A stretch of 63,845 bases of DNA, counting the filler, from Bigelowiella natans CCMP2755 (Eukaryota > Protista > Cercozoa): NCBI GenBank assembly GCA_000320545.1. It is 5 parts of 5 records of this genome, joined end to end, with 100 filler letters (N's around TTAATTAATTAA, not from the genome) between each part and the next. Parts side by side here need not be neighbours in the genome. Positions count along the whole stretch, not along the records: positions 47,603 to 61,639 come from ADNK01000486.1; 4 more parts are not named here. One strand, given 5' to 3'. Shown here in pieces: positions 1-63,845 of the stretch. Made by a program: the position numbers and the translations under genes. The first letter of the stretch is position 1; every line of letters starts with the position of its first letter. The notes below the pieces were generated by a model. That model was given only the letters and a program-made list of their open reading frames with translations, was not told the DNA's origin and made no database searches.

Positions 1-32
<32 letters not shown>

Positions 33-61
33 AGTATGGTAGGCATGAGCATACGTAACGT

Positions 62-103
<42 letters not shown>

Positions 104-646
104 ACATCAAATCAATTTTTTCTGTCTTTAACATTTGGCGGGTAGCTTTAACACGTAGTCGTTATTCTGTGCGAATGTTCGGTGATGAAATAACATGATG
201 CTGCTGCTGGGAACAGGCTGCACTTTGTGTCGTAGTGGCTGTGATACGCGTCATGCTTTTCCGGGGCCATATGCAGGTCTCCCTATTAAGAAGAAAGAGG
301 AATAATTGAACAGTGAAAATAGGGAGAGAGAAAGATCGAGAGAGAGCGAGGAGGAAGAAGATGAGGATGATGATGAAGATGTGTAAGTGAAATAATGTCT
401 TGACGGCCGCAATACATATCGTTTAAAGAGATGCGCCTCCCATGGAATTCTATTCTGATCACGACATGTGTGCAATATCAGACGTATCTTCTCGGGGAGT
501 TAGGGGGGTTGCAGAAGGCACTGGGTACTTGCCTCTTCTCTCGCATCTTGGCATAGCATGAACGGATGATGATGATGCTGCAAAATACGGACAAAATTCA
601 GAAACAACACCACAACCTAATATGTCGAAGCTGATGCAGCTCACAT

Positions 647-686
<40 letters not shown>

Positions 687-713
687 ACACACACACACGC
701 ACATGTACATAAT

Positions 714-751
<38 letters not shown>

Positions 752-1746
752 AATGTTTATGGTTGTATATGTTGTGTAATTATGTTGTATAAACAATAAC
801 TAGCATAATTAACAATAATACTGATGTTGTGCGGTGCAAGCGTGCATGCAAAACGAGCTCTCCTTCCTCACCCCACCCTTTCTCCCCTTCTGTTTATCCT
901 TGCTTTTCTGCGTAGAATGTGCGCAATCATCGTCATCGAAGATGGGCGTTTCCATGATCTCAATAGCTCTCGAGCGCGTACGTTCCGTGAATAGGCATGA
1001 TTCTCCTCCTCCTCCTCCTCGCTTGTTCGTCTTTCTAGTCCTTCTACTTCTACCTTGGAATTATTTCTCCTCCGCCTCCCCTCTTCTTTCCCCCCAGTAC
1101 ACCAATGACACGTTTTCCAACATTGTCATCGTATAGGTCTCAGCTACGAATAAGGCCGTTTGTGCGGTAGCATTGCAGTTGCTCACGCCTTCTTGTAATG
1201 AATACATAGTAGCCAGAGCCCATAGTTGAAACTATTCACGCATCCACATCCATGCCTGAATTAGTGCATATATTATTACGGACACTACTGACCTTTGGCT
1301 CCTCCTCCTTCGAAGAAGAAGAAACTCAAAGCAGTTACAGCAGCAGCTGGAATGCTTGTTATATGCTGATGAGCGACGACACGTGGAAACATCATCTATC
1401 TCTCTTGACGTCTTCATTTTTAATTGTCTTTCGTTTTTGTCTTCTTTGAACATCATCATCATTATCATCATCATCATCATCGATCAATTTCATCAGTCTC
1501 TTCTTGCCCCTCCCCATTCCTTCACAGCTATCTTCCATTCTAAGTCGCCTTCTTTTCTTAGGTATTTCGCTCTTACTCGCTCTGTTACACTGTGCTACCT
1601 TTAAGGTTAATAGTCGTAGCACTTAACAAGCAGCAAAAGGAGATCGCAGCACTCGGATTTCTCGCTCGACATATGCATGCGATGCACAATTACTTCCATT
1701 CTATTGCGCGCACATACACAGATATGTACAAAGCATACTCACGAAC

Positions 1747-1777
<31 letters not shown>

Positions 1778-2914
1778 TAATTTCCATATACTATCCGTAT
1801 CAGCGCGGCGAGTCCGATATGCCTGAAGGTAAACAAAATCTATGAAAGACGACAAAAATGTGTGCTTGCTTGCTGTGTGCGGCTTGTTTACATCATCACC
1901 AAGATATCCATATATCGATATAACATGTGTGCATGAATAGCTTCTACTTCAACACACGGTAACTAGGATTCTTGCTGCTAAATGCAATGATATGGTATGA
2001 TCTGTGTTTGAATGCTGGAATTCTCTTCGTTGGCCAGATGCAACCGTATTCGATAGCAATTCTCTTGTATTCTCGGTAAGTGCGCAATTGCCTCTTTGAC
2101 TGTGTGTGTGGAGAGAGCGGGGGGGAGAAATTGGAATAATGCTCATGCACCAGATATTCACCCTTTTCAGATTTGAACGATTCACCTGACGGCTATACAC
2201 TGTCTCTGCTTTTCTTATTTACTTCTGTTCGTAGGCGTTGCAGCACGACTTCACAGGGCAAATAGTGTCTTTCTTTACTTGGTGAGAAAATAGAACGGGG
2301 CGAAGAGGAAGAGGCAAAAGAAGAAGGAAAAGGGCCGAGGGAGGAATGGGGCACAGTCGATTTAGATTTAGGCTCGTTCGTAATTGGTCTCTCTATCAAT
2401 CATTATTATCTTCTCACATATAGCGCCTGCATCATCGTTCAGGTGGGACCAGATTTCGTGGGCGCTGATGATTATTTTCGCGTTCCTGCTCACCCGCACC
2501 AACAATGTCAAGATATTTTAATATATTAACTTGCTATGCTTGCGCAGTCACGCCAACGCTAGCTAGCTAGCCTAGCAGCGCATGTACATAGCATGCATGC
2601 AAGCGCGCGCAGCGTGTCGCATGTAGCTACATGAAAAAAATTGATTTGTTCATTATCAAGCTCCATCTCATGTTGTTTGCATGCTCACGTACGCATATCT
2701 AGTCATGTGAGGGCCTAGTTAGTTAGCTATACGTACGATGCGATGCATGCTAGCATGATGAGCAATTTCTCTAGCTCTGCATGCTCATCACTAGCGAGAT
2801 CATATATATACGCATTGCTAGATTGCATGTATGTGTTCGTTACATGCTAGCATGTATAGCATCCATCTCACATACATATTTGTCGACGTAGTATCGTATC
2901 AAGGCATGCTATAT

Positions 2915-2968
2915 GACGGATGTAATGAATATAAATTATTTTTTTTCAATGGTCCTCCCAATGTAGTA
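2915..2968 (-). mobile_element. Short degraded 3'-end fragment of the LINE family
   Basis: gacggatgtaatgaa...ttttcaatggtcctcccaatgtag resembles 55789-55836. Confidence 0.6.
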
Positions 2969-3241
2969 TAGTAGCTATCATGCATTCTATGCACATGCAG
3001 CTGAGTAGCGCTACGTTAGCTATATCTAGTATGAATGTTAAATGTATGGGCACGATAAGACATTGATACCACATGCAATGTGCACATGCTAGCATGTAAA
3101 AGGATGTGAAGCGAGCGTATATCATGCATGATATTTATTATTTTTTGGCAAATAAATTATCCTTCTAGATATGAGATGTTCCACCGCTAGACCAGCATAG
3201 ATCTTATTATTCAGATTACTTGATTCTTATCATCATGCTTT

Positions 3242-4435
3242 CTAGTCAAGAAGCTTTCGCACAGTCCTCATCGCAGGAGCACCGAGGTCAAGTTCACCAG
3301 ATTTCACCATGGCATCGATCGCAGCCATGGAAGCCTTCTCATCCTTGTTGTTCATAGCGTTGAGCACGGACTCCAGTTCTTTCTTGAACTGCGCAACGAC
3401 GAAGTCCTCCCCTTGTGCACCCTTACCCTCAAGCATCGAGACTGCGTTCTTGAAGAAAGCGTCCTTCTCCTTGGCTGGAAGTGTCTCCTTGAGGTAAGTG
3501 TTGAGGGAAGTAGCTGCCTTCTTCAGAGCGAAATCCTTCTGGTACGACTTGATGAAACCCTCGCATTCGTAAAGATCCTGGAGCTCAGCTTCGATGTCAT
3601 CGATCACAGCCTATACACAATAAATCTCTCACGTCAGAAATGACGAAAATATCTGAACATTCAACCAAAGGTGCTAAACTAAGTATGTGAGTGTCATATA
3701 GTAGGGTTCACCTGCTCAGAGGTCTTGTTCACAGCATCACAGTACTGAATGTGAGTCTTCTCGAGAGTCTCATACATGTTCTTGATCTCTTCAGACACTT
3801 GAGTGTACTTCTTGTGTTGATCAGCGAGACCGGTGAGGGTTGCAATGGCGTTATCACGAGCTTGGATTTGCTCCCTGTATAATTTTCGAAATAATCATCA
3901 GGAGTGGAGTTGAGATTACCAAAATCGCGTCTACATTAAATGTTTCACCCAAAACTATATGACTTCTCAGCAACCTGCATTTCAGGTTCATATATTCTCG
4001 TTCATTTAATGTTTGAGAAAATCTGGTTTGGGCTGACAAAAACTGCCATCTCTCCCCTGTTGCGTAGTTTGCAATACCCCCATTACCCAGCAGTTTGTAT
4101 TTTTTTATTATTTAAATAAATTTAACTTACGCTCTGACGCTTGCTTTGTACTCCTCAGCAGACTCGGAGATGGAGTCATATAGGGTAACGTATCCATAGA
4201 AAAGAACCCCAGAGAAGATGCCAAGTACTAGGACCTCCTCGTTCACCATGAAAAGCTCCTTGGAAACAAGAATCGCAGATCCCAATCCGACAGTCGTCAT
4301 CACACCATATTCCTTGACAATGTCCATCATTGACTCCTCCTTCTTGGTAGTGGCGAAAGTGCGGCACAGGGAGGGGGCGACGAGGCGCTTGTGGGGGAAG
4401 GCCCTAAGGCCGTGCAAGAGCCTCCTAGACATCAT
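3242..4435 (-). CDS. ATP4: Mitochondrial F1Fo ATP synthase subunit b (ATP4/ATP5PB family), 3 exons: 4435-4131, 3874-3712, 3610-3242; 278 aa
   Basis: Arg-rich presequence (MMSRRLLHGLRAF...), motif GLGSAILVSKELFMVNEEVLV resembling eukaryotic subunit b, then a long helical stalk. The GT-AG joins keep frame (837 nt). Confidence 0.8.
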
Positions 4436-5624
4436 CTTACAGACTTTTTCAGAACTGTTATAGAGACTTTGCCCTTTTGGTAAACAAGAATCGCGGCAAA
4501 TTTTCTTGAATTATGATATTTATAGCAATATTCCTCCTGAAAGGAATCAATTTCAAGCTTACTGAGTGATTTCAACCACTCTTACTATTCTGGAAATCTC
4601 ACCCCGCTCGTGGTCCCTACCAGTCAATATCCAAAACCCAATCAAAACATTTTTAACGACATCAAAAAAATAAGTAATTTTTCTATCAATGCACGGCATA
4701 CATGGAGTTGTTGGGGAAAAATTTTATAACTCAGCAAAGAATCCAATGCTTTTTTCTCAAGAATCTACATATAAGCGCTATTCTCCAACAAAAATATCCT
4801 GTAATTTGAACAAAAAGGCAAAAGATCCGCTGCAGATAAATTTCACCGAACATATATAAACACAATGTATTTTTTATCTACGTCTAATGGGATTCATCAG
4901 TCGCTTATTTTGAACAAAATCAAAAAATCTCATCAAAAACCGAATTATTATTTTACTTATTTGTGTTCAAATACCGAGAAGAAAAACGTCTTTTGAAAAC
5001 GCCTGAAATGATATATCTTCCTTTGATATTTTATATACGTCAACAAAATAAAATTATTTGGCAATAAACGTACGTAGTACGCATTCGGCACCGGTCGCAT
5101 CTGGGTCCAATTTTGTATGGTAGATCTTTCTCGGCTCGGCAGTGCCGAAGGCAAACTCTTCTGATAAGCCCGGGATATTTTGAGATAAAACTAAATTACA
5201 GGATGTTTTACATATTTAGATGCCGTATTACCCCCTAATATCAACTTAATGCCATTGATATTGATATTCGGGATGAAATATTTATATCTTATAAATTACT
5301 TTTTAGTGGCTGCCGTCTGGTCGGTTTGATGTAGCGGGGCGATGGGCGATGGGGGGCGTGGGGGTTCTTTACATTCATTGTTTCTCACACACCATACCGT
5401 GCTTTTCGGAATATCACATTCGACCGAAGGCCCCGAGAGTCCCTTCCCGATATTGACGACGAGGCATACCTTAGCAAGTGTCAAATCTGCTGAGATGCTG
5501 AGATGTTTAAGGACGTCCATTCACTTCACATATTTCGAGCCTTTTCTTTGAATTTTTCTTAGGGGAACTGACTTACAGGTGTTTTTATCAGAGGGAAGGA
5601 TTTGAGAGGGCGCTATTCGAAAGA

Positions 5625-6052
5625 ATGCCCAAGTTTTTCTTCGGCCATGTGATAAAGAAGAGCTCCACGAAGACAATAAAGGTCCTCGTGCATCAGTACG
5701 TTTTCAATGCGAGAGCACAGAGAAGGCTCAAGGTCAAGACGAAATTGCTCACCCACGATCCAGGTTCTTAACAAAATAGAAACTCTTAGCATGATGGCAT
5801 CTCAGCACGGCGCGATTTGTGATGTACAGTCTTTACAATGGCTGAACACTTGCAGTGTTTTGTCTCCAGCACCCGACTCATTTTGTTTCATTTATTTTGT
5901 GTATGTGTGCAAATTTAAATGATAACACAATACAATGAGTACGTTTGTATGGTTGTAAATTAAAACACGCAAGTACAAACATATGATACATGATATAGTA
6001 TTTATTTTAATGCACACACCCCCATCCCACCCATATATGCGCGCGCGCGTGC

Positions 6053-6090
<38 letters not shown>

Positions 6091-6284
6091 GTGGTTTGCA
6101 ATTTTCATTTCCTATTTTGCACTGACGTATTTCTAATCTGTGTTGAAATGGCTGATGTCAACATCCACACACAGAGGAGAGATGCAACATTGGTGACTTT
6201 GTGAAAGTTCGCCACACCGGGGAAAACGTCAGCAAGCGAAAAGCACACATTGTGGATAGGATCATAAGAGCTCAAGAGCAGTAA
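5625..6284 (+). CDS. rps17: Bacterial-type (mitochondrial) ribosomal protein uS17, 2 exons: 5625-5763, 6175-6284; 82 aa
   Basis: Manual translation MPKFFFGHVIKKSSTKTIKVLV...KTKLLTHDP/EERCNIGDFVKVRHTGENVSKRKAHIVDRII matches the S17 pattern (G.V......KT..V...HD....C..GD.V.......SK.K). Not present in the ORF track. Confidence 0.88.
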
Positions 6285-6956
6285 GATGACTTGTGGCGGA
6301 TGCAGTTCACTGTTAATGCCGAGCAGTAGTGTCAGGCAAACGTTTGAGAATGGGAGATCGATTATCATCTGAAGCGGTGTTGCTCCCCACTCTTTGAAAC
6401 GTGTCAACGAATGCACATCTGGGCAATGCAATGCATGCCAATATTTATCCATGTGCCAACAATGTAGTCAAATTAGTAGTAGTCAGGCAACGCTTCGTCG
6501 TTGTCACAATGAATTTTTCCATCGTATTTCCAACGCATCTATGACCAATCGTCGGTGCTGAAACAATTACATATTCACATGTGCGCTAGCTAGTGTAAAC
6601 AACTATCATATTGTATGGCGTCCTATAATCAATTACACACGTCACTTGCAGTCTCGCACAATGCCTTATTGGTGTGTAAGTTCGTGGATTTACACCGAAT
6701 AAAATGCGATATACATTGCCATCGGTATGTCAGCTCGAGCCCTTCGCTATGACTATGACGATATACATGGCGCGGCTTTGTACATAGATGAAAACATTTC
6801 ATTTGCTATGTGTAAGCAAGACAGCTAGCGCTGACCATGTGTGTAAGTCTCAAGCGAAATGCCGCATGCTCTTGCTCACAAGTTTTGGGGTTTGGACTAC
6901 ATGTGCTTGATAGTGATGGCTAAGATCACTGACGACTTATAGACTACCGTCGTCAA

Positions 6957-6988
<32 letters not shown>

Positions 6989-7206
6989 TCGTAGGCGCAT
7001 GAATGCAGGGCCTAAACGGGTGGCTGAGCAATATGAGGTTACCAGCGTCGTCGTTATTGTCGATACGCACGCACCGCTCTATCGATCGCCGTACTTAAAA
7101 CCATCAATCCACATCAAGACCACCGCCAGCTGAACCTGAAACGGGCCTGCTACTAAACTTTGCAAGCGAAAAATCAGCAAACGCTCCTCGCCGCCGTCTC
7201 CTCCTG

Positions 7207-8118
7207 TTAAGGTTTTCCAAAGTCAACGTATATTGCAGATTGGAGAGGTGTAAAACGAGCATCTTCACGAAAATAAGGGAAAAGTGGAAATGGGTCAGTT
7301 GCGGTGAGTTGTCTTCTGCAGTAGTACCTTGATTCGGCCTCTTCTCTAATGCTTCGCTTGTCAACTTTAAAGACGTCCCTAAAGTTATCAAACTCGGCGT
7401 CTAGCCACTGCAGATCTTCCTCCTCTTTCTCTGCAAAGGGGTGATGATTGGGCAGAAGATAACATGTGTGAGTTGTGCAAGGAAGATGGGGGCAAGTAGA
7501 TGATAGAAAGACAAAGACAAGCAGACCTCTCTCCTGTTTCCTGAGCCGTTTGTAGTACTTGCTCTTTGCAATGATCTGCAACATATACATCGGTATTTGA
7601 AATAAAATGATTCATGGAAGAGAAAGAGAGGGGGGGGGGGGGGGGGGGGGGCGAGGGGGTAGGCTATACGGGCAAAATCACTATAGTTGCATATGGTTGT
7701 CCTCCTCCGCCGAGTAGAGAACGAGTGATAGCATATGACCTCGGCGTATATATCCTTCACTGGGCGCTGAGGTTTTCCTTTGGCGCTGTTGCTGTTATAG
7801 TCGTAACTGTGTGTCAAATGTCGGTCTTTGCATCATTCAAAAGATGTGTTCGTGTAAAGCCCCTTTTCGGTCCCAGTAGTATGTAAATGCCAATATCTTA
7901 TAATATCAGTGTATATGGTATTTCGGCCAACAAGTACATTGACAACTCTACATACCTATCGTCGCCACTCTTTCCTTCGTCTTCTTCCTTTTCCATCATC
8001 ATTTTCCCAACACGACGCAAATCCCCTTCATTTCCGTCGGAGGGCGCTCCCGGACAATCCCCAGAGAAGGTCTCGTCTTCACCGTCACATCCGAGATACT
8101 GATGACGTACGATATATC

Positions 8119-8194
<76 letters not shown>

Positions 8195-8448
8195 GAATCA
8201 TGACATAAATTATAAATATAGTTTGATATTTGTTGGGTGATTGATGATTTTTTTTGGGCGCTACTTCATCGTCCGGATGGCCTGCCTTAGCGTCGAGCTG
8301 ATTCAAGTCTATGTTTTCACCGATGTCGTCTGTACAGGAATATATGATAAAGAAGAAGAAGAAGAAGGAAAAGAAGACAAGAGATGAGATGTGGACAGGA
8401 TGAAGTGTGCTGGCGCATGTTTAAGTCTCATGCAGATAAGCTAGCAAT

Positions 8449-8486
<38 letters not shown>

Positions 8487-9601
8487 CAAACCTGTAGAAT
8501 CAGCCTTAAGATTCTTCATCCTCTTTCCTTTCCACATGTCACCAAGCGAGGAGGCTGTGATCGAATAAAATAATAACAATATTGCACACATTACTCTAAG
8601 GCCGATGAAGAACTATGACTGCACACAGATAGCAATCGATTGAATATGGTCGTGCGGCGAGTCTCCCTGTTTCGCATATAGTGAGGGGTAAGGGGGGGGG
8701 GGCGGGGGGGTTGTAGAAGATAGGTTGGAAAGGGAAAAAACGAATGTTTCTTCACCAAAATCGCCTCCTGCACTGTGCTGCATTTTGGACAGAAGATCGT
8801 TGTCGCGCCTTCGCTGTCTTCTCGACTTTCTAGGAGGAGGAGAGACCCTGCTGTGGTCACCACCATGGCGCTTGCCTCGTGCTTTTGCTGCTGTATCACC
8901 ATCTGATTCTCCACATTCTGAGGACGAAAACAAGCCGCCGCTCGTTACGCGATGATGGCCCTTCATTCCATCCTTATCCTCATCATCCTTGTTGGCCTGC
9001 TTCTTTGGCTGAAGATCATCTCTGTTCTTGCCGTTGCTGTGAGAAAATCGGAGAAAGAAGAATGGGGGAGGAGTAGATGAGCAAAATTACCTTTGGAAAA
9101 CGCGGTAACAAACACAGCCAAATAGAGGGCGGGTTCTACTCAATCAGTTGGAGAATCATGATGATCGTGATACGATAGTTACCGATCGGCGCCCTGATCT
9201 CTCGCCACCTCCTCCGCCCCTTCACTGGATGTTTTCCCATTCAACTCATCCATGAACATAATTTTGCTTCCCCCCCCCGTTTTCCTCTTTTCGAGGATTG
9301 ATTTGAGTTCGGGGATGGGCTCTGGGGAAGGCTCGTAGGATGTGGGCGGCGATTCGATCATTTTTGAGTGCTTTTTCCACATCTTCCACTGCTTCACAAG
9401 TTTCTTCGGCTTCTCTCTGTGCTTGGAAAAGGGCACGTAGTTGTAGATCTTTGAGCTGTGTTTACCGGTTTGCAGCATCATCTGTGGCGTGAATAGGGAG
9501 ACAAGTGAAGGGTCAGCGGGAGGGTAACAGGAGAGCTGCGGTGCCTTTTTTGGTTACTTTACTATTGATGACATGTGTATGCATAGTATATTATATATAT
9601 C

Positions 9602-9637
<36 letters not shown>

Positions 9638-9641
9638 GTTC

Positions 9642-9679
<38 letters not shown>

Positions 9680-10106
9680 CTTGCGTGGGATCATCATCTA
9701 CTTGCTACCCGCTTGTCGCCGCGCGTAAAAGGTCCGATCTGAGATGGATCGATGTGGAAGAAGAAGAAAATGTATAAGGGGAGGAGAGAATCAGTGATGA
9801 TGGCATGTTTTAGTGACATGTTACAAAGAGCAAGAGAAGAAAAACAAGAGATTCTCACGAAATACGGTGTGTACAATACTCTGTCGAACGATGCTCCTTA
9901 TCATTATCATCATTGTCATCATCACTATCGGCATCCTCATCGTCGTCGTCATCACCATCATCACCATCATCATCATCATCATCATCATCATCATATTCAT
10001 CATATTCATCAACAGCTGCGACCTTCATCATCTCCTCCTGAGACCTCCCAAGGCCAGTGAGATCATCAGGGATGGCCACATCGTCATCTGCACGAAAAAG
10101 AAGAAG

Positions 10107-10137
<31 letters not shown>

Positions 10138-10484
10138 TGAATCACAACACTGCACATGCCCCATTATTTGTCAGAGAGGGATGACAGCGAGCAAACCTGA
10201 TCGAAATCCTCCATACCTACGCAACCTCCGTCTCTTAGCCTAAAAAAGGCACAACTCCATCATTTGTGTACTTGTGATGAGTCTTGCGAAAAATGTAGAT
10301 GTTGTTGGATGTGAATGGCACACGTTGCAGGCGAAGTAGCACTAATATCTTCTTCGCGCTGCAGATGCGACGTTGTTGACGATGATGTACCCTCGCATCA
10401 GCTTCGAAAATCTTTTCTTTCTCCGCCTGAGCCAGTCGGATACTCGCACCTCTCAACCCCCTGCCAGCGCCTGGGTAGAAAAAT

Positions 10485-10519
<35 letters not shown>

Positions 10520-10846
10520 TAGAGAGAGGAAAGGGGGGGGGACGGTAGCCACAAACACGGTAGAATCAATGGATGCTATGTTGCTTCGGGATACATGTAG
10601 TTGTTGTGGGGACGCAAAGCAATATTTAGTATCTAGAACATACGTCACAGAGATAGAACGTTCCGGCACATGCACTAGATCGAGACGATGGCAACTTACC
10701 TAGATCTGCAGGAGTTGGAGGAGGATATCCAGAGTGCTGATTCATAATAATTAATTAATAATTTGGTGATGATTTATGGACACTGCTCTGCATGGACGAC
10801 ACGCTTTCCACAGCACACACACAAATCGACAAGCACAGACAGAGAG

Positions 10847-10889
<43 letters not shown>

Positions 10890-11278
10890 CTATAGTGTTT
10901 GAAAAACAATGTTCAAATGACGATGCCCGAAAATACTCTTGCCTCGTCTCATATTTGCGCTTCCTCGCCTCTAATTTCTAGTAAGTACTTCCGATTCTCA
11001 TCATCATCTTCTTCATCATCATCTGTTGTGTTAGCATTCTTGTTACCATTGCCCTCAGCAGCGACAAGCAGACGATCATCAAATAAACCACATCCCTCCT
11101 CCATGCCTGTCTGTAGACAGCAATCCCTCCCATCAGGCCTGCGCTCGCCTCCTCCCACCCATAGAGAGCTCAGCACCCGTAGAGACGTGTTGGTCGGTCT
11201 CTGCCTGGGTGCGTGTTTGGCTTGCTGCGACACGGGTTTGGACGGATTTTTTAGGTTGTCGCACCGATAAAATGCCAT
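7207..11278 (-). CDS. Multi-exon hypothetical protein; exon structure approximate
   Basis: Coding-like segments bounded by AG/GT between microsatellite-rich introns, e.g. 9179-9481 (MMLQTGKHSSKIYNYVPF...) and terminal exon ...EEEDLQWLDAEFDNFRDVFKVDKR...DFGKP*. No family recognised. Confidence 0.45.
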
Positions 11279-11502
11279 GTAAATGCGACAAATTTCCCAG
11301 CAAAGACAGAGTGTGTCTTTCTCGGATCCGACCGACCGAGCCGAGGGAGATTCTCCATGGCCTGTGTCTGCCATCGATTTCTTTCACATCGCTACCAACC
11401 AAACACCATTTTGAGGAGCACAAGCAAAACGGGTCGCAAAAAGGGTCGCAAAAAGGGTCGCACGAAGTGTTGCATTAATAGCATACACGGCACACACAAA
11501 TG

Positions 11503-11537
<35 letters not shown>

Positions 11538-12667
11538 TATATGGAAAGAGAGAGAGAGAGAGAGAGATGAGCGCATATAATCATGATTAATTGTCCAATT
11601 CCCAAATTCCGTTCCCCATCAAGAGGAATCAATGTCTGCCGAGATCTCCGACTCGAAAGAAAAAGAAAAAATACCTTTTTATGGAGCCAATACGCCGTTG
11701 TGTACTTCCGTGTGATAGATTGATAAGTTTAGCAATGCTTCTACCCCATTGTAAACACGTTGCTAACATCTGTCACATTGGATTGTAGTTTCACCCATGA
11801 CAATCAGAAGAAATAGGAGGTACTTCGAAATCTTGGCAATGCAATGGTGAGAAACAGGGAGGATGAGGAGAGAAGGGTAGAAGGTTCTGATGAAGTCAGC
11901 ATTTCGTCAGAATCATATGGTCATGGTTACAGTTGGGGTTCGGGGATCTGAAGAGAGGATGTATGGTTGGGTTGACGAATAAGAAATGTGAGGTTTTGTT
12001 AGGGTTAGGGCAAGCAGTGGTGAGAGTTTTAGGGGTGGGTCGTGAAAGTGCCCGTGACTCACGTCTCGTTTGGACAGCAATTTCCTGCTGATAAGACGAA
12101 AAAGACAAAGCGCAATGGAGTCGACGTTGTTTTGAAAGAAGGCGTTGTCAAGGAGACTTATTACTCTAAACATGATAGGAAGGCGAAGTCAACAATTCAG
12201 TTGCGTGGTTGGCTGTCAGGAACGCGTAAGACTTGCAAAAATGCCAGAACTTGTTTTTCGTCGATCATCACTTCTCCTCTTCCTTTTCTCTGCGGTATCG
12301 CTGACTTACAAATGTTTCAAATGAACTTTAAATTTGGGATTAGGAAAGCACCATTGGTGTGATTTTATGTTCGATCATTTACCTTAGCACATGTAGTCAA
12401 TTCGTGATGATTGGATGTGGTGGCGGTAAAAAAAATAAATCCATTTTTTTTTACCACCATGTGTGTGATGATGAAGCATCATCAAATGTGTGCGTTTGGT
12501 TTTCTGACAGTCCTCAATGTGGTTCTCAGAATCAGAAAGTAAAAAAAAAAGACAAGCCAATCAACTTAGGCTCGCAGCTGGTCGGACCAGCATGTGAGCG
12601 TCATTTCAAAATCAATCAATGAAAACGACACACACGGTGCATAGACGAATGCAATGAAAAGATCTCA

Positions 12668-12770
12668 TTTCTTCAATGGTCATCCTGATGTAGCTGTGCA
12701 ATGCGGTGGTTACAGCGTTGAGATTTTCTTTGTTGTTCGATTCTGCGATTGCATGTTTCATGCAGAATCA
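12668..12770 (-). mobile_element. 3'-end fragment of the LINE family
   Basis: ttcaatggtcatcctgatgtagctgtgcaatgc is identical to 55816-55848. Confidence 0.75.
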
Positions 12771-13407
12771 TTGTTGCGCCGCCGATGTGCTGCGCGCGAG
12801 ATCGAGTCTGTAGGAGTGAGCGCGCGTGTTTCTAGTTATTTCTTAATCAATTTCTTGGTGTTATCGTTTCTGTCAAGGCTTGCATGTGAGTTGCTTGGCC
12901 AGCATCTTGTCTACCGATGTGTACGGTGTGCGCAACAAATGGATTGCATGACAACGCAAAAGATGATCCATGCCTTTGTGTAGGCGAGCTACAATGCACA
13001 GGCACCACAATGCAGCTGCCCACTGGACCACATATATACAAGCCGCACCCAACTCAAAGCAGTACGCATATAGGTGCACACCTTGAACATCATGTTGCTC
13101 TCGAAAAGAATAACGAGGCACGACTTCTGAGGAGGACGTGCACCTAGATCAAAAGTTCATTGTGGGATATCCGTAACATGTGTACGTGTGTTTGTCCCAT
13201 GGCGAATATACACACATACATCACCGCGTACGCACGACATGTGCTTCAGTACACTGGATGATAAAGGCTGTACGACTTTGACATGCACATGCTAGACATT
13301 GTATGGCATGGCTCACACAATGTAAACATGAACTAAATCACAATGACATGTGTCAGCAACATGCACAACAACGCATGCACGCAGAATTATCTAAAAAAAA
13401 AATTGCA

Positions 13408-14977
13408 CTATTTGCGTGCCGCCACGCATTTTATCACCGACACGCAACTGTCCTTACCACTACACTCGGCCGGTGTTGCACCAAACTCCCCACGCGTCGG
13501 AGGCGGGGGTGCATTTTCGTTGAAAGCGTATCGGAAACCTTCAAAATACTTCATGACAAGCTGCTGACTTCCGAAATAGAGGCAGTTGACGGTTAGGTTC
13601 AGACTGCTTTCGTTCGTGGCTTCCAGTGCAGTGGCGATGTTCGCTAGTGCGTCTGTCGCGTTGGCAGTGTGGGAGAACGCTCCGGAAAGGTACACAAAAC
13701 CCCCTGCTACGACTGTCTTCACAGACGATGGTGGAAAGGATGACGGCAACGACGACGATGATGTTGAGGAGGAGGATGAAAATGATGATGATGGCAGTTG
13801 TGATGAGAAATCATGGGAAGATGTCTTGGAGGATCCAAGGACAGCTGTGCATCGAAGCTTAAATGATGGCGGTGATGATGAATGTGCAGTAGAGGTGAGG
13901 GAATGGTTTCTGCTCTCCTCCTCTTTCACAATGGTGAGTACTCCTGAGGATTTCTCTTTTTTCCCAGAGGCCTTGATCTTATGCTTTCCACTGCTGAGTT
14001 CTTCGAACCATTTTCGTATTTTCTTAGCCTCGATGGATGCGAGGGAGTCTTCGTGATCACCATTGTTCCTACCATTTTCGCGAGTCCCATGGCTTCTGCC
14101 CTTCAGGAATGCAATGCAGTCGACCAGGTCCACTGCGCCGTTGCCATTGAAATCATTCTTCAACATCGAATCGATTTCATCTCCAACTTGACTGAGCGCT
14201 TTTTCGTCTGTCGCTGTGTCTCGCATTGAGATCCATGCATATCTATAGCGATCGTTATTATTATCGTCACTACCTGCTCCCTCTCCCTTGCCCCCCTTCT
14301 CCGTCTGCACAGGCGTAGCCGTCACAGCGACAATTTGACCTCTTTCCACCCTCTTCACAGAAGCGCTAGCTTTGTCTGTGATAGCTGTGCAGGTTGTGGA
14401 CGTTGGCAGGCCAGTAAATTCGCCAGAAATTTTGACGATGGTTAGGGCAGGTACATTTTCGGCTCCGAATTCTCGGGCGAACTCATGGCGGATCAAACCT
14501 TGAGGTAGTAGGAGAGGGGGGCATGAATCAATTTCAACACAAAATTAAATCGGATAGGTAACAATTACCTTCCTTTTTTTCGAAATCGTCCTCATCTGCG
14601 ACGTTGACGAGGCAGTCCACAAGCGTATGATGATTATTGGTTATGCTAGTATTCGCAGCATTGCATATGTCGCCAACATCTTGGAGCTCGGCACGAATTT
14701 GTCGGGGAAGTGTCTGGTTTGTCTCCATCATTGTGGACGCGAAAATCAACCCACGACTCAGGATTCCAACACTCTCGAGCGTCCTCTCAGTTCCAGCGGG
14801 CCACCAAGGCGTGTTGAGCACCCTAAACGATGATGTGTGATGAGTGCTGCAACGTGTGTAGATCATACTCGAATCAGCAAGCACTTACCGCTTGGGTGAA
14901 GAAGACGGCAAAGCTCGGGAGTGCCTCGCACCACCTCCACATGCAAGCATTGCGAGCAGCCATGCCAATGGAGTCAT
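13408..14977 (-). CDS. Signal-peptide protein with three tandem RidA/YjgF (L-PSP)-like repeats
   Basis: N-terminus MTPLAWLLAMLACGGGA. Repeats: GLIFAST...QIRAELQDV...LVDCLVNVADEDDFEK...EFGAENVPALTIV; ...LVDCIAFL; VVAGGFVYLSG...ALANIATAL...VNCLYF...PPTR. These resemble the YjgF/YER057c/UK114 consensus. At least 3 exons. Confidence 0.6.
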
Positions 14978-15099
14978 TATGAAGGATGATGGGAGGCAAG
15001 ATTTTGTGGTGATTTACAAGTTTGTTGCGATTTTCTTCACGCGACATCCTCCATCAGTGAAATGTTAAATTCCGTCAAATTGCTTCCCTTTTTGAGCTA

Positions 15100-16500
15100 C
15101 ACTGAGCGCAGACCTGTTCATTCAGGAGAAAAACCACACTACATGTGCTAGATCTATACCGATCTTTTTCGGCTCGGCTGTCTGAGAAAGAAGAAAGATG
15201 GATTCTCACGCGTTCGTTTGAAGAAACTTGTCAAATCAAAACGGCCTGGAAGAACGGAGTCCGGCCATTCTTAGAGGAAGTCCTTGATGATCTAGCATTC
15301 CCATTGTGTAGCACCTGTGGTCATCAGGTTTTCGTGACACACATGTCACGAGGGGTTTGCTACGCAGATTTGTGGTCCACAACTTGGCCAAGCACACATC
15401 GCATCGTGCGCACGTGCGCCTGTGTGATGACGAAGCTGGGTGTGGCAAAATCTGATGCAGCAACAGTTTAAGGGACCCAAATACTGATGACCTTCCTCCA
15501 CATGTTCATGCAATGTGTGATGATTTGCCGGATGCAGAGAACCTGACACAGCAATCAATTTTCAAAAACTTGCTTCCCATTCCTCCACACGTTCGTGCAA
15601 CGACGCGCTCGTGCGCGGTTCAAAGGACATCATGTGCACGTTTCACACGCAAATTGCAACGCAAAACCAATTCCCAAAAATCTTGTTTCAGATTTCATGC
15701 ACACACAATGCACAATGCACACATTCCTCCACACATTCCTGCAACGCGCTCGTGCGTCCATGCGCGCACAGCGCGCGGTTCGCAAGTGCATCGCATTCGC
15801 GTTTCATGCGTGTGTGTGCACTTTTTGAATCACGTACTTTGCTGCACATGGTGTGCATCTTCCTCATTCTGCATCTTCATCCTTCTCGTTTGTTCGATCT
15901 GCTCCATCTCTGTCTTTCTTCACGTCCTTCTCCTTCTCCTTCTTGGCCTGCACACACAGCACACGTGACACAATCACCGCGCTGTCACTGTCACAACTCA
16001 TCCTTCGGTGCACCATTGTCATTCCGCTCGTGTTGTTGCTTGGTGTGCTGGTGTTCTTGCACGTGAGCTTCTGGGCTTGCCCAGCTAGCCAGCAGGACAG
16101 AGATCCCACAAACAACGCACAGCGTGCATGCATGCAGCTACTTTCACTCTTGATTTGTGATCTTTGCACATGCTGCTCCTTGCTAGCTCACTTTGAGCAT
16201 CCAGAGCATGCTAGCACAGTTCTGGATTGTGTGATGGCCTTCATCAGAATTTCACATCTTTTCATGCCGGACCCTTCTAGCCTTGCACACCAACAATGTC
16301 AACAGTCACTGATCGCTCTCTAGATTTGTCGCTACCCTGAGCTCGCATGGCTGTCACATTGCCCATGCTAGTAGCATGCATGCGCGCTGCACATTCATTT
16401 CAGTCAAGATGCTGCTGCAGTTTGTGCTTCAATGATCGATTAATTCGTTTTGCCATTTCAAAGATTTTTCATCTGAAATTCACAGAATCATGTTCATTTT
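15100..16500. mobile_element. Degenerate TpA-depleted repeat or TE remnant, class unknown
   Basis: 15483-16080 contains only one TA (about 15835); overlapping Cys/His/Met-rich pseudo-ORFs; same composition as the LINE at 55788-59222. Confidence 0.5.
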
Positions 16501-16513
16501 GGAAGTGGCTTCC

Positions 16514-17959
16514 CTATCTGCCAGCTGGGGACTTCACAGATGCTTTAGTCTTTATCAGCGACCGGATGTGTTTGAAGCGCTGTATGCACTGACGTTTTGA
16601 TTTTCCAGGCACACAATCGGCAATTGCCTGCCAGCGGTCCGTCTTGTTTTTTTCACAATCTGCTTTGCTTATCTGTCTCAGGGCCATTTCCAGCGCCGAT
16701 TGCTGCTTTGCATTCCAATCGGATATGTCTGATGGTCGGGTAGAATTTTTTTTGCTTGCATCAGAAGATACTTGCGGTAAGCATGACGATAAAGATGATG
16801 GAGTTTCTGACATAGAGGTGGTTTTCCTTTTCGTCGAGTCGCTTGCTACGTCTCCAGCGAGTCCTGACTTTTGCCGACTGACATTTTTCTTGTCAGTTAT
16901 ATTACAAACAGATTTACTGCCGCTACTGTTAGTGCCACTACTGCTCATACTCGTGTTTCCACTTAAAGCACCATTTGTTTTATTGTTGCTGGTTCGATAG
17001 CCCATTGCGCGAAACTCCATCTCGCGAGCCTTTTGAATAACTTGTTTTTGCGATTTAGTCGAGCCGCATCGTTTGGTGAGCATATTCGTGATCGCCTGCC
17101 ACCTACGTGAAGCTCCACCGGGAAATTTCGCTATAGCTTTCGCAAGAATACTAAGTTCTTCTTCCGACCAGACATGCGAGCCCGCATGCTTTGACTTCGG
17201 TGCCTCCACTGGCCCATTCTTGGTGTTGCTACCCTCTGTTTTCCGTCTCTCGAATTGAATCTCGGCGAACTCCTCTTCCTGTTTCTCCTTCCGCAGCTTC
17301 TTTTTTGGGGGGTTGTTGTTGTTTGTGGATGCAGTAGCAGCAGCAGCTTGTACTCTTTGCTGCTGCGAGGTGATGTCCCGTAGCAGTGATGACTTGTTTG
17401 CTCGATCCTGCTTAGCCTTCTTTACGCGCTCGTTATACCGCATGAAGAGCGGAATTAGGACGCATGTCGCTATGACACAAGTCATCGTCGCGTCAACCCA
17501 CCATGGGGTATCCTCGGAGAGCATTCCAAACCCATGGGAGGGCGGATCGTTCTCATAGACGAAGGTGTTCCACGTCTTCTCATCATACTCGTAGATCCCG
17601 TTCTCCACCAACGTGTTGTATCGGTTGCGAATCATCTCGTCGGAAAGAACCTCATAGGCCTTCGACATTCGCATGAAGCGCTGCTCCGCGGCTTCGCGTT
17701 CCTCCTCGGTCGCAGAGAGCGCGATCTTGTCGGGGTGGTATTTCAGGGCCATCGCCCTGTACGCTTTCTTGACCTCCTTCATACTGGCCTTCGTACTGAC
17801 TTGGAGTAGCTCATAATAGGTTTCCCCGGTCTCGCTCCCCAACGAAAACAGGCCTGGGTTAAAGCAGGACAAGACAGCGAGAAGGAGCAAAGGACGGAGG
17901 AGCATGAGGGCAGGCGAACCTCCTGGAAGCTGTCCCGTACCGCAGGTGTGTTCCGCCAT
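16514..17959 (-). CDS. DNAJC1: DnaJ homolog subfamily C member 1 (ERdj1/MTJ1-like): signal peptide, J domain, TM helix, two SANT/Myb domains; intronless
   Basis: YYELLQV...KKAYRAMALKYHPDK J domain; TM segment WWVDATMTCVIATCVLIPLF; SANT motifs WSEEELSILAKAIAKFPGG...RW and WNAKQQSALEMAL...DRWQAIADCVPGKSKRQCIQRF. Confidence 0.9.
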   Translation of the reverse strand: MAEHTCGTGQLPGGSPALMLLRPLLLLAVLSCFNPGLFSLGSETGETYYELLQVSTKASMKEVKKAYRAMALKYHPDKIALSATEEEREAAEQRFMRMSKAYEVLSDEMIRNRYNTLVENGIYEYDEKTWNTFVYENDPPSHGFGMLSEDTPWWVDATMTCVIATCVLIPLFMRYNERVKKAKQDRANKSSLLRDITSQQQRVQAAAATASTNNNNPPKKKLRKEKQEEEFAEIQFERRKTEGSNTKNGPVEAPKSKHAGSHVWSEEELSILAKAIAKFPGGASRRWQAITNMLTKRCGSTKSQKQVIQKAREMEFRAMGYRTSNNKTNGALSGNTSMSSSGTNSSGSKSVCNITDKKNVSRQKSGLAGDVASDSTKRKTTSMSETPSSLSSCLPQVSSDASKKNSTRPSDISDWNAKQQSALEMALRQISKADCEKNKTDRWQAIADCVPGKSKRQCIQRFKHIRSLIKTKASVKSPAGR

Positions 17960-18760
17960 AAACCCGACTCATATTGAAGTCGCAGACTGAAAACGCCATA
18001 CGTTCTCTAATTTAAATCACGAAGCACTTTTTATCCTGAATATTTCCTAATTTATTTTCCAGATCGTCCCTTGGCCGGACATTTGACTGATTTTATGTTT
18101 TGAAAAAAAAGGTCCTGAGGGCCGACATTCGCCTATGGATTTTCTAGGATTTCCTCGGACTCCAGGGAGTACGACAAGATTTATTGTATGTCGCAGGTGT
18201 AAAACTTGGTTCTACGCCTAACGGATAGGAAGCTATTTGACGTACTTCTTTTCTCATTCCTATGGCTGACCAGACTAAAAACGGCCTTGTATTTAGGGAG
18301 ATTATGCATGTTTTTTGTTGTCGTTGTGAGGTAACGCTACCAAGGTGTTTTCCAAGTTGACATCAACCTCCCTCCCTCCAATGGGCGATCGGACGAAACC
18401 CTCCAAAAACCTCACAGGAACTGGCCTGAAGCCGCCTTCAAATATGAGGTAAAAGCTGATTTCTTTTCATTGAGGAATAGGGATTTCCTCTTCAATGCTT
18501 CTCAGCGTCAACGCAACAAGAACAAATTCATATCCTATCAAACATATCAAAACAATGGCGTCTCCTACACCTAAAACGCCCGTGAGGATAGACAACCTGA
18601 GATACGATAGAGCCCTCCCATGATATATCTTTACCCTGGAGGCAGTACTGAGTTTGCGCGTCACTACTTGCCTCCAAGACACCAAGACACATCAATCTTC
18701 CAAACTCTTTGCCCAATCAGCATGATATACATTCGAAACGCAATTCTTCTGATTTTCTTG

Positions 18761-18797
<37 letters not shown>

Positions 18798-19088
18798 TAT
18801 TAATTTATTTATCCTTTAACGAACAGCTCATCAAGTAATCGCCGTCGAAGCGTACTTGGCCCCCCAGTATCATCGAGAACAAGCAGCAAAATCAAAGCTC
18901 CAAGGTTGTCCTTGCATTGTAGTTTTGTGTAGACATTCATGTCAATAATTTTCTCCTGTCTGTATGTACATATTGCTATATGCTTGTTCAAATTTGATGC
19001 ACGCACCAGAGAATATATGCTCCCTCGCAACAACAAATTCATTGTCGTCCATAGCCATCGTCTCAATCACACTATACTGCACAGCAAA

Positions 19089-19827
19089 ATGGATCGGCGC
19101 AAGTCAGTTTGCGTTCTGCCCCATTCGAAGCGCGGCAAGAAGGGCAGCTCCTCCTCCTCCTCCCGGAGGCGATCCATGTTTCCCAAACCACCCAAAACGC
19201 TCGCAAAACCTACTTTCCTTCAGTCGAAACCCTTCCGTCCTTCGAGTAAATCTCCTAGGAAAAAGGCTAGTAGTAGCAGCAGTAGCAGTACCACGACGAC
19301 CACCAAAAGGGTCTCTTACACAGAGGCTATCAAAGAGAACGAGAGCATGAAGGCAAACATAACGTTGCTGCGCGAGGAGCTTAGCGATCTTAAAAAGCAG
19401 ACCTCTGTACTTGAAGAGGCCAAAGCCGCCTTGGAGGATAAACTTGCTGCTGCAGAGGCTGATTCGAAAGTGAAGGCGTCGCGAATAGTGACTTTAGAGA
19501 AAGTTGCTGAGAATGAGTCTATCGATGTTGTAGCACTGGAAAAAAGATTGACTGAGGAGAATGCTCAGATCGAAGATATCGCGGCCAAAAACTCGACTAT
19601 TATGGCAAAGGTCTATTATAAGTTCCACACGCTTTTAGTATTCTTTCTCAAAATACTATCATTTTTGGTGATGGATTCTGCTGCTTGCCTGCTTTTCTGC
19701 GACTGACTGACACATCAAAATTGATTAGTCCCTGGAGCAAGAGAAAAGGGCGGAAGAGGAGCTGGCAGCGATGAATGATATGCTACATGAGCTTGAAGCT
19801 ATGGTAGTCCATCTTTCAATTCCATGA
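19089..19827 (+). CDS. Hypothetical coiled-coil protein, probable exons 19089-19610 and 19729-19827
   Basis: Basic Ser-rich N-terminus followed by a heptad-rich segment (EAIKENESMKANITLLREELSDLKKQ...). An in-frame GT-AG join gives SLEQEKRAEEELAAMNDMLHELE...*. Confidence 0.55.
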
Positions 19828-20630
19828 CACGCAAAACAATACTGAGCACAATGATACTTGCAGTCATATTTAGTAGAGAAGTTTAATGCTACAATTGCAC
19901 GAATAATGATGTATCAGCTGTATGTGTATTTGTTCTCCGATGTTGATGCAGCATGAATCTGACATTATGCTTTGTTGCTCTGTCACCAGAATATCTGCTT
20001 CTAATAAGTAGAAGTTGAAGGTGCATTTTTGGCACGTCGTTTGTGTACACGGATGCTTGTGACACGGGATTCGTGCGGAATCCTCATCGTATTTCGTGTA
20101 AAATCCCGAAAGGAACAGCAGCTCATTAGATTTCGAAATAATCACGCATATTTTTTAAGATACGTGCATGTATACTAATGGTCAGTAATATTTCAGCAAA
20201 GCGATAGACACACCTGTCGAACACGAAAAGATGTACATGTGTGCACGCACGCGTTAAAAACTAGAATGAGATTCCACGGCGTTGCACTTTGAATAAAGTT
20301 TCCGCTGCTGCTACACGGCGCAGTAGATGCTACGCAGATAGGCTACTACCACCAATGCCAGCAACGATACGCGACGTACACATATGCGTCATGTGTAGAC
20401 ATGAATCGCATACACAAACACAACTCACATGACATGCTAGCATGCTAGCATACACTACTAGACTAGTGCAGGACCTAGATGATCTCCGAGAGCACATCTA
20501 GACATCTTTGCATTGATCTCTAGATCTCTAGATCTCCAAATTCATACACTTACACGTGTATGCACTACTAGACTAAAGTAAAAGAGTCACGGACCGCTGC
20601 GCACACTGGACGACATCGAAGACAGAATGC

Positions 20631-20770
20631 AGATGCTTTCAAATGCATGAAACGATATGTAATAGACGAAATAAACAGATGCAATCTAAGCGCTTGTGTA
20701 GCCGCTGCCTTTGCATAGCTACATTAGGATGACCATTGAAAAGATTTAATCACTTCATTACGTCCATCTC
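20631..20770 (+). mobile_element. 3'-end fragment of the LINE family, retaining several TA dinucleotides
   Basis: gctttcaaatgcatgaaac...gcatagctacattaggatgaccattgaaaagatttaa...tctca is homologous to the reverse complement of 55788-55915. Confidence 0.8.
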
Positions 20771-20967
20771 ATATATATACTAGTATAGCTAGATAGCGCG
20801 CGTGCGCGGCACCACGGCATGCGAAACAGCATTAATTAATGAAGATGATAATTCTAATGGAAATCTAAATAATAACTCGCCGCGCAACTTTAGATGCGAT
20901 GCTCTCTATACTCCTGCTGTGGTTTAGAATTTGTGTGGCTCCACCACGTGCAAGCTTTACATGGACT

Positions 20968-22828
20968 TTATACTTCTGGCTCTTCCATTGCAGTCTCATC
21001 ATCACCCCCAGCGATAATCTCCTCAAGCCCCCCCCCCTTGTTCTCAGCGCCATCACCAGCGTTCTGCTCTGCAGCCTCAGACTTCTCTTCAACTACGGAG
21101 CCGTCACCGTCTAATTCGCCGAAATCGTTGTAATGACCAGCTGGGGCGAGATTGAAGGAGTTTTTGTTGTAGCCATCACGAAGAAGTACGTACTTGTTAT
21201 GCACATCTTGAAAGCGCTTTCTCAGCCTAACAAGGTAGTACACCAGCGCCACAGCGATGATGAGAGCGATAATGATCCCAGCAGCCATGAGACCGATGAC
21301 AGTGGCAGAGAACTTCATATGACACTGCGTTTCCTCCGCATCTTTGCTTCCGAGGCATGCAACCTTTCGATACCTACCAGGAAGAACGATGTTAACATGC
21401 AAATAAGCATACCATCGAGCGCTGATGATCACATATCTGAGCAGAGAGAAGAACCTTCAACTAGACATCGCTGCTACAACGTGCAGAAATGTCCGGCACG
21501 GTTCAGGTGCGACGTATATCATAGGTGCTAAGCATTCTCCAGACATCTCTCCTACAAAATTACCATGTGACAGTCTTCTTTCCGTTGTGGCAGCTGGAAT
21601 ACGCTGCTTCAAAGTCTCCCTCGCTGCAGATTGGGCACGCAAACTTGGAGGCCATCTCGAACACGGCGCCGTGGCAGCTGACGTTGGAGCTGAACGAGGA
21701 ATTCGCCGCGTTGAGATGCGTCACTGTGCTGTAGATGTCCTCAGCGTCCAGATCGCACACGACTTGTACCTGCGCGCTCCACCGCATCTGACCAGGCTGC
21801 GCTGTATCCCCACTTCCTGCAGCTTCTCCGCAGACATCGCCACGCGCCAGCGAGAGGATAAGGCCACCCCCCCTCGACGGATTAGGAGATGCAGCAGCCA
21901 TGGCATCATCCACCTTCATCGGGGAAAGAGACAGCTCGCTCCCTGCGCTAAAGTAGGTGTATTCTGGGAGGACGCTGCAATTTTGACCCGCCAGCCCAGC
22001 GGCCCTCACCTCCGTATTCGCAATCTGCTCGTTCTCAACCACCTTCTCCGTGATGAGCGACCCTCCAGTTCGTGCCACCCCCCACCTCCTCGACAGCGCA
22101 AAGGCGAAGGTGCGCCCCCCCAGGTCGATCTCGACACCCATCGATGAATTGGCGTGCTTGGAGTGCGGGCTTCCGAAGGCAACAAGAAGGCTCGAGATGT
22201 TGTACTGGCGGCCGGTCGTTGTCGACGATGGTGCCGCTGCTGCCGTGGAAGAAGTATCTAGGATGTCTAACGGGGTGCAGTGGGTTGACCCCGCCGCACT
22301 CGTCGTACCCTCTCCACACGCTAAGCATGTTGTTGTTGAGGCTGCATAGGTGTTGGCAGGGCAAGGTGTGCAATCCGAGCCATCATTTGAGGTGAACCCG
22401 GGCATGCAAGGCTCACACGATTCGCGATTCTGCGATGACTGGAACCCTGCCCTGCAAGGAGCGCACGCAGTCGCCCCCCCTCCACGGACGCCGATCAAAA
22501 TTACGCGGTGAATGCGGATGATGTTGGTGCCTCTCACATTCCACAGTAGTGTGTGGGATCCTGGAGAGATGCCGCCAATTGCGACGGTATATAGGCCTGA
22601 TTCAAAGCGTGGTGAGACAGAGAAAGAGATCATCGTGTTCTGCTGGCTGGTCTGATCGTGGCTAATGATCATGTCTTTTACTTACTGCAAGCCAATTAAA
22701 TGTGTCACAACGATTCGCAATGTTCGTAATATACGCAGGTATGCGGACACATAATACATGGGCGCATGTCTATAGGCCTTTGCCACCGTATATACTGCTA
22801 CTACCGCTACTACTTACTACTACTACTT

Positions 22829-22861
<33 letters not shown>

Positions 22862-24795
22862 CAACACTGCAAGAAGGATAACTACTACGACTACTACCAC
22901 TACTATTACTACCTTGTGAGGCTGTAATCTGGCCTTTAGGAACACCGTCGACGAAGAAGTCGAAGCTGTCCTTGGTGGGGTCGTATCCCATGCCCGTGTT
23001 GATAGCTTCATACGTGAAGTTGACTGCCCCATCTTGGAAGAAGGTGCTGTCTAAAGTTAGCTGCATGGCGGGTGCGCGATTCTCGTACCTAAGCATCAGT
23101 TTACATAAGGGGAAGAAGGAGGAGGAGGAGGAGAAGAAGAAGAAGAAGAAGAACGGAGAAGGAGGAGGAGGAGGAGGAGGAAGCCGGGGTTTTAATTCTG
23201 CAGACAGTTGTGAAGGCAATGTATGATTTTCGTATTTACGTAGGAAAAACATACGCGTCGGTGGGCCCCCCAGCATAAGCATAGTCCTCGTGCAGCACCC
23301 AGCCATTGCTCGAAAATCCCTGTGGCCACTTGTAAAAGTATTCATAGTAGACCTCCTCGATCGACTCGGAACCACGCTCGCAGGTTGCGCAACCGGACTC
23401 GCTCTGCAACCCCTGAGGGAGGTAGCGTCCAGGCCCACACTCATGACAGACATTGCTGGCATCTTTGTACATGCCCGGTTGGCACGGCTCGCAATCCACG
23501 GAGACTTCAAGCGATGGGAGCGACACGCCTGTCGTTTCATTGCAGATGTGTGGGAGAGTCCAGTTATAGAACAGATCTCGCCTGTTGAGCGCAGTGTTGC
23601 ATTCGGTGTAGTTTTTGGAGTAGTCCTCCACCACGCACGGTAGACGCACTTTGCAGGCGTCGCGATGCACCGCCCCTGGGAATGAGTATGTGTTGGGTGG
23701 ACAAGGCACGCATTGCCCATAATGCTCGTCGCTAGCATATTCGTTGGCGGCGCAGGTGACGCAAGCGGCGGATCCAGGGACGCTTGACGTGCCTTGAGGA
23801 CATTTGGTACAACCAAGCTCTGCAAAATCTGTGCCTGCTACCTCGATGATCTCCAGCTTCGCTCGGTCATCGCCATAGTCGCCGTACCAGTTCTTCCAGT
23901 AAAACCACTCCAGGACGTGTGAGCCGGCGGGCAGGGGGAAGACCCGCTTCTTCCACGTGGGCTGATTGGACTGAAACCCCATCTTGATTATCGAATTTAT
24001 CGTGAACTCTAGGCCGTCTCGGCCTTGCTCTGCCTCTACTTGGTACCGGAAAGACACGTAGCCCGGCTTCTTCAGTACTACGACCAACCGCAGCGCACTC
24101 ATGATATTGTGTTTATTGTTGTTGTCTCCTGAGTAAATAATTGTGCCGTTCTCATCGGGTTTCCATTGGTGGCAGCCATTCGCTCTGAGGACCCAGTGAT
24201 ATCCCCTCCTTCCTATGCACCATGTCTCTAGAGCTGCAGGCCATTTCTCTAGTTTCCAACCGTTCCTTTCCCCAGAGATTTCAAATCCCCCTCCGAGAGA
24301 ATATTCACCGGCAGCGCAAAGCTGGCATTCAGGGTCCTGAGATTACATCACATATGAAAGTGGAAATTGAAATAGACACGAAACGTGTGGATAATCGTTT
24401 GAGAAGGGAAACGGCACATTGATGCAATCTACTCTCACTTGAATTGTTCAATACGGCTGCCGCTCCGAAGAGGGAGACCTCTATATTCTCCATCTTGCCA
24501 ATTTTTAACTCTTTCTCGATGATATATTTGTTGAGTTTACCCCAGTGGAGTTGGTAGAAAGAATAGACCCAGCAGGGCAAGATATTTGACAAGAAATCTT
24601 TCGCGGAGGTGGAAGCACTAGGGAAGAGTTAAAATCACAGCGTTCGGAGTTTTGATAGTGGTATACATTCCTAGACCCTCCATGTTCCGGACACTCCCCA
24701 AATCCGGACACTATGTCAGAGGTGTTGCACGTCCTCGCGCTCACGAATGGTGAGAGGAAGAGTGGAAGGACGCGAAGGATGCGAATGGCAGCCAT
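20968..24795 (-). CDS. ELAPOR/KIAA1324 (EIG121/UPF0577)-like type I membrane protein, multi-exon
   Basis: Signal peptide MAAIRILRVLPLFLSPFVSA; Cys-rich repeats (CTKCPQGTSS, CVPCPPNTYS, CKVRLPCVVEDYSKNYTEC, CEPCMPGFTS); GYVSFRYQV and GSHVLEW beta-domain segments; MRH-like region; C-terminal TM followed by YYLVRLRKRF...KYVLL tail. Confidence 0.8.
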
Positions 24796-26070
24796 TGCTT
24801 TCCAGATGTGCTTGATCTGGAGTTCGCATACACAACATTCTGATGCTGCGACAACCCTCGTAACTCCCATATATCATTGTCGCATCGATAAAACGCAAGG
24901 GACTACAGTGATTTGATACTGAAGACCGCTGTTCTACGAGTCGTAGGCCGATTTATGGAAGCTTTGGTGCTCTCCCGGATAGTCGTAGAGAAGAATTCGA
25001 TTGGACTTCGTTATTCTGAAACTTTTCTTCGTTGTGCTCGAATGTGCTGGGGAAAGCTGCATGCCCACGTCCCGTTCTACAACAACGTTGTGACAGGGCG
25101 AGAGGTGAAACTCAATTATGAACACGAGATGTATTCAATTTCAATGTACTTGAGATTAAGTGAACCAATATCGCAATGAACGTTGTTTATAAGATTCAAG
25201 CCCAGCTTGGAGTGTCTCAGAAAGTAATGAGGCCGGAGCAGCGCCATGATTTGTAACAATGCCCATGCCTCCGTTCTTGTACGACCCGAATACCTTGCCG
25301 CTTCAGCCCTTCAGACAAGGGAAGTCGAGTTTGGGGTAGATTCTAGTGGTAGCCCCCAATCACAAGCACTAAGCAAGACAAACTCTGATAATCTATCGTC
25401 TTTATGACTCCAGCAGGAAGATAATTCATCACGTACTAACGAAAACTAAAGGAAGCACGAACAGATTATCATGTTCTATTTTTTAAGATGATTGGATCTA
25501 TAAAAGACAAAAATCAATTGTGAAGATTCAGAATTTAAATCTGTAGGTGGACTCGAAATCTTCTGTAAATGTCCTGCTCCTACATCCCGGCGAGAATTAG
25601 GCTGAAAATCAAAAAGAGACCAACCCTATAAGTTTTAATGTTACCTCTGGAGTGTAGATATTTTCTTAGCAAATGATTGTTGTGTGGCTTTTCACAAAAC
25701 TATGATCATCGCTAGGATGATGTAAGTGAAATCTCTACATGATGCTAATAGTACATAGTGTAACACCATTCAGTACCAGTGGTCATCAATTATGCACCAT
25801 ACACCCTGTCTTAAAGTTTACACCGTTGTGCAAGGTTCGCTGCGGACATGGATGGGTTCAGTAGGTGCGCACGATTGAATGGCCTTATCGCATGTCAGCC
25901 TACTAGCTGTGCCTCCGCGCAAAACAGTGCAACGCTTCTGCTGATTTCAACAAATCATTTGTCGAATGCATTTCCTTCATTCGTCCTCATCCAAAAATGC
26001 AGAATTCATGCGCATGTGTCCGAAGCTCGAATTAATTAAGCTTTGTGCATTTGCAACTAGATTTCAATCA

Positions 26071-27650
26071 TCATTGTGCTGCTATCGACTGTTGTTCTGC
26101 TTCAGAGACACTTTTTGCCAACCAAACAACTGGTTTTCCGTGAACAAACAACTTTTGGATCTTGGGAAAAAGAAGATAAGAATCAAATGGTCTCGAGATA
26201 GGAACTACAGAGCTCGCTGAGTCACTGTTTTCCCCGTAGCTGCCATTATCTTTGCCGCCGAGGTGACAATATCCGATTGGAGATCCGGCTGAAACGAGCT
26301 GAAAATTGTATGACCCTGCTATCTCACCATCAATAGAGGCCCAATCAAAACCACATTCGTCTAGGAGAATAGCTTCTTCTAGCACAAATTGCTTAAGTGA
26401 CCGCCTAGGCGGTGATGAGGACGACAGAGTGTTCTGGTCTTTTTCGACAGCAGTGGATATAGTGTGTTTAATGTCGACATCGACTTCGCTGGGACAATAA
26501 TTTTCTTCTTCCAACTCCAAGTTAATCTCATCCCTGAGCACTGTGAGTATATCATTTTTAATTGCATTTAGACGGCTCAAGTCGAGAGCCTGGCCCGTTT
26601 CGATGCATATTCCAATTCCGCCATGCATCCCGACGAACTCATCCGTTGCAACTACCTGGTGGATAAGGATGAAAACAGGTGCAACGCAAAGACGGAGAAA
26701 TTAAAGAAACGACGTCACGATGAAAGTTAAGATAGCAATTGTCCGGTCTAGCGGTTGATGTGGAACTTGTTTGCATACACCTCGTGCTCTTTCATATGCA
26801 CATTGCAATCATTTACCTGCCCCCCACCAAGCGTGTATTTTGGATCCAAGAGGACATGCGTAACGCAGCTGAATGAATTCAGAATACCTGTAATTTTCCA
26901 CATGAAGACACGTATGTGTGTACATGTGCGAACGTGTGGAAGTATTAGCACTGACGATAGTGCTCGTTCGCGATGTTCCCCGCGATCCTCGCAAAGCAAG
27001 GGCCCGGCTTATTCGTAGCATGTATGTCAATCAGTAGGTCAGTCTTGCTTAGAATTGGTGCAAGGAATCGTGCCCTTTCCTCCTCGTATGAGGTCGCCGA
27101 CGAGGACGAAGATGATGTCCTAAAGGAAACGCCCGTTCCGCCAAGATTCTTCTCACTAAAACTGCGATTCAGATCTGTGTTCACCCCTGTTGAGCGATGT
27201 CCAGTAGCAACAGCTTCTGGGTTGCCAATAGCCAGATTTAGATTCCCTGTCATCTCATGTAATGCGCCTTGGCCTGTGCATCAAAATACACTGTGCATTG
27301 AGATGATGTAATGGTGCTTCAGGGCTATATTACCTTGCAAAGATTCTAGGCGATCAACGAGCCATTTCACTAACTCTATACCAAGTAGCTCATTTCCATG
27401 AACTCCCCCCATCACTGTGACCTAAGCATAGTCAGCAAGGAGCTCTTTAGTCCTCAGTGTCTACGAAGAGAATGCAAAGAGACAACGAAGGACAGACTTC
27501 TCTGTAGGTCGATTCTCTATGCCGTGAACGTTTCCCCTCATATCTCCACACATGACCGTCCACATCACGATAGCTGCATAATGATCGTCGCCTCGCCCCT
27601 GATCGTTTCCAGAGATTCGACCGAAAGAGTCTCGTCGCCTCGGCTGCCAT
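26071..27650 (-). CDS. Succinylglutamate desuccinylase/aspartoacylase (M14-like Zn hydrolase) family, multi-exon
   Basis: Motifs GGVHGNE (about 27390-27410), GNPEAV, DLNRSF, EEERAR, DLLIDIH and CIETG; Arg-rich N-terminus MAAEATRLFRSNLWKRSGARRR. Confidence 0.8.
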
Positions 27651-28651
27651 TGCAATGCACTTCGGATGGAAATTCCTTTCAATACGAGAAAATATCCAGG
27701 AAATCTCCCCGACATCCTGGATATCCAATTTTATTTCTGGTGGACGATTTTGGGCGATTTTCTGAGTTTCTTTCGGCCAAGCTTGATGATCTTGATCGCT
27801 GGAAGAAGATATCCCATCATCACCCCAAACCGACAACAATATTTGCATGTCTCAGCTTGAAATTATTGTCTTCTTGAATCAGATCGATTCCTGGATGCGG
27901 GAAAGGTGTAGCATTGGGAATAATCGGTTCTTTTAGAAGTTTACGAACACAAAAGCTTGCAAATCCTCGAAATTAACAAGAATATCTCCGGTGGACGTGA
28001 AGTGCAAATCTGCACCCAATTGGCTGCCGAGAAATAAAGGCATTAATAAAATATCAGGGTACAAAGTTTCTTGAAAGATTTAGAATTTAACCTATACGAC
28101 AAATAAATATCTCATGATATTCTCCATTTTCCGGTCAATTTGGCCCATTTCCATCTTTCCAGATGTGATATATAAGAACTTAAAATAACAACGACCGACC
28201 GGCGTCATGAAATGATGGAGGCCAGGGGACTGAAGCTGGTGAGTTCCAAGCGAATTGGCTTGGCTACTGTGTTAGTCTCTTTGACAATCTTCGATCTCGT
28301 CCATTCCTCAAAAAACTATGCATCTACAATATTGCATACGCTCTACTGGACGTGCGTGTGTGAGAGTGCGTGTGTGCATGTAACGTGCATGTGTGCTGAC
28401 TCAAAATTTTAATGCAAACAGGAAGTATAAGAAGAGGCATATCCTTTAACATACGCGGGCAAAGAGGAAGGATAATTGAGAGGAACGTTGAAAATTTTCT
28501 CTTAAACCCAGCTTTGCAGGTGAGAGGTGTATGAGACGGTGTTGTTAGAAGCCAGTGAGAAGGGGGAAATAGTGAGAATGGGGATTAGTGAGGAGACGTT
28601 CCGAGAATATACATGCCTTGAAAAATGCCATAAATATCATTCAGTCGTTAT

Positions 28652-31193
<2,542 letters not shown>

Positions 31194-31220
31194 TAAGGAG
31201 TAGTGTGGGCGTTGTTACGT

Positions 31221-31320
31221 NNNNNNNNNNNNNNNNNNNNNNNNNNNNNNNNNNNNNNNNNNNNTTAATTAATTAANNNNNNNNNNNNNNNNNNNNNNNN
31301 NNNNNNNNNNNNNNNNNNNN
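31221..31320. other. Assembly gap (N run with TTAATTAATTAA spacer)
   Basis: 100-bp N block; the same structure recurs at the other three gaps. Confidence 0.97.
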
Positions 31321-31353
31321 CCCTCCCTTCCTCTTCTCTCTCCTCTCTCTTCC

Positions 31354-31401
<48 letters not shown>

Positions 31402-31452
31402 TGTGCGGTCGTACACTTTTGACGAGAAGAGATTGACCAATGCACACCACAG

Positions 31453-33345
<1,893 letters not shown>

Positions 33346-33483
33346 GGACTGTGAAACTTGCTTCTCAATGATGGCCTGCTCTCATTGCGCTGCGTGCGTT
33401 GTGTGCCGATGAGTAGCGCAGCGAACTGTCACCGTTGAATTGAACACCCAGTTTTGCCATTATTCTCTATCCATTATATCATG

Positions 33484-33523
<40 letters not shown>

Positions 33524-34846
33524 TTGTGTGTGTGTGTGTATTTCATTATATAGTTTGCCAATGGTACTAATATCATTTGAGCGACACCACACCTCACATA
33601 CAGACATACACACAAATGCATACATACGATACTTGCATGACACCCTTCATGCACATCATAATAATCATATCTATCAGGTCCAACAGCATCACAGAATCGG
33701 ACAGCAATAACCTCTCGCGTTCGCCGTCAAACGAAGCTTTGAACTGATGATAATAGAGTGCTGTTAAGTCGCTTATAATAGATAAAAGCTACCATACTGC
33801 TACGATGCGCGTAGCCACGATGCTCAGTGTATGTTATAGAGCCTAATGGCTATAACGTGTGCATGCCATGTGCAGTATGTGTATGTATGTGCAGAACAGC
33901 TCACGCAGACCACGCGTACCAGCATGACGTGCTGCATACGCTGCGTTGGCATGAAGGCATACGCATGGCATACGTACATGTAAATGCGTGTGGAACTACG
34001 ATACAGTCTACACAATGTAAGTGCTACATGCATCATCTAAAGCATTGCACACTGATATAGACTGTTGCTGCACGCATATACGCACAAGTGCTAGATACGA
34101 GACAGTGTGTCTTGTGTGACTTGTAGACTGTGGCATTTATTGTGCTTTTCTGTGTGTGACAATGCTAGAATGACAACATAGCAGCTGCATGACAACGCTC
34201 CGACGCACATGCATACAGAGGGGATGTACGTACGTGCTAGCGTGGTCATCATTAATCATGAGTTTGTACTAGCTGCGTTCTTGCACATGCTAGCATGCAC
34301 ATCTAGATATCATTGCCAGCGATTGCTAGCTAGTTTGTTTTAAGATTCCAGAGATTTCGTAGTGCATGAGCGCGCGTAGCATTGATAGAGTGAACAAACA
34401 TGTAATTACAAACATCTCTATTTATTGCAGTTAGTTAGGTGCGATATGATCTAGGCTATTTTCATTTATATGTCCGACTATCTACCGTACCTATCTAGCT
34501 ATGCATGCTGTTGCATACATTTTTATCTAGTTATGTACGTGCTGTCCAGATGTATGTGTGCATCCAGATCTATACGCAAAGATCTTAGAGAAGTATGCTA
34601 TGCGAGCAAAAATCGGAAACTGATCATAGGCTATTGCGCGCGGAAGTATGTATATAGCGCATGGAGATAGACATACTGTCAGCATATTTCTTATTACGGG
34701 GATACCCTTCCAGTATCAGAAAGTTTTTACAATGTTATCCAACATTTAGAGAAATTTCACAAGTGAAGCTAACCGTTTAGCTAGTATCTACTTATCATAA
34801 TCCCTATGTAAACTTAGCTATAAGTTCCCATCATCCTCCATAAAAT

Positions 34847-35487
34847 CTACTCAGTTGCGACAGCAGCCACAGGTTTTGTGTACACACTACGTTCTGTGAC
34901 CTTCACGTTTGAGTGGTGAATAGGGTGCTCAATTTGAATAATTGCCCCCGTTTCATCCTCTCCCTGTGGTCTCTGATGTTTGGTTTTAAGATTCACGTCC
35001 TTCACAAGGACGTAACCAGACTTGCGGTAGACACGAGTTATTTCGCTCTCCTTTCCCTTATCACCTCCCGAGATCACCTTGACCTTGTCTCCAACCTTCA
35101 TCGACCATTTTCTTGGAGGATCTGGCTTACGTCTAGGCTGAAACTTGAATCGGCGGTGGAAGTTTACAGCGGTGCGGGATCCTGTGCAAGGAGCAGCTAG
35201 GCCGGTGGCGGCAGGTGCGCGCACCATCATCATTCCTACATCCTGTTCATGTTGTTGCGTTCGGCCTAGAATACACAGTATTTCTCAAATAATAGTCTCT
35301 CGGCAATGGTTTTATATTTTCAACTGTATCATTTCATGTGCGTTTGTCATTCTCCTTCACGTACCCCCCCTTCGGTGATGGGGGGCATGTTACAAGAATT
35401 TGGGCGAGGTATACCGAGGAGGGCGACGAGAACTACTGCAGCTAGGACAATGTTGAGAGCCAGCGAGGCGATGGTGGTAGTCTTCAT
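34847..35487 (-). CDS. rpl24: Plastid ribosomal protein uL24c with bipartite targeting leader; exons 35487-35415 and 35265-34847
   Basis: KVGDKVKVISGGDKGK KOW motif and IEHPIHHSNV; the spliced N-terminus MKTTTIASLALNIVLAAVVLVALLGRTQQ... gives a signal peptide followed by a transit-like peptide. Confidence 0.92.
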
Positions 35488-35832
35488 TGTGTCTATCACT
35501 CTTGCCTCTTGGTTGCGAAAGGGTGGGGGGATGGCACAGGAGTGGTGTCCACACGCCACAGCACGGCTGATTTAGAGACGAAAAAATATTTCCGTGGTAA
35601 CTCCGTACAATTACTATACACGACAAATAAATACTGTTTGTCGCATTATGTAAATCAAGGAGATCGTTGCAGCAGATCCGCTGAGGTTAATCTCCGCCTC
35701 CAATTTGCCATGTCGCAGGATAAAAATCCGAACTTTATCCGGTGATTTTCAATCCCGGGATTACATAAAAATCCCTGTTGAATCCCGGGCGAGCCAAATT
35801 TATCGGGGAAATCTCGGAGTTATTAAACAACC

Positions 35833-38120
35833 ATGGCTTCAGGTGAGGCGGGGGGGGTGCATAAGGCTTAGAGCCCTATGTTTTTATAATGCAACTATGG
35901 CTGGGTGAACCTTCGAGGTGTGATATTGGTTGGGACGATAATTTCTTTTCCCCGGCAGTTTTGTGGGCTGGGGGTATGTTTGCTGCAGATATTACCTGCA
36001 TTTGGGTGTTGGTCAATGACGAACATCTCCTCAGAGCTGACTAGGCATAATCATAAAAAACAGACGATGAATCGGGATCTAGCGGCGACGATCTTCCCAC
36101 CAAAATCGAGGGGCCTCAGCCAAAGCAGGCGATTAAGGGTGGGAAGAAGCGCCCGTCCAAAGCTGAGCGACAAAAGGATAGACGAGATCTCCGTAAGTAC
36201 GTCAACAAACAGAGGACGCTGATATTTGCGTCACGTGGCATCACGCATCGCGACCGGCACTTCATGGCAGATTTGAGAGATCTGCTGCCGCACAGTAAAA
36301 AGGACGTGAAGTTCGATTCTAAGGCCAAGCTCTATTTGGTCAACGAAGTGGCTGAGATGAAGAACTGCAACAACTGCATATTCTTCGAGGCCAGGAAGGG
36401 CAAGGTTACATCACTGCAGTGTACATACAGTAGTATATCTTTTATCGCGCATATCCTGCAATGTTTTTAAAGAAATAGCCTGAGAAACGAAAAGGAAGTC
36501 CGATTTGTTCAATGTAAACACGGGGTCGGATGTAATTTTTATGTTAATGTAGGACTTATACATGTGGATGTCTCGTATTCCCTCGGGACCAAGCGTCAAA
36601 TTTCTTGTCGAAAACTGTAAGTGAATAGTGCATATAATTGTGATTGTATATTGCTCTCCCATTCTGTCTCTCTCCTCCCCCAGCCGCCCCCCCCCTCCTC
36701 TGTGTGTGTCTGCAAGATACCATAATGTCATCGGAAAGGTTTACCCACTCTTTTACATTTACTTAGTGCACACGATGTCTGAGCTAAAATTGACTGGGAA
36801 CTGCCTCAAAGGGTATATACAAGTGCTTATGTAAAGTACATGATTTATGCATATATATATATATATATATATTAAATGATTTTTTATTTATTTATATGCA
36901 TACCATCGTTTCACTAAGCATGCAACCTTGATCCCCTCTTCCCTACCTCAGTTCGCGACCACTGCTGCTTTTTGATAAGAACTTTGATGAAAGCCCTGCC
37001 TTCCGCCTTCTGAAGGAGATGCTAACACAGGTGACAGAATCCTCGTGTTGGTTATTATATCGTCGCAGTTAAAGCTCGAACACCCACTTCATAGATATTG
37101 TTATCGATTCTTTCCTACCAATGTTATATCACAGGTGCTCGGCAGCCCAAAGGGACACCCGAAGGTAGTAAATATAGCCAAAATATATATAATGAGGCAT
37201 CCATGACAGCGCAGCTTTTTGACAACTACATCCGTTTTTGATAATAAAGGTCAAGCCGTTTATCGACCACCAGTTCTCGTTCTTCCTGCAGGATAATCGC
37301 ATCTGGTTCCGAAACTATCAGGTGTCTTTTAAATGCGCTTGTTAGAACACAAGACAGATGCATTTTGCAAACGAATCCGATGTTGACGATGGGAGAGAAC
37401 GGCGGAAGAAGTGATGAAACCAATAAATTAACCAAGATCTGTTCTGACTGAGGACTCGCAATCCTCATTTATGATGCAGAAAATTGAATCTGATTTCAAG
37501 CCGACTCTCCTCCATCGACATAACCTTTGCGTGCCGTGCATGATGACTTTTCCTATGAAATCTCTATAGCTTACAACTTGTATATTTTGTTGCCTTTTTC
37601 AATCCCGCCCTCGCCGTCCTCCACCCCTCTCGTATTGTCGCAGCTGGTAAAGTCGGATGACAAAGGCAGCCAAGAAGTAGATACACTAGTGGAGATCGGT
37701 CCTAGATTCTGCCTCAACCCTGTTCGAATTCTCTCGTAAGAAATAACATCAGAGAGAAAATTAAGAGAGTTGTTGTGGACGTGTATTTGCGAACACAAAT
37801 CCCATCTTTGCGTCTCTACACTAAACATCCTAACAAGCTTTGATCGATTTACAGGGGCAGTTTCGGTGGAACGACGCTGTGGCAAAATCCAGATTTTGTC
37901 ACACCGAATAGGATGCGAGCAATGCGTAAACGTGGCAAGCAGGACGTCGTGCGGGAACGCCGGGACCAGGTCCTCAATTATTATGTGTAGAATAGGGAAT
38001 GGAAGTTACTCTTTTAGATGTCTTATTAATGGTTTGCTTTCCAATGTACAGATGAAGAAGCGCAAAAAACACAAGGCAAAGCACTTCATAGGCGAGGACG
38101 AACTGGACCTCGTTTTCTAA
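35833..38120 (+). CDS. BRX1: Ribosome biogenesis protein BRX1 (Brix domain), multi-exon; 10-nt first exon 35833-35842
   Basis: NKQRTLIFASRGITHRDRHFMADLRDLLPHSKKD, EMKNCNNCIFFEARK, GPSVKF, ELKLTGNCLKG, KPFIDH, IWFRNYQ and LVEIGPRFCLNP. Confidence 0.92.
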
Positions 38121-38199
38121 GTCTTCTCTTATTTGCATCGCATTCATTGAAACTGCGCGTCTGTGTCTTTATTTCAAGTTTTAATGAAGAGGATTTCGG

Positions 38200-38990
38200 A
38201 CAAATTGATGCCACGGTCGGCATGTATTGTTCATGCTAGCATGTTGCCACATGTGACATTTTGTGGGATGTGAAAAATGATGTGCGCACGCCGTGATCAT
38301 TACACACCCAAAGAATTGAGACAAACTCGCTGCGTCCCATCTAGCCATGCATGATATATATAATGGTCCTACTCCCTAAATTGAAGATCTTGTGCATGCA
38401 GGGCGTTTTTGCGAAATTCGTGACTTTTCATTCACATCGTTGTATGTCACATTGCGATTGTCGTTCGGAACGATGGTCATTTTGGAAATGTAGCTCATCA
38501 TCATTGTTCATTGTTCATTATTCATGCACACACATGGAGGCATGAGCATTGAACCATGCCAGCATGCGATTGTCCTTGCTAGCTTGCTGGCCACATGCAG
38601 TGATGAGCGCGCTGAGCCAGCAGCCAGTGGTGGCATCATTCAGCACAAGCAATTGCGCAATGTGAATGCATCCGCCGCCATCATCAGAGTTGCTGTGGCC
38701 AGCTTGCTCTGCTAGCTAGCATGCTAGCTCTGCTAGTCTGCCATGCCAGCTAGCTGTCCGATCCAGCGCAAGTTTTGTGTCGAGTTCAGTGCGACACAGC
38801 TAGACAGCTAGCTAGCTAGGTGTGGATTCTGGGACATGCCAGCACGCGACGCGCTACATTGTGTTGTTCCATCAAAAGTCCCTTTCGTGTTGGGATCACT
38901 GCGGGGGTCCATTCTCACACTTTTCACGCTGCGGCCGAGTTCTCCAACAACGTGACACACGGCATCGTTGTCGGATGGCAAGCTAGCAAG
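38200..38990. repeat. Partly TpA-depleted intergenic tract, probable TE remnant
   Basis: Rich in CATG/TGCA; most remaining TAs in 38520-38990 are in CTAG or GCTA context. Confidence 0.35.
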
Positions 38991-39267
38991 AGTGGCGGCC
39001 TCGGAAAGTTCGTTCTCTCCAGAGAAACAAGGGCGCTCGCTGCTCAGCCTGCAGCCGAGGGAAGAAGGAAAGAAAGAGAGAAATGTGTGTCTTCAAGCAA
39101 GGAAGAAGAAGAAGATGAAGAAGAAAAAGAAGACCCCATTCAAATTTGGCGGGAACGCCATGCGGTCAATCGAGGAGAAATCCCAGCTGAAATGCCCTAC
39201 ACTTATAAATCTGCGACATGAAAAATCCTTGTCGCAAATATAAATACGACTGTGTCCCGGAGCCACA

Positions 39268-40407
39268 ATGGAGGTCGAGGGCGAGCATCGGGACGAGGAC
39301 ATGCGGCACGGGGAAGAACAGGGGGATGCGAAGGATGGCATAGAAGGGCGAGGGGGCGAAGAAGAGAAGGATGAGGATGAGGATGAGGACGAGGACGAGG
39401 ACGGGGAATTAGAAGATGAGTTTACGGTGCTCAATGAGTTCCAGCTCCCAGGAGCAGTCCACGATCTCTTATGGTGCCCGACGATGGACCTCCTTCTCCT
39501 GCAAACGAAGAAAGGGGATGTCTCCGTTTACCGCATCTCACCCGGGCAACGTATCGCCTCCATTCGCAAGTCGGATGAATCGGAGCGGGACAGGATTGCG
39601 ACGCTCTGCTGGAAGCACGATGGAAGGCAAATCGCGGTGGCGCACTCCAACGGTCAGATACATCTACACGACGTCGTAAAGAACGAGGATAGCTCTCGCG
39701 GGGTAGACAAGAACGAAGTTGCACTTTCTCGCGCTCACAAACAGCCTCTGTGCTCCCTCCAGTGGGTTCCCGCCGCCGGCAGCTGTGGAAAGCGGAACGG
39801 TGCAGATGATAGTACTATTGAGAATAGCAACACCAAAAGTATCATCAATAGCAGCAGCAGCAGCAGTAGCAGCAGCAGCATGGACGAATCAATTACCAGC
39901 TACGATAAAAGCATGCTTCAATCCACATTCACGTCTGCCAAGCTGAAGTTGGAGGACCGCACGCCGGAGATATTCCGCTCGTTGCCGGTCTGCAAAGATA
40001 TGCCTTCCTCCTCTTCTGTCTCAGCACACGAGACGATGATGTCGCACAACAAGGGCAACAACGCCGAGGTTATACGCAAACAACACGCACAACACAACAC
40101 ACACGAATTGGTATATCGTTCATAATTAACGCGCCACCTTTTTTGAAGTAGAAGTGCCCATTGTGTGCTGCCATTTTTGTTGTTTATGTTGCTGTCATTG
40201 TTGTTGTTATTGAAAGGTGGAGCTCCGGCCTCACCGAGGGCAGCTGAACTACCTAGTCAGTGGTGACGAGGGTAGGATTGTGCAAGTGCGGGGGTTCGGG
40301 CTGCTGACTCTTCTCACCATTGACCTCAACCTGGTTGGTTACCTCTAAGTTAAAAAAGGAGACGCATACACTCACTCACTCAATCACTCGCACACAAATA
40401 TACACAA

Positions 40408-40446
<39 letters not shown>

Positions 40447-40539
40447 ACATATTATATATACACATATAAACTAGGTTCCCGAGATGCGCGAGGCCCAGAT
40501 AGATGCTTGCGGATTGTCAGGAGACTCTCGGAGATTAAT
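39268..40539 (+). CDS. APC4: Anaphase-promoting complex subunit 4, N-terminal WD40 region; runs into a gap
   Basis: LLWCPTMDLLLL...GDVSVYR...IATLCWKHDGRQIAVAHSNGQIHLHDV matches the ANAPC4 WD40 N-terminus; a later exon encodes LLVSGDEGRIV...FGLL. Confidence 0.8.
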
Positions 40540-40639
40540 NNNNNNNNNNNNNNNNNNNNNNNNNNNNNNNNNNNNNNNNNNNNTTAATTAATTAANNNNN
40601 NNNNNNNNNNNNNNNNNNNNNNNNNNNNNNNNNNNNNNN
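40540..40639. other. Assembly gap (N run with TTAATTAATTAA spacer)
   Basis: 100-bp N block. Confidence 0.97.
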
Positions 40640-40685
40640 GCATCGTTTATGAAGTACTTCAGGCTCGTCAAAACGTACGTGTGTG

Positions 40686-40731
<46 letters not shown>

Positions 40732-41044
40732 CAATGCTCGTGGAGGGAGGGACTGGTGCTCCTGCACTTCTTTTCTTCTCCTCCCACCTTCTGCATCGTG
40801 TCTTTGGATAATTCTCGAGTCGTCAAAACAACAGTCATAACAACAGAAAATAACAGGGGGGTGGGGGGGGGGGGGGGGAGGAATTGGCTCTTAGTCTAAG
40901 CGAGAAGCATGCGCTGTTGCGAGTGAACATTGGCCTGTTGGTATCTTCCATATGTACAGAGGGGACGTTGGAATGACTTTCACGGAAAAGCAGCCATTCT
41001 TCGTCTACCAGGTGCAACCTGTAGCCCTGTGCGCCCTCAGAATT

Positions 41045-41092
<48 letters not shown>

Positions 41093-42179
41093 TTACCGAT
41101 CGTCCTCGTTGTCGTCGTTGTACCTCCTAAGCGTGTGAAACCCTGGGACGGCGTCGGAGAATCCAAGTTATCTTGGCGTAAACAGCAGGTGCAGTTGGGG
41201 TGCTTTGGGTGGTCATTAGCAAATGAGTTATAACGAGTTTGATGCATGCCGCATCTAGAGAGCGTTTTCGTGTTTCTCTTGTTCTTGTTGCTACGCAACT
41301 TCTGCTGATGCTTGTTTTGTGGTGTTTAACACACAGAAAGCGGCTGCTAGTTTGACGATGAGCAGCTGCGAGGACCGGAACAATAACGTCGCGATGTGAT
41401 GAGCATTTGTGCAGTTGCAGCAGTAGTAGGCTAGTACTAGTACATGGTAGCTATGCGTGTAAACGCCGAAATACAGCTCGTCGAAAAATGAATTGTAGCG
41501 AGCTAGCCTTGCTCGTATACGTCCATCTCAACAATGCATTGCGCCGCGCGCGGCTAATTTTGAGTGAGTGACAAAGCAAATAGCAGCTGCTGCCATGCAT
41601 GCATGCATGACGATAGCTGTCACATGGACCAATCGATCTAGCAATTCTGGAATGAAGCTGTGCTCTAGCTGTCTTCGATGTGTAGGGACCTACATACAGG
41701 TCCACATGCATCATGCGTGTAAATTGTCTGTGACATGTGTATCTTATAATCTACCACTTCATATACACATGTACCTCCAACCTCATGTGTAGCACAAACT
41801 AGCAAAGCACGTCTAGACGTGTAGGGACCTACAAAGGTCCACATGGATGAGAGTGCATACATGCGCATGCTATGCACAGTTATACGTTGTGTGCGTGCAT
41901 GACAAGAAATGAATTGGACGTACTACACATACCGAGCATGAGACTGCTGGTGCATGCTGATAAATGAATGGATGTGAACATGTGCGCATGATGGCTTTAT
42001 TGTGACGGCACAGTATCACATTGCATGCGCGCTATGATGAACTAATAATAAACACGCTACTACACACGTCTTTATTTTGCATGCCATGATACGATACGAT
42101 CTGCCACAGGCAGATATGCATGCTGTGCTAGTTGGCGTAACAGTGGCTGGCTTATCGTTGCCATACATAGCACTTAATT

Positions 42180-42223
<44 letters not shown>

Positions 42224-42552
42224 TGTGCGCATATTCCACTGAGCCCTGCGTTCAGGATGCGTGAGTTGCGTGAATCGATTAACTTGCTGAGTTGCATTGA
42301 ATATTTTTTGGTACGAGAAGAGTGCGTAGGTATGCACACGCGAACAAAATCATGATAATATAAACAACTGATATTGTAAAAAGTTATGAAAATCCTACTC
42401 CGCCATCATAAGGATCTTGTACTGTGCGATTCTTGGTGGGTTTCTAAGTTTCGGGTTCCATCGCATTCCTTAGAGCTTCGGCGTTCGTTCCAAAGGGCAG
42501 GGCATCCACCCAGATTTTTGAACGATCCAACGGCGATTGAGTTTGGAAATTT

Positions 42553-43116
42553 CTAGGGGAAAGCTGCATCGGTGGACATGATTATACCTACAATCACACC
42601 GAACAAGCCCAGAGCACTCCCAAAGATCTCGACGATGAGCATTTTCACGAACATGGACTCCTCTTGCGCGTGGGCCAACGCGCAACCACTTCCAGTAATG
42701 CCGACACAAACACCACAAGCAAGATTTGAGAGCCCAACTGTGACCCCGGACCAGAAGATCCCGTAGCCAGCGAAGTACATGTCGGTTGTGAGTTCATCAC
42801 AGGTCATCACGTCAGCATCTCCGCCACTACCGTACTTGCTGATGAGGATAATCGACATGATAACCCCGTAAATTGCAACGGCCTCGCAAAAAATGATACT
42901 TATTAAGTTTTTGGAGCGAATGCGAGGGGCCTTTACTGAGGCTCCCACCAAGCTTCCACCAGTAAGCAGAATTCCCCATGCAGCCCCGATAACAGAAAGG
43001 CCAATTGACAATCCGATTCCTACAGCGGCCCATGATTGTGGATTGACACATCCAATAATCTCTCCCCACCCATTTTGTTCCAGCGCGGTGCTATTCACCC
43101 AAGTGTGAAGGGACAT
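42553..43116 (-). CDS. VMA16: V-type ATPase proteolipid subunit c'' (21 kDa), intronless
   Basis: [63 protein letters not shown] and [18 protein letters not shown]. Confidence 0.95.
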
Positions 43117-43639
43117 GACGATTTCTGATCAGCTTTGTTACCCTCGTCTCTGTCCTCGCCTAGTAAGAGATAAATTAGCACAAGTGTGAGTGAAATTTAT
43201 ATAATTATATGGTATTTTTATAATGCGACAATCAAGATATTACTTAATTTTCTGTTAATTGTACCGTTTCTTCACCTTTAAAAATTCGCGGTAAAATACC
43301 TCTTCCTTCCAAACAAATCCCGCACCAATGGACGAAATCCTGTCCTATTTTGGAGCCCATAATACCCTAGAGATATCGATATTGTATTGACTCCGCAACT
43401 TAGAATAGAGTTGCAACGCCGCAGCAGAGAAGTACTTCCTTATACGGGAGAATACCTAAAAAAACCGCCTAGTTGCTACCAACCAACTGGAAGGTGTGTT
43501 CGCCGAACAGTTTCACTAATCAACGCATGTCTCATCAGCGAAAAGGAGGGAGATTCGGTTTAAATGTACCTGCGACTTCATATCGTTGTCGTGTGTATCT
43601 CAGATCCCCTTAAATACATAATTGCGACAAGAGGATAGT

Positions 43640-46600
43640 CTGATTTCCGTGCATCGGTGAGGCGTTCTTGAGCCAGTTCGAGGCACTGCATTTCGCACGC
43701 TGCAAGTGTCATGTCACGCTTTGGAGATGCAGTTTTTCATCATTGTTCTCATTGTTCTCATTGTTCTCATTGTTCTTCTCACGTGAATGTTTCGAAAAAG
43801 GTGGAGACACGCCGTCACACGCTTTTTCCATGCAAAATGGGAACAAACTTGACTTTGCCATGGACCAGCACAAGTCATTGTTTGATTCCTCAGGTGCAAA
43901 TTTTTCATCTGTGCCAATGAAAAGTGGTGAAATTGATTTCAGCAAAATTGATGAATTGGCTTTTGAAAACGAACAGTTCCAATGCACCGACACTGTCGAC
44001 TAGTCGAGTCTCCGAGAGACGACATTGCTGCGGATGGACTGTGGCGAGACGGGTGTGACGAGTTGGTCAAACCTTTTCAATTGTCACCCATTGTGGACAA
44101 CACAGGATGCAATGCACATCACGTGTGCTTGACGCCGTTGCTGTGTCCACCATTGCAAACATTGCACACACACGTCTGGACGTGCACAGAGATTTGCGTG
44201 CACACGTCCCAAAGTGAACATTTGATGGGGTTCAAATTCATTGAGCGGGGTGGTGCATCATCCGCAACATCTGCAATGACACGCACGTACATTGTGCATG
44301 TGCAGTCGGTGTCAATGTGTGTTCACAAACCCGATGCATGCTCAATGTCCATTCACATGTGCACAACACTCTTCAGAATGCATGCAACATGGCATGAACA
44401 CAATGAGCACGTGCCAGCGTGTGTGATGTTGCTGTGTCCATTGTGTCCCAATGTGGTTGTGCAAGCCTGCGGCTGGAGTGCTCACGCCAGCACGTTGCAC
44501 TTGTTGGAGACTGCAGCACTGCCAGTCCATGTGGCCTCACTTCGGTCAATCCGCTCCATTTGCTGGACCAAAACGAGACTCGCCAAGTGTGTCGCAAAGT
44601 GTGGCGTGTTGACGCGTTGGGCAGCATTGTTGGAGCGATGTGCAATGGACACGTGGTGTGCATTTTTGTGTGTGCCATGCACGCTGGCACGCATGGTGTG
44701 CGCTGGCACGTGCACGTGTTGCATCTGCACACGTTCATTGCGTTCAGTGCGTGTCCAGCGCGTGTCCGTGCGTGTCGTCACGTGCCACGTGCTGTGCACT
44801 GCTTTGTCTGGCAGGATTCGATCCAAGATCTCACACATGCACATGCCAGCATGATGGAAGTGGACACACAATGTGACACACATTTCACGTGTGTCCTGTT
44901 GACAGTGTCCACTGTGCACGCACAGCATGGGCACGTGGGTTCCGGCGGGACCCATGGCAGCACACCGGAAGTGTGAGACGGATGTGATGAAGAATCAAAT
45001 TTTTTCAATGGTCATCCTGATGTAGCTGTGCAATGCAGCGGCTACAGCGCTAATGTTGCATCTGTTGGTTTCTGCACAATGTGTTTCATGCATTTGAAAG
45101 CGTCTCATGCGACGATGTGCGCGCACTGCGCGCAGCAGTTCTGGATTCAATTTCAGCCTTTGTCAACCGGTTCGTGTCGTCGTTGCGATTCATGATCGCG
45201 CGCATTTGATTGCGCAATCTGATTTGTTCTCGACCATGTGTTGGACATTGCAGGAGATGATCCATGTCCTTCAGGATGCCACATGCATCGCACGTGGCAT
45301 CTTCCTCTGTGCATTGTCCACGTGACAGCATGAATTTGCCAAGATTGCCGACACCACAGATGGCGCGCATCCATGATGTAGCAACACTTGGAAGTTTCAG
45401 TTTGATGCCGGTGATCGAAGATGACGGGAGGAAACCAAGATTCTTGAGATGCACAGCGCGCAATGAATCATTGGACCATTCCTCTTCGAATTCGTTGAAA
45501 GCACAAGATTTCATCACCTTGTGATGTTTTTTCAGTTCTTTTTTCAGCGCCTCTGTTGTCGCCAAAACGGTGGGCAATTCGTCACCTAACAACGGAAGTG
45601 TGCTGCCCCACGTGCGGCGGCTTCGCGAAAGCTTCGCGAATGATCACGTGGTGCACGATTTGACAAACATGATCATTTTGATGAAAATGCATTGACTCTT
45701 CAAAAGGAAGCAAACGTGCCTTCCCCCCCCCTGCCTGCTTGTGCACGCAGCGCCTCGACCTGTGAGCACCTTGCGCGCAACACAGCGTGTTGGAGTGCTT
45801 TGCACTCAGCGCGCGAAGTGCTTGCTCGTGCAGTCGGCTGCAACGGCAGAGAAATCTGCGGGCGTTTGCAGGCCGCGACAAGCACGCAGCAAGAGGCTGT
45901 CAGTGCAGGCGAGTTCTGTGCCTGCGACACGCAAGTCGCGGCACATCGCTGCACGTGGCCCTTTGTGCCGACAAAGGAAGCAGGCACAGCTGCCTGCCTC
46001 GATGGCAGCACAATGCATCGCTGCGTGATGCATGTGGTTTGGGCACTTTCCCCTGGTCAGCGAACCTGGCGCGTGTTGATGTGTGACTTGTGCTGCATGC
46101 GTGAACAAACAAGTCAACACATCAACACAGAATTGAAACAGACCACCGTCTGTCTCCCCCTTCTGCTTGCTGCTTTGCTGCTTGTGCCTGCCGCCGCAAC
46201 GCTGCCCCTGCCTGATCTTCCAACACAATGATGTCCTCCAAGTTCAACTCTCATCCCCAGACCACGCGTTCTGCACCTCTGAAGCTGTTGCACGCGGGGC
46301 ATCCACTTTCCTGTCCTGCGACACCCTCGGCAGCGATCACAAACAACAAGCAGTGGCACTCCCACGATGGGGTGTGAAGCCGCCCCAACCACTGCCTGAA
46401 CGTTCATGGAACAGGTCCAGGGACCGCACGCAGCAAGCCCTTGGTCAAGCTCTTGTGGCAAGCTCGTTGTTGTTCGAAGTGATGACGACGATTCGAGTGC
46501 CACTGACAGGGCTCCCTGTGCGATGCATGGAGACTTGGACGCGTGCTTTTGCAGCCAAACGCACATGTGGATTCATCAACAATTCATCGCGACAGACATC

Positions 46601-46900
46601 CATTTCGACTTTCATGCTTTTTCCCCGCCCGCAACTGCACATGCATGCTAGCATGGATGCATGGTGATCGATCTTGGCAAGTGCGTAGCCTACATCTAAT
46701 CTGTCTTGCATGTGCGGCTTCTTGTCGCATTGATGTGAGCCAGAACACAACGCAGAGCCATGCCAGCGTGTAAACTTTGCAGCGCTCCATGATGCTGCAT
46801 GTTGCAGAGTGCCGCTGCACGTACAACCATGCCCGTGTGCTCATGCGGAGCAAGAGCATGCAAAATTTTCACATGTCAGATGTCATGATGCATGTCAACT
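43640..46900. mobile_element. TpA-depleted repeat of unknown class, interrupted by a truncated LINE
   Basis: About 7 TA in 43640-46640 (manual count); dense overlapping C/H/M-rich pseudo-ORFs; includes a 9-bp tandem repeat (CATTGTTCT)x4 at 43741-43776. Confidence 0.6.
44976..45592 (-). mobile_element. 5'-truncated LINE copy (CCHC region and 3' end) with 10-bp target-site duplication CGGAAGTGTG
   Basis: Nearly identical to 55788-56410; direct repeat at 44966-44975 and 45593-45602. Confidence 0.92.
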
Positions 46901-46964
46901 TATGAACTGTGACAAGACAATTTGAGGTCACCAGAGTTATATTACACGCACACAACACACATGT

Positions 46965-47006
<42 letters not shown>

Positions 47007-47157
47007 TATGTATAATATTCATCTTCTTCTGACTTTTATATATCACCATTTTCCTCACTCCACATCTCCTATCGTCTATCGAGCTACGGATGCTGCCCGA
47101 AGAAAATGAGTACAACTCGTGAAAGGATGTAGATCGGCATGACTGATGAGGAGCGCG

Positions 47158-47199
<42 letters not shown>

Positions 47200-47288
47200 A
47201 GTCCGCAGGTAACGATGGGCGCGTTTCGATTATGAATTTTAATAATCATGCGCCAATCAGTACTTCATCTATATATGTATAAATATTA

Positions 47289-47326
<38 letters not shown>

Positions 47327-47502
47327 CAATAAGGGGTGCATGGAATTTCCGATGGATGACGCGCATGGAGTGCATGTTTGCGACGTCGCTCCGGAAGGCA
47401 CGTGTGGGGTGGCCGTCCCCTCCACCTCCTCCTCCTCCTCCTGTGGGGGCCGTACTTCTCGACTACGTTTTTTGTACCGCAATACCCCTCCGAATATGTC
47501 CA

Positions 47503-47602
47503 NNNNNNNNNNNNNNNNNNNNNNNNNNNNNNNNNNNNNNNNNNNNTTAATTAATTAANNNNNNNNNNNNNNNNNNNNNNNNNNNNNNNNNNNNNNNNNN
47601 NN
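47503..47602. other. Assembly gap (N run with TTAATTAATTAA spacer)
   Basis: 100-bp N block. Confidence 0.97.
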
Positions 47603-47647
<45 letters not shown>

Positions 47648-47712
47648 CAGGCAACAGCGCACAACACATCGTCATGTCTTGTGCGTGCTTGCGTGTGCAT
47701 AATCTTGGCAGG

Positions 47713-48116
47713 GATTACCGTCAACAAGTCGAATGGCGACATCTTCTGGTGAGAAGAAGAAAAGAAGATGATAATGATGTTGTTGATGATGATGACAACG
47801 ATTATGAGGGAGCGTGTATTTTAAGTGTTTACGATCATGCTTGCATGCTACTAATGATAGAAGGAAAGAAAGAAAGAACTACTGAGGGGTAGTAATATCG
47901 TTCTTGTTGAATGGGTTGTGACTGTTGCTTCTTCTCTTCTTTCTCAATTCTTCTTTCCTCTCCTTTTCTCTCGCTCCATCCCTTGGTTTGTGTTGTTCTC
48001 CCTCTTTCTCCTTCCTCTTCTTCTTTTTTACCAGGTGCCAGCACTACGAGCACTCAGTAATCAAACTAACCAAGGACCGGGATATCTCGCGATTTGCGGG
48101 TAGCAACGATAAGGAA

Positions 48117-48150
<34 letters not shown>

Positions 48151-48743
48151 ATACACAACTATCTATTGCCTCTACAATGATGCAGAGATGGGACGTAAAA
48201 TATGATTCCCTGACGATAACAAGAAACGTGACATCCCTGACCCTTCTCTCGTCTTTTTCCTTATTTTTAATTCTTACCACCCACCGTCTTCTCCTCTCTG
48301 TGGCGGCGTTGTTATCGGAGCGCAGCACTGTCAATGCGACCAGCAATCCTGATGCCCCCCCCCCCCCCCCATTCCTTCTCTTCCTCTCTCCGCATCGTTA
48401 TCTTGATCATTTTGCCATGACGACGATGTTGTCACCTCGCAGGGAAGGGTTGCACGGATCCGTTGGTGCGGCTGAACGGATGGGCCGACGGTACATTATA
48501 ATATCGCTTTATCAATATTAGTGTTATTGTTATCACTGTGTAGGACAGCGAGCTCGTAAAATCAATTAACCAGTACTTGTAGCTTGTTGAGCGACAATAT
48601 CCCCCCCTCCACCCCCCCCCGTTTCTTTCCCCCCAACGCGGAACAGGACCGCTGGATACACCGGGCGTCGGATTTAGCTTCCCTGAAGATGTTGCTCTGG
48701 ATGGCCACGGCAATGTCTGGGTAGTAAGTATGAGTAGTAGTTA

Positions 48744-48775
<32 letters not shown>

Positions 48776-49109
48776 TGGGGAGAAGTATTGGCAGCTCTTG
48801 CTACTATTTCTGAGGATAGCACTATTTCTGGGAAAGGAGGGGGGGGGAGTCATGTTAGGGAAACAGTTCATGAATAATAGTAGTGATGAAACAAAGGAGA
48901 GGTACTTCTCCTGTGCCTACATCCACATCGCCTCATTCCCCTCCTTCCCCTCCTCCTCCTTCTCCTCCTTCTCCTCCTCCTGCATCCTTATAACTCATTG
49001 TAAGGTGACGGACAAGGAAAACAACAAGATCCGGAAAGTCATCAAGCCGACATCGGAGGAAATCGAGTACTAAATATTCCAATATATGATGCGCGTGCAC
49101 GCGCATGTG

Positions 49110-49158
<49 letters not shown>

Positions 49159-49622
49159 TTTGGTCTGCCAGTGTATGATGCATGATGTCGTCGTCGTGTT
49201 GTTAGACTTCTGTTTAATCTTCTTAATCTTCTTTATTCACCATGTCCTCCTCCCCCTCCCCCTCCTGAACAGAGATGGACACGACTCAGCCACCTTGTAC
49301 ACGATCGCAGGCAACCTCACATCGGGGGTGGGTTCCCTACCTACCTACCTACTTACCTACCTACCTACGTCTTTCGCCTTTCCCCCCTTGTGCTTCTTCA
49401 CAATGGTGTCTCCCCTTCCGTCAATTTGAAAATGAGAAGCGAGTGGGTGGGTGGGTGGGTGGGAGAGGGGGTAACGTAAAAGGTGCGGATACTGCGGAGT
49501 AAGCGTGGATGTTTTCTCTTCATCGGTAGGACCGGGACGGCCCTGCCCGTAGAGCGACTCTCTCGCGGCCGTACGTGCAACCATTAAACCACATGCGAGC
49601 ATTGCTCTGAGAAAACAAAAAT

Positions 49623-49655
<33 letters not shown>

Positions 49656-50824
49656 CACACACGTCACACACACACACACGCGTGTATATTTCCCCGTGAA
49701 TCACATGGAAGTCCATCTTCATCGACCTAGACGAATAATGCCTGAAAGAGCCGCATTGCTAATCGCCGCCTTTCATCCCTGGCTGCTGTCTGAGCTGGTG
49801 CTCTTTCTTTCCACGTGCTGTCCCGTTACCATCTATCAATTGCTGTGCCTCTTTCTCTCTCTCTCTCCCTCTCCCTCATGTCGCAGGCATGGAATTGATC
49901 TGGATTCGAAGGGCAACGTGTACTGGACAGAACCTTGGACGAGCAAGTAGGATGCATTTCCCCAACCCCCTCTCCCCCAAACGACGCAGCGAGCATGATA
50001 TGCCGTACGCCTGAGAACGGAACTTAAATTACACTCTGTCTTGTGTGCTGGCTGCTGCCGACCCCTCGCAGGATTCGACGTTTCGTCCCTCCAAAGAAAC
50101 AACGGGTTGATTTTCTTCCAAAGCGCGCACCCGGCGGGGAGATAGAGAGAGAATGACAACGAATGATACTTATAGCAAGAAGAAGGAGAAAATTAAGAAG
50201 AAGAAGAAGAAGAAGAGGGATATTGCTAACAATAATACAACGCTGAGAACGAAGACTTCCGAGGGATTTCGCTTCGATCTCCCCTCTACGCTCCTTGACC
50301 TTCTCGCCGTTGAAACCATTATGATGCTCATCAACACGGCCACGAGTTTCTGCTTTCCTCCTCCCCACCACTACCACACCAGCACTACCAACACCTCATC
50401 ATTCTTCATTTCTACAGTACATGCTGCCATCGTGCACGGGGGGGCAGCAATATGTGGACACCGGGACGATTCCGGTAGCTTGCTGATAGTGAGGAGAGAG
50501 GCGGGGGGGGGGGGGGGGCTGGGGGAGGTGAAGGTAATGCCGCGTGTTGGTGATGATGTTGTCGCTGGCTGGCGTGTCATATAGGGTCCTCGTTGGGGCT
50601 CCTACGAGGATATGGAATGGTTAGACAGGTGTGAGTGAAAACAGTATTAGTGGTGTGGTGGTGGTAGTCTTCGCGCTTCTGATTGTGTTAGGGATCCGTC
50701 GATAGTTTACATATTTTTGAATGACGGAATGGTGTTGAACGACACTCCCTCGACCCCCCTCCCCCCTCCTCTTTCCCTTACATACACGACGCACACACGC
50801 ACAAAAATACACGCGTATACGCTC

Positions 50825-50866
<42 letters not shown>

Positions 50867-51046
50867 ACGCACACAACACATTGGCAACTGGCTGATGGCG
50901 GTCTGTGTGGTTTTGCTTGTTCTTCTACCATAGCGACCCATGCGAGATAGACTACAAATTCTTCCTCCATTACCATGGCGACAACTGCCGATGTGCTACG
51001 CACGTGAGGTGAGAAGGGACAGGGAAAGATGGGGCAAGAGCAACCG

Positions 51047-51080
<34 letters not shown>

Positions 51081-51300
51081 GATTTAGGAATACATATACA
51101 ACATTAGCTATGAGGAACACTGATGAAATGATGACAATATCCTCTCCTCCTCCTCCTCCTCCTCCTCCTTCTTCTCCTCCTCCTCTTCCTCCTTCCCTGT
51201 CTTCTTCTCCTCCTTCTTAACGCATCATTGGACTACTCTCTACTTTCTCTTCATAGGCGAGAGAAGAATTATATCGACCCTCGCGATCCGACGGGGAAAA
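47713..51300 (+). CDS. NHL-repeat beta-propeller protein with many short exons; ends uncertain
   Basis: Exons encode GITVNKSNGDIF, FSFPEDVALDGHGNVW/VTDKENNKIRKV, LYTIAG, DGPARRATLSRP/HGIDLDSKGNVYWTE, typical of NHL repeats. Confidence 0.7.
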
Positions 51301-51441
51301 GTAAGCTTTTGAGTAGTAGTTAGTTCGACGATTGATCATGAAAAATAGTGCTCCCTTCTTGGGAAAGGGCCGCAGAGGAAGACTACGTGATTAGTGTTGG
51401 GGATCGATTTACCGCCCTTTGGCTAATATTATCGTCATTAG

Positions 51442-51473
<32 letters not shown>

Positions 51474-51557
51474 GTGCTGTTCCATGTGAAACCTATCTTC
51501 AGTGCACGATGATGAGTTGTCGCGGAACTTCCAAATTATGCTCTTCTCGTTTGCCGT

Positions 51558-51602
<45 letters not shown>

Positions 51603-52308
51603 TTACCTACCTTTCAAAGAGGGCTTTGGCGGACCGTAAGAGAACGATAAAAAAAAAGAAGATAAAGAGAAGGGCAGACTGATAATAATGATTCATTACT
51701 ATTAATGATAATAATAACCATTACGGAAAGAAATGTCGAGGCAAAACGCACTCGAATGCCTTTATTTTCTCCTTCAAATATAACACTAAAGTGAACCAAA
51801 GCTAATGACAGGGCGCCGTTCGCGGCCTGCCTCATTTTCTCTCGTTTATTGACTTGCTTCTTTTTCTTCTTCTTCTTTTTCTTCTTCTTCTTCTTCTTCG
51901 ATCTCTCTGCATTTAGCTACTATTTTCTCTCCCGCTCCTCGCAGTCAATCCACGTGAGTGTAGTAGCAGCAGCAAACCACAACGACGACGATGACAACAA
52001 CAACATCAACAACAACAACAGCAGCAGCAGCGGCAGCAGCAGCACCAACACGAACGACAAGTTCCCCGGCGGCTGTTTCCCAACCCTCCGTGTGCCAGCA
52101 GCAGCAAGAAGTATACACTCATACTCAACAACATATACTACTACAACTACTCCTCCTCCTCCTTCTCCTCCTCCTCCTCGCTAGAGCTCTTGGGACACGC
52201 TGGGTAGTGATGTTTCTTCGGAAGCAGTAAGCTCCGATGAGGCACTCAGGCGGAAGAATGAAGGTCGGGGGGAGGGGAAGGAAGGATGTTCCCAAGAGCA
52301 GAGGGGAG

Positions 52309-52361
<53 letters not shown>

Positions 52362-52838
52362 TTAAGAGCGAGAGGAAGAGCTTCATTCAACACACTGCTT
52401 GCTGGTGAGAAATTAGGCAGATCTCTTGTGAAAGATATTCTTCCCACAATCCAAACCCTTCCCCGTCCTCCTACACTTCCTCCCTTTCCCATTTTTAAGT
52501 GAGCGATGAGGAAGAGGGGGCTGAGGACAAGACGGTGCAGGCTAAGTTTGCTCAGATAGGTTGTTATTCGGACTCCCTTCTGCTTTTCTTTTTCTGTTTC
52601 TCCTCCTCCTCCTTCGTCATCATCATCGTAATCATCATCCTCTCTCTTGCGTCTTAATTGTATTGTATATCCTTCTCTGGGAAGGAAGCATGACTACTAT
52701 TTTCAAGCTGCTTCGTTAGATGTTTCCATGCTTTCTTTTGTGCCGGTGTGGGTGGGTTGCGATGGAGTCGTGAAAGAGGAGGGGGGGGGGGATGGCTCGG
52801 GAGCACGCTCTCCCCCTCCCCTCCACTCAGAAGTTGAA

Positions 52839-52928
<90 letters not shown>

Positions 52929-52998
52929 GAGTATTTAATGCTTCTTCGTCCCCCGTCCTTCTATAATATTTGCTTATAAAATTTTAATTTCTGAGTAG

Positions 52999-53399
52999 AG
53001 GCGAAGGGGAAAGCGTTGTCCCAAGCCATGAGCGATATGGACGCGGTTCGTGACCTATTGCCAGGCCGTGGGCTAGACATATCATGATGCGTAGATCACA
53101 CCGCACACTCTCCGGAGTTGAGGCGATGCTGCAGATGTTGCATATTACTTTTACCCGCTCTGCGATATTTTTCACCTTCCCTCCTCACTGATTTCTGCGT
53201 CTGCCTCTTAGCTCCGTTATATGAAGGACAAGGCAGGGGGGGAGGGTCAGGTACGGAATGTGCGTGATGGAGGCAGTTTTCTTCTTTTCTTTTTTCGCAA
53301 ACAATTCGAATTATCCTAATTCGTCTTTTTTGCTCGAAAGTAAAAATGTTTCTTGGAATAATGTAATGAGCATATAATTCGTAAAGTACTGCCATTCAT

Positions 53400-53456
<57 letters not shown>

Positions 53457-55333
53457 GAGTGAGGGAGAGAGGAGAACACTACTTTACGTTTCCATACACG
53501 GCATTTTTCAATACAACATTTCACCGTTCACGCGTGTGTTTTCTCCCTCCCTTGGCAAAGAATGTGGTAGCAAAACATGCGCAGAAGAAAAAGGAGGAGG
53601 ACGGTATAGAGGCGACGCAGCAGCGACTAGAATCCTCTGACATAGGAATGGACGAGGTAAAATCAACAAATTAAAACAAAAATATGCTGCTCAAGAATAC
53701 GGGGAAGAGACGATGATGGGGACACTACTGATGATGGTTTTGGCCCCGCAACAGAGCTGCCTTGTATTTGTCAATTCCATTTTTCAATTCTTCCGCATTT
53801 GATGACGACAAAATTCTATGAAATTGTGGGATAACCTGTGCATTTGGGGGGGAAAAAGGTGTTAGAAAAGCACGAGGATTTATCGACGCTTCATCAGCCG
53901 AGGTTATGATTGTGAGATTTCCACTGCTACTGTTACTGTCTGCCTAGTCCCTTCTCCCGATTCCCCTCGCTTGATTTCTACTTGCAGTTTCTTCCTTTCT
54001 CCTCCCTCTGCCTCTTCTTGTTGATTTCCTTTCTAATTGCATCCAACTGCCTCATTTACTAATTTCCTCTCTCCTATTGCTATTCTATCCCTCCCCCCCC
54101 CCCCCTTCTTCACTTTTCGTTTCTGACTGATGCAGAACACGGAAATCGAAGAGAATAGAGGATTATCTCAGTCGAGGTTAGGCAGCAGCCCGCGCATTAG
54201 AGCCATTTATACTAGCCAGCTTGTATGAACATTGCAGCTTCTCTAGGGGTATCATCAAATACAACCCAAAATCCACGAATAACGGTATCTAGAATGGAGA
54301 GGGGAAAATGTGTTTTCCAAAAACAAAGCGATGTGTTTTTTTTTACGGTACTACTACAACATTGAGTTTTGTCCCGGCAACGTCGCATGACATGAATTAT
54401 CGGTGTTTTTTTGCGCTCAATTGCGGACTCAAGTGAGAAGATTCCGCTTCGATGATGTACTTGATTATGAACATGATCATGATCATTTCAATCATCAAAT
54501 CAGCTCAATTCGAAGACGAGGAATTGTTGGAAAATGGAGCAGCTAAGGACGAGGAGACGGCAAGAGAAGGCTGCGAGGTTTATTTGACGTATTCCTTTAA
54601 ATGGTTCCCATAGCGACCCGCTGCATAATAAATCATTTGTACGTTACGCTTGCCTTTCTTTCTCCTCTCCCTCTTTCCTTCTTCCTTCACCTCATGTAGG
54701 AAGTAAACACGGACACCACCTTATGTGATTCCATGGAGGACCAGGTGATCTTACGAAATGAATTGTGATGAATACCTAACGGAGCGGTGGGAGAGATGGG
54801 AAAGAGGAGCAGAGGGATTCGTTCGTTTGCATTATTCTAAAAGCTACTGGTATTTATTGGACCAGCCTGACAACAAGCACATCCCCGGCATGGAGACTCT
54901 TCCTGGCGATGAGGATGCACCGGTACGCCGCAACACAGAGGAGGAGGAGGAGGAGGAGAAGGAGGAGGGTTAAGAGGAGGAGGAGGAGTTGATGCGAAAG
55001 AAAGGACCGGATTTTGTTCATGATATTTTATTTGTGTTGCTCATCAGGTAAAATTGTCGGATATTGAGTTCCTAGGTCCAAGTGCAATGCAGGTGTGCAA
55101 AGCAACGAACGCACAATGTTTGCTCCCGCTTAACTTTTCTTATTTTCGTCATTTGTGCTGGATTCCATTCTATCCCAAAATTCTAGAAGCACCGAGAGTA
55201 GTCATGTCACCACTGTTTGTCCCTTCATCCACACACTCTTGATTACTCCCAATGATATCTATGCATCCAGGCTCTAGAAGAAGAGCAGCGGAGGTTTCGA
55301 GAGGAAGAGAGAAACAAGCCGGCAAAACGATAG
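52999..55333 (+). CDS. Multi-exon hypothetical protein, 3' part
   Basis: AG/GT-bounded coding-like segments such as YWYLLDQPDNKHIPGMETLPGDEDAP, VKLSDIEFLGPSAMQ and ALEEEQRRFREEERNKPAKR*. Confidence 0.4.
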
Positions 55334-55787
55334 ATAGGGTGCACGGGATGCAAGCATCCTTGTAAGTCACGATTGTGATCAGGTAGTTTGTTCCAAAAAA
55401 TATTATATCGCCCAAACTACACGGGGAGCTAATAACATGTGTTCTTATCACCACATCCACTGCAACAAAATTAAATTATGACTGACGCTTCTTGTCAAGC
55501 ACAAGCAAGGGCGACGCCTCAGCTATATGTCCATCGAGATGACCCAACGAGCATGGCTAGTACGTTGTTGTTTGATGATTCCCTACCAGCGTTCTTACTT
55601 GTATGCATACCTCTAGCTAGCGCCTGTCTTTGCATCTAGTCCGCTGCTTGTCACATGCTGCGTGCTACCCTATACGTTCTATAGCCCTATAAGGCTAATA
55701 GCGTACACAGATGCGAATATATGTAGTTCCCGTACACAAATGCGTCGCAGCATATGCCACCTGTACGTGTAGCTAGCTGCTGCTATG

Positions 55788-58700
55788 AGACGGATGTGAT
55801 GAAGAATTAAATTTTTTCAATGGTCATCCTGATGTAGCTGTGCAATGCAGCGGCTACAGCGCTAATGTTGCATCTGTTGGTTTCTGCCACAATGTGTTTC
55901 ATGCATTTGAAAGCGTCCTCATGCGACCGATGTTGCCGCGCACTGCGCGCAGCAGTTCTGGAGTCCTTTTCAGCCTTGGTCAGCCGATTCGTGTCGTCGT
56001 TGCGATTCATGATCGCGCGCATTTGATTGCGCAATCTGATTTGTTCTCGACTGTGTGTTGGACATTGCAGGAGATGATCCATGTCCTTCAGGATGCCACA
56101 TGCATCGCACGTGGCATCTTCCTCTGTGCATTGTCCACGTGAGAACATGAATTTTCCAAGATTGCCGACACCACAGATGGCGCGCATCCATGATGTAGCA
56201 ACACTTGAAAGTTTCAGTTTGATGCCAGTGATTGAAGATGACGGGAGGAATCCAAGACTCTTGAGATGCACAGCGCGCAATGAATCATTGGACGCTTCCT
56301 CTTCGAATTCGTTGAAAGCACAGGATTTCATCACCTTGTGATGTTTTTTCAGTTCTTTTTTCAGCGCCTCTGTTGTCGCCATGACGGTGGGCAATTCGTC
56401 ACCTGACAAATCGTCAGTGATCGATTTGAGCCGACGAAACAAGGATGCTTTGTTCCATGCATTTGTGGGCACATCAATCCACGATGTGCCTTCTGGTGTT
56501 TTTCGATTTTCAATGATGAAGCCATGACTGCTCCAATCATTTGTTCCCTCATGGATTTGAGGACCGCCACCTGTGTCGATCCATGCATTGGTGCGCAACC
56601 ATGATTTGGCACACTGCACTTTGGTTTGATGTCGGGGTGGCAACGTGCCAGTGAGGACGTGGGGGACGTCGTTGGAGATGGATCCAGGCAATCCCAATGC
56701 ACGTTTCAGGGTTTGGGATTCCATGGAATCCATCTGTTTCATTCGCATGTTTCTTCGTGATCTCCATGTTGGAGCTGCGCATCTGCTGGATGCAAGGAAC
56801 CATGATTTGCAAAATTTCAGTCTGACATTCAGCGGCACAAGGTGTCTGGAACAACACAACCTTGACAAAAACCTTCGCTTCTTTTGCAATCTCAGGTGAG
56901 AAGCAAGAGCATGTTTTTCAAAGGTCAATTTGTTGTCGAAGATTGGTCCGAGACATCTGCCGCTGTCGACTCTTTTCACTTTGCCTTTGCAGATTGAGAG
57001 AGATGTTCCAGGAGGTTTGGTGTCGGTGGGCTTCGTTTCTTTTGTCAATTGCAAGGTGCCCGCTCTTGTCCCCATTGAATCGCATCCGCCATTTCATGCA
57101 CCAGTCCGTCACTTGGTTCAGGTCGGCCTGGATGTCACCTTGCATTTTCCCCCATCGGTTTGGCGAAAACAATTTGCAGGGGGCAACGTCGTCACAGCAC
57201 ACTTGGAAATCTGTGTTGGCAATTTGTTCGCAAGTGTCGCAATGGGTTGTGAAAAGGAAACAGCTGAGAGATGATCCTTCGGGGACGCCGCTCCCAAGGT
57301 TCATGTGCTCAGAGAGAGTGTTGCCAAATCTGAACCTGGCGGTGCGATCTCTGAGCCAGTCGTCGATCCACAGCAACAGCGAGCCTCGTGTTCCGCACTT
57401 GTCATGCAACTTGCGTGTCATGCCGGAATGCCAGGCTTTTGGACAAGCTTTGGAGGCATCTGTGAACAACGTGATGGCTGCAAGCTTTTCATTGTGTGCT
57501 CCATCCTCGATTGACTGCGTCATCTTTGTGAGTGCAGTTTCGCAGGATCGATTTTTCATGAATGCATGCTGATGCATGCCAATGTTTTTGGGAGTCATGG
57601 CTTCGCGGAGCCGTTGCTCTGTTGGTTTGTCTTCTGTTTTTGAAGCCATTTGCAGGAGAGAAACAGTTCTCCCGTTGAGAGGGGTGTCAAGTTCTTTGTT
57701 GGCCTTGGGGATGAGACAAAAAATGGCCGCCTTGCGTGAGCCATCTTTTTGGGCACCCCATCCATGTGACACGTTGAACATGGCCAACCACAGTTCATGG
57801 AGTTTTTTGCTTTTTTTCAACACGTTCAGGTGAACACCATCATCGCCAGGAGACTTGCACGGTGATGCTTTGTTGATCACGTTTCTCAGTTCATGCATGG
57901 AAAAATCTCTGTTGTGTGAATCAATGCTGTGAATCTTTTTGTCTTCACTTTCCCTGAAGGTGTTTCTCCAGGCCTCAGTTTCAGCGTGAAAGGTTCGATT
58001 TTTCTTGTCAGACGGGTGTGGTTTGTGGACACGTTTCCATTTCGCAACACACACTTCACATTTTTCATCTTCAGAGGTTTCGCCGTCGAGTCCTCCGAAT
58101 TCATCCCGCCCTCTGGATTTTTGGAATGATTTGCACAGCACTCTGGTGTGATTCCCATTGTTGCATTTTTCAAAGCGAGACAAGAACAATTGCCATGCTT
58201 CGCACTGAAGGGTTTCGGTGGTTCGTTCAAGTTCAGCGTTGATTTCTTGGATCTTGGTTTCTGCCAATTTTCTCTTCCGAAATTTCCTTTCGTGTTTCAA
58301 GGATCCAAGTGATTTTTCTTGTTGATCTTTGATGGATTCACATTCTTTGTCGTTTTGGTGTGGCTTGATTGGACTCCAACGTTGTCGTTTTTTTGGTGTG
58401 CAACCATCAAAAGCTTTTCCGGTGAAGTCCCAGAACCAGCGTTCAAGCTTTTTTGCATCAGCCTCCGATTGAACGTTTGGCATGCGCTGGTGCAAGTGTT
58501 CGGTGATGTTGTTCAATTTTTCGTCAAATCGTTTTGCATCAAACTTGTCGATGTCATGCATCATTGGTGAAGTCTGCTGATGGATTGCCGCAGGTTTTCC
58601 AAAGTGGACACCGAAATGGTCACTTGTCGTGGTGTGGGCCATCTGATGTTCTGTTTGGTGTGCGAAGTTTGAGGAGCACAGCACACGATCAAGTGTGCTT

Positions 58701-59222
58701 GTGTTTCCTTTTCTGAAACACGTGGCTTCCCCAGGGTTGATCATCACGATGTCATCATCCGATGACCACTGGTGCAGGTGTCTGCCACGTCTGTCTTCTT
58801 GGTTTCGGACATCGTGGGTGGAGTGCTTGGCGTCAGTGTCCCCCACGATGATGTGTTTTTTCCATTTCTGTTTCCGAATGATGTTCATTGTGAAATCTGA
58901 TCTCTCTTTCAGATGTGAGATGTTTTGGTGTGGCTGGAGGTCTGGAGGTGCACCATTGTGACAGCACATTTTTCAATGCTGTGTGTGAAAAAACCAATGT
59001 CGCAGCTGTTGTCATCCATGGGCATGTGAATCACATCTGTGTTCTTTTTTCTCAATCCAAAGCTCCCAGAGGAGCCGTTCGTCCGAATCACTTCGTGTCC
59101 CGCTGGAGGATGCAGCCTCTCCGACTCTTTGAGGCGGCCTTCCCCAAACCAGGCGAGTTCGATGTTGTTGGTGGTCATCATTTCTTTCAACATGTCACAT
59201 CTTCTGTTCATTCTTTGCCTGC
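55788..59222 (-). mobile_element. Non-LTR retrotransposon (LINE) ORF2: APE endonuclease, reverse transcriptase and CCHC knuckle; 5'-truncated, frameshifted and hypermutated
   Basis: APE motifs IIVGDTDAKH, TLD and SDH; RT motifs KSPGDDG, LIPK, GRTVSLL, QHAF, DASKA, GVPEGSSLS, CCDD and CLG; knuckle CDACG...HLLQC. Frameshifts near 58970 and 56990. Flanked by CTGCTGCTATG (55777-55787) and CTGCTGCCATG (59223-59233). Confidence 0.95.
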
Positions 59223-59637
59223 CTGCTGCCATGATGACAACATGATGCACCGCAAAGCTTTGCGTCGTCGATCACGAATGTGCAGACACACACATGCCAG
59301 CATGTGTGTGTGTGTGTGTGTGTCATGTTGTGCATGCCCATGGAGACTCAAGTCTCCATGTTGATTCACAAGCCTCCACATGCCACGTCATCCGCTGGCC
59401 CGCGCACATGCATGATGGACCATCTAGGTGTGTGCGGTACGATGACGGTGAGGTACCCCAAAACTGTGATCCCATCATGCCACAGTGACTAGCACCATGT
59501 GCATCAGTCAGAAGCCTCATGATCGTAGCCCACGTACATGTGTACGTACGCACGCACCCTGCAGTCATTGTGAAACATGAACGGGGCTGCAGAAGCTATT
59601 GTGGCGGTGTCTAAGATGATGTAACATTTGATCTTGT

Positions 59638-60747
59638 CTACATTCTCGCTACATCATTATAGATACGATAGTTTTTGTAGCCAGTTTCGGGGGTACCATC
59701 CTCAACCCCCCAATTGATAGGCGGCTGGAGAGCCAAAGACCCGCGAGGTTTAACCCACACCACGGCCCTTTTCTTCCTTGGACGGTTCATATGAAGATGG
59801 TTTGAGACAGGATCCTCCTGGCTGGAGGAAACAACTGCAGTTGTTTCACGAACTGTTAGAGATTGTTTCCTAGTGTTGATACCTTTCCAATTGTTGATTC
59901 TACCCCACTTCGGGCAAACCAGGTAATCAACTGATCTCTTAGAAGTTTGGACCATCCTCCTTCTGGTCTGTGGAGCCGCAGAAACTGCTTTACTTCCCCC
60001 ATGATTTAAAGAAGCCATGGGATGCTCTTTTGCAAGTGTTTCCCACACAGGTGATTTTTTTTCTTGGACGGAGGCAAAGGGGTCGTGGAATGCGGTCAAA
60101 GTTCCTGGAGTAACCGCCCTCGGATGGATCATTCTTCTCTTCACGGAGCGGGGCATTGGCACTAAGAGTTGAATTGAATAAGATCATAAAGATCAACTTG
60201 ATTTTAATATCTCAACTACCTTGTTTGGCAAAATGGGGTTCTGAATCCTTGTATGAAGCAGAATTAGGGGCGAATCTCCGCGATCCTATCGGTCAACACC
60301 AAAACTTAGTGATTGGAAAAAAATTAGAGAAAACTTCAGCATACCATAGTCAAGATGTTGATTGGAAGGCGCTCCCTCTGTCCAATACATTAATCTTCTC
60401 CCGCCTGGAGCATATGGTTGAGGAACTCTTGCGCGGTAATACGCTTGCTTCGGTATACAATTTGGAATCTCGATTCTCTGCACCCTTTGCTGGACTGGGA
60501 TTTTCATTGGGCCTCTCTCATTAATAGGATAACCGAAACTTGATCCTAGATGATTGGTGCTACCTGTGCTGGTTCTTGCATCGCTCATGACTTCTACCTT
60601 TGGCTGTCTGATCTTCCAAAGCTTTCTTGCTTGGAGACTTTGATGAGTTGTTGGAATTGCTAAAACCCCTCGAACTCGAGGCCTCAACTCCATTGCTTCG
60701 TCTCTGTAACGAATCATTCCGGGACGTCTTCGCTCAACCGGTCTCAT
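59638..60747 (-). CDS. Hypothetical basic Pro/Arg-rich protein, probably with short introns
   Basis: Two long ORFs (60286-60747 and 59638-60162) on the same strand, with normal TA content; no family recognised. Confidence 0.45.
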
Positions 60748-61639
60748 TGTCTATTTCCCCCAACAACAACCGCGAGAGGGAGAGAGAGAGAGAGAGAGAG
60801 TGAAGACCGCTTTGTTCTTTTCACATGAAAGAGGAGCTGAACCTATGATACGCATTTAGGCTTAAATGCACGAAGATCATCAATCAGCGACAATGAAAAT
60901 CTCAACCTTCAGGAAATTCCCCCTGTTGTATGTAGCGCAGTCCCCCATGTCTTACAGTTACGATTATGGTCCCGAATACACATGATGCGACAAAATACTG
61001 TGAAAAACACTGCAGTTTACGATAATTTGTCTGCAAAATGAGACTAAGACATTCATTTCCAGGTTTTGTCGCATTATCTTGCATACCCCCTCAACGGTGC
61101 ATCCTGGTGTAACGATGCATCTAGATGCACCTCGCAAGCGTGTGAGAGCAGATCAAATTCAAATAGGGGGCTTTGGTTTTGCAACTACGACAACTCATTT
61201 CACCGAGGAAAGTCGCAAATCCCCGCCTTCACATTTTGTGATCTCTGTGTTTGAAAATGTCATGCGCTGCATCGCGCCAATTTTTTCCGAGTGTAGATCT
61301 AGATCTAACTCTGAATCTTGAACACCGATCCATGCATCCTTCATCTGGCTACCTGGTCACCGGTGGCTGGGGCGACATGTCTATGTGGTTCTGGCGCATG
61401 TAGTTTTGATCAACGCTTTCTTCATTGTTCATTGTTCATTGTCTGTCTGTCCCACCAGTGTCCAGGAATGTGATTCAAGGGTAGGAGGTGACCAAACCCC
61501 CCGCCCCCCACCCCATTCCTTCCTTCAGGGGTAATTGCATCAGGCCCTTGTTTTTTTCGCTTTGTATCATTCCACACCCTAGAAAAACAAAATATATATA
61601 TCGATTTATATCTATGTGCGAGTGTGTGGGCGTTCCCTT

Positions 61640-61739
61640 NNNNNNNNNNNNNNNNNNNNNNNNNNNNNNNNNNNNNNNNNNNNTTAATTAATTAANNNNN
61701 NNNNNNNNNNNNNNNNNNNNNNNNNNNNNNNNNNNNNNN
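61640..61739. other. Assembly gap (N run with TTAATTAATTAA spacer)
   Basis: 100-bp N block. Confidence 0.97.
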
Positions 61740-62007
61740 CCCCTTTTTTCTTCCCCCCCTCTGATGCTGCTGCACTTGTTCTGTTTGTCCCGTAATACAA
61801 CACGGCGGTTCGTCCTTTGGCGTTCTATCCGTTTCTTTCGTCTGCAGCCGGTCGTTTCCGACAACAGCAACTTCATCGTCGACGCCGATTTCGGCTTGAT
61901 TGAGGACCCGAGCTCCTTAAACACGTACGTCGGATTTTTCTCCATTGATAGGCTCGTATCGCATTTTCCGCATCCTCCTCCAGGCGGAAGATGTTCTGAA
62001 AATATAA

Positions 62008-62049
<42 letters not shown>

Positions 62050-62569
62050 AAAAAGGCGATCATATATATTCGCCCCTTTTTTTGGGCGCTGTGTTGTTGA
62101 AACTAGCGATGGTTAGTTGCTGCCCTTGGTGCAGCAGCGGATCAAACATTTCTAGCTGTAAGGGTAACCCCCCCCCCCCCTTACTCCGCCACCACGCTTA
62201 TCCTGAACAATGGTCACAGGAAACTGCAAATGCTGCCGGGGGTTGTGGAGGTGGGCTTGTTTTGCGGCATGGCTATCAAAGCGTTCTTTGGACAAGAAGA
62301 TGGCTCCGTCACGACGCGCACGCTGTAGCTTTGTTTCGGTGTACAATGGCAGTAGTAGTAGTAGTAGTAGTTGTTGTTGTTGTTGTGAAGGAGAGGAGGG
62401 CGGAGTGGTGGTAGTGGTGGTAGTCTAGACAGTGGTAGTAGCACGTTTCTTGCGAGCGCCGTGTGTGTGTCGTATAGCATGTTGTTTCCAAGTAGGCGAT
62501 TTCTAGCATAGCATAGCATCGTATAGTCATGTAGAACAAAATAAGCTCTAAGGCTAGTAGCCATGTAGA

Positions 62570-62680
62570 AGACGGATGTAATCAATTGAATTACATTTGT
62601 TCAATGGCCATCCTCATGTAGCTGTGCAATGCAGCGCTAGAGCGGCTACAGCGCTAATGTTGAATCTGTCGGTCTCCGCT
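62570..62680 (-). mobile_element. 3'-end fragment of the LINE family
   Basis: agacggatgtaat...ttcaatggccatcctcatgtagctgtgcaatgcagcg...gcggctacagcgctaatgttg is homologous to 55788-55880. Confidence 0.8.
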
Positions 62681-63368
62681 TTCATGGCGCCATGTATCGA
62701 AAGCAATGCCATATAAAGTCCGCCTTAGCTTTCATTTTGATGCAAAGCAGGCATGTAAGACTTGTGTGCAATGAAGCACTCACATTCGCACATACATCGC
62801 ACACGTACACCGCTAGACCGTATGAACGGTCTGACTGGCGGATCGTAATCATCATGCATGTGGTGCTAACGATGCAACACATGTGCTACGCGTACGTACA
62901 TCACCAAGCTGTAGCAGAGCTAGCAAGTTTCGCAGGTCTAGACAGAGGTGCTGCGATGCTGATGCTGTGCTAATTTGCAAGCTGGCTAGCTGGCTAGCTG
63001 GTGAATTCGCAATAATGACGTGGTACGACGATGAATCGTCAGACGGATAGCAGACGACTCTGATAAGCGCGTGCTCACGCAATGCAATGCGCAGCACAAT
63101 TAAAACGTATGCGCAAACACAAATTGTTAATTTGTTGACATCCAGCCGATTTTTAGATGAACTTCTAGACTTTACCGACGATACGCAGCAGATCAACATC
63201 GCGCGGCGGCAGTATTCGAGGTGTAGCAGCAAGTAGCGCGCGTACCCGCGTTAATCGCACAACATACAGCCAAAATAACCGACCAGAGTCGAGATTTATA
63301 TTCTTTTATATAGTCACAATAAACTCGTCACACATCTAGACATGGCGATAGATACGAGAGAAAGCTGA

Positions 63369-63413
<45 letters not shown>

Positions 63414-63446
63414 GGAGAGGGAGAGGGAGAGAACGAGAGGAAAGGT

Positions 63447-63490
<44 letters not shown>

Positions 63491-63845
63491 AAGTTTGTAT
63501 TGAACAAGTTTTCTCCTCTATCTCTCACCCACACTTTGGTCCTTATTCTTCTACTTCTTCCCCGTCTACATTCGTTCCCATCGTGATATTAAATCGGGAG
63601 ACAACGCCTCTCGCACACCATCTTGGCAAACGACCTAGAAGCCACCGAACACATACACATGCGTGAGGAGGGGGCGGGGGGGGGAAAGACATGTCTGCGT
63701 CTAGGATAGCGGCGGTGGTTGTGGTTGGTGATGATGACCTCCCCATGTGGCGACAAGATCTTCAGCATCGGTATACCACGCATCCCAAATCTGAAGATGA
63801 TACACGCAAACAAAAAGGCGAGGGGGGGGGGGAGGGGGGGGAATA

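What the first reader, a model, noticed from the sequence alone, without database searches (positions are those of the whole stretch)
55777..59233. Target-site duplications differ by one TA/CA change, implying mutation in chromosomal DNA after insertion
The LINE is flanked by CTGCTGCTATG (55777-55787) and CTGCTGCCATG (59223-59233), identical except TA versus CA. The CA copy lies inside the TA-free zone. A TSD is host DNA that never passes through the element's RNA, so this change cannot come from RNA editing or RT error. The evidence is a single site, and its polarity is inferred from context.
Basis: partly seen in the sequence, partly recalled or inferred. Interest (0 to 1): 0.8.

Follow-up and report, generated by a model that had tools for sequence, protein, structure and literature searches.

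The report
LINE flank repeat and TpA hypermutation
A broken retrotransposon copy lies in a 3.2-kb stretch where every TA has become CA or TG, a DNA-level hypermutation already reported for the alga Bigelowiella natans. The one-letter difference between its flanking repeats fits that process but cannot prove it, because that letter may belong to the element's own tail.

Summary
The two 11-mers exist as described and sit exactly at the two ends of a minus-strand, 5'-truncated endonuclease/reverse-transcriptase LINE. This is more than chance gives (about 3e-4 per register; CTGCTGC occurs only 3 times in 14 kb). All seven fetched relatives end in ...GTCTCA(TA)n, and the window copy ends in ...GTCTCA-TA. 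So the last four bases of the left 11-mer (TATG, which hold the TA in question) may be element tail, target DNA or priming microhomology. Only CTGCTGC (7 bp) is unambiguous target duplication, so the TA/CA mismatch is suggestive rather than a clean before/after control.

- There is no TA over 3229 bp.
- Family TA sites became CA (49) or TG (41), randomly interspersed on both strands.
- The 191 bp beyond the LINE's 5' junction are also TA-free, with CATG enriched ten-fold.

A 2026 preprint (10.64898/2026.01.13.699255) showed de novo TpA-to-CpA/TpG hypermutation in B. natans, whose genome holds this LINE family. This locus is therefore a new example of a known process.

One point is unexplained: a LINE-5'UTR-like motif lies 350 bp upstream.

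The parts
55597..55776 (.). Unconverted left flank: purine/pyrimidine-alternating, TA-rich block
   Evidence: 55597-55787 holds TA 24, CA 11, TG 18 (sum 53 per 191 nt; piece mean 35) and CATG 1.
55777..55783 (.). Left copy of the unambiguous direct repeat CTGCTGC (target-site duplication core)
55784..55787 (-). TATG (minus strand CATA). Ambiguous 4 nt: the element's conserved 3' terminus CA+(TA)1, or the start of the duplicated target. Holds the TA of the finding.
   Evidence: All 7 family copies read ...GTCTCA(TA)n and the window reads ...GTCTCA-TA-GCAGCAG. The BLAST alignment to L001 runs to 55784.
55788..59222 (-). 5'-truncated LINE body: ORF2 from residue 30 of the family protein to the stop (55807-55809), plus a short 3' UTR. 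Two frameshifts (near 58940 and 56988), no internal stops.
   Evidence: tblastn of P0001: aa 30-123 at 59223-58942, 122-768 at 58939-56987, 768-1158 at 56988-55810. ORFs. 67-72% nt identity to L001.
58607..58891 (-). Endonuclease (apurinic-type) domain, C-terminal part. The N-terminal part continues to about 59223 in another frame.
   Evidence: Pfam PF14529 E=2.4e-10 and PF03372; alignment.
57053..57709 (-). Reverse-transcriptase domain. The YxDD box reads CCDD (57188-57199).
   Evidence: Pfam PF00078 E=3.3e-13. Family YCDD versus window CCDD.
56197..59424 (.). Saturated TA-free zone (no TA in 3228 bp)
   Evidence: rho TA 0 and rho CA+TG 1.52-1.54 in three successive 1-kb windows. One Tyr (outside the zone, TA at 55836) in the 1218 residues of the three ORF pieces.
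59223..59229 (.). Right copy of CTGCTGC
   Evidence: Family homology stops at 59223/4.
59230..59233 (.). CATG next to the right repeat. Holds the CA of the finding and, on the minus strand, an ATG in frame with ORF2.
59234..59424 (.). TA-free flank beyond the LINE's 5' junction, with no homology to the family's 5' UTR, ORF1 or ORF2
   Evidence: TA 0, CA 27, TG 29 (sum 56), CATG 10 against 0.96 expected (Poisson 7e-8). tblastn with 5 ORF1 proteins finds nothing here.
59425..59575 (.). Partly converted flank. The counts are for 59425-59625, which also covers the next part (the 5'UTR-like motif).
   Evidence: 59425-59625 holds TA 11 and TA+CA+TG 54; all 5 YATR tetramers are CATG. Composition falls to background beyond about 59634.
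59576..59625 (-). Motif resembling the 5' terminus and 5' UTR of the LINE family, in the same orientation as the LINE, with an ATG at the same distance as the family's ORF1 start. Unexplained.
   Evidence: 36/50 identity to L007. Score 21 against a next best of 13 in the whole piece; 0 of 150 query shuffles reach 21. Alignment with L001, L003, L007 and L009 5' ends.

Best explanation
A 5'-truncated LINE with apurinic-type endonuclease and reverse transcriptase lies on the minus strand. Its family has a (TA)n tail and is also present in Bigelowiella natans. It inserted by target-primed reverse transcription into a TA-rich, purine/pyrimidine-alternating block and duplicated 7 to 11 bp of target. 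The host's TpA-directed DNA hypermutation then changed every TA to CA or TG, on either strand, one site at a time until saturation. The affected domain covers almost the whole LINE and at least 191 bp of the target DNA on its 5' side. The right-hand repeat copy lies in that domain and the left-hand copy does not. If the duplicated target began with TA, as it may in this family, the TA/CA difference is one more product of that process. What is shown: the element, its ends, the repeat, the zone, the both-strand conversion and the converted flank. What is inferred: that the mismatched base was target DNA, that the organism is B. natans or close kin, and the chemistry. The preprint's proposal is adenine deamination by an ADAT2-like enzyme.
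For: - Element and ends.
- The repeat abuts both homology ends and is rarer than chance.
- ORF2's N-terminal 29-31 residues are conserved in three other subfamilies and absent here, with a sharp loss of homology at 59223.
- Both flanks share an unusual composition: TA+CA+TG is 53 on the left and 56 on the right, against a mean of 35. This is as expected if the LINE split one block. TA is 24 on the left and 0 on the right, and CATG is 1 versus 10.
- Of 149 family TA sites, 49 are CA, 41 are TG and 3 are TA in the window. Outcomes are randomly interspersed: 45 runs against 45.6 expected.
- Tyr became His or Cys throughout.
- Nearly identical family copies from marine metagenomes differ mostly by clustered TA-to-CA/TG changes: 9 of 19 internal differences, P about 1e-7 to 1e-9.
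- In L006 a 14-nt TA-repeat duplication starts directly after GTCTCA, so target duplications in this family can begin with TA.
- Preprint 10.64898/2026.01.13.699255 reports de novo TpA-to-CpA/TpG mutations in B. natans mutation-accumulation lines, and TpA-depleted coding sequences enriched in RT and endonuclease-RT domains.
Against: - The informative base lies in 4 nt that are identical to the element's conserved 3' terminus, so it may have come from the element's RNA.
- CATG is so common in the converted flank (52 per kb) that a CATG beside a 7-bp duplication is not very unlikely (about 5%).
- A 5'UTR-like motif 350 bp upstream in the same orientation, and an in-frame ATG in the right copy, suggest a more complex structure.
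- The organism was not identified directly.
- No empty site and no second copy of this subfamily could be fetched.
Confidence: 0.5

Rival explanations
1. The duplication is real but only 7 bp (CTGCTGC). The TATG at 55784-55787 is the element's own CA(TA)1 terminus copied from its RNA, and the CATG at 59230-59233 is simply the neighbouring target sequence. The TA/CA 'mismatch' then compares two unrelated positions and says nothing about mutation.
For: All 7 family copies and the window read GTCTCA+TA... at the 3' end. Three of four matching bases next to a duplication arise by chance about 5% of the time, and CATG is present at 52 per kb in that flank.
Against: In L006 the TA repeat after GTCTCA is itself duplicated at the 5' flank. 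Priming on a (TA)n tail predicts targets that begin with TA. Even in this reading the right-hand CATG most likely descends from a TA-containing tetramer: in the unconverted half of the block only 1 of 11 YATR tetramers is CATG.
Confidence: 0.25
2. The 11-mer pair is not a target-site duplication. The element runs on to about 59625, where a family-like 5' UTR sits. It has lost ORF1 and the first 29 codons of ORF2, through internal deletion, template jump or an ORF1-less variant. The right 11-mer is internal and supplies the new ORF2 start codon. The TA-free zone is then wholly inside the element.
For: The 5'UTR-like motif is the best match in the whole piece, in the right orientation, with an ATG at the family's ORF1 position. 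There is an in-frame ATG at 59232-59230. The hypermutated domain would then run from near the 5' end to near the 3' end of one unit.
Against: - The 350 nt between the motif and ORF2 show no similarity to ORF1 of either subfamily, although ORF2 keeps 67-72% nt identity.
- No duplication is found at the outer ends.
- The 10/11 repeat at both homology ends would be chance, at about 0.005.
- The left flank outside the element shares the odd composition of 59234-59625.
Confidence: 0.2
3. The TA loss arose in RNA, by ADAR-like A-to-I editing of the LINE transcript or by reverse-transcriptase error, before integration rather than in chromosomal DNA.
For: ADAR-type enzymes prefer U before the edited A (general knowledge; also noted in the preprint).
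Against: Editing of the sense RNA would give only TA-to-TG on the sense strand. Here CA (49) and TG (41) are equal and interspersed. The non-LINE flank is also converted. De novo DNA mutations of this type were observed experimentally.
Confidence: 0.03
4. The TA-free zone is a sequencing or assembly artefact, for example miscalled modified thymine.
For: None found. Considered because of the complete absence of TA and the two frameshifts.
Against: The same TA-to-CA/TG signature distinguishes independently assembled marine metagenome contigs of the family. It is reported from Illumina-sequenced mutation-accumulation lines.
Confidence: 0.02

Closest known systems
TpA-to-CpA/TpG hypermutation of integrated foreign DNA in Bigelowiella natans (Mettrop et al., bioRxiv 10.64898/2026.01.13.699255, 2026)
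   Same: Exclusive loss of TA with a gain of CA and TG on both strands. The target is foreign or mobile DNA. [quoted passage not shown] RT and endonuclease-RT domains are among the TpA-depleted coding sequences they list.
   Different: The preprint demonstrates the process on a giant-virus insert and a virophage insert, which still keep many TA (3.3% and 9.2%). Here a single LINE copy is converted to saturation (0 TA). The preprint's main text does not mention retrotransposons, flanks, boundaries or target sites. The organism of the window was not identified directly.
Repeat-induced point mutation (RIP) of fungi
   Same: Dinucleotide-specific transitions on both DNA strands that ruin repeated or mobile DNA and can reach beyond the element.
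   Different: The direction is opposite: RIP turns CpA into TpA and creates stop codons, whereas here TpA is destroyed. No stop codons can arise. Inactivation is through Tyr to His/Cys and Ile/Leu/Val changes, such as YCDD to CCDD. Dependence on duplication is not shown.
ADAR or APOBEC editing of retroelement intermediates in animals
   Same: Clustered transitions in retroelements, and a preference for U/T before the edited A in the case of ADAR.
   Different: Those act on RNA or on cDNA before integration and mark one strand. Here both strands are marked equally and flanking chromosomal DNA is included.
LINEs with simple-repeat 3' tails inserted by target-primed reverse transcription (general knowledge of non-LTR retrotransposons)
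   Same: Endonuclease plus RT in ORF2, a separate ORF1 in full-length copies, 5' truncation, a short repeat tail, and a junction where tail and target duplication cannot be told apart.
   Different: The tail here is (TA)n. The clade was not determined, and the duplication length for the family is unknown.

Membership tests
Non-LTR retrotransposon (LINE) with apurinic-type endonuclease | Reverse-transcriptase domain | tested here: met
   PF00078 E=3.3e-13; 64% identity to the intact 1158-aa P0001.
Non-LTR retrotransposon (LINE) with apurinic-type endonuclease | N-terminal endonuclease domain in the same ORF | tested here: met
   PF14529 E=2.4e-10 and PF03372; alignment.
Non-LTR retrotransposon (LINE) with apurinic-type endonuclease | Conserved 3' end with a simple-repeat tail shared by copies | tested here: met
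   ...ACATCCGTCTCA(TA)n in L001-L007; the window has the same end with one TA.
Non-LTR retrotransposon (LINE) with apurinic-type endonuclease | Target-site duplication flanking the insertion | tested here: inconclusive
   A 7-bp exact repeat (10/11 over 11 bp) lies at both homology ends, p about 0.001-0.007. 4 nt overlap the element's end, and an upstream 5'UTR-like motif complicates the picture.
B. natans TpA hypermutation (Mettrop et al. 2026) | [quoted passage not shown] | tested here: met
   rho TA 0 and rho CA+TG 1.53, 1.54, 1.52; thresholds.
B. natans TpA hypermutation (Mettrop et al. 2026) | Changes are TpA-to-CpA and TpA-to-TpG only, on both strands | tested here: met
   Family TA sites: 49 CA, 41 TG, 3 TA, the rest ordinary divergence. 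24 of 41 amino-acid differences from the closest relative P0015 are explained by such changes alone.
B. natans TpA hypermutation (Mettrop et al. 2026) | Acts on chromosomal DNA (de novo mutations in cultured lines) | not testable with these tools
   Indirect support only: the converted non-LINE flank and strand symmetry.
B. natans TpA hypermutation (Mettrop et al. 2026) | Organism is Bigelowiella natans | tested here: inconclusive
   The LINE family includes B. natans gene models P0004 and P0019. No flanking gene identified the window, and exact look-ups of window ORFs found nothing.
Fungal RIP | C-to-T at CpA, giving TpA excess | tested here: not met
   TA is absent while CA and TG are enriched (rho 1.9 and 1.42).
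ADAR-type editing of the RNA intermediate | A-to-G on the transcribed (sense) strand only, confined to the element | tested here: not met
   Both strands are equally affected, and the flank is converted.

The most novel reading that the evidence does not exclude
The hypermutated domain is not centred on the LINE. In minus-strand orientation it starts to build up at a LINE-promoter-like 5' UTR motif (59625) and is saturated from 59424 to 56197. It fades within the last 75-410 bp before the LINE's 3' end and is absent from the contiguous block on the other side. The domain may therefore be one transcription unit, which would mean the TpA editing is guided by, or coupled to, transcription or an RNA from the unit rather than by foreignness or copy number as such.
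Probability: 0.2. Interest if true: 0.6.

Novelty: new member of a known kind. Interest (0 to 1): 0.33.

Why it matters
TpA-directed hypermutation of foreign DNA in a chlorarachniophyte has so far been described only in a 2026 preprint, for two viral inserts and by genome-wide composition. This locus shows what the end state looks like on one retrotransposon:
- Every TA is removed over 3.2 kb, with no stop codons created.
- All tyrosines inside the zone and the RT active-site Tyr are lost.
- Both strands are hit at random.
- Conversion spills into at least 191 bp of neighbouring DNA on one side only.
- Near-identical active copies in ocean metagenomes already differ mainly by clustered TA-to-CA/TG changes, so the process acts on this family in wild populations.

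The target-duplication argument itself is a weak tool here. The family's (TA)n tail puts the only informative base in the ambiguous junction.

Tried and rejected
- The metagenome-contig scan with an N-terminal ORF2 alignment returned only the contig already held as L005. The viral-contig scan found nothing.
- Exact look-ups of two window ORFs, intended to fetch the same locus or an empty site from other assemblies, found nothing on record.
- tblastn of five ORF1 proteins and blastn of the family against both flanks gave no ORF1 or 5'-region homology apart from the 50-nt 5'UTR-like motif.
- A search for a duplication at the alternative outer ends (about 59626 and about 55783) gave only a non-abutting 8/9 match.
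- An alignment with TA, CA and TG collapsed to one symbol, meant to test whether the two flanks are related, produced only low-complexity matches. It was discarded as uninformative.
- Rfam and tRNA scans of the piece found nothing above threshold.
- No recognisable host gene lies in the piece.
- The large representative-protein search was not used, because the protein family was not in doubt.
- RNA editing and a sequencing artefact were considered and rejected (see the rival explanations).
Full report
**Observation.**
- They differ only by TA versus CA.
- They are the only matches to CTGCTGC[CT]ATG in the 14-kb piece, and the core CTGCTGC occurs three times on the + strand.
- Random pairs of host positions give at least 10/11 in a fixed register about 3e-4 of the time, 7/7 about 4e-4, and at least 10/11 anywhere in two 30-nt windows about 0.007.

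**What lies between them.** Three minus-strand ORFs (59250-58909, 58969-56918, 57075-55807) carry Exo_endo_phos_2 and RVT_1 domains.
- The word search found an intact 1158-aa relative, P0001, at 64% identity. Its 90% cluster holds a Bigelowiella natans gene model and several marine-metagenome proteins.
- Seven contigs of 5.0-5.2 kb (L001-L007) carry this family, with ORF1 of 483 aa and ORF2 of 1158 aa.
- The window copy aligns with ORF2 residues 30-1158 across two frameshifts and no stops, at window 59223 to 55810. Nucleotide homology runs from 59224 to 55784.
- The first 29-31 residues of ORF2 are conserved in three other subfamilies (L001, P0016/L009, P0017). They are absent here, with a sharp loss of homology upstream of GRQR.
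- So there is a junction at 59223 (give or take 2 nt), and the copy looks 5'-truncated.

**The TA-free zone.**
- There is no TA between 56196 and 59425, a gap of 3229 bp. The next largest gaps are 333 and 172 bp.
- rho TA is 0 and rho CA+TG is 1.52-1.54 in three successive 1-kb windows.
- The three ORF pieces have a single Tyr in 1218 residues, at 55836, outside the zone. Family tyrosines appear as His or Cys, and the RT box YCDD reads CCDD.
- Of 149 TA sites of L001, the window has CA at 49, TG at 41 and TA at 3. CA and TG outcomes are randomly interspersed: 45 runs against 45.6 expected.
- The closest relative, P0015, is 77-81% identical. Of the 41 amino-acid differences from it, 24 are explained by TA-to-CA/TG changes alone.
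- This symmetry excludes editing of a sense RNA intermediate.
- Towards the LINE's 3' end the zone fades rather than stops. TAs survive at 55785, 55808, 55836, 55856, 55863 and 56196, while family TA sites at 55798, 55831, 55872 and 56055 are converted.

**The flank.**
- The 191 bp beyond the 5' junction (59234-59424) have no similarity to the family's 5' UTR, ORF1 or ORF2.
- They contain no TA and have CA 27 and TG 29. There are 10 CATG against 0.96 expected (Poisson 7e-8).
- The left flank next to the LINE (55597-55787) has the same unusual density of TA+CA+TG steps: 53 versus 56, against a piece mean of 35. But it keeps 24 TA and has one CATG.
- Both flanks are purine/pyrimidine-alternating, and composition falls to background before about 55400 and beyond about 59634.
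- The simplest reading is that the LINE split one block and only the half on its 5' side was converted.
- This is stronger evidence for mutation of non-LINE chromosomal DNA than the single mismatch.

**Why the mismatch itself is weak.**
- All seven family copies end in ...ACATCCGTCTCA followed by TA units: TAT, TATA, TATAT, or 12 or more units.
- The window reads ...ACATCCGTCTCA-TA-GCAGCAG.
- So 55784-55787 (TATG, minus strand CATA) is identical to the element's conserved terminus. The TA in question may be the one-unit tail copied from RNA, the start of the duplicated target, or priming microhomology.
- Only CTGCTGC is unambiguous.
- In favour of a longer duplication: in L006 a 14-nt TA-repeat duplication begins directly after GTCTCA, so targets of this family can begin with TA.
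- In favour of the short one: CATG is present at 52 per kb in the converted flank, so a CATG beside a 7-bp duplication is not rare.
- I put the odds that the TA/CA difference is a post-insertion change of target DNA at about one in two.

**An unexplained complication.**
- On the minus strand, 59625-59576 resembles the 5' terminus and 5' UTR of the family.
  - It shows 36/50 identity to L007.
  - Its score is 21 against a next best of 13 in the whole piece.
  - None of 150 query shuffles reach that score.
- It shares ACCGCCA with the second subfamily (L009) and ATAGCTTCT with the first. It has an ATG at the distance of the family's ORF1 start.
- The right 11-mer also contains an ATG in frame with ORF2.
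- The element might therefore run to 59625 with ORF1 lost, which would make the repeat internal.
- Four points count against this:
  - the intervening 350 nt match no ORF1;
  - no outer duplication exists;
  - the left flank shares the block's composition;
  - the repeat would have to be chance.
- The L003 contig shows two copies of the family lying tail to tail within about 110 nt, so neighbouring fragments are plausible.

**What is known.**
- Preprint 10.64898/2026.01.13.699255 reports a mutation-accumulation experiment in B. natans. In it, 230 of 231 mutations in a giant-virus insert and a virophage insert were A-to-G or T-to-C, all at TpA.
- It also reports 324 TpA-depleted coding sequences enriched in RT, endonuclease-RT and DDE domains, and 124 TpA-depleted/CpA+TpG-enriched clusters. 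It proposes an ADAT2-like adenine deaminase.
- Its main text does not mention retrotransposons, flanks, boundaries or target sites.
- No other paper on such a process was found.
- The window zone meets the preprint's cluster thresholds.

**Independent support from wild populations.** The seven near-identical family contigs come from different metagenome assemblies. They differ at 19 internal sites, and 9 of these are TA-to-CA/TG changes. The changes are clustered within a few bases and fall on both strands (P about 1e-7 to 1e-9).

**Verdict.**
- The repeat is probably a target duplication of at least 7 bp.
- The mismatch is compatible with DNA-level TpA hypermutation but does not prove it.
- That conclusion is established by other evidence here and has already been published.
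- The organism is inferred, not shown, to be B. natans or close kin.

Noticed in passing
window 59576-59625 (minus strand): A 50-nt motif resembling the 5' terminus and 5' UTR of the LINE family, with an ATG at the position of the family's ORF1 start. It lies 350 nt upstream of the truncated ORF2 in the same orientation, and nothing ORF1-like follows it.
   Followed up: partly
L001-L007 (alignment): Near-identical full-length copies from separate marine metagenomes differ mainly by clustered TA-to-CA/TG changes. Examples are L006 columns 3957/3961/3965 and L005 columns 2925/2931 and 4235/4247. Intact, presumably active copies are therefore being hit in wild populations.
   Followed up: partly
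L001:4001-4750: The 3' part of ORF2 in all intact family copies is already TA-poor (9 TA in 750 nt against 10-26 per 250 nt elsewhere), and Tyr is scarce in the C-terminal 396 residues (5 against 35 in the first 777). This may be an older partial round of conversion that the element survived.
   Followed up: no
P0019 (B. natans gene model, ORF1) and P0017 (ENA, ORF2 N-terminus): P0019 has 2 Tyr where the family ORF1 has 11. P0017 shows RRY to GRC and GYE to GCE. These are further partly converted copies.
   Followed up: no
P0015: The closest unmutated relative of the window's ORF2 (77-81% identity) is labelled Prorocentrum lima in EukProt. The label may reflect transcriptome cross-contamination or a shared LINE lineage.
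   Followed up: no
L003:5160-5189: The 3' end of a second family copy lies in inverted orientation about 110 nt downstream of a full-length copy, so family copies cluster.
   Followed up: no
window 59334-59361: A perfect hairpin, CATGGAGAC-TCAA-GTCTCCATG, lies inside the TA-free flank, next to a (GT)10 run at 59300-59322.
   Followed up: no
window 47603-55400: The rest of the piece is rich in microsatellites ((GA)n, (CA)n, (CT)n, (TCC)n, (CAT)n, poly-C/G) and has no recognisable gene.
   Followed up: no
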